A DNA stretch of 32,000 nucleotides from Pseudoalteromonas tetraodonis. Lineage in GTDB: Bacteria > Pseudomonadota > Gammaproteobacteria > Enterobacterales > Alteromonadaceae. The stretch is from positions 2,670,001 to 2,702,000 of the forward strand of contig NZ_CP011041.1 of NCBI RefSeq assembly GCF_002310835.1, in the 5' to 3' direction. Shown in pieces: positions 1 to 32,000 of this stretch. The number at the start of each line of letters is the position of its first letter. Position 1 is the stretch's first letter. Under the pieces are notes generated by a model. The model saw only the letters and a list, made by a program, of their open reading frames with translations. It was not told the DNA's origin and did no database searches. Position numbers and translations under genes: made by a program.

Positions 1-680
1 GCATTTGCCGCCTCATTGGTTTGTTTTGTGTAAACAGGGCTTAACCAACCCTGTGGAGTGAACGAAGGTGCATTAGCGCTTTTTATCGCATGCTTATCTT
101 GATCATCGTTAACTTCTCCTGTTATTGCATGATAGCGTGGCGTAATTGTAGTTGGAAAATGAATCGCAAAGGTTCCGTGTTGGTAATCAATAATCTCTTG
201 ATACTCAAGCGTTATAGCTATTTCTTCTCCGGGCCCTACATTTGCCACATTTGTAATAAACATATTTGCACGTTGCTGTCGCAACAATGAAGCTTGTTTG
301 CCTGCTTTTTTGGCAGCTTGGTACTGTTTTTCAGCTTGGCGTTTTTTTGTTATTTTACCTTTGATAACTCGCTCGCCAATGCGCATGGTCATTGCTTGCA
401 CGGCGCTTTCATCGGGTAAAGGAAATACATAACGTGCATTTACGGCAAAAGGGTTTTCATTTATGTAGTGCTGCGTAACTACAACACGATTAATTAGCCC
501 TGTTAGGGTCATTTTTGCATCGCTTTTTAAAATAACCCCAGGGTTAACCGCCACTCCTTGGCTATCAAACAAGGATAGTTTTGGCGACTGTGCATGGCTT
601 TTAAAGCTGGCTAAAAGCACGATGATAATAAAAATAAAAAGGCTTACCTTGGTAAGCACTTTGGTGGGTTTACTCAACAT
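1..680 (-). CDS. VIT-domain secreted protein, N-terminal part (gene runs off the window start); best fit is the sortase-target protein of the proteobacterial dedicated sortase system
   Basis: Absent from the ORF track because the frame is open to the window edge. ATG at 680 follows a GGGAG Shine-Dalgarno. Translation begins MLSKPTKVLTKVSLFIFIIIVLLASFKSHA (signal peptide). It continues ...NARYVFPLPDESAVQAMTMRIGERVIKGKITKKRQAEKQYQAAKKAGKQASLLRQQRANMFITNVANVGPGEEIAITLEYQ, a typical VIT (vault/inter-alpha-trypsin) domain pattern. No in-frame stop was seen down to base 3. Confidence 0.7.
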   Translation of the reverse strand, partial: MLSKPTKVLTKVSLFIFIIIVLLASFKSHAQSPKLSLFDSQGVAVNPGVILKSDAKMTLTGLINRVVVTQHYINENPFAVNARYVFPLPDESAVQAMTMRIGERVIKGKITKKRQAEKQYQAAKKAGKQASLLRQQRANMFITNVANVGPGEEIAITLEYQEIIDYQHGTFAIHFPTTITPRYHAITGEVNDDQDKHAIKSANAPSFTPQGWLSPVYTKQTNEAAN

Positions 681-705
681 AAATCACTCCCTCGAACGCA
701 CGCTG

Positions 706-1431
706 TTAATTGCTTGCTGTTTGGTCAGTAGTTTGATTTAGCGCACGGGTAGTGAGAGTAACGCGTCTGTCAAAAAAGTTATCTTCAAGGGTGTTACTGT
801 TTGCTATGCTTTGCTGCTCGCCAAATGCTTGTGCGCTTAAACGTATATGGCTTACACCTTGTTTAATTAAGTAACTTTGTACGGCGTTTACTCTGGCTTT
901 TGAAAGTAATAAGTTTGCTTGCTCTTCACCACGCTGATCGGCAAAGCCACTTAAATCGAGTGCGAGTTGCGGTTGGCTTTTTAATAACGCTACCAATTGA
1001 TCAAGCTGCTTGGCAAAATGTGGAGCAATATCGCTAGAGCCAGTTTTAAATTGCACCGTCATTGCCAATAAATTATTAAGCTGCGATTGCGTTAGTTGCT
1101 CATTTTGCTGAGCCAGTAGCTCAAGTTGCGCCTCTAGGTGACTGTTATGATTAAGAACATGCTGGTAGTCGTTGGTTTTCTCTGCCATTACAGTTAAAGC
1201 TTGCAGCTGCTCAGCAATGGTTTGCTCAGCCACCTTGGCATCGCCAATCAAACCACCAGCAAATGCGCCTACAAACGCGCCGATTGGCCCACCAACAACA
1301 CCACCAATAATGGCACCGGTGCTCAGGCCAACAATTGTTTCTTTTTTTGCTTCTTTTGATGGGGTATCCGCAGCAAATACTGGCGTACAAAAAGTGCTAA
1401 CAAGTGTGAGTGCGATTAATGTTTTCTTCAT
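706..1431 (-). CDS. pdsO: OmpA-family protein of the proteobacterial dedicated sortase system (signal peptide, glycine-zipper, coiled coil, C-terminal OmpA domain)
   Basis: ORF 706..1479, trimmed to the ATG at 1431 (MKKTLIALTLVSTFCTPVFA), which follows an AAGGAA SD. Contains the Gly-zipper GAIIGGVVGGPIGAFVGAFAGGLIG. C-terminal OmpA-like motif: LSGFADQRGEEQANLLLSKARVNAVQSYL...DRRVTL. Lies 25 nt upstream of the VIT target gene on the same strand. Confidence 0.75.
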   Translation of the reverse strand: MKKTLIALTLVSTFCTPVFAADTPSKEAKKETIVGLSTGAIIGGVVGGPIGAFVGAFAGGLIGDAKVAEQTIAEQLQALTVMAEKTNDYQHVLNHNSHLEAQLELLAQQNEQLTQSQLNNLLAMTVQFKTGSSDIAPHFAKQLDQLVALLKSQPQLALDLSGFADQRGEEQANLLLSKARVNAVQSYLIKQGVSHIRLSAQAFGEQQSIANSNTLEDNFFDRRVTLTTRALNQTTDQTASN

Positions 1432-1454
1432 GGTCGATTCCTTACTATTAATAA

Positions 1455-1591
1455 TGGTTGGCAAGCTATTGGTTGGCACTTGCGTTGTATTGGTAATTTC
1501 AATAGCTGTATTAAAACACTATGAAGTGGCAATAAAGGGGAGTAAAAATGGCAAACTGCTGAGCAATTGTGGCAAAAAAATGGCAATTGTG
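1455..1591 (+). promoter_or_regulatory. Array of six same-strand TGGCA(A/C) repeats in the pdsO/pdsR divergent intergenic region (candidate response-regulator operators)
   Basis: TGGCA starts at 1459, 1474, 1527, 1549, 1570 and 1581. The first two sit inside a perfect 9-bp direct repeat TGGTTGGCA (1455-1463 and 1470-1478). The last four are spaced 22, 21 and 11 bp. GCAATTGTG also repeats at 1563-1571 and 1583-1591. Confidence 0.45.
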
Positions 1592-1657
1592 TTTTTAACC
1601 GTACTTAGCGCAAAAACTTCGCTATAGTGCGCCTAAGTCAATATGAGTAATTAAAAA

Positions 1658-2353
1658 ATGAAAAAAATAGCTATCGTTGAAGATGAAACTGCCATTCGCG
1701 AAAACTACATAGAAATGCTAAGCGCTCAAGGCTATCAGGTAAGTGGTTATGAAAACCGCCCTCAAGCAGAAGTCGCTTTTAAAGAAGCACTCCCCGATTT
1801 AGCCATTGTTGATATTGGCTTAGGCCATGAAATAGATGGCGGCTTTTTACTGTGCCAAACACTGCGTTCACTTTCTAAAACCTTACCAATTATTTTTTTA
1901 ACCGCTCGCGACAGCGAAATAGACACCGTATGCGGCCTGCGCATGGGCGCCGATGACTACTTAACCAAAGATATTAGCTTAGCGCATTTAGCCGCGCGTA
2001 TTGGTGCGCTATTTCGCCGAATGGAAGCATTAGAGCAACCCGCCGATGCCAACGCATTAATAATTCGCGGTCAACTAACACTCGACACGCAACGCATGCA
2101 GGTGCTTTGGCAGCAACAGTTGGTTGATTTAACCGTAACTGAGTTTTGGATGCTGCATTCACTCGCCCAACGACCTGGCCACGTTAAAAGCCGTAATGAG
2201 TTAATGAGCGATGCTAAAATTTATGTAGACGACAGTACCATTACCTCTCATGTAAAACGCATTCGTAAAAAGTTTATAGCACTCGATAGCCAGTTTGACT
2301 GCATTGATACCGTGTATGGCATGGGCTACAGGTGGGAGCAACCCACATGCTAA
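1658..2353 (+). CDS. pdsR: OmpR-family response regulator (receiver plus winged-helix), sortase-system associated
   Basis: 231-aa ORF. Receiver motifs: IAIVEDE, DLAIVDIGL, FLTARD. C-terminal winged helix: LTVTEFWMLHSLAQRPGHVKSRNELM...YGMGYRW. Its stop overlaps the start of the downstream kinase gene (ATGCTAA). Confidence 0.85.
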   Translation: MKKIAIVEDETAIRENYIEMLSAQGYQVSGYENRPQAEVAFKEALPDLAIVDIGLGHEIDGGFLLCQTLRSLSKTLPIIFLTARDSEIDTVCGLRMGADDYLTKDISLAHLAARIGALFRRMEALEQPADANALIIRGQLTLDTQRMQVLWQQQLVDLTVTEFWMLHSLAQRPGHVKSRNELMSDAKIYVDDSTITSHVKRIRKKFIALDSQFDCIDTVYGMGYRWEQPTC

Positions 2354-4482
2354 GATTTGGCCTACGCAGTAAATTTATTCTACTTTCATGCTTTTTGTTT
2401 TTGTTGCCATGGTTAGGCTACGAGTACGTATGGGAAATGGAAAAGTTTTTACGCCAAGGCCAAGAAAAAACGCTCGTAGGCACTACACGTGCACTGGCCA
2501 CGGCCCTGCACGAACGTCCCGCTTTATTTGACGAACAAACCAACTTTTTAGACCAAGTTGTAAAAGGCCGCGATCTCTATGCTTATAATTTAAAAAGCCC
2601 AATTCAGCTCGATGGTAAACTCAGCGACTGGGACGCTTACCAATCGCTATTTTGGCTTTATGACAAACGCTACTTACAAACAGCCAATGATAACCATCAA
2701 CTGAGCAACTTATCATTTAGCCACATGGTAGGTAAGTTTGATAATTACTTATATGCTGTATTTAAAGTCACAGATGACACTGTAATTTACCGTGCTAAAA
2801 ACAGCCTCAGCATTACCAATAATGACTATGTAAAAATTGGCCTAAAAAACCCTGATGGGCAATTTAATACTTATATTATTGCTCCGCGCCAAGATGGCTG
2901 GGTCAACGCATTTGATGCCAACAGTAAAATGCCTTTTACTAAAATTCAGGGCTTTTTTAAACAAACTGAAACAGGTTACAACCTTGAGCTGCGCTTTCCT
3001 TTGAGTATGCTTGGCAATAAACTGGGGTTTGCCATTGCCGATGTTGATAGTAAACAACCAAACCAAACACCTAATATCATGTCTACATCCAACTTAAATA
3101 ACCCAAATGATTTAGGCTCAGTACTGGTGCCCTCCCCTGAGATAAACCGTATATTAAAAGGCATGGGCCACAGCGGCAGTCGCATTTGGGTGGTCGATAA
3201 TCATCACCGTGTTTTAGCGCAATCGGGCAGTATTCAAAATGCCGATGGCGTATGGGCTGATGGGCTAAAAAATCAAGCGCCAAAAACCGCATGGCAACGC
3301 TTTGAACAAACCTATTTGCATCCTTTGTATTATAAAATTTTAACGCGTCCTGAAGATGAATTTATAGATACCTTACACGATGTCGCTTCAATGCAAGGCG
3401 CTCATTTAGCCAAAGCACTGAAAGGTCAACCGGCCTCGTCTTGGCGACTCACCCCCGATAACAAAGCGGTGATATTATCGGCCGCGTATCCTATTTGGAT
3501 TGAGGATAAGGTTATTGGCGCAGTTATAGCCGAAGAAACCACTAATGGCGTGCGCACACTGCGTAATAAATCGCTGGAAAAACTATTTAATGTGATTTTA
3601 GCGGTCATGTTAATTGGCACAGTCACTTTGTTCTTTTTTGCCTCACGTATATCAAGTCGTATTAGGCGACTACGCGATACAGCAGAGCAAGCCATTGATG
3701 CACAAGGGCGGGTAACAGGCTATATAAATTACAGCGATGCCAATGACGAAATTGGCGATTTATCGCGTAGCTTTTCAAATATAGTGAGCCGACTTGGTGG
3801 CTATACCGATTATTTAGAAAATATGTCGTCGCGCTTATCTCATGAGCTGCGCACGCCGGTTGCGGTTGTACGTTCATCACTTGAGAACTTACAAAGCTTG
3901 CAGCAAAGTGAACTGAGTCAAAAATACCTTGAGCGTGCCAGTGAAGGAGTTGAGCGTTTAGGGAAAATAATTACCACTATGAGTGAAGCAACCCGCCTTG
4001 AGCAAAGCATTCAAAGTAATGAGCCAGAGCCGTTTGATTTACAAAAAGTGATTAGTGGTTGTATGCAGGGCTACCAACTTACTTACCCTAACCAGTTATT
4101 TACACTCAACATTTGCCAAAGCACACTGCCAATGCAAGGTGCCCCTGAATTTATAGCGCAACTGCTCGATAAGCTAATTAATAATGCCTTGGAATTTAGT
4201 GAAGCCAACACCGCGATTGAAGTCAGTCTGAAGCAAAGCGAAAACAAAGCAACATTAACGGTAAGTAATACAGGTACTTTATTGCCTGAGGGGCTTACTG
4301 AACATATTTTTGATTCTATGGTATCGGTGCGCAGCCAACAAATGCAGCAACAGCCGCATTTGGGTTTAGGGCTATATATTGTCAGGCTGGTGTGTAATTA
4401 CCATAACGGCAGTGTTATCGCGCATAATAATGAGCAAGACAATGGTGTGGTGTTTACCGTGAACCTGCCTTTAAATAATTAA
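2347..4482 (+). CDS. pdsS: Sensor histidine kinase with a large periplasmic domain (sortase-system associated)
   Basis: ORF 2332..4482. The ATG at 2347 overlaps the pdsR stop, which suggests translational coupling. It has an N-terminal TM segment, about 400 aa of periplasmic region, a second TM segment (LFNVILAVMLIGTVTLFFFA), a HAMP-like region, an H-box SHELRTPVAVV, an N-box LINNALEF and a G-box GLGLYIV. Confidence 0.85.
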   Translation: MLRFGLRSKFILLSCFLFLLPWLGYEYVWEMEKFLRQGQEKTLVGTTRALATALHERPALFDEQTNFLDQVVKGRDLYAYNLKSPIQLDGKLSDWDAYQSLFWLYDKRYLQTANDNHQLSNLSFSHMVGKFDNYLYAVFKVTDDTVIYRAKNSLSITNNDYVKIGLKNPDGQFNTYIIAPRQDGWVNAFDANSKMPFTKIQGFFKQTETGYNLELRFPLSMLGNKLGFAIADVDSKQPNQTPNIMSTSNLNNPNDLGSVLVPSPEINRILKGMGHSGSRIWVVDNHHRVLAQSGSIQNADGVWADGLKNQAPKTAWQRFEQTYLHPLYYKILTRPEDEFIDTLHDVASMQGAHLAKALKGQPASSWRLTPDNKAVILSAAYPIWIEDKVIGAVIAEETTNGVRTLRNKSLEKLFNVILAVMLIGTVTLFFFASRISSRIRRLRDTAEQAIDAQGRVTGYINYSDANDEIGDLSRSFSNIVSRLGGYTDYLENMSSRLSHELRTPVAVVRSSLENLQSLQQSELSQKYLERASEGVERLGKIITTMSEATRLEQSIQSNEPEPFDLQKVISGCMQGYQLTYPNQLFTLNICQSTLPMQGAPEFIAQLLDKLINNALEFSEANTAIEVSLKQSENKATLTVSNTGTLLPEGLTEHIFDSMVSVRSQQMQQQPHLGLGLYIVRLVCNYHNGSVIAHNNEQDNGVVFTVNLPLNN

Positions 4483-4486
4483 ACAA

Positions 4487-4517
4487 AAAGCGGTTTAATT
4501 ATAAACCGCTTTATTTT
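4487..4517 (+). terminator. Rho-independent terminator after pdsS
   Basis: AAAGCGGTTTA / loop ATTA / TAAACCGCTTT gives an 11-bp stem, followed by a TATTTT tract. Confidence 0.7.
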
Positions 4518-4614
4518 AAAGCTTTGCAGTTACAATTTAATTCACACACAAGTGTAACGATTCACTTTTAATTCATTCGCTCAGTCTTAGTCTACTCACC
4601 TAGGAGGAGTCAAA

Positions 4615-4770
4615 ATGAAAGAGTTATTAGAACCCGAAGAAATAGAGTTTATTCTCGATTTATATCGTCCTAATGCAGCCAATAACCATGCTCAACAGGG
4701 CGCGACTAAAAAGCACAAGGTAAGTAATAAACAAGCCATGCAAGCTGAGGCTTTAGCTCGTAGTGCTTAA
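4615..4770 (+). CDS. Hypothetical 51-aa protein (below the ORF-track length cutoff)
   Basis: ATG at 4615 is preceded by TAGGAGGAG with a 5-nt spacer, an unusually strong SD. Translation: MKELLEPEEIEFILDLYRPNAANNHAQQGATKKHKVSNKQAMQAEALARSA. I recognise no domain. Confidence 0.35.
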   Translation: MKELLEPEEIEFILDLYRPNAANNHAQQGATKKHKVSNKQAMQAEALARSA

Positions 4771-4788
4771 CTACACAAACCTTACAAG

Positions 4789-6045
4789 TTAGCCATTAAG
4801 CTGTAAAAACGCTTTAATACAGTCTATTTCTGCCTGCTTGACCGTTTCGCCTATTTCAGGGCCTTTTTTACCGCTTTTAAGCGCATCTTGCACTATCTGT
4901 TTTTTATCCATTTTTTGTAGTTCATTGTGAATTGCACGTAATTTAGCGGCTTGTGGGTAGGGCTTATCTACCAGCGTTTCGCCTCGTCCTTGTGCATCAC
5001 ACTGGCACGCTTGAGTAAATGCAATAAAACGCTCTGGGTGCACTAATGCATTTAAATTAGTGACGATTAATTTATGAATAGTTTGCGGCCTTAACTGTTC
5101 AAGCGTGTGGCAAAGTGTATGGTTATCACTGGTAAGCACACCGATATCACGAAAGCGATTAGGTATTTTTAAACGTTCACAAAAGGCCTCAACCACCGCA
5201 ACCCCTTCACGTTCATGGCCGCGTAAATTCCCCTGTTTTTTGTAACTGAGCGCTTTACCAAAATCATGAGTTAAAGCAGCAAAACGCGTTTCTAAATTAA
5301 AGTTTAAATCGGCTGCTCGCCTAAGGACTAACATAGTATGTACAAACACATCTCCCTCGGGGTGATGATTTGCAGGCTGTGGGGTGTTTTTCATCTGTTC
5401 AATTTCAGGAAAAATACCTAAGCCATCTAATGCTTGAAAATAAAGCTCAGGGTGTTTTTCACCAAGCGCTTTTTCTGTTTCAAGCCATACTCGCTCTGGC
5501 ACTAAATGTTCCAGCTCGCCTTTATTTTTAAGCTCCTGCATTAATGCAGTGGTACTTGGATGAATAGACCATTCACTGCCATAACGGGCTAAAAAACGGG
5601 CAATACGTAATACCCGAACCGGGTCTTCTACAAATGCTTGGGTGGTGTGGCGCAGCACTTTATTTTTTAAATCATCTTGACCATTAAAAGGGTCAATAAT
5701 AGTGTCGTTTTCGTCAAGTGCCATAGAGTTTATGGTTAAATCTCGGCGTGCTAAGTCTTCTTCAAGCGTAACATTGGGGCTCGCATCCACTACAAAGCCG
5801 GTATAACCTTTACCACTTTTACGCTCGGTACGCCCTAGTGCATATTCTTCTTTAGTGTGTGGGTGCAAGTAAACGGGAAAATCACTGCCAATAGGTAAAA
5901 ACCCAAGCGCTTCCATAACCTCTGGCGTTTCACCAATAACAACGTAATCGTTATCTTTTGATTGTATGTTTAGCAGCTTATCTCGCACTGCTCCGCCAAC
6001 TAGGTAAACTTGCTTTAAGCTTTGTTGCACTTTATCCCCAACCAC
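4789..6045 (-). CDS. cca: Multifunctional CCA-adding tRNA nucleotidyltransferase with HD domain
   Basis: Contains VYLVGGAVRD, FPVYLHPHTKEEYALGRTERKSGKGYTGF and RRDLTINSMA, and aligns with E. coli Cca as I remember it. HD region: LTHDFGK. The start is uncertain: GTG at 6045, or GTG at 6030 (MQQSLKQVYLVGG), which fits the E. coli N-terminus better. Confidence 0.9.
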   Translation of the reverse strand: MVGDKVQQSLKQVYLVGGAVRDKLLNIQSKDNDYVVIGETPEVMEALGFLPIGSDFPVYLHPHTKEEYALGRTERKSGKGYTGFVVDASPNVTLEEDLARRDLTINSMALDENDTIIDPFNGQDDLKNKVLRHTTQAFVEDPVRVLRIARFLARYGSEWSIHPSTTALMQELKNKGELEHLVPERVWLETEKALGEKHPELYFQALDGLGIFPEIEQMKNTPQPANHHPEGDVFVHTMLVLRRAADLNFNLETRFAALTHDFGKALSYKKQGNLRGHEREGVAVVEAFCERLKIPNRFRDIGVLTSDNHTLCHTLEQLRPQTIHKLIVTNLNALVHPERFIAFTQACQCDAQGRGETLVDKPYPQAAKLRAIHNELQKMDKKQIVQDALKSGKKGPEIGETVKQAEIDCIKAFLQLNG

Positions 6046-6106
6046 TACTTTTAAGGTTTTCTTTGATGTTAATCATACCTAATCGCAATTTAAAAATCAG
6101 CGTTGT

Positions 6107-6135
6107 TTGCCAAGCTTTAGTAAGCTCATTACAAT
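6107..6135 (+). promoter_or_regulatory. Sigma-70-type promoter candidate for the 72-aa membrane protein gene
   Basis: TTGCCA (6107-6112), a 17-nt spacer, then TACAAT (6130-6135). It lies about 38 nt upstream of the ATG at 6174. Confidence 0.4.
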
Positions 6136-6173
6136 AGTGCATTATTTTTTTATACCTAAACTCACCTTAACTA

Positions 6174-6392
6174 ATGAAAAAACATTCAGCAAAAAAAGAA
6201 CTTAGGTTACTACCCATCCTTTTGATCGTTATTATTATGTGTGTTGCGGGGCATTTTTTGCTGCAAGCTAATTTTCAAGACAGTCATTTGGTCGAATACC
6301 TATTAGCCGCGATTCCATTTGCTATGTTTGGCTTAGTGATAGTGGCCTTTAAAATGGCCGCTAAAAGTGAGCAACAAGAAAGTGATGAGTAA
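6174..6392 (+). CDS. Small two-TM membrane protein, hypothetical
   Basis: 72-aa ORF with two hydrophobic helices (LLPILLIVIIMCVAGHFLL and LLAAIPFAMFGLVIVAF) and a good upstream promoter match. There is no clear SD. Confidence 0.45.
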   Translation: MKKHSAKKELRLLPILLIVIIMCVAGHFLLQANFQDSHLVEYLLAAIPFAMFGLVIVAFKMAAKSEQQESDE

Positions 6393-6397
6393 ATAAG

Positions 6398-7549
6398 TTA
6401 CTGATAGTTTTTTTCTGCTTTAGTGACTTTATATAGGTAGCGTCTTGATTCCGCACGTGAGTGCTTAGTGGTGAGAATGTTATAAAACTGGCTTGAAGTA
6501 AGCTGATTTATTTGTGAAAACGCCACACTTCTATTTTTATTAAATATACGCAATACATTACCCGCGCCACCGTTATAAGACGAGATCATGGCAAAGTGCT
6601 TACTTTTATCGGTATTAATTTTATGTAAGTAATTATTTTTTAAAATACTTAAATACGCGCTGCCAATATCAATATTATGTTTTGGATTAAACAACACTGC
6701 TTTGGTTGGCTGCCCGGGTACTTTTTTAATTTTTTGATACACATCCCGCCCTGCAGTTGCGGGGATCACTTGCATTAATCCATATGCGTTTGATGAGCTC
6801 ACCGCATGTGGATTAAAGCTACTTTCGGTTTCAATAATGGCATAAATAAGTGCTGCCGATATTTGATATTTTTTTGCAGCCGTCAGCACATAATCACTGT
6901 ACTTTTGCTTTCTTAAATGAGCATTTTGCTCCACTAAATTAAAACTAACTGACGAAATAACATGTCCATATTGTCGTTGCTTTTTTAAGTTATTATTTAC
7001 TAAATAACGCGCAAATCGATTAGCACGCCAAGAGTATTTTATTGGTAACTTATCTTGGTCGAGTACTTGTTGATATAAAAACGGTTCGCCTTCTAATATG
7101 GGGGCTTCGCTGGTAAAAATATCGGTTTTATCGGGGTCGCTGGAGGTCAGTAGGGTCATAACAATGGCCTGCTGTAACAAGCTTATTGTATTTTTTAACG
7201 CGATGGTTTCTACTTTTACAGTGCCTTGCTCAAAATCAATAATGGCACGAGCTTGGTAATCATTACTGTATTTGACGTATTTTTTTGCACTAGGCTGTTG
7301 CGTATTTTGCTTACCCCACTTGCGCCCAACAACGCTTTCTAATGCAGCTAAAAGCTGTTTTACGCTACCAACCTGTGCTTTAATAGAGCGGTGTGTTTTT
7401 TGTGCTTGCTTGTGAATTGCAACCACATTGGTAGGGTCGTTTTTTACTTGCTTTACCAGTTTATTTAAATCAACAACGGGCGGTAAACCCGACAGTGATT
7501 TACAGCCACTTAAGCCAACTAGCAAAAGTATAAACGCATACTTTTTCAC
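6398..7549 (-). CDS. mltC: Membrane-bound lytic murein transglycosylase C (lipoprotein)
   Basis: Collinear with remembered E. coli MltC: YVKYSNDYQARAIIDFEQGTVKVETIA, EPFLYQQVLD, catalytic ETESSFNPHAVSSSNAYGLMQV, SYNGGAGNVLRIF and AESRRYLYKV. Lipobox: LVGLSGC. The start is trimmed to the GTG at 7549 (MKKYAF..., matching E. coli MKKY); the ORF track starts at a TTG at 7564. Confidence 0.9.
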   Translation of the reverse strand: MKKYAFILLLVGLSGCKSLSGLPPVVDLNKLVKQVKNDPTNVVAIHKQAQKTHRSIKAQVGSVKQLLAALESVVGRKWGKQNTQQPSAKKYVKYSNDYQARAIIDFEQGTVKVETIALKNTISLLQQAIVMTLLTSSDPDKTDIFTSEAPILEGEPFLYQQVLDQDKLPIKYSWRANRFARYLVNNNLKKQRQYGHVISSVSFNLVEQNAHLRKQKYSDYVLTAAKKYQISAALIYAIIETESSFNPHAVSSSNAYGLMQVIPATAGRDVYQKIKKVPGQPTKAVLFNPKHNIDIGSAYLSILKNNYLHKINTDKSKHFAMISSYNGGAGNVLRIFNKNRSVAFSQINQLTSSQFYNILTTKHSRAESRRYLYKVTKAEKNYQ

Positions 7550-7575
7550 ACAATATCCAAACAAATGCTTAGCAA

Positions 7576-8076
7576 CTATAATACATGATAACCAAACCAG
7601 TCCGGTTTAATTGGTTGTGCTTGGCCGCTTGGGGTTAGCTTAATATTAAGCTGACTATCGAGTAAATCAATCGCAAAGCAGTCATCAACATCATATAAAT
7701 CATCTTTATGAAGATGACTCAGCCCTGCTAATAAGTCATTTTTAGCGCGTTGTTTCGCTTCTTCACTACTACTGGCAACATACAAAGCAAAGTCGTGTTG
7801 CTCTGCCATTGAGTCGCTTCTGTAAGCGCCTAAATTAACAAAATAAAGCTGTTTGTTTTGCTCAACAGAACCATCAACAATGTCAACTTGGTAGCCATCA
7901 ATGTGATTGACTGCCATGTAGCTATCCATGTGTACACTGTTTTTATCACCCACCCATTGGCTTTTTAGTTTGGTATAGGTTTGCTCAATGTTTTGGCCTA
8001 CCACAAAACGTACGTCGTGCATTTCTATGTGGCAACCTTGAATGCGTCCACCTAAATACACCATGAATAACTGCAT
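7576..8076 (-). CDS. Conserved hypothetical protein, DUF1543-like, with two internal repeats
   Basis: ATG at 8076 (MQLFMVYLGGR...) follows AAGGAAG with a 5-nt spacer. LFMVYLGGRIQGCHIEMHDVRFVVG resembles DUF1543 members as I remember them. The second half (LYFVNLGAYRSDSMAEQHDFALYVA) repeats the pattern. Confidence 0.55.
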   Translation of the reverse strand: MQLFMVYLGGRIQGCHIEMHDVRFVVGQNIEQTYTKLKSQWVGDKNSVHMDSYMAVNHIDGYQVDIVDGSVEQNKQLYFVNLGAYRSDSMAEQHDFALYVASSSEEAKQRAKNDLLAGLSHLHKDDLYDVDDCFAIDLLDSQLNIKLTPSGQAQPIKPDWFGYHVL

Positions 8077-8100
8077 GCTCACTTCCTTTTAAAAACCAAA

Positions 8101-9450
8101 TTAAATTAAACTATCTACGTCAATCTCATGCTTTTTAATCAACTTATAAAAATCAGAACGGTTGCGCTTGGCAAGTTTAGCGCCTTCTGCCACATTGCCC
8201 CCTGCCATTTTCAGGGTATTAATTACATAGTCTCGTTCAAACTCTTTTTTAGCTTCATTAAGTGATAATGGCTCAACGTTGCTTTCATTACTGTTGAGCG
8301 CACTAAGCACTAAATGTTCAGATATAACCTCACTGGGAGTCAACGCAACCACCTGCTCCACCACATTTTGTAATTGACGTATATTACCTGGCCAATCATA
8401 CCTTACTAGGGCATGCATGGCATCGTTTGCAAAGCGCTTTTCTTTTTGCTCCATACGCTTTGCGATGTTGGCACTAAAAAAGTTGGCTAATAAGCTAATA
8501 TCTTCACGGCGTTCACACAGCGGGGGCAACTTTAAGTTTACGACGTTTAACCGGTAGTATAAATCTTCTCTAAACTGTTGATTACTAATCGCTTCAGGCA
8601 GGTTTTTATGGGTTGCAGAAACAATTCGTACATTAATGGGAATTTCTTCTTGAAAGCCCACAGGGCGAATGGTTTTTTCTTGCAGCACACGTAACAACTT
8701 AACTTGTAAATTAAGCGGCATATCACCAATCTCATCTAAAAATAAGGTGCCGCCTTGTGCTTGCTGAAATAGGCCTTGGTGATCTTTTACAGCTCCTGTA
8801 AATGCCCCTTTTTTGTGACCAAATAGCTCTGATTCTAATAGCTCACCAGGCACGGCCCCACAGTTTATTGCCACAAATGGACCGTCACTAACATGGCTAT
8901 GCTGATGAATCGCCTGCGCAAGCAACTCTTTACCGGTACCGCTGGCACCAGAAATAAGCACGTTAACTTGTGTAGGCCCTAATAGTTTCACTTGCTCCAA
9001 CAAATGCAGCATAGCGCCACTGCGGGTGACAATATTACTTTGCGGGGCGACTTCATCATTATTAACCCCATGTATCTCAATGGCTTTGGCTAGGCTGTCA
9101 AACAGCTCATCTTTATCAACGGGTTTTGTGATAAAGGCAAAAATACCTTGCTTGGTGGCCTCTACCGCATCAGGGATAGATCCATGAGCCGTCATCATAA
9201 TAACAGGCAACGCAGGGTAGCGGTTTTGCAATTGTCGGTGCAGCGCCATGCCATCCATTTCATCCATTCTTAAATCGGTGATCACCGCATCAAACACTTG
9301 GTTTTTAAGTAGTTGTAATGCGTTCATACCACTATCACAGGTCGTTACTTCATAACCCTTTGATTGAATTCGAATCGCCAGTAATTGCAGCAAGCTGGCA
9401 TCATCATCAACGAGTAAAACTTTAGCACTTGATGGAAGTGTGACTGACAT
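8101..9450 (-). CDS. glrR: Sigma-54-dependent response regulator, GlrR/QseF ortholog
   Basis: Receiver-domain strings are almost identical to remembered E. coli GlrR: [10 protein letters not shown] and [31 protein letters not shown]+ Walker A: GASGTGKE. Sigma-54 contact loop: [24 protein letters not shown] and a C-terminal HTH ([23 protein letters not shown]) are also present. Confidence 0.88.
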
Positions 9451-9452
9451 AG

Positions 9453-9986
9453 TTACTGCTCCTTGGTTTCTTCACGTAGTAAAAGTTGCTGTTCAATTGC
9501 GGCTAATGACGACAAGGTTTTTTGCATTTTGGCGTTCAATGCTTGCTGTTGTTTTTTTGCATCTATTTGCATTAATACGTGCTGTTTTTGCAGCCATAAA
9601 TAGTGCTTTATATCATCGGGCCAATAGTACGCCTGATCCAGCTTAAGTAATTGACTCATCACAGTATTGGGGTCACTACTAAGCTTTAAACATGCTTTAC
9701 TAAAAAACGCTTTCAGTGCTTGCTCCCCTAAGTAGGTTTCATTGCTAGGCGCTAATTTAAAACCACCGCACTGATTGGCATGCCAAGCAATAACTTGCGC
9801 TGCAGAGGGATATATTGGCTCTGATTTTGGCCGAGGTTTGGGATTTGGCTGATTCGTTTTGCTATCTGGCTGAGAGGGTACATTTAATGCTGATTCACCC
9901 TGTGTTTGAGTGTTTGTTATTTCACACCCAGATAAAAAAACAAGACTGCTGGTTAGCCATACAATAGCCATTAAACGCGCAGACAT
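9453..9986 (-). CDS. qseG: QseG/YfhG-like lipoprotein encoded between the kinase and regulator genes
   Basis: Trimmed to the ATG at 9986 (MSARLMAIVWLTSSLVFLSGC, lipobox LSGC). The kinase stop and this start form TAATATG. The C-terminal coiled coil ...LSSLAAIEQQLLLRE resembles the E. coli QseG ...LTDIERQL region. Its position between glrK and glrR is diagnostic. Confidence 0.6.
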   Translation of the reverse strand: MSARLMAIVWLTSSLVFLSGCEITNTQTQGESALNVPSQPDSKTNQPNPKPRPKSEPIYPSAAQVIAWHANQCGGFKLAPSNETYLGEQALKAFFSKACLKLSSDPNTVMSQLLKLDQAYYWPDDIKHYLWLQKQHVLMQIDAKKQQQALNAKMQKTLSSLAAIEQQLLLREETKEQ

Positions 9987-9987
9987 A

Positions 9988-11442
9988 TTATTTAACTCCT
10001 TTATTTTTATAGGGGATGACAATGTTAAATCGACAGCCTTGCGGCTCATTATGCTCAATTTTTAGTTGCCCATGTAACTGTTCAACTGACTCTTTGACTA
10101 TAGTAAGGCCTAAACCACTGCCTTGTAAGCTAATCTCTTTGGTATGTTTACCTTGATAAAACGCCCCAAAAACATGATCTCTTTCATGCTCTTTAATGCC
10201 ACAACCCTCATCTGCTACTTGCATATTTAGGCCGTTATTTTCTAGACTCAAGCTAATAGTAACGACTTGGTTTGGCTGAGAAAACTTTAAGCCATTGGAA
10301 ATTAACTGAATTAAAATCATTTCAATTAACTCCCGTGGCAAACTAAGAGAAATATTAGGTAAACTATTGTGCCAAATAAGCGATTGTTCTCGCGCATTTA
10401 AGCGGTGCTCAAAGTGGTTATTTACCTTTTTTATTAGCTGATTAAATTCCACTTCACTGACGTTGTCTTTACTGGTGCGAATGGCGTTATAACTCAATAA
10501 ACTGTCTATCATAGTACGTAGCCTCACCATCGATTGACTGATCAGCCCAAGTACCGCTTTTTGCTCGTTATTGATGGGGCCAACGATTTCATCGGCTAGT
10601 AATTCAGTGCCCTCAACCATAGAAGCCAAAGGGGTTTTTAATTCGTGAGTAACGTGGCGTAAAAATGTATCTTTTTGTTGTTCTAACATATGCAGCTGCG
10701 CTTGCACCCACTGCAACTTGTTACCTAACTCTATGAGTTCAGCCGACCCTTGCACCGATATTTTTTGCTGCCAATCTCCTTGGCCTAACTTATCAATCAC
10801 TGAGGTTAAGCTTTTTAAGCGCCCGCTTATGCGCCACAAAAAACCGCCGCCAACAAGCAGCGTTAAAGGCGTAAGTGCAATCAACCAGTTTATAAAGGAA
10901 GCTTGTAAATTTGTGAGCTTAATTTGGTTTTGAGTGATTTTGGCTTCATTTTCCTCACGTAACCACAATGTTAGCTCCGCTAGTGTTTCGCTGATTGGCA
11001 CAAATAATTCAGCTTGTTGACGCGCTTCAACCACAAGTTGAGTATGCGCCGTTTGCAAAGTATCCGTTAGCCGTTGCCATTGGTGTGTATTTGCTTGGTT
11101 ATTTGAAAGCTGTTTTAGCTCATTGATGTTTTGCAATGATGATTGCCATTTATCTACGATTAGCTTATCGAGTGAGTCGCTCTTTAATACCCAGTTTTGC
11201 CTAGTTGCTCTTTCTAAACTATTAAGCTCTTGCTTAAGCAGATTAAACGACTTAGTTACTTGGTAATTATTACTCACAATTTGCTGAGTGACCGCTAATT
11301 GCTTATTTAATACATTTAAAAACACAATAACCACTATAGATAAGGGCAACAGCGACAACAGCATGCTCATTACAAATTGGCCAATTAAATTGGGGCGCCA
11401 ATTTATCAATGCTTTATATTTTTCAGCCATGACTGCGGGCAT
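9988..11442 (-). CDS. glrK: Sensor histidine kinase, GlrK/QseE ortholog
   Basis: The N-terminus RPNLIGQFVMSMLLSLLPLSIVVIVF parallels E. coli GlrK (PRSLRQLVMLAFLLILLPLL). It has a periplasmic helical region, a second TM segment, HAMP, an H-box THELKTPLASM and an ATPase G-box GSGLGLTIV. The alternative ATG at 11430 is equally possible. Confidence 0.82.
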   Translation of the reverse strand: MPAVMAEKYKALINWRPNLIGQFVMSMLLSLLPLSIVVIVFLNVLNKQLAVTQQIVSNNYQVTKSFNLLKQELNSLERATRQNWVLKSDSLDKLIVDKWQSSLQNINELKQLSNNQANTHQWQRLTDTLQTAHTQLVVEARQQAELFVPISETLAELTLWLREENEAKITQNQIKLTNLQASFINWLIALTPLTLLVGGGFLWRISGRLKSLTSVIDKLGQGDWQQKISVQGSAELIELGNKLQWVQAQLHMLEQQKDTFLRHVTHELKTPLASMVEGTELLADEIVGPINNEQKAVLGLISQSMVRLRTMIDSLLSYNAIRTSKDNVSEVEFNQLIKKVNNHFEHRLNAREQSLIWHNSLPNISLSLPRELIEMILIQLISNGLKFSQPNQVVTISLSLENNGLNMQVADEGCGIKEHERDHVFGAFYQGKHTKEISLQGSGLGLTIVKESVEQLHGQLKIEHNEPQGCRFNIVIPYKNKGVK

Positions 11443-11529
11443 ACAAAAGTCCTTTACTATTTTTAAACGTTCTATTATTAAGCGCTCAACTTATACACTC
11501 GCTGAACCATCAAGGATAAAAACCCCTGC

Positions 11530-11547
11530 TGTCTCTAAATAGCGACA
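11530..11547. promoter_or_regulatory. GlrR-type enhancer site TGTC-N10-GACA
   Basis: TGTCtctaaatagcGACA is a perfect match to the TGTCN10GACA consensus defined for E. coli GlrR at glmY/glmZ. It lies about 140 bp upstream of the sigma-54-like -24 element. A degenerate second copy, TGTT-N10-CACA, is at 11596-11613. Confidence 0.45.
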
Positions 11548-11654
11548 AGTTAAGCAATTGATTTAAAAAATTTTAAACGCTTATAACTGCAAAATTGTTG
11601 CATAAAACACACAGTTACTTGTAAAAATTACGCACCAATCATCACAAAAAAACA

Positions 11655-11667
11655 TAACTCACTGATT
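11655..11667 (-). promoter_or_regulatory. IHF-like site between the enhancer and the sigma-54 promoter
   Basis: The minus strand reads AATCAGTGAGTTA, which fits WATCARNNNNTTR. It sits in an AT-rich context centred about 50 bp upstream of the predicted start site. Confidence 0.3.
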
Positions 11668-11685
11668 ATTAATAAAAATAAATAT

Positions 11686-11700
11686 TGGCACCATTTTTGT
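11686..11700 (+). promoter_or_regulatory. Sigma-54-type -24/-12 promoter candidate driving the EF-hand operon
   Basis: TGGCAC (11686-11691), N5, TTGT (11697-11700). The GG-N10 spacing is correct, but the -12 dinucleotide is GT rather than the canonical GC. The ATG of the first EF-hand gene is 39 nt downstream of the element. Confidence 0.45.
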
Positions 11701-11738
11701 TACGAGAACATTAATATTAATCTAAAAAGAGCCAAGGA

Positions 11739-11972
11739 ATGTTCAAAAACAATTTACAGAACGCTGCACTTATCGGTTTGTGCCTAACCAGTACTCATTT
11801 ATTCGCCCTTGATGTAGATGCTGAATTTAATCGTTTAGACAAAGACAGTAATGGCACATTAAGTGAAGCTGAAGCAGGTGAAGATGCTTTATTACATGAG
11901 AACTTTGCACAGATAGACACCGATGAAAACGGGCTCATATCTCTAAACGAATTTAAGCTGTTTATAAAATAA
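11739..11972 (+). CDS. Small secreted two-EF-hand calcium-binding protein (paralog 1)
   Basis: Signal peptide MFKNNLQNAALIGLCLTSTHLFA. Canonical 12-residue loops DKDSNGTLSEAE and DTDENGLISLNE. Confidence 0.8.
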   Translation: MFKNNLQNAALIGLCLTSTHLFALDVDAEFNRLDKDSNGTLSEAEAGEDALLHENFAQIDTDENGLISLNEFKLFIK

Positions 11973-11984
11973 AGGAGTACATTC

Positions 11985-12212
11985 ATGAAACAACTAATTG
12001 GTGCTTTTTCGCTCCTATTTTTAGCTATTAGTGCCACCGCACTGGCATCGCCATTAAATGTACGTTTTATGCATTTAGATAAAAATATGGATGACCAAAT
12101 ATCGCTTATTGAGGCAAAGCAAGATAAACAATTACTTAAGCAGTTTGCCGATTTAGACAAAGATAATAACGAGATGATTTCTAAAAAAGAATTCCAAAAC
12201 TTTAAACCTTAA
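11985..12212 (+). CDS. Small secreted two-EF-hand calcium-binding protein (paralog 2)
   Basis: AAGGAG SD 7 nt before the ATG. Signal peptide MKQLIGAFSLLFLAISATALA. Loops DKNMDDQISLIE and DKDNNEMISKKE. Confidence 0.8.
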   Translation: MKQLIGAFSLLFLAISATALASPLNVRFMHLDKNMDDQISLIEAKQDKQLLKQFADLDKDNNEMISKKEFQNFKP

Positions 12213-12248
12213 GTTTAGATTCAAGTTTAATCTATTAGTATAGAGTTA

Positions 12249-12323
12249 AAAGCACTTGCCATAATCCCTGAGGGAGTGTGTAAACGGATTTAATGTTGGG
12301 ATTTAAATTATGGCAAGTGCTTT
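12249..12323. repeat. 17-bp perfect inverted repeat enclosing a 41-nt structured loop, between EF-hand gene pairs
   Basis: AAAGCACTTGCCATAAT (12249-12265) pairs with ATTATGGCAAGTGCTTT (12307-12323). Inner pairings: AATCC/GGATT and CCC-TGA-GGG. It is followed by TTTATTTCATTATT. Confidence 0.6.
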
Positions 12324-12368
12324 ATTTCATTATTGCCAGCAATTAAAATATGCCTTGGAACGCCAACC

Positions 12369-12605
12369 ATGAAAATACAGCTTCTCCTTATTGGTGCTTT
12401 ACTATTTGTTAGCCATAGTGCATGTGCACTTGATGTAAAGCAACGCTTTGAACATCTAGACACCAACAACGACGAGTATTTAACCCATAGCGAGCTTGCT
12501 GCTCAGCCTCAGCTATTAAACTCATTTTCAAATTGGGATGAAAATCAAGACAACAGAATTTCTTTAACTGAGTTTAAAAACTATCTAACCACCAATTTGT
12601 ACTGA
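12369..12605 (+). CDS. Small secreted two-EF-hand calcium-binding protein (paralog 3)
   Basis: Trimmed to the ATG at 12369 (MKIQLLLIGALLFVSHSACA signal peptide); the ORF track starts at a TTG at 12333. Loops DTNNDEYLTHSE and DENQDNRISLTE. The mature N-terminus LDV... is the same as in paralog 1. Confidence 0.78.
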   Translation: MKIQLLLIGALLFVSHSACALDVKQRFEHLDTNNDEYLTHSELAAQPQLLNSFSNWDENQDNRISLTEFKNYLTTNLY

Positions 12606-12613
12606 GTATTTAG

Positions 12614-12850
12614 ATGAAACCTATCCGCCATATTATTTTACTAACGCTTACTGTTGTTAGCTGCATGAGCTTTGCGACAAATAGCTATATTACCTCAGAA
12701 TTTGAAAAACTTGACCGTAATCAAGATGGCTTTTTAACTCGTTCGGAAACTGCCAGTGATCCTGCTTTATGGTCACGTTTTGGCAGTTACGACCGTGATA
12801 AAGACGCACAATTGTCATTAAGCGAATATAGTTTGTACGCCAGTAAATAA
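12614..12850 (+). CDS. Small secreted two-EF-hand calcium-binding protein (paralog 4)
   Basis: Signal peptide MKPIRHIILLTLTVVSCMSFA. Loops DRNQDGFLTRSE and DRDKDAQLSLSE. Starts 8 nt after paralog 3. Confidence 0.8.
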   Translation: MKPIRHIILLTLTVVSCMSFATNSYITSEFEKLDRNQDGFLTRSETASDPALWSRFGSYDRDKDAQLSLSEYSLYASK

Positions 12851-12860
12851 ATAGCTCCCT

Positions 12861-12892
12861 CAAATAAAGCCTAGTTAATTAGGCTTTATTTG
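12861..12892 (+). terminator. Rho-independent terminator after the EF-hand cluster
   Basis: CAAATAAAGCCT / loop AGTTAATT / AGGCTTTATTTG forms a 12-bp stem with a T-rich 3' arm. Confidence 0.6.
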
Positions 12893-13058
12893 AGAAGATT
12901 AAACAAATTCTTTCCTGTTAACACGCAATCTATCCTACCCTGAATTTGCTTGCTCTAGCTAAAAGCTGGGCTTATTCGACTATTAATAAATTATGCTATT
13001 GGTATTCTAAATTTGAGTTTGCTACTGTGATAGTACAAATAATAACAACATACCTCTT

Positions 13059-14747
13059 ATGCGACTCAATAAATTAATTAAACCGGTATTACTAGCAAGC
13101 CTCTGCGCCTTATCTAGTGTGGCAATTGCACAAACGAAAGTAATATATAATGCCAATGGCTACACCCCTTTATACAAAGGAAAAATGCGCCACGGCGAAG
13201 TAAATACATTTACAACCTTAGTCATAAAAGATGGCAAAGTTGTAAAAACAGGTCCTGACAGCTTAAAAAATAGCTTCCCGGGCGCAACCCTAATTGACGC
13301 CAATGGAAAAACCTTATTACCAGGGCTCATTGATGCCCACGGACACGTAATTGGCCTGGGTGAAAACTTGTCACAGCTGGATGTGCGCGGCGCAAAATCG
13401 GTAGATGAAATAACCGCTAAGCTCAACGAATTTGCCAAAGGCAAAGAAGGTTGGATTATTGGTCGGGGCTGGAACCAAGAGCTATGGTCCGACACGCGTT
13501 TCCCTACCGCTGCTGATTTAGACAAAGTCGTCAGCGACCGCCCTGTTATTTTATCGCGAGTAGATAGCCATGCTATTTGGGTTAATTCAAAAGCACTAGA
13601 ACTTGCCAATATTAATGCTGACACACCAGCCCCAGCAGGTGGAGAAATTATAAAAGATGAGTTTGGCAAACCAACCGGTATTTTTATAGATAAAGCAGAA
13701 ACCTTGGTTACTCAACATATGCCTGCAACATCTGCGCAATCGGTTAGCAATGCATTAGATGCCGCAGGTAAACATTTATTAAGCTTAGGCATTACCTCAA
13801 CCCACGATGCAGGTATTGATAAAACCACGTGGCAAGTTTATAAACAGCGCGCTGAGTTAGGTACATTACCGCTTAGAATTGTAGCGATGTTAAGTGCAGC
13901 AAGCCCAGATTTAAACATGATGCTTAAAGCGGGTCGGTTTCAAGATGCTCAAGATTTTTTATCTATTCGCAGTGTAAAAATTTATGCTGATGGAGCCTTA
14001 GGGTCACGCGGTGCCGCGCTTATTGAAGAATACGCAGACAGAGCAAACCACTTTGGCCTAATGCTTGAAACCCAACAAAAGCTAGAACAATTATTTACAC
14101 TCACTTTTAAAAGCGGGTTTAGTGCAAATACCCACGCCATTGGCGATAGAGCAAATAAAATTGTGCTCGATGCCTATCAAAATGTATTTAAGCAAACCGG
14201 TGGTATACTACTGCGTAATCGCATGGAGCATGCACAAATCGTCTCGCCAGAGGATATTCCGCGCTTTAAAACCCTGAAAATAATTCCATCAATGCAACCT
14301 GTGCATGCTACATCTGACATGCATATGGCAGAGCAGCGTTTAACCGATAAACAACTCCAAGGCGCATACGCTTGGCAAACATTTTTAGAGCAGGGGTCGA
14401 CTATTGCAGCGGGTTCTGATTACCCTGTCGAGCTCGCGAACCCGTTTGATGGCTTATATTCTGCCATTACACGTATGGATCATAATCAATTGCCTGAAAA
14501 CGGTTGGCGCGCCAGTGAAGTGTTAAGCAGAGAAGATGCATTACGTGCGTTTACCCTTGGCGGCGCGTATGCAGCGCATCAAGAGTTTAAGCTAGGGAGT
14601 TTAGAGCAAGGTAAATGGGCTGACTTTATAATGGTTGATCAAGACTACTTTAAAGTCCCCATTGAGCAGCTATACAAAACTCAGGTGCTGCAAACGTGGA
14701 TTGCGGGTACGTTACGCTACGAAAAAGACGTCGCAAAAGCTGAGTAA
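13059..14747 (+). CDS. Secreted metal-dependent amidohydrolase (Amidohydro_3 / YtcJ-like family)
   Basis: Signal peptide MRLNKLIKPVLLASLCALSSVAIA. Metal-binding motif LPGLIDAHGH. Later HAIGD, MEHAQ and GSDYPVE motifs are typical of this family. The substrate is unknown. Confidence 0.8.
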   Translation: MRLNKLIKPVLLASLCALSSVAIAQTKVIYNANGYTPLYKGKMRHGEVNTFTTLVIKDGKVVKTGPDSLKNSFPGATLIDANGKTLLPGLIDAHGHVIGLGENLSQLDVRGAKSVDEITAKLNEFAKGKEGWIIGRGWNQELWSDTRFPTAADLDKVVSDRPVILSRVDSHAIWVNSKALELANINADTPAPAGGEIIKDEFGKPTGIFIDKAETLVTQHMPATSAQSVSNALDAAGKHLLSLGITSTHDAGIDKTTWQVYKQRAELGTLPLRIVAMLSAASPDLNMMLKAGRFQDAQDFLSIRSVKIYADGALGSRGAALIEEYADRANHFGLMLETQQKLEQLFTLTFKSGFSANTHAIGDRANKIVLDAYQNVFKQTGGILLRNRMEHAQIVSPEDIPRFKTLKIIPSMQPVHATSDMHMAEQRLTDKQLQGAYAWQTFLEQGSTIAAGSDYPVELANPFDGLYSAITRMDHNQLPENGWRASEVLSREDALRAFTLGGAYAAHQEFKLGSLEQGKWADFIMVDQDYFKVPIEQLYKTQVLQTWIAGTLRYEKDVAKAE

Positions 14748-14754
14748 TTAAAAA

Positions 14755-14787
14755 CAAAAAAGGGTTAACTTGCGTTAACCCTTTTTT
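14755..14787. terminator. Bidirectional hairpin terminator between convergent genes
   Basis: AAAAAAGGGTTAAC / TTGC / GTTAACCCTTTTTT, with A/T runs on both sides. The minus-strand gene's TAA stop lies inside the stem. Confidence 0.7.
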
Positions 14788-15011
14788 GTATCAACTTTTG
14801 ACTGACGATATAGCTTAATAATGTGATAAATATTAACCAAAGCCAACAAGCCGTTGGTAAAAGCCACCGGCACTGAGCCTATAGCCGCACCGTAAAAAGT
14901 AAACGCAATACAGCCCAATAAATTAAACCAACGTAGTTTGGTTACATCAGTCATGGTTAATGATATGACTAATAAGACGGATGCTAAATAACCTAAATAT
15001 TCCCAACTCAA
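14775..15011 (-). CDS. Small hydrophobic inner-membrane protein, hypothetical
   Basis: 78-aa ORF with two to three TM segments (LGYLASVLLVISLTM, LLGCIAFTFYGAAIG, FTNGLLALVNIYHII) and a basic C-terminus. Confidence 0.55.
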   Translation of the reverse strand: MSWEYLGYLASVLLVISLTMTDVTKLRWFNLLGCIAFTFYGAAIGSVPVAFTNGLLALVNIYHIIKLYRQSKVDTKKG

Positions 15012-15289
15012 TTGTTCTCTCCTAGGCTTTAGGTTAGTATTACGCGTTAAATTTTAGTACATTATTAAGCTACGCTACGCAGTAGTTAAAATAAAAAAGC
15101 TAACTTACCAATAAAACCTTAAAATATACTGGTTAATACCACAATTTTTAATCATTACACGGAAGAATGAAGGTCATTTAACGCTATTAATTATATTAAC
15201 GGCGTGGGCAAGTTAGCATAAATTCTTAATCTTAATGCTATCGTCATTAAGGTGTAATAAATAGGACAATTGTCCGAAGAGCATGATTG

Positions 15290-15946
15290 ATGTTTCAATA
15301 CCATTTTTCCAGTTACCTTGTTGATCAACTGCTGACGTTTGCCGGCAGTAGTTTTCAGCAATCAAAAAAAGAAATATTAATACAGCAAGACCAACCGTTA
15401 ACTAAGTTGGTATTAGTGCGAAGTGGAACTGTATCGTTTAGTTACGATGTAGGTAATGGCAGGCGCCTGCTTCTTGGCCAACTCGACTGTAACAATACCC
15501 TAATTGGCGAAATTGAAGCACTTAATAATAACCCCTGCATTTACACGGTAACCTGCTTTAGTGATGTCACGTATAACTTGATTGAATTAAAACATTGGCG
15601 CGCATTATTGCTCGATAAACCCGAGCTAAGCTTATATACGGCGCAAACGATTGCGGCTAAGTTTCAAGAAAATCAAAAAATTAATTTAGATAAGCTGTTA
15701 CTGCCGTTGAGCTACAATATTGCCAAAGACTGCTTATTACGTGCAGAGAATAACAATCCCACTTTATTACGTGCTTACCCTACGGTAAATGCAGAAGCTG
15801 AGCGCTTTGCAACCACTGAGCGTGCATACAGGCGTGTAGTGAGTGAGTTAGTAGAGAAAAACTTAGTGCAAAGAAGCACACAAGGACTACAAGCTGTCGA
15901 TATTCCTAAATTAAGTGACTATGTAGATAGCTTTGCACAGCTTTAA
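15290..15946 (+). CDS. Crp/Fnr-family transcriptional regulator (cNMP-binding-like domain plus C-terminal HTH)
   Basis: A beta-roll-like segment (LVLVRSGTVSFSYDVGNGRRLLLGQL...LIGEIEAL) and a C-terminal HTH-like ERFATTERAYRRVVSELVEKNLV. The ATG at 15290 is chosen over the TTG at 15287. Confidence 0.7.
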   Translation: MFQYHFSSYLVDQLLTFAGSSFQQSKKEILIQQDQPLTKLVLVRSGTVSFSYDVGNGRRLLLGQLDCNNTLIGEIEALNNNPCIYTVTCFSDVTYNLIELKHWRALLLDKPELSLYTAQTIAAKFQENQKINLDKLLLPLSYNIAKDCLLRAENNNPTLLRAYPTVNAEAERFATTERAYRRVVSELVEKNLVQRSTQGLQAVDIPKLSDYVDSFAQL

Positions 15947-15953
15947 AGACAAT

Positions 15954-15978
15954 AAAAAAGGCCATTAAGGCCTTTTTT
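15954..15978. terminator. Bidirectional terminator hairpin
   Basis: AAAAAAGGCC / ATTAA / GGCCTTTTTT between convergent genes. Confidence 0.7.
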
Positions 15979-15995
15979 ATTGATCAAAATCACAT

Positions 15996-16562
15996 TTACT
16001 TTTCAAGTAAAATATCGTGGATTTTAGCTAAATCAGATTTACCTTCAATAATTTCATCCGGCGTTAAACCTGATAATTCATGCGGGAATACTAACCATTC
16101 TTCAGATTCATGAATGTAGTAATCAGGCACTGTATCAACTTTTGAATTTTTTGGCTTGTAGTATGGACAAGCAATACGAATATCACGTGGTAAGTTTAAA
16201 CGCATTAGCTCAGAGAGCTTCTCTTTTAACGCTACAATACTACGACCTGAGTCAAAAACATCGTCAACAATCAGTAAAGAGTCACCTGCATTTGCGTTTT
16301 CAACTATGTAGTGTAAACCATGTACTTTGATTTCTTTTGATTGCTTACCAATACCGTAATAAGACGAGGTACGAACCGCAATGTGATCCGTTTCTATGCC
16401 TTTGTAATCATAATATTCCTGAACCGCAATCCCAATTGGAGCACCACCGCGCCATATACCAATAATAAAATCTGGACGAAAGCCATCTTTATACACTTGT
16501 GCCGCTACGCGGAATGAATCTTCAAGTAATTGTTGAGCCGTGATATAGCACTTTTCTGACAT
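15996..16562 (-). CDS. Purine-type phosphoribosyltransferase family protein (HPRT/XGPRT-like)
   Basis: Trimmed to the ATG at 16562 (MSEKCYITAQQLL...). PRPP-binding motif: LLIVDDVFDSGRS. WRGGAPIGIAVQEY is also present. Confidence 0.8.
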   Translation of the reverse strand: MSEKCYITAQQLLEDSFRVAAQVYKDGFRPDFIIGIWRGGAPIGIAVQEYYDYKGIETDHIAVRTSSYYGIGKQSKEIKVHGLHYIVENANAGDSLLIVDDVFDSGRSIVALKEKLSELMRLNLPRDIRIACPYYKPKNSKVDTVPDYYIHESEEWLVFPHELSGLTPDEIIEGKSDLAKIHDILLEK

Positions 16563-16681
16563 AGTAAGGATCCCAGTGGTATGTATAATATTTGAGCGAG
16601 GTTTAAATAAAAATAGATGCCCAAACACGTAATGGCGAAGGATTTTACCGTAAATAAAACAAAATTGCTTGTTTGGCGGAT

Positions 16682-16714
16682 AAAAAAATAGGCACCCTAA
16701 GGTACCTATTTTTT
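16682..16714 (-). terminator. Rho-independent terminator after pepB
   Basis: A 14-bp stem (AAAAAATAGGCACC / GGTACCTATTTTTT) with one mismatch and a 4-nt loop, followed by a U-run on the minus-strand transcript. Confidence 0.6.
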
Positions 16715-16737
16715 AACTAATGCGTAATCTCAGTAGA

Positions 16738-18036
16738 TTATGCCTTTTCAAGTAGGGTACGTGCTACGGTGCGCATACCTTGTGTAGTTGCACCTGAAGC
16801 CCATTGACTTGTGCTACCACCCATATTAAATGCAGCAGCTAAATCGATGTGTACCCAGCCTTTGCCATCGTTTGGCACAAAGCGAGATAAGAAACCAGCG
16901 GCGTTAGATGCACCACCGAAACCACCGCCTTTTTGGGCGCGGCTATTTGCTGTATCCGCATACGGCGATGGGCAGTTTTGTTGATGCCACTTTTCAAGTG
17001 GTAATGGCCATGCGGCTTCCATTTCTTGTGACGCAAAGTCTTCCACTTCACGCACTAGCTCTTTATCAAGGGCAAACAATGCGTTGTACTCTTGACCAAC
17101 AGCAACAAGGGCGGCACCAGTAAGGGTTGCCGCATCAATAATAAGTGGAGCGCCTGTCTCGCCTGCGGCCATTAAGCCATCAGCCAATACTAAACGCCCT
17201 TCAGCATCGGTATTTACAATTTCAACGGTTATGCCATTTTTGTAAGTAAGAATGTCACCTAGTTTGTATGCATTACCCGAAATTAAGTTCTCTGCACAAC
17301 ATAAAAACAACTTAATACGCTTTTCTACGCCACGGCTAATTGCCAGTGCCAAACCTGCGGTTACCGTTGCTGCACCACCCATGTCGCACTTCATACCCAA
17401 CATACCTTCGCTTGGTTTAATTGAGTAACCACCTGAGTCAAACGTAATACCTTTACCAACAAGTGCTGCGCTTACCGGTGCGTTCTCATCGCCAGTTGGG
17501 TTGTAATCAAGCTCAAGTAATACTGGCGGACGCTCACTACCACGACCAACGGCATGAATACCAATCCACTGCTGTTCTAATAGCGCATCGCCTTTTATGA
17601 TTTGATAGCTAACATGCTCTGGTGCAAGTGATTGAATAAATTCAGCGGCTTTTTCAGCTAAGCTTTCTGGGTAAATGTCATCGGCGGTACCATTGATCAT
17701 TTCGCGCGCCCACGTTGCCGATGCTTTTAAATCAGCGAGTTCTTTAAGATCAGATTGTGCGTTATCAACAAACTCAACACCGTTTAGTACTTTTGGTGAT
17801 ACAAAGCCTTGGTAAAAAGCCCATTGGCTCTCTGTGCACCATACATCACCTTCAAGAACAACATTTTTAATGCCTTGATTTGCAATTGTACGACCCGCTT
17901 TTTGCACATTTTTTAATGTTTCTTGCTCAGATAAATGAACCGTTGCGCCGTGTTCGTTAAAAGATAATGACGCACTTTCGCCCCAATGCCCTGGTGCCAA
18001 CTGCTCGCTTAATTGAACAACAAATTTTTCACTCAT
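16738..18036 (-). CDS. pepB: Aminopeptidase B (M17 family)
   Basis: Collinear with remembered E. coli PepB: GRGSERPPVLLELDYNPTGD, LVGKGITFDSGGYSIKP, KCDMGGAATVTA, KLFLCCAENLISGNAYKLGDI and NTDAEGRLVLADG. The ATG at 18036 (MSEKFVV) follows an AAGGA SD. Confidence 0.92.
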   Translation of the reverse strand: MSEKFVVQLSEQLAPGHWGESASLSFNEHGATVHLSEQETLKNVQKAGRTIANQGIKNVVLEGDVWCTESQWAFYQGFVSPKVLNGVEFVDNAQSDLKELADLKASATWAREMINGTADDIYPESLAEKAAEFIQSLAPEHVSYQIIKGDALLEQQWIGIHAVGRGSERPPVLLELDYNPTGDENAPVSAALVGKGITFDSGGYSIKPSEGMLGMKCDMGGAATVTAGLALAISRGVEKRIKLFLCCAENLISGNAYKLGDILTYKNGITVEIVNTDAEGRLVLADGLMAAGETGAPLIIDAATLTGAALVAVGQEYNALFALDKELVREVEDFASQEMEAAWPLPLEKWHQQNCPSPYADTANSRAQKGGGFGGASNAAGFLSRFVPNDGKGWVHIDLAAAFNMGGSTSQWASGATTQGMRTVARTLLEKA

Positions 18037-18305
18037 GTTAGAATATCCTTGCACTTAAATGTGCGGTTGAGTTTACTATAGAGCGCTTAAGTTCCCAACT
18101 GCTTGAGGTGAATAACCTCAACCGGCCTGTAAACCTCAATTTTACTTACCCTAAACTCGGGTTAATAAGTTTGCTAACATATTGAGCTATAAAAATATTT
18201 AAGTTTATTATCTCTAGAAAAAATGAACTCAACGCAGTTAGCGCTAAAACAACTACTTGAAATAAACTTATTATCCAGTGCTCAGGTTACATAAGGAAGT
18301 CATAA

Positions 18306-19025
18306 ATGAAGTACACCCCGCCATTACAATCTGCCACTTTATTAAAGCGTTACAAACGCTTTTTAGCTGATTTAGAGCTCAGTGATGGCACTACTTTTAC
18401 CGCTCACTGTGCTAATACGGGTAAGATGACGGGCTGTGCCGATGTCGGTTTTACTGCCTTTTATTCCACCAGCAGTAATACCAAGCGAAAGTACCCGCAG
18501 TCATTAGAGCTGACGCAAAATAATGTATCACAGCTTATTTGTGTAAATACCGCTATCGCCAATAAAGTGGTCGAAGAAGCACTTAATAATGAGGTTATTG
18601 ATGAGCTTACAGGCTATCAACACATACAAAGTGAAGTGAAGTATGGCAGTGAAAACAGCCGCATCGACTTTTTACTTACCCACAGCAGCAAAGCCAATTG
18701 CTATGTTGAAGTTAAATCAGTCACGCTGCTGAGCGAAGATCGTCCACAAAGTGGTCAAGGCTACTTCCCTGACGCCCAAACTGTTCGTGGGCAAAAGCAT
18801 ATTCGTGAATTAATCGACATGGTAAAACAAGGGCATCGAGCGGTATTACTATTTGCAGTGCTGCACCAAGGCATCACACAAGTCAGTGCTGCGGTGCATA
18901 TTGACCCAACCTATGCAGAATTGCTTAGCGAGGCCATTGAGCAAGGCGTAGAAGTATTAGCTTATAAAGCACACATTTCAGCGAGTGAAGTTACTTTAAT
19001 TGAAAAAGTGCCGTTTATTGACTAG
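18306..19025 (+). CDS. sfsA: Sugar fermentation stimulation protein A (SfsA family)
   Basis: Typical SfsA N-terminus [19 protein letters not shown]...[12 protein letters not shown], plus [32 protein letters not shown]. Confidence 0.9.
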
Positions 19026-19032
19026 GTAAATA

Positions 19033-19058
19033 GAGCGCCAGCATTCGTACTGGCGCTC
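19033..19058. terminator. Hairpin between convergent sfsA and the acylase gene
   Basis: GAGCGCCAG / CATTCGTA / CTGGCGCTC gives a 9-bp GC-rich stem. The flanking T-runs are weak. Confidence 0.45.
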
Positions 19059-19067
19059 AAAGTGTGC

Positions 19068-21617
19068 TTACTCTTTACTCATTGATAAATCCATTTCATT
19101 AATTAAATTTAGATTAATATCTGCATCTTTAAATAAGATGGGTCTTAATACTGGCGTATTTGAGTAAAAACGCGATTGCTCATCAAAATGTTCTGAGCTT
19201 GAATCTGAACTCTGCGACATAGTCAGTAATCCTTTTGCCACAGGACCATCATCGGTAAAGTTCATCACAAACATCCAGCTCGATCCGTAATTAACAGGGT
19301 AACCACTGGCTGTTAAATTTGACGCTAACGGTTTACCTGTTATCGCATCATCCAATGTTTGATGATCGATATATGGGATCACCGTAGAAAATGAACGACT
19401 GCTACTGCGATCAAAACGATACACATTAAAGCCTCCTTCCACACTCATTGGCCCACTCCAAGGAAGTTTCTCGCCTGAAGCAATGCCGCCTGCTAGCGTT
19501 TTTTCAACAAATTGCAGCTCACCTAAAGTACTGTTTAATGCCACGCCATTGCTTTGTAAATTAAGCACTGCATGCGCTAAAGCCGTTAACGCAGAGCCAT
19601 CGGCAAGTAAGGTATTTGGCGTATTTGCAGGGTTGGTCACATCAAAATTATCATATAAGTATTCATCACCATTAAATAAGTGAGCAAACTCTCTGATTAA
19701 CGCAGCGCCTTGTGTATCAAGGTTCATAGCGCCATTCCAGCCCTCTAACACGGCGCAGGCAGCTGTTAGGTCAATACTTGTTCCATTAGTTAGGGTAACC
19801 GGTGTTGCGCCACGCGCTTTACACTGGGCAACTAAATCATCAAATACTAATTCACCTAAATAGATACGATTGCCTACTAGCGCATTTTCAAGTTCAGCCA
19901 AATCAAACTTACTGTCTTCACCGCCTCCCTCTTTTATGAGCTTCAAACCCATACGGGTACGCAATGATAATGGCTGATGAACATCGCCATATTGCGCAGC
20001 AAAGCCCACAAGAGGTTGTTCAAGATTAGTAACCCAATAGCTGTCATTTGAGTTTTGTACGTAGTCAGTGCGACTTAGTTGGGGAGCTTGTTCAAAAGGC
20101 ACAACGCCTTGCGGCTCAAATAACTTTAAGTTACCAGGTACTAAATCAAAGCCCGTCGACTCTCTAAGTGCAACCAATTCAGGTTGCAAACGAATTGCCA
20201 TATTTGCGGTATCACCCAGTTTCAAAACGGTGCTGTCATCAACAAAAAAGACATTACCTTCTTTATCGCTGGCCATGGTGTTATTAAATGAAACGCCATC
20301 GTATTTAGCAAACGAGGCCTTCATCTCTTCTAAGCTGGTTGCTTGATTAATAGCTGACCACTGAGCAACCACATCCATATTAAACTCATTGGCATCTTTG
20401 ATGGTAAATGCTTGGCTGTCGTTCCACCCTAAACCATTTGCGGCAGGTGTTTCAATCATTAAACCATGGTGGCTATAGTAAAACGGTTTGCTAAGTGTAA
20501 TTGTGGTCCCTGGTGCCACAGTTACCTCAACGTTAATTGTTTTTGAAGTAATTTCATAATTATCACCTTCAACGCTGTAACCCATGCGATCATTTTCATT
20601 TAGTGCTAGCTGATAAATTAAAAAATGACGTGCTGTAGAAAAAGTATGGGTCCAAGCTATGTGCTCATTAAAACCAATATTGATCACTCCTGGCATCCCT
20701 TGCAAACTGCCCCCCATTACATTCATAGCGTTGGGAATGGTTAGGTGTGATTGCCAAAAGCGTAAATTGCCCTCGTGAGGAAAATGAGGATTTGCTAATA
20801 GACCACCTTTACCATTGGCCATCATATCTTTACCAAGCCCCCAACCATTTGACCCTAAGTGATCAAATTTTTTCTCTAGCTTAAATTGCTTTGCTCGCTG
20901 ATTAATATTGCCTACCATTGAAGACACAGCACTTGGCTGCTCTGACGTAGGCATTGGCAGATACTCATTCGCATCACCCGGGTTTGCTAAAAAAGCGAGC
21001 TCTAAAAAGTTAGCCGAGCTGGCTAGCTGCACTGTAGCCATAGAGTACGCCAACATATCTTGTGCTGTTAAACTGGTAACCCAAGGTGCAGAGGCACACT
21101 CCGGCGCTAAATTATCAACCCCCGTATCAGTAACGTATTTATTAAAGCCTTGCACAAACCCTTCAAAGTGCGCTCGGCTGTTCTCTTCTAATTGATCATA
21201 ATTGGCTTGAGCATATTCATTCACACCCAAGGCTTTATAACCAAAGTCAGAAATTAAATGCGTTGAGTCGCCACTGCCTGGTACTTTATCTGGACCATAG
21301 TATTTCGAGCGTTCACCGCGCACTTTAATAATTTGATCCATCAATAGACACGCATGATCTTTAGCATAAGCATAACCACTACCAAACGCTAAGCTCTCTA
21401 AGTTATCAGCAGTGATATGCGGCACACCGAAGGTAGTCCAACGGATATTCGCATCAAGTTTATTATCGTCATCAAATGCAATTATTGGCGCGCTCGTCTC
21501 TGGAACGGGATCAGGCACCACGACAATTGGTGGTGCAACGTTATTGTCATTGTCTTCGCTACAACCAATTAAAAGTAGGCTACTGGCGATACAAAGTGAG
21601 AGTAAATGGGGCTTCAT
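19068..21617 (-). CDS. Penicillin-amidase (S45, Ntn-hydrolase) family lipoprotein; candidate acyl-homoserine-lactone acylase
   Basis: The ATG at 21617 (MKPHLLSLCIASSLLLIGC, lipobox) follows an AAGGAA SD. The internal HLG-SNGWGLG matches the autoproteolytic Gly-Ser-Asn junction that creates the beta-subunit Ser nucleophile. LLANPHFPHEG follows. Its size of about 850 aa is typical of AHL acylases. Confidence 0.75.
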   Translation of the reverse strand: MKPHLLSLCIASSLLLIGCSEDNDNNVAPPIVVVPDPVPETSAPIIAFDDDNKLDANIRWTTFGVPHITADNLESLAFGSGYAYAKDHACLLMDQIIKVRGERSKYYGPDKVPGSGDSTHLISDFGYKALGVNEYAQANYDQLEENSRAHFEGFVQGFNKYVTDTGVDNLAPECASAPWVTSLTAQDMLAYSMATVQLASSANFLELAFLANPGDANEYLPMPTSEQPSAVSSMVGNINQRAKQFKLEKKFDHLGSNGWGLGKDMMANGKGGLLANPHFPHEGNLRFWQSHLTIPNAMNVMGGSLQGMPGVINIGFNEHIAWTHTFSTARHFLIYQLALNENDRMGYSVEGDNYEITSKTINVEVTVAPGTTITLSKPFYYSHHGLMIETPAANGLGWNDSQAFTIKDANEFNMDVVAQWSAINQATSLEEMKASFAKYDGVSFNNTMASDKEGNVFFVDDSTVLKLGDTANMAIRLQPELVALRESTGFDLVPGNLKLFEPQGVVPFEQAPQLSRTDYVQNSNDSYWVTNLEQPLVGFAAQYGDVHQPLSLRTRMGLKLIKEGGGEDSKFDLAELENALVGNRIYLGELVFDDLVAQCKARGATPVTLTNGTSIDLTAACAVLEGWNGAMNLDTQGAALIREFAHLFNGDEYLYDNFDVTNPANTPNTLLADGSALTALAHAVLNLQSNGVALNSTLGELQFVEKTLAGGIASGEKLPWSGPMSVEGGFNVYRFDRSSSRSFSTVIPYIDHQTLDDAITGKPLASNLTASGYPVNYGSSWMFVMNFTDDGPVAKGLLTMSQSSDSSSEHFDEQSRFYSNTPVLRPILFKDADINLNLINEMDLSMSKE

Positions 21618-21761
21618 TGTGGTGTTCCTTGTCATTATTATTGTTTAACTTTACAACCATGCCGTAAATACTTATTAAAATCTTGACCTCAAACGCACAA
21701 AATTGACTTTGCGCGCCAGTTAGGGCAGCTTAAACTTTAACCGTCTAGAAAAGGATATTTT

Positions 21762-22745
21762 ATGTATTTTGTAAGTAGCCAAATTATTCGTTCTTTAACT
21801 AGTTACTTAGCTTCTCAAGGTCTGAATAAAGAACACTTACTTAATAATATTACTCAAGGAGGGCAGCAACTTAATAACAGTCGCTATAAATACCCGCTTG
21901 CTGATTACGAACAGCTCATGGCCATTGGCGCAAAACACTTAAATAGGAACACAGTAGGATTAGAGTTTGGTCAAGCGCTTAATGCGCAAAACTGGGGATT
22001 ACTTGGGCATATTGCTTTAGTGAGTGACTCTTTATTAAGCGCATTACAACATGCTTTAAAGCTGCATACCTTAGTTAGAAACATTGGCACTATTAGCCTA
22101 CATCATCACCCACAACACAGCAGCCTAGAATGGCACCCCAAAACACCAGTCACACACTTCATGGCAGATGAGCTTTTTAGTAGCTGGCTTGCTTTTGCTC
22201 AACAATGTTGTGAATGGCAAGCCCCGTTGATGCTCAGCCAAATAAAATTAATGCGCCCACAACCGCCCATCAATGAAGTTAAACAGTATCAAAGTGTATT
22301 TAACTGTCCTATTGAGTTTAATAGCACAACAAATAGCATGATCTTTGATAGCCAATTACTACACTGCCCACTAAAAGGCGCTAATAACGAGCTAGAAACT
22401 TTATTAGCCGCACAGGCTATTAACTACAACCACGAAGCTCAGTATATTAGTCAGCTCAAAGCGCTAATAACACAACACCTGCCAGAGCGTTTAAGTGTTC
22501 AGCAAGCTGCTCAGGCATTAGCGCTATCAACTCGCAGCCTACAGCGTTACTTAAAACAACAACACACCAGCTACAGCAAAATTATTGACGAAATATGCAA
22601 ACAACAAGCCCTTATATTACTAAAACAAGGACTCAGTTCGTTAAACATTGCCACTGCGCTGGGCTTTTCTGAACAAAGCGCTTTTCAGCGTGCTTTTAAA
22701 CGCTGGTATTGTATTACGCCTAAAAAATACTTAACCGAAAAGTAA
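21762..22745 (+). CDS. AraC-family transcriptional regulator (N-terminal ligand-binding-type domain plus two HTH units)
   Basis: C-terminal AraC signature: SVQQAAQALALSTRSLQRYLKQQHTSYSKIID...ALGFSEQSAFQRAFKRWYCITPKKY. Confidence 0.85.
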   Translation: MYFVSSQIIRSLTSYLASQGLNKEHLLNNITQGGQQLNNSRYKYPLADYEQLMAIGAKHLNRNTVGLEFGQALNAQNWGLLGHIALVSDSLLSALQHALKLHTLVRNIGTISLHHHPQHSSLEWHPKTPVTHFMADELFSSWLAFAQQCCEWQAPLMLSQIKLMRPQPPINEVKQYQSVFNCPIEFNSTTNSMIFDSQLLHCPLKGANNELETLLAAQAINYNHEAQYISQLKALITQHLPERLSVQQAAQALALSTRSLQRYLKQQHTSYSKIIDEICKQQALILLKQGLSSLNIATALGFSEQSAFQRAFKRWYCITPKKYLTEK

Positions 22746-22967
22746 AAGATGAGTTGTTTTTATTATTTTTGCCCACATAACAACGCCAGTTTATAAACCG
22801 ATACTGTAATAAAAAAGTATAAACACTGCTTTTGCTACTTTTATATGGGTAAACAGGGTTGAAGCTAATTCGATTATTTAAAAATAAATTTGCCTAGGGT
22901 ATGAGTTTCTGTTATTTATACCGCCGGCTAATGCTGAGGCATTAAATTAAGGATTTAGGAGAGAGTT

Positions 22968-23411
22968 ATGCCAGACCAAAAAAGACATGGTTTATTGGCT
23001 CAAGCCGGTTTAGAACCATACCAAGAAAAACCGGGTGAAGAGTACATGAATGAAGCACAACGTGCTCATTTTAAAACAATTTTAGAAACTTGGCGTAATG
23101 ATTTACGGAACGAAGTTGATCGTACTAAGTCACACATGCAAGACGAAGCAGCTAACTTTCCTGATCCCGTTGACCGCGCAGCACAAGAAGAAGAGTTCTC
23201 ATTAGAGCTTCGTACTCGTGACCGCGAACGCAAATTAATTAAGAAAATTGAAAAAACAATCAACTTAATTAAAGAAGACGAGTTTGGTTTTTGTGAGTCT
23301 TGTGGCATTGAAATTGGCATTCGTCGTTTAGAAGCACGTCCTACTGCTGATTTATGCGTAGACTGTAAAACACTTGCCGAAATTAAAGAAAAACAAGCTG
23401 GACGCGGCTAA
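22968..23411 (+). CDS. dksA: RNA polymerase-binding transcription factor DksA
   Basis: Almost identical to remembered E. coli DksA: [46 protein letters not shown], and the zinc finger [26 protein letters not shown]. Confidence 0.97.
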
Positions 23412-23424
23412 TTAAGTTATAGCC

Positions 23425-24321
23425 ATGTCTTCTACAGCCGTTACCGCGCAAGTATCTGACTATCGCGGCCGATTTGCACCGTCTCCTTCGGGGCCGTTAC
23501 ATTTTGGCTCACTTGTGGCGGCTGTAGGTAGCTACCTAGATGCAAAAGTTAACCAAGGGAAATGGTTAGTACGCATTGAAGATATAGACACCACTCGCGT
23601 TGTTAAAGGCGCAGCCACCGATATCCTAAATACCTTAGACGCCTACAGCCTTAATTGGGATGAAAACGTTGTGTATCAAACACAGCGTCTTACTATTTAT
23701 CAAGATGCAGTAAACTCACTGTCAAAACAACAGCTTATTTATGCCTGCCAATGCTCTCGTAAGCAAATAAAAGCGCTAGGTGGAATTTATCAAGGGCAAT
23801 GTAAACATAGCCAACTCAGTGAACAGGGTCATGCCCTTCGCTTAACTCAATGCCATGCAACTGTGACTTATAACGACCTTATTCAGGGGCGTATTGACGT
23901 TGACCCTGCTCTGGCCCATGAAGATTACATTATAAAACGTAGCGACGGTTTATTTGCCTATCAACTGGTGGTGGTTATTGATGACATTGAGCAAGGGATC
24001 AATCGAATTGTACGAGGCGCTGATCTACTTGAACCTACCGCCCGTCAAATAAGTCTGTTTAAGCAACTTAATAACCCTATTCCAGAATTTGCTCATTTAC
24101 CTTTAGCGGTAGCAAAACCTGGATTTAAACTCTCTAAACAAAATTACGCCCCCGCTATTTGCAAACAAAATCCCAAACCGACTTTGATAGCGGTATTTAA
24201 CTTTTTAGGTTTGCCAACCCACGACCAACTTATGGATTTAACCACAGAGCAATTACTTGCTTGGGGCGTGGCACATTTTAACTTAAGCCGCGTTCCCACT
24301 ACGCGTGAAATACAGATTTAA
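23425..24321 (+). CDS. gluQ: Glutamyl-Q tRNA(Asp) synthetase
   Basis: GRFAPSPSGPLHFGSLVAA, RIEDID, AYQLVVVIDD and IVRGADL. The position between dksA and pcnB is the same as in E. coli. Confidence 0.9.
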   Translation: MSSTAVTAQVSDYRGRFAPSPSGPLHFGSLVAAVGSYLDAKVNQGKWLVRIEDIDTTRVVKGAATDILNTLDAYSLNWDENVVYQTQRLTIYQDAVNSLSKQQLIYACQCSRKQIKALGGIYQGQCKHSQLSEQGHALRLTQCHATVTYNDLIQGRIDVDPALAHEDYIIKRSDGLFAYQLVVVIDDIEQGINRIVRGADLLEPTARQISLFKQLNNPIPEFAHLPLAVAKPGFKLSKQNYAPAICKQNPKPTLIAVFNFLGLPTHDQLMDLTTEQLLAWGVAHFNLSRVPTTREIQI

Positions 24322-24539
24322 CGCTCTTTCGCGGATTGGGTATAACAAATTCAAATAAAATCGTTAAAAATGGCTTAATTTCAGCACTGAAACTTAATTT
24401 TTCCACCTTGCTGGTATATGATAGCCGCCTAAATATATGCTAATTACATAAAACAGTAAGTACAGCTCTATGAGAAGGTACTTGTTGTCATTTTGATTGC
24501 AATGGCGAGTCAATCAACCGCTTCTCTAGGAGACAGACT

Positions 24540-25925
24540 ATTATTTCCAAGCTTTTTCAATTTTGTCGACAAATTATCGGCCCGAATGCCAGTGCCGAAG
24601 ATGTCGCAATCAGCAGTGAACCGTTGGTGATCCCTCGAGGTGAGCATGGTATTTCTCGCAAACAATTTAGCCCAAATGCAATCAAAGTACTCTATCGCCT
24701 AAAAGATGGTGGCTATGATGCCTACTTAGTTGGTGGTTGCATTCGCGATGTATTGTTAGGTCAACAACCCAAAGATTTTGATGTTGTAACCAATGCAACC
24801 CCTGAGCAAGTTAAAAAACTGTTTCGTAACTGCCGTTTAATTGGCCGCCGCTTTCGTTTAGCGCACATTGTTTTTGGTCGTGAGATTATTGAAGTGGCCA
24901 CCATGCGCGGCCATCACGAAGCACAAGAAGACAAAAATCAAATTAGCCAATCAAGCGAACATGGGCAACTACTTCGCGACAACGTATTTGGCAGCATTGA
25001 AGAAGATGCCGAGCGTCGTGATTTTTCAATCAATGCCTTATATTACTCAATCAATGATTTTTGTATTTATGATTACGCCAATGGTTTAGCGGCCATAAAG
25101 GCAAAACAAATTGAGTTAATTGGCGATCCTGAAACACGCTATCGTGAAGACCCCGTGCGTATGCTTCGTGCAGTGCGCTTTGCTACTAAACTCGATATGC
25201 AAATAGCACCTGCAAGCGAAAAGCCAATAACCGCTTTAGCTAGCTTGCTTGATAACATTCCACCGGCACGTTTGTTTGAAGAAATACTCAAGCTGTTTTT
25301 AAACGGCAAAGCACAACAAAACTTTTTAATGCTGCGCAAATACGGGTTATTTAAATCGTTGTTCCCAGAACTTGACCGAATTTTAGATAAAAACCCTGGC
25401 GGGCTTGAAGAAACCTTCATCAAGCAAATGTTTGCAAACACTGACATTCGCATTAATGCAGAGAAAAAAGTCACCCCTGCGTTTGTATTTGCAGCGTTAC
25501 TGTGGTTTCCATTGGTTGAACGTACTGAAAAAATTCGACGTCAAGAACAACTCTCTGAATACGATGCCTTTGCCCAAGCAATTAATAAAGTACTTAGTGA
25601 GAACGCTCAGCATATTGCAGTACCAAAACGCTTTACGTTAGGCGCCCGTGATATTTGGCATATTCAACAACGTTTAGACAAACGTGCAGGCCAACGTGCC
25701 TATCGCTTAACACAACAGCCTCGTTTTAAAGCCGCTTATGACTTTTTACTACTGCGTGTTGATGCCGGTGAAACTGAGCATACAGAGCTTGCACAGTGGT
25801 GGACACAGTACTTGAGTCAAGATATTAATGGCCAAAAAGAAATGGTGCGAGAGCTAGGTCATCAAGGTGGACCAAAACCACGTAAGCGTCCTCGTCGCCG
25901 CACCACTAAAAAACCAGCTGAGTAA
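24540..25925 (+). CDS. pcnB: Poly(A) polymerase I, with inferred non-canonical AUU start
   Basis: The body is collinear with E. coli PcnB: VIPRGEHGISRK, YLVGGCIRD, KDFDVVTNATPEQVKKLFRNCRLIGRRFRLAH and RYREDPVRMLRAVRF. The ORF track starts at a TTG at 24624, but the frame is open from 24474. Residues from the ATT at 24540 (I-ISKLFQFCRQII) align with the E. coli MFTRVANFCRKVL. The SD TAGGAGA lies 7 nt upstream. Confidence 0.88.
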   Translation: MISKLFQFCRQIIGPNASAEDVAISSEPLVIPRGEHGISRKQFSPNAIKVLYRLKDGGYDAYLVGGCIRDVLLGQQPKDFDVVTNATPEQVKKLFRNCRLIGRRFRLAHIVFGREIIEVATMRGHHEAQEDKNQISQSSEHGQLLRDNVFGSIEEDAERRDFSINALYYSINDFCIYDYANGLAAIKAKQIELIGDPETRYREDPVRMLRAVRFATKLDMQIAPASEKPITALASLLDNIPPARLFEEILKLFLNGKAQQNFLMLRKYGLFKSLFPELDRILDKNPGGLEETFIKQMFANTDIRINAEKKVTPAFVFAALLWFPLVERTEKIRRQEQLSEYDAFAQAINKVLSENAQHIAVPKRFTLGARDIWHIQQRLDKRAGQRAYRLTQQPRFKAAYDFLLLRVDAGETEHTELAQWWTQYLSQDINGQKEMVRELGHQGGPKPRKRPRRRTTKKPAE

Positions 25926-25928
25926 AGA

Positions 25929-26414
25929 ATGCAACGTGTCTATTTAGGCTTAGGTGCCAACCTTAATACACCTAAAAAACAACTTGATGATGCTGTTGTT
26001 GCACTTAAAAACTTGCCTAACAGCGAGTTTATCGCTTGCTCACATTATTATGCGAGCAAGCCTATGGGGCCACAAGATCAACCCGATTACGTGAACGCGG
26101 TTGCCTGTATCAATACCTCGCTACAGCCAGAGCAGTTACTTGATTTAACGCAAGCCATTGAGCTGGAGCATGGTCGAGTCAGAAAAGCTGAGCGTTGGGG
26201 CGCACGCACACTGGATATTGATATTTTATTATTTGGTGAGCAGGTTATAAATACTAAACGTTTAACGGTGCCTCATTACGGGTTAAACGAGAGAGAATTT
26301 GTTGTTTACCCGCTGCAAGAAATTGCACCCGAACTTATTTTACCAAGCGGCGCATCTATCAAACAGATAGCAAATAACCTACCGCTTAACGACTTACAAC
26401 AATTACCGCTGTAA
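25929..26414 (+). CDS. folK: 2-amino-4-hydroxy-6-hydroxymethyldihydropteridine diphosphokinase
   Basis: VYLGLGANL, QPDYVNAV, RWGARTLDIDILLFG and PHYGLNEREFVVYPL. Confidence 0.92.
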   Translation: MQRVYLGLGANLNTPKKQLDDAVVALKNLPNSEFIACSHYYASKPMGPQDQPDYVNAVACINTSLQPEQLLDLTQAIELEHGRVRKAERWGARTLDIDILLFGEQVINTKRLTVPHYGLNEREFVVYPLQEIAPELILPSGASIKQIANNLPLNDLQQLPL

Positions 26415-26444
26415 TTAACTAATGCTTATGTCTGCGAGAATATT

Positions 26445-27239
26445 ATGTCTAAAATAACCGTTTCAACTTTGAATAAAATGAAGGCTGAAAGTAATAAAAT
26501 CACTGCGTTAACAGCTTATGATGCCAGTTTTGCTAAGTTATTTCATGAGAATGGCGTTGAAGTTGTTTTAGTCGGTGATTCTTTGGGAATGGTATTACAA
26601 GGTGGCGATGACACACTCGCTGTGACAAACCAAGAAATTGCGTACCATACTCGCTGTGTTCGCGCTGGAAGCCGTGACCTATTTGTTATTGCCGACCTAC
26701 CGTTTATGACCTATGCAAATCCAAATGATGCGTGTAAAAATGCCGCAGAGTTGATGCGCGCAGGTGCTAATATGATCAAGCTTGAAGGTGGCGAATGGCT
26801 GCATGACAGCATTAAATCACTTACTCAGCAAGGTATTCCGGTGTGTGGGCATTTAGGGCTTACGCCGCAATCTGTGCACGTATTTGGTGGTTTTAAAATT
26901 CAAGGCCGTGAAGAAGCACAAGCACAAAAAATTATTGCCGATGCAAAAGCATTAGAGGCAGCCGGTGCTCAACTACTCGTGCTTGAGTGTATTCCAAGTG
27001 CCTTAGCAAAACGTATTACTGACTCATTAAGCATTCCGACTATAGGGATTGGTGCGGGCAATGTAACCGATGGCCAAATTTTGGTTATGCACGATTTAGT
27101 CGGTATTTCTGCAGGCTACATTCCTAAATTTTCAAAAAACTTTTTACTCGAAACAGGCAACATGCCTGCCGCTGTTAAAAAGTATTGTAACGATGTTAAA
27201 AGCGGCGTTTTTCCAAGCGCTGAACACGAGTTTAAATAA
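26445..27239 (+). CDS. panB: 3-methyl-2-oxobutanoate hydroxymethyltransferase
   Basis: [41 protein letters not shown] and IGIGAG. Confidence 0.95.
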
Positions 27240-28087
27240 TGCAGTCAATCACTGAAATTAAATCATTACGCAGTCAAATAAGAGCTTGGCGCCAAGCGGG
27301 TTTAAGTGTTGCACTAGTACCTACTATGGGTAACCTGCACCGCGGTCACTTTTCGTTGGTAGAAAAAGCAAAAACACTGGCCGACAAAGTCGTTGTTAGT
27401 ATTTTTGTTAACCCGATGCAATTTGGTGCTAACGAAGATCTAGACAATTATCCGCGTACCTTAGATGCCGATAAACAAGGTTTAGCCGATCTTGAAACGG
27501 ATATTTTGTTTATCCCCAGTGTAGAGGCTATTTACCCAAATGGCTTAGGGGTGCAAAGTTTTGTTGATGTACCAGGTATTTCGATGGGCTATTGCGGCGG
27601 CTCACGTCCTGGTCATTTTAAAGGTGTAGCAACAGTTGTCACTAAACTATTTAACTTAGTCCAACCTGATTACGCCTGCTTTGGTGAAAAAGACTTTCAG
27701 CAGCTGCAAGTTGTTAAAACAATGGCCCGTGATTTGTCGATACCAGTAGAAATTATTGGTGTGCCAACGATGCGTGAAGTTAGCGGCCTTGCCATGAGCT
27801 CACGCAATGGGTATTTATCAAGTGATGAAAAGCAAACCGCTACGATTTTATTCAACACTTTAAATCACTGTGCGCAGCAACTAAAAAGCGGAAATAAAGC
27901 GTTTGCTACTCTTGAAGCTGATGCTAAAGCGACTTTAGAAAGCGCAGGGCTAAAACCAGATTATTTTTCGATAGCTCAACGAGATACATTAAAAGCTGCT
28001 ACACTCGAAGATACACGATTTGTTATTTTAGCTGCCGCCTTTTTAGGGAGTGTTAGATTAATCGACAATATACAGGTTGAAGTTTAA
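27239..28087 (+). CDS. panC: Pantoate--beta-alanine ligase
   Basis: [53 protein letters not shown] and MSSRN. TAATG overlap with the panB stop. Confidence 0.95.
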
Positions 28088-28117
28088 TACTGGTGTAGCC
28101 TCACTTTAAGGATAAGT

Positions 28118-28357
28118 ATGAAAACTTTTATTAAAACCACTCTAGTGGCTTTTTCTTTTGCAGCATTGGCAGGGTGCCAAAGCCAAGCAGGTAATCCAGC
28201 ACTTAACCAATGCGCTCAGCAAAGTTATCAATGCGAAACCAGCTGTGAACAACAAACAACCACCGACAGCCTTAAGTCACAGGTTTGCTCATCTAAATGC
28301 ATCGAAGCGTATAATCAATGCAAAGTACAAGCTGAAAACTTAAGTAAAGCTGACTAA
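28118..28357 (+). CDS. Small Cys-rich lipoprotein, hypothetical
   Basis: AAGGA SD. Signal peptide plus lipobox AALAGC. Six further cysteines lie in about 60 mature residues (C-x6-C-x3-C ... C-x3-C-x7-C). Confidence 0.5.
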   Translation: MKTFIKTTLVAFSFAALAGCQSQAGNPALNQCAQQSYQCETSCEQQTTTDSLKSQVCSSKCIEAYNQCKVQAENLSKAD

Positions 28358-28382
28358 TATCAATCGGCATAAATTGTAAACC

Positions 28383-28412
28383 AAAAAAAACCGCTCATTT
28401 GAGCGGTTTTTT
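28383..28412. terminator. Bidirectional Rho-independent terminator
   Basis: AAAAAAAACCGCTC / ATTT / GAGCGGTTTTTT between the convergent lipoprotein gene and pstS. Confidence 0.8.
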
Positions 28413-28425
28413 AATTATTAGCGGT

Positions 28426-29394
28426 TTATTTTAAGCCTAACTTTTTCAACTCAACTTCAACTAGCTTTGCAGAAAGTGGCACATAACCATCTTTTTCTAC
28501 AATTTTTTGACCTTCTTGCGAAAGTACCATCTTTAAAAACTCAGCTTCAACTGGGCCAAGTGGCTTATTTGGGTGTTTATTTACATAAACATATAAGAAA
28601 CGTGAAAGTGGGTATTTACCTTGAGCTACGTTTTCAAGCGTGGCATCAACAAAGTTAGTACCTTTTTTAGATAACGGAACAGTACGCACACCCGATGTTT
28701 TATAACCAATACCAGAATAACCAATGGCATTTAGTGATGCTGAAATTGACTGTACAACAGAAGCTGAACCCGGTTGCTCGTTCACGTTATTACGAAAATC
28801 GCCTTTACATAAGGCTTTCTTTTTAAAGTAACCGTAAGTCCCTGATACTGAGTTACGTCCATATAATTGCACGTCTTTTGCAGCCCAATCACCTTCTAGA
28901 CCAACATCACTCCAGCGGTTTACTTGCTCTGGTGCGCCACATTTACGTGTTGATGAGAAAATAGCATCGATTTGGTCAATACGCAGCCCTTCAATTGGGT
29001 TATCTTTATGAACAAATACCGCCAATGCATCAATTGCTACACGTACTTGTGTTGGCTTATAGCCATAGCGCTTTTCAAATGCTTCAATTTCTTTCGACTT
29101 CATAGCACGGCTCATTGGACCTAAATTTGCCGTTCCTTCTGTTAATGCTGGTGGCGCAGTAGACGAACCTGCCGCTTGAATTTGAATATTTACATTTGGG
29201 TAAATACGCTTATATTCTTCAGCCCAAAAGGTCATCATGTTGGCTAACGTATCAGACCCTACCGATGAAAAATTACCTGATACACCGCTAATTTTTTGAT
29301 ACTCAGGCATACCGTCTTCTAATGCTACTGCTTGCGCAGATACAAATGTTGTAACAGCCACACCCATTGCGGCAACTAAGTTTTTAAATTTCAT
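28426..29394 (-). CDS. pstS: PstS-family periplasmic phosphate-binding protein
   Basis: Signal peptide [47 protein letters not shown] and GYSGIGY are typical of the PBP-2 phosphate-binding family. It lies directly downstream of phoBR and has a Pho box upstream. Confidence 0.85.
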
Positions 29395-29453
29395 TTTGGG
29401 GTTCTCCAGTTTGTTCGTCCCATTTCCTAACTGCGGTTCACTCTAAAGTGAGT

Positions 29454-29471
29454 ACATGACAATGGTGTGAC
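29454..29471 (-). promoter_or_regulatory. Pho box upstream of pstS
   Basis: The minus strand reads GTCACACCATTGTCATGT, with GTCAC and GTCAT half-sites spaced 11 bp as in the CTGTCATAWAWCTGTCAY consensus. A possible -10 TAGAGT lies downstream. Confidence 0.5.
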
Positions 29472-29473
29472 TC

Positions 29474-30820
29474 TTAAATGACACTTTTATGACTAGCAGT
29501 ATTACTCGTCACTAATGGCGAAATAGAGATCAGCCTATCGCTTGAAAACGCAAAAGAAAAACAGGAGCCTTTACCCAGTTCACTGTTAATTTTTAATTGG
29601 CTACCATGGCGAGTAAGTACATGTTTAGTAATTGCTAAGCCTAATCCTGAGCCACCTGTGGTGCGGCTTCTGGCTTTATCGACCCGATAAAAACGCTCAG
29701 TTAAGCGATTTATATGCTCTGGTGCAATACCATCACCATTATCGGTAACACTAAAACATGCCTGTTCATTGTTGCGCTGCCAACACACCTCAATTTTACC
29801 ACCTGGCTTAGTATAATGAATGGCATTAAATACTAAGTTTGAAAACGCACTTCTGAGCTCATCCTCAGCACCGGTAATATCAAGTGACGCATCAATATTA
29901 AAAAAAAGTTGATGGCCTTTATCTTGATTTATAGACTGTGCTTCAGTTTCAATCAGTTTTAGCAATTGCGGTACATTTACTGCCTTATCATTACTGTGGC
30001 GTTTTGCGCCTTCAATACGTGATAACGAAAGTAACTGATTCACTAAACTATCCATGCGTTTACATTGCTCTAGCATGGTAGTTTGTGCTTTATTCCACAT
30101 TGCAGGCGGAGGGAGCGAATCACTGTCGAGCATTTCAAGGTAGCCGGTAACAACCGTTAAAGGAGTTCTGAGCTCATGAGACACATTAGCAACAAAGTCT
30201 TTACGCATCTGCTCAAGCTGCTTTAAACGGGTGACATCGCGTACTACCACCAATAACTGAGTGTTAGCATAAGGCATCACCCTAAATTCAAGAACTTGCT
30301 CAACACTGTGACCACTTTCAAGCTCCAGTGCATCACTAAACTCTTTACGGCGCATATATTTAGCAAATTTAGGATCGCGAATGAGGTTATCTAAACGCTG
30401 ACCATGATCAACCGGCCATTGTAACCCTAACACTTTGAGTGCAAGTTGATTACACCACACAATTGATAAATCGTTTTGCAATACAACAACAGCATCAGGC
30501 ACCGCCTCAGCACCGTCACGAAAACGGCGTATCAGCTCTGCCAGCTCGTTACGCTTTTTACGATTACGATGTTGCAGCTGATAGATGCCTTCAAATACTT
30601 GCTCCCACGACCCCTCACCTTCAGGTGGGTTAAAGCTGCGCTGATTATGCAGCCAATCACTTAAACGATAAAGTTGATGGTAATGCCACATAAGTAGCGA
30701 AAAAGCGCCCAAAAACAACATCAAAAATGGGGCACCAATAAGCATCCCAATTAAAAGTAAAGGTATAAAATAGACAAACAGCCGCTTTGTTAGCGCCTGC
30801 TTGTTAATAACTCGATACAT
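29474..30820 (-). CDS. phoR: Phosphate regulon sensor histidine kinase
   Basis: Collinear with remembered E. coli PhoR: GSWEQVFEGIYQLQHRNRKKR, RFRDGAEAVPDAVV, FVANVSHELRTPLTVVTGYLEM, IAPEHINRLTERFYRVDKARSR and GGSGLGLAI. Confidence 0.93.
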   Translation of the reverse strand: MYRVINKQALTKRLFVYFIPLLLIGMLIGAPFLMLFLGAFSLLMWHYHQLYRLSDWLHNQRSFNPPEGEGSWEQVFEGIYQLQHRNRKKRNELAELIRRFRDGAEAVPDAVVVLQNDLSIVWCNQLALKVLGLQWPVDHGQRLDNLIRDPKFAKYMRRKEFSDALELESGHSVEQVLEFRVMPYANTQLLVVVRDVTRLKQLEQMRKDFVANVSHELRTPLTVVTGYLEMLDSDSLPPPAMWNKAQTTMLEQCKRMDSLVNQLLSLSRIEGAKRHSNDKAVNVPQLLKLIETEAQSINQDKGHQLFFNIDASLDITGAEDELRSAFSNLVFNAIHYTKPGGKIEVCWQRNNEQACFSVTDNGDGIAPEHINRLTERFYRVDKARSRTTGGSGLGLAITKHVLTRHGSQLKINSELGKGSCFSFAFSSDRLISISPLVTSNTASHKSVI

Positions 30821-30913
30821 ACACGCTCTTTACCTTATAAACGCTAGCAGACAAGTTGACTGAGCTAGGTTAATAGATTGCTACTTAACTAAGTAAGCTT
30901 AATTGTAAGCACA

Positions 30914-31603
30914 CTATAATTTACTCGAAAAGCGATAACCAGCTCCGCGTACCGTTTGTACTAAGCGGTCGTGTCCAAGCGTAGCAATCGCTTTACGCAA
31001 GCGACGAATATGAACATCTACTGTTCTGTCTTCAACATACACATTCGTGCCCCATACATGATCAAGCAGTTGCTCACGGCTGTAAACCCGCTCTGGATGG
31101 GTCATAAAAAAGTGTAATAGTCTAAATTCGGTTGGCCCCATATCAAGCTCACTGCCCCCTGAGGTAACACGATGCGAAATAGGGTCCAAGCGCAGGCCGT
31201 GCACTTCAATTGCTTCTTCTAAAGAGGTAGGTGCTACTCGGCGAATAACCGCTTTGATACGCGCCATTAACTCTTTAGGTGAAAACGGCTTAGTAACGTA
31301 ATCATCAGCACCGACTTCTAAACCGCGTATTTTGTCTTCTTCTTCGCCGCGAGCAGTCAGCATAATGATAGGGATTTGGCGTGTGTGTTCATTTTGTTTG
31401 AATTTTTTAGCGATTTGAATTCCACTACCACCAGGTAGCATCCAATCGAGTAACACCATATCTGGATAAGGTTCGACCATTGCGGCTATTGCAGAATCAT
31501 AATCTTCTGCCTCAATGGCTTGAAAGCCATTTTGTTCTAAAACAAAAACCAACATTTCCCTGATAGGTGCTTCGTCATCAACGACTAATACTTTACGTGA
31601 CAT
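30914..31603 (-). CDS. phoB: Phosphate regulon response regulator
   Basis: [84 protein letters not shown] and VRGAGYRF. Confidence 0.96.
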
Positions 31604-31642
31604 TCCAATTTATCTCTTAGGCTATTGAGTAGGTTTCATTAT

Positions 31643-31660
31643 TATGACTAAGTATGACAT
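31643..31660 (-). promoter_or_regulatory. Pho-box-like direct repeat upstream of phoB
   Basis: The minus strand reads ATGTCATACTTAGTCATA. The two GTCAT repeats are spaced 10 bp rather than the canonical 11. It lies 40-57 nt upstream of the phoB ATG. Confidence 0.4.
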
Positions 31661-31825
31661 TTTTATTAAAGTGTAACGTCTAAATTAAAATGAGACTAAA
31701 AAAAACACAAAATAGTAACAAAAAATTGAATATGTCATATTTTTACCATCTTGAGCAGTAAATAAAAAAGTGGTTTGCAGTAAAGTGAGTCGTTATTAAA
31801 GGCACTATTTATGATATTAACTTGG

Positions 31826-31954
31826 GATCATCAAATTACTAACTAGCAGCTATTTTTAGGCTTAATAATAAAAGTCGGCACCTATTTAGATCAGGTTTAT
31901 TATGATCTTAAATACAAGGATCAGAGTTTTATCAAGCAGATCCCTTTTCGGATC
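31826..31954. other. GATC-dense AT-rich segment (six Dam-type sites in 129 bp), cut by the window end
   Basis: GATC starts at 31826, 31889, 31904, 31919, 31939 and 31951. Three consecutive sites are spaced exactly 15 bp, and each leads an AT-rich 13-mer (GATCAGGTTTATT, GATCTTAAATACA, GATCAGAGTTTTA). Confidence 0.6.
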
Positions 31955-32000
31955 ACTATTTTACCCACTAACAAAGCTAAACCAATGATTTACTGTGTGA

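What the first reader, a model, noticed from the sequence alone, without database searches (positions are those of the whole stretch)
11530..11741. GlrR-type enhancer, IHF-like site and sigma-54-type promoter aimed at the EF-hand operon, divergent from glrK-qseG-glrR
**What the sequence shows.** The 296-bp region between glrK (minus) and the first EF-hand gene (plus) contains three elements in the order expected for a promoter that depends on a bacterial enhancer-binding protein:
- TGTCtctaaatagcGACA at 11530-11547.
- AATCAGTGAGTTA (minus strand of 11655-11667), which fits the IHF consensus WATCARNNNNTTR.
- TGGCAC-N5-TTGT at 11686-11700, oriented toward the EF-hand genes.

A weaker TGTT-N10-CACA copy lies at 11596-11613.

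**Established knowledge.** TGTCN10GACA is the binding consensus of E. coli GlrR (QseF) at the sigma-54 promoters of glmY and glmZ. The regulator encoded here shares long near-identical strings with E. coli GlrR, including its GAFTGA loop, so conserved DNA specificity is plausible.

**Inference.** GlmY/GlmZ-type sRNAs are enterobacterial, and I see no sRNA candidate here. The local output of this GlrK/QseG/GlrR module would therefore be a four-gene operon of periplasmic EF-hand proteins. I am not aware that such a regulon link has been described.

**Caveat.** The -12 element reads GT instead of the highly conserved GC.
Basis: partly seen in the sequence, partly recalled or inferred. Interest (0 to 1): 0.75.

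Follow-up and report, generated by a model that had tools for sequence, protein, structure and literature searches.

The report
GlrR-type sigma-54 promoter for EF-hand genes
The DNA between a GlrK/GlrR-like sensor system and a row of small secreted calcium-binding (EF-hand) protein genes in this Pseudoalteromonas carries a deeply conserved enhancer-plus-sigma-54 promoter, which predicts that this sensor family, known so far only for controlling small RNAs in enteric bacteria, switches on periplasmic EF-hand proteins in many marine and other bacteria.

Summary
All motifs are at the stated coordinates. Chance is excluded by comparison, not by the window alone. In 66 of 81 glrK-like loci the same cassette precedes the divergent gene: box 1 (TGTYGC-N6-GCRACA), 65-66 bp, box 2, then 80-82, 90-93 or 100-102 bp (whole helical turns) to TTGGCAY-N4-TTTG. 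Each box is followed by an IHF-like site. In the EF-hand-bearing loci (not Hahella) an EF-hand gene follows, about 50 nt downstream in most. The layout and box sequence mirror the experimentally defined E. coli glmY promoter, and the local regulator is 56% identical to E. coli GlrR, helix-turn-helix included. A metagenome search with the two boxes alone re-found kinase / small protein / sigma-54 regulator clusters divergent from EF-hand genes, there with canonical TTGC.

- The "weaker" box (11596-11613) is the better conserved one.
- There is a second IHF-like site (11551-11563).
- T at -12 is the family norm and has precedents such as pspA, but an enteric sigma-54 matrix scores the site poorly.
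- The "qseG" gene is a lipoprotein with no detectable QseG homology.
- A conserved hairpin between EF-hand genes 2 and 3 leaves the four-gene operon unproven.

No paper linking GlrR/QseF to EF-hand proteins was found. The verdict is a well-supported regulatory prediction, untested experimentally.

The parts
8101..9450 (-). glrR-like gene: response regulator with receiver, sigma-54 activator (GAFTGA) and C-terminal helix-turn-helix domains
   Evidence: The best NCBIfam hit is GlrR NF011695 at 604 bits. This is below the 763-bit equivalog cut-off, but the next family, NtrC, scores 416. Pfam finds Response_reg, Sigma54_activat and AAA_lid_14. The protein is 56% identical to E. coli GlrR over 440 aa, including the phospho-acceptor region and the helix-turn-helix.
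9453..9986 (-). Lipoprotein gene in the qseG position (lipobox LSGC, C-terminal coiled-coil motif LSSLAxIEQQLLLRE)
   Evidence: The translation is and orthologues from 19 loci are. There is no Pfam or NCBIfam hit. BLASTP against E. coli QseG gives E = 3.3. A profile comparison gives probability 0.7%. The gene is an analogue by position only.
9988..11442 (-). glrK-like sensor histidine kinase gene (HAMP, HisKA, HATPase_c)
   Evidence: Pfam domains are. The protein is 33% identical to E. coli GlrK over the cytoplasmic part only (residues 182-477), and the periplasmic part does not align. It is 99% identical to a Pseudoalteromonas protein, and some sources name homologues GlrK.
11530..11547 (.). 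Upstream activating box 1, TGTCTCTAAATAGCGACA (exact TGTCN10GACA)
   Evidence: This is the only exact match in the window. It is identical to E. coli glmY ABS3 (TGTCTCTTTTTAGCGACA) in 15 of 18 positions. The position is conserved, with family consensus TGTtGC.Aaat.GcgACA. It is degenerate in the closest relative, L001.
11551..11563 (-). IHF-like site 1 (AATCAATTGCTTA), 3 bp after box 1
   Evidence: The site was found. The same TTAAnnnnTTGATTT arrangement directly follows ABS2 of E. coli glmY. It has at most 1 mismatch to WATCARNNNNTTR in 42 of 52 non-redundant loci, and 49 of 52 are on this strand.
11596..11613 (.).
   Evidence: This is the best conserved element of the spacer, with family consensus TGTTGCaAaa.agacACA. 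It lies 65-66 bp from box 1 in 63 of 66 loci. It lies 80-82, 90-93 or 100-102 bp from the -24 element, with no intermediate values.
11655..11667 (-). IHF-like site 2 (AATCAGTGAGTTA)
   Evidence: The site is confirmed. It has at most 1 mismatch in 49 of 52 non-redundant loci, against 8 of 52 for shuffled controls.
11686..11700 (+). Sigma-54-type -24/-12 element TGGCAC-CATTT-TTGT. The predicted start site is near 11712.
   Evidence: The element is confirmed. TTGGCA and TTTG are near-invariant in 52 non-redundant loci. The -12 base is T in 33, A in 10, G in 6 and C in 3. It has the same form as the E. coli pspA promoter TTGGCACGCAAATTGTA. The enteric matrix score is only 7.9 bits. The start site is inferred from the usual -24/-12 numbering.
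11739..11972 (+). EF-hand gene 1 (77 aa, N-terminal signal-peptide-like segment, two EF loops)
   Evidence: Pfam EF-hand_6, EF-hand_1 and EF-hand_5 score above their cut-offs. The AlphaFold2 model has pLDDT of 90 or more for residues about 30-77 and shows an EF-hand pair resembling a calmodulin lobe or polcalcin. Homologues occur only in Pseudoalteromonas.
11985..12212 (+). EF-hand gene 2 (75 aa)
   Evidence: Pfam EF-hand_6 scores 26.2, above its cut-off of 25. It starts 12 nt after gene 1.
12249..12323 (+). Conserved hairpin between EF-hand genes 2 and 3 (17-bp stem, 41-nt near-invariant loop)
   Evidence: The perfect inverted repeat is. There is one copy per locus in 39 loci, always at this place and in this orientation. 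Three stem pairs covary, with G-U wobbles that fit the + strand RNA. There is no Rfam family. It is absent from more distant clades.
12369..12605 (+). EF-hand gene 3 (78 aa from the ATG at 12369)
   Evidence: Pfam EF-hand_6, EF-hand_1 and EF-hand_7 score above their cut-offs. The start was chosen from the alignment with paralogues.
12614..12850 (+). EF-hand gene 4 (78 aa)
   Evidence: Pfam EF-hand_6 scores 26.8, above its cut-off of 25. It starts 8 nt after gene 3.
12859..12894 (.). 18-bp-arm inverted repeat right after gene 4, the likely end of the transcription unit
   Evidence: Supported. The T-run lies on the minus strand only, so its function as a + strand terminator is inferred.

Best explanation
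The 296-bp spacer holds an activator-dependent sigma-54 promoter for the EF-hand genes, built like the enterobacterial glmY promoter.

**Proposed mechanism.**
1. The membrane kinase (GlrK-like), probably assisted by the co-encoded lipoprotein, phosphorylates the GlrR-like regulator.
2. Regulator dimers bind the two palindromic boxes (11530-11547 and 11596-11613), which lie 66 bp apart, and assemble into the active ring.
3. IHF bound at 11551-11563 and 11655-11667 bends the DNA so that the ring reaches sigma-54 RNA polymerase waiting at TGGCAC-N5-TTGT (11686-11700).
4. ATP hydrolysis opens the promoter, and transcription starts near 11712.
5. The transcript encodes small secreted EF-hand-pair proteins: genes 1-2 certainly, and genes 3-4 if the polymerase passes the conserved hairpin at 12249-12323.

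**Shown.**
- The presence, conservation, spacing and orientation of every element.
- The similarity to the glmY promoter.
- The homology of the regulator.
- The conserved gene neighbourhood.

**Inferred.**
- Binding of the regulator and of IHF.
- Dependence on sigma-54.
- The start site.
- The signal. My guess is periplasmic Ca2+ or a divalent-cation-linked state of the envelope, with the EF-hand proteins acting as buffers or as feedback partners.
For: - **Motifs.** They are verified, with a joint chance of about 2e-6 per spacer.
- **Cassette.** It is conserved in 66 of 81 glrK-like loci from Pseudoalteromonas, Aliikangiella, Thalassotalea, Psychrosphaera, Hahella and Porticoccaceae. The box-to-box distance is 65-66 bp in 63 of 66 loci. 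The distance from box 2 to the -24 element falls only in the classes 80-82, 90-93 and 100-102 bp. The distance from box 1 to glrK ranges from -11 to 354 bp.
- **Footprints.** Information-content peaks fall on the boxes, the IHF-like sites and TTGGCA/TTTG, and no conserved -10 follows.
- **Enrichment.** The motifs are strongly enriched over 1 Mb of flanking DNA.
- **IHF-like sites.** They are conserved with a fixed orientation.
- **E. coli glmY.** The promoter reads ABS2, then an IHF site, then ABS3, then an IHF site, then TGGCAC-N5-CTGC, with boxes of the form TGTC(G/T)C-N6-GCGACA. GlrR and IHF binding and function were shown experimentally (PMC3045617, PMC6075780).
- **Regulator.** It is 56% identical to E. 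coli GlrR, including GAFTGA and the helix-turn-helix.
- **Gene neighbourhood.** EF-hand genes lie divergent from glrK homologues down to about 30% identity.
- **Independent search.** A metagenome search with the boxes alone gave loci such as L120 and L118. These carry kinase / small protein / sigma-54 regulator divergent from EF-hand plus outer-membrane protein genes, with TGGCACAGGGATTGCT and TGGCACGGGATCTGCA.
- **T at -12.** It has validated precedents in pspA, pspG and hydN.
- **Sigma-70 alternative.** No sigma-70-like site lies in the spacer.
Against: - There is no experimental datum for this organism.
- The -24/-12 element scores only 7.9-11.4 bits with a matrix built from 29 Salmonella sites (training sites 14.8-23.5). 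The penalties come from a pyrimidine at matrix position 7, T at -12 and C at position 18. About four equally good hits per window are expected by chance.
- Box 1 has lost its left half in the closest relative, L001.
- Box 2 departs from the E. coli consensus at two of eight specified bases.
- The regulator falls below NCBI's GlrR equivalog cut-off.
- The kinase sensor domain and the lipoprotein are not detectably homologous to GlrK's periplasmic domain and to QseG.
- Two species keep the sensor system but have lost the promoter and the EF-hand genes, so other targets must exist or the system is decaying there.
Confidence: 0.75

Rival explanations
1. The two palindromes mainly serve autoregulation of the divergent glrK-lipoprotein-glrR operon, with the regulator acting as a classical repressor or activator at a sigma-70 promoter. 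Their link to the EF-hand promoter would be secondary or absent.
For: - Box 1 lies only 88 bp from the glrK start codon.
- In the P. ruthenica group it overlaps the estimated glrK start, at -11.
- Two-component systems commonly autoregulate (general knowledge).
- In a distant clade a further box-like palindrome is conserved about 350 bp inside glrK.
Against: - The distance from the boxes to glrK varies from -11 to 354 bp. The distance to the -24 element is fixed in helical-turn classes.
- No sigma-70-like promoter was found on the minus strand of the spacer.
- Box pairs found by motif alone always face a -24/-12 element and an EF-hand gene.
- This rival is compatible with the main explanation as an added function.
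Confidence: 0.1
2. The conserved TTGGCA...TTTG element is not a sigma-54 promoter. It would be part of a sigma-70 promoter (TTGGCA as a -35 hexamer) or the binding site of another protein, and the EF-hand genes would be read by the housekeeping polymerase.
For: - TTGGCA matches TTGACA in 5 of 6 positions (direct reading).
- The enteric sigma-54 matrix score is low.
- The canonical C at -12 is present in only 3 of 52 family members.
Against: - No conserved -10 hexamer follows at 16-18 bp, and information content is near zero there.
- The consensus scan finds no sigma-70 site.
- The conserved TTTG lies exactly where the -12 element belongs.
- The adjacent regulator is an obligate sigma-54 activator with a GAFTGA motif.
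- Homologous loci in GC-richer bacteria carry textbook TGGCAC-N5-TTGC at the same distance from the boxes.
- pspA has the same TGGCAC-N5-TTGT.
Confidence: 0.07
3. The promoter depends on sigma-54, but it is activated by a different enhancer-binding protein encoded elsewhere. The similarity of the boxes to GlrR sites would be coincidental.
For: - Only 32 kb of the genome could be inspected.
- The family boxes read TGTTGC/GCAACA, whereas the E. coli boxes read TGTCGC/GCGACA.
- The regulator is below the equivalog cut-off.
Against: - Boxes, promoter and regulator gene stay together across dozens of genera and in loci found by the DNA motif alone.
- When the promoter and EF-hand genes are deleted, the boxes decay too (L038).
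- The window's box 1 uses exactly the E. coli half-sites TGTCTC and GCGACA.
- The TGT-N12-ACA spacing differs from the NifA-type TGT-N10-ACA (my own knowledge).
Confidence: 0.05
4. The motifs are chance matches in AT-rich intergenic DNA.
For: - IHF-like patterns are frequent in this window, with 13 hits.
- The window alone offers one exact box against 0.43 expected.
Against: Position-specific conservation in 52 non-redundant sequences, fixed spacings and enrichment over flanking DNA all argue against chance.
Confidence: 0.01

Closest known systems
E. coli / Yersinia / Salmonella glmY and glmZ promoters (GlrR/QseF- and IHF-dependent sigma-54 promoters; PMC3045617, PMC4152352)
   Same: - Palindromic boxes of the TGTCN10GACA type lie more than 100 bp upstream.
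- One IHF-type site directly follows the distal of the two main boxes (TTAAnnnnTTGATTT in both). A second lies between the proximal box and the promoter.
- The promoter carries TGGCAC at -24.
- The regulator genes lie next door.
- The box-to-box distance is 63 bp in E. coli and 65-66 bp here.
   Different: - The product is a set of secreted EF-hand proteins, not a small RNA.
- The promoter is divergent from glrK rather than upstream in the same direction.
- Two boxes are evident instead of three.
- The distance from the proximal box to the -24 element is 90 bp instead of 107 bp.
- The -12 element reads TTGT instead of CTGC.
- No overlapping sigma-70 promoter is seen.
- The host is a marine Alteromonadales bacterium, whereas the literature describes the system as enterobacterial.
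E. coli rpoE P2 promoter (QseF-activated sigma-54 promoter; cited in PMC6075780)
   Same: It is a protein-coding target of the same regulator family with an envelope-related function, and it carries upstream activating sequences similar to those of glmY, as reported in that paper.
   Different: It was not inspected here. Its target is a cytoplasmic sigma factor, not periplasmic proteins, and it is not adjacent to the regulator genes.
E. coli pspA promoter with divergent pspF (sigma-54, IHF, enhancer-binding protein gene next door)
   Same: - It carries TTGGCAC-N5-TTGT with T at -12.
- The activator gene is divergent.
- It depends on IHF and has an envelope-stress theme (my own knowledge).
   Different: - PspF has no receiver domain and is controlled by PspA rather than by a kinase.
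- Its upstream sites have a different sequence.
Ca2+-responsive two-component circuits that induce periplasmic proteins, such as Pseudomonas aeruginosa CarSR with carO/carP (recalled from memory, not checked here), and the periplasmic EF-hand protein CaBP of Caulobacter (PMC13171946, abstract only)
   Same: An envelope sensor system is paired with secreted Ca2+-related proteins, and small Sec-exported EF-hand proteins occur in Gram-negative bacteria.
   Different: Those regulators are not sigma-54 activators, and no homology with them was tested. The Ca2+ link here is an inference from the EF-hand domains only.

Membership tests
Sigma-54 (-24/-12) promoters | TGGCAC-type -24 element and TTG(C) -12 element, with the GG and the G of GC separated as in TGGCAC-N5-TTGC | tested here: met
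   TGGCACCATTTTTGT lies at 11686-11700. TTGGCA and TTTG are near-invariant at this spacing in 52 non-redundant loci.
Sigma-54 (-24/-12) promoters | C at -12 (the GC dinucleotide) | tested here: not met
   The window has T. Across the family the base is T in 33, A in 10, G in 6 and C in 3. The feature is not obligatory. E. coli pspA and Salmonella pspA, pspG and hydN in the ChIP-supported list carry GT. Homologous metagenomic loci carry GC.
Sigma-54 (-24/-12) promoters | Score within the range of validated promoters under a position-specific matrix | tested here: not met
   The site scores 7.9 bits, or 10.7-11.4 with heavier pseudocounts, against 14.8-23.5 for 29 Salmonella intergenic sites. 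It ranks 5-12 in the window. The matrix is small and enteric. The main penalties come from bases never seen in the training set at positions 7 and 18.
Sigma-54 (-24/-12) promoters | Dependence on rpoN and on an enhancer-binding ATPase, with a start site about 12 nt after the -12 element | not testable with these tools
   This requires RNA 5'-end mapping and mutants.
GlrR/QseF-activated promoters (glmY/glmZ type) | Two or more TGTCN10GACA boxes more than 100 bp upstream of the start site | tested here: met
   Box 1 is exact, centred about -173. Box 2 has 2 mismatches in 8 specified bases, centred about -107, and is highly conserved. The E. coli boxes were read for comparison.
GlrR/QseF-activated promoters (glmY/glmZ type) | IHF sites flanking the promoter-proximal box | tested here: met
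   The sites at 11551-11563 and 11655-11667 fit WATCARNNNNTTR and are conserved with a fixed orientation. Binding was not tested.
GlrR/QseF-activated promoters (glmY/glmZ type) | Cognate regulator with a GlrR-type DNA-binding domain | tested here: met
   The regulator is 56% identical to E. coli GlrR over 440 aa, with the helix-turn-helix [13 protein letters not shown] against RNRTEFYKLLSRH. The best NCBIfam hit is GlrR, but it is below the equivalog cut-off.
GlrR/QseF-activated promoters (glmY/glmZ type) | The transcript is a GlmY/GlmZ small RNA | tested here: not met
   There is no Rfam match in the window or the region. An EF-hand coding gene starts 38 nt after the -12 element. The promoter works like a glmY promoter but is not one.
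GlrR/QseF-activated promoters (glmY/glmZ type) | Binding by phosphorylated GlrR and activation in vivo | not testable with these tools
   This requires EMSA or footprinting and reporter assays.
QseE-QseG-QseF (GlrK-QseG-GlrR) three-component system | Gene order kinase, lipoprotein, sigma-54 response regulator | tested here: met
   The order is shown. The same order is found in all related loci inspected.
QseE-QseG-QseF (GlrK-QseG-GlrR) three-component system | The middle protein is homologous to QseG | tested here: not met
   There is no Pfam or NCBIfam hit. BLASTP gives E = 3.3. hhalign of a 14-sequence profile against E. coli QseG gives probability 0.7%. Only the lipobox, and by eye a C-terminal L..L..IE.QL..R motif in the non-significant BLASTP alignment (E = 3.3), look alike.
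QseE-QseG-QseF (GlrK-QseG-GlrR) three-component system | The kinase is homologous to GlrK/QseE, including the periplasmic sensor loop | tested here: inconclusive
   It is 33% identical over residues 182-477 only, and the sensor part does not align by BLASTP. No profile comparison of the sensor domain was run.
EF-hand Ca2+-binding proteins | Paired helix-loop-helix motifs with 12-residue acidic loops | tested here: met
   Pfam EF-hand families score above their cut-offs for all four proteins. The AlphaFold2 model shows an EF-hand pair, and the best PDB matches are calmodulin lobes and polcalcin.
EF-hand Ca2+-binding proteins | Actual Ca2+ binding and periplasmic location | not testable with these tools
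   Signal-peptide-like N-termini are visible. Metal binding needs biochemistry.

The most novel reading that the evidence does not exclude
Kinase / lipoprotein / GlrR-type systems would be ancestrally and widely wired to secreted EF-hand proteins. In some lineages they would also be wired to BON-domain or outer-membrane proteins. This wiring would hold across Alteromonadales, Kangiellaceae, Cellvibrionales-like and GC-richer Proteobacteria. Together these parts would form a periplasmic Ca2+ (or divalent-cation) envelope-homeostasis circuit. The enterobacterial glmY/glmZ promoters would then be a derived re-use of the same enhancer-IHF-sigma-54 cassette. If so, the EF-hand link points to the long-sought physiological stimulus of QseE/GlrK-type kinases.
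Probability: 0.3. Interest if true: 0.75.

Novelty: new variant of a known kind. Interest (0 to 1): 0.6.

Why it matters
- **Reach of the system.** GlrK/GlrR (QseE/QseF) is described as an enterobacterial system. Its occurrence is said to coincide strictly with the small RNAs GlmY and GlmZ (PMC4152352). Its stimulus in E. coli K-12 'remains unknown so far' (PMC6075780). This locus shows that the same type of regulator, boxes, IHF sites and sigma-54 promoter exists well outside the enterics. There it faces genes for small secreted EF-hand proteins.
- **What it makes testable.**
  - A regulon prediction for marine bacteria that live in 10 mM Ca2+.
  - A broadened binding consensus, TGTYGC-N6-GCRACA.
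  - A natural series of helical-phase variants and non-canonical -12 variants for sigma-54 mechanism studies.
  - A concrete hypothesis about the signal, namely divalent cations or envelope state. This hypothesis could be carried back to QseE in pathogens.
- **Limits.** The value is that of a strong comparative prediction. No new kind of mechanism is involved.

Tried and rejected
- **Rfam.** The gathering-threshold scan of the window and the permissive scan of 11650-12950 gave no small RNA or known cis element. The SodC-thermometer hit at 28 bits against a gathering score of 125 is noise.
- **tRNA scan.** It found nothing.
- **A small RNA behind the promoter in the P. ruthenica group.** I suspected one because of the 350-440 nt gap. 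It was rejected: the gap holds another small ORF with a signal-peptide-like start.
- **QseG homology.** It failed by Pfam and NCBIfam, by BLASTP and by profile comparison.
- **Enteric sigma-54 matrix.** The site scores poorly. I keep this as a caveat rather than a refutation, because the matrix has 29 sites, zero counts drive the penalty, and conservation is decisive.
- **Sigma-70 alternative.** There is no consensus-like site in the spacer and no conserved -10.
- **Metagenome scan with the dual-box pattern.** Most of the 80 loci read are CRISPR-like repeat arrays with a 64-68 bp period and are irrelevant. Only about 18 have a -24/-12 element at the right distance.
- **Covariance model of the hairpin.** It gave no hits in distant clades, so the hairpin is lineage-specific.
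- **PDB sequence and fold searches for EF-hand protein 1.** They gave only generic calmodulin-type matches.
- **NCBIfam lanmodulin and XopAW hits.** At 22-26 bits against cut-offs of 120-135, they are far too weak to use.
- **Literature.** Searches combining EF-hand, calcium, GlrR, GlrK, QseE, QseF, RpoN and Pseudoalteromonas found no description of this link. Subscription-only papers are not covered.
Full report
**1. What is in the window**

The window comes from a Pseudoalteromonas. The kinase is 99% identical to a 'MULTISPECIES Pseudoalteromonas' protein. The minus strand carries three tightly packed genes.
- **Kinase.** A sensor kinase with HAMP, HisKA and HATPase_c domains lies at 9988-11442.
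- **Lipoprotein.** A 177-aa lipoprotein gene lies at 9453-9986.
- **Regulator.** A response regulator with receiver, sigma-54-activator and helix-turn-helix domains lies at 8101-9450.

The regulator's best family is GlrR. It scores 604 bits, below NCBI's 763-bit equivalog cut-off, while the next family, NtrC, scores 416. It is 56% identical to E. coli GlrR over 440 residues, including the phospho-acceptor region, GAFTGA and the recognition helix.

The kinase resembles E. coli GlrK only in its cytoplasmic half, at 33% identity.

The lipoprotein has no detectable homology to QseG. 'qseG' is therefore a label by position only.

The plus strand carries four genes for 75-78-aa proteins. Each has a signal-peptide-like N-terminus and two EF-hand loops. 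A model of the first is a confident EF-hand pair resembling one calmodulin lobe. Its homologues are confined to Pseudoalteromonas and have no studied function.

**2. The observation**

The spacer is 296 bp.

On the window alone the evidence is suggestive.
- There is one exact TGTCN10GACA in 32 kb, against 0.43 expected in the window and 0.004 expected in the spacer.
- There are two TGGCAC-N5-TTG, against 0.17 expected.
- The joint expectation per spacer is about 2e-6.
- The IHF pattern is frequent in this AT-rich DNA. A second copy at 11551-11563 was overlooked.

**3. Comparative test**

A scan of one genome per species with a GlrK alignment returned 80 loci. I oriented them on glrK and looked upstream.

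- **Gene neighbourhood.** Small EF-hand genes, in one to six tandem copies, lie divergent from glrK homologues down to about 30% identity. This holds in Pseudoalteromonas, Aliikangiella, Pleionea, Thalassotalea, Psychrosphaera, Oleiphilaceae and Porticoccaceae. It also holds in Thalassomonas and Colwellia, but not in Methylobacillus.
- **Other targets.** In Hahella and Cellvibrionaceae-like genomes the divergent gene encodes a BON-domain-like periplasmic protein instead, a call made from the sequence by eye. In one Hahella and in Pleionea it sits next to an EF-hand gene.
- **Cassette.** In 66 of 81 sequences the same cassette is present. Box 1 is followed after 65-66 bp (63 of 66 loci) by box 2. 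After a further 80-82 (6 loci), 90-93 (49 loci) or 100-102 bp (11 loci) comes TTGGCAY-N4-TTTG. No intermediate distances occur, so the steps are whole helical turns. By contrast, box 1 lies anywhere from -11 to 354 bp from glrK. The boxes are therefore phased with the EF-hand promoter, not with glrK.
- **Footprints.** Information content over 52 non-redundant sequences peaks on five elements:
  - box 1 (TGTtGC.Aaat.GcgACA);
  - a TAAnnnnTTGAT element right after it;
  - box 2 (TGTTGCaAaa.agacACA);
  - a second TAAnnnnTTGAT element;
  - TTGGCA/TTTG.

  Nothing is conserved where a sigma-70 -10 box would lie.
- **IHF-like sites.** They have at most one mismatch in 42 and 49 of the 52 sequences, against 8 of 52 after shuffling. 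They are almost always on the same strand.
- **Enrichment.** Strict boxes occur 41 times in the spacer, and few occur elsewhere in 1 Mb. The -24/-12 pattern occurs 62 times in place against 33 elsewhere.

The exact TGTCN10GACA (box 1) has even lost its left half in the closest relative.

**4. Comparison with the experimentally defined system**

I read the E. coli glmY promoter from the genome. In order it contains:
- ABS1, TGTCTGTAAATCACGACA;
- ABS2, TGTCGCTTTCTGGCGACA, followed after one base by TTAACTCATTGATTTT;
- ABS3, TGTCTCTTTTTAGCGACA, 63 bp downstream of ABS2;
- TAATCAGTACGTTA;
- TGGCACagttaCTGCA, 107 bp after ABS3.

GlrR binding to these boxes, the IHF requirement and sigma-54 dependence were shown experimentally (PMC3045617, PMC4152352, PMC6075780).

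The window has the same order of parts. The same IHF-type sequence is glued to the distal box. Box 1 differs from ABS3 only in three spacer bases. The family consensus TGTYGC-N6-GCRACA differs from the E. coli boxes only at the fourth base of each half-site.

**5. The -12 problem**

T at -12 is the family norm: T in 33, A in 10, G in 6 and C in 3. Validated promoters share it.
- E. coli pspA reads TTGGCACGCAAATTGTA.
- Salmonella pspA, pspG and hydN read GT in the ChIP-supported list.

Nevertheless, a matrix built from the 29 intergenic Salmonella sites gives the window site only 7.9 bits, against 16.1-23.5 for the training sites. The penalties come from a pyrimidine at position 7, T at position 15 and C at position 18. 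About four equally good hits per window arise by chance. The sigma-54 assignment therefore rests on four other things:
- the invariant core;
- its fixed phase with the boxes;
- the obligate sigma-54 activator encoded next door;
- homologous loci with textbook promoters.

**6. Independent cross-check**

I scanned metagenomes with the two boxes alone. Most hits are CRISPR-like arrays. About 18 have a -24/-12 element 55-110 bp downstream, and at least 10 of those are followed by EF-hand ORFs. L121, L127 and L128 are further cases.

Two loci were annotated, L120 and L118. Both carry kinase / small unannotated protein / sigma-54 regulator divergent from an EF-hand gene plus an outer-membrane beta-barrel gene. 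Their promoters read TGGCACAGGGATTGCT and TGGCACGGGATCTGCA. The enhancer motif alone therefore predicts the gene arrangement.

**7. Operon structure**

Genes 1-2 are 12 nt apart and genes 3-4 are 8 nt apart. The 156-nt gap between genes 2 and 3 holds a perfect 17-bp inverted repeat with a 41-nt loop.
- It is present once per locus in 39 loci, always 20-45 nt before gene 3.
- Three stem pairs covary, with G-U wobbles that fit only the plus-strand RNA.
- The loop is almost invariant.
- It matches no Rfam family and is absent from more distant clades. Those clades sometimes carry an ordinary terminator between EF-hand genes instead.

Whether the sigma-54 transcript covers all four genes is therefore open.

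**8. Limits and counter-evidence**

- Nothing here is experimental.
- The regulator is below the equivalog cut-off.
- The sensor domain and the lipoprotein are not demonstrably GlrK- or QseG-like.
- P. arctica (L036) has lost the EF-hand genes and promoter completely. Strain H105 (L038) retains only decayed remnants. Both keep the three regulatory genes. The system must therefore have other targets, or it is eroding in those strains.
- The Ca2+ signal is my inference from the EF-hand products.

**9. Novelty**

The searchable literature describes GlrK/GlrR as enterobacterial, with targets glmY, glmZ and rpoE, and calls the stimulus unknown (PMC4152352, PMC6075780). Searches combining EF-hand or calcium with GlrR, QseF, RpoN or Pseudoalteromonas found nothing on this link. 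The kind of element is known. The target class, the taxonomic reach, the divergent layout and the non-canonical -12 make it a new variant.

I put 0.75 on the main mechanism and score interest at 0.6.

Noticed in passing
window 12249-12323 (+): A conserved structured element lies between EF-hand genes 2 and 3. It has a 17-bp stem with compensatory and G-U changes among species and a 41-nt, almost invariant loop (ATCCCTGAGGGAGTGTGTAAACGGATTTAATGTTGGGATTTAAAT). It occurs once per locus in 39 Pseudoalteromonas loci, always 20-45 nt before gene 3. No Rfam family matches it. It could be an attenuator or terminator, a processing or stability element, or a protein- or ligand-binding RNA.
   Followed up: partly
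L050, L052, L055-L062, L066, L070, L072, L074, about 290 nt into the tblastn match of glrK (e.g. L055:6291): In the distant (about 30% identity) glrK clade a further box-like palindrome (TGTTGCTAAATGGCGACA and variants) is conserved inside the glrK coding region, about 350 nt from the start. The palindrome is kept while the encoded residues vary. It may be a third regulator site or may reflect a coding constraint (VAxWQ).
   Followed up: no
L036 and L038 (upstream of glrK): P. arctica (L036) lacks the boxes, the promoter and all EF-hand genes. Strain H105 (L038) keeps decayed boxes, the IHF-like site and a fragment of the fourth EF-hand gene, but has lost the -24/-12 element. Both retain kinase, lipoprotein and regulator genes next to the amidohydrolase gene.
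   Followed up: partly
L005, about 300-560 nt upstream of glrK in EF-hand orientation: In strain RW-H-Ap-1 the first EF-hand gene is interrupted right after its start codon. The insertion is about 270 bp, GC-richer, and has terminal inverted repeats (GGGTCTGTTGA...TCAACAGACCC), which makes it look like a miniature transposable element. This locus has a canonical TGGCACCATAATTGC promoter.
   Followed up: no
L051, L060, L065, L067, L071, L073, L076, L077; L069, L075, L078: In Hahella and Cellvibrionaceae-like genomes the gene divergent from the glrK homologue encodes a BON-domain-like (OsmY-like) periplasmic protein. Three Hahella loci keep the two boxes and a -24/-12 element. One Hahella and the Pleionea loci combine EF-hand, BON-like and OmpA-like genes. 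The domain calls were made by eye from the sequences, not by a Pfam scan.
   Followed up: partly
window 1474-1488 (+): A second TGGCAC-N5-TTGT (TGGCACTTGCGTTGTATT) scores 10.1 bits with the enteric matrix. It lies 184 nt upstream of the response-regulator gene of the 'proteobacterial dedicated sortase system' (regulator 1658-2353, kinase 2332-4482, pdsO 706-1479 on the minus strand). It may be a promoter or may be chance.
   Followed up: no
window 17219-17236 (-): The best enteric-matrix sigma-54 hit in the window (TGGCATAACCGTTGAAAT, 14.9 bits) lies inside the pepB gene in the sense orientation. Intragenic sigma-54 sites are known from E. coli and Salmonella ChIP studies, but this one may be chance.
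   Followed up: no
L043-L046, L049, about 100-330 nt after the -24 element: In the P. ruthenica group the promoter is followed first by a GTG-initiated ORF and only then by a single EF-hand gene. The ORF encodes a small, low-complexity protein with a signal-peptide-like start (VRRVVLVVALILCVTLVSAKQP...). The leader GGAGAGCCACCCTGCGGTCTAAAGACC is conserved.
   Followed up: no
L089, L092, L096, L097, L102, L103, L109, L112, L122-L124, L132, L137, L138 and others: The dual-box DNA pattern also matches repeat arrays with a 64-68 bp period in many metagenomic contigs, for example TGTTGCGTAGATGCAACA and TGTTGCGGATTGGCGACA units. These look like CRISPR arrays whose repeats happen to contain the palindrome. 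They are false positives for any regulon scan.
   Followed up: no
protein databases: Several Pseudoalteromonas EF-hand proteins of this operon are named 'cag pathogenicity island protein Cag25' in NCBI and UniRef. This looks like a propagated mis-annotation.
   Followed up: no
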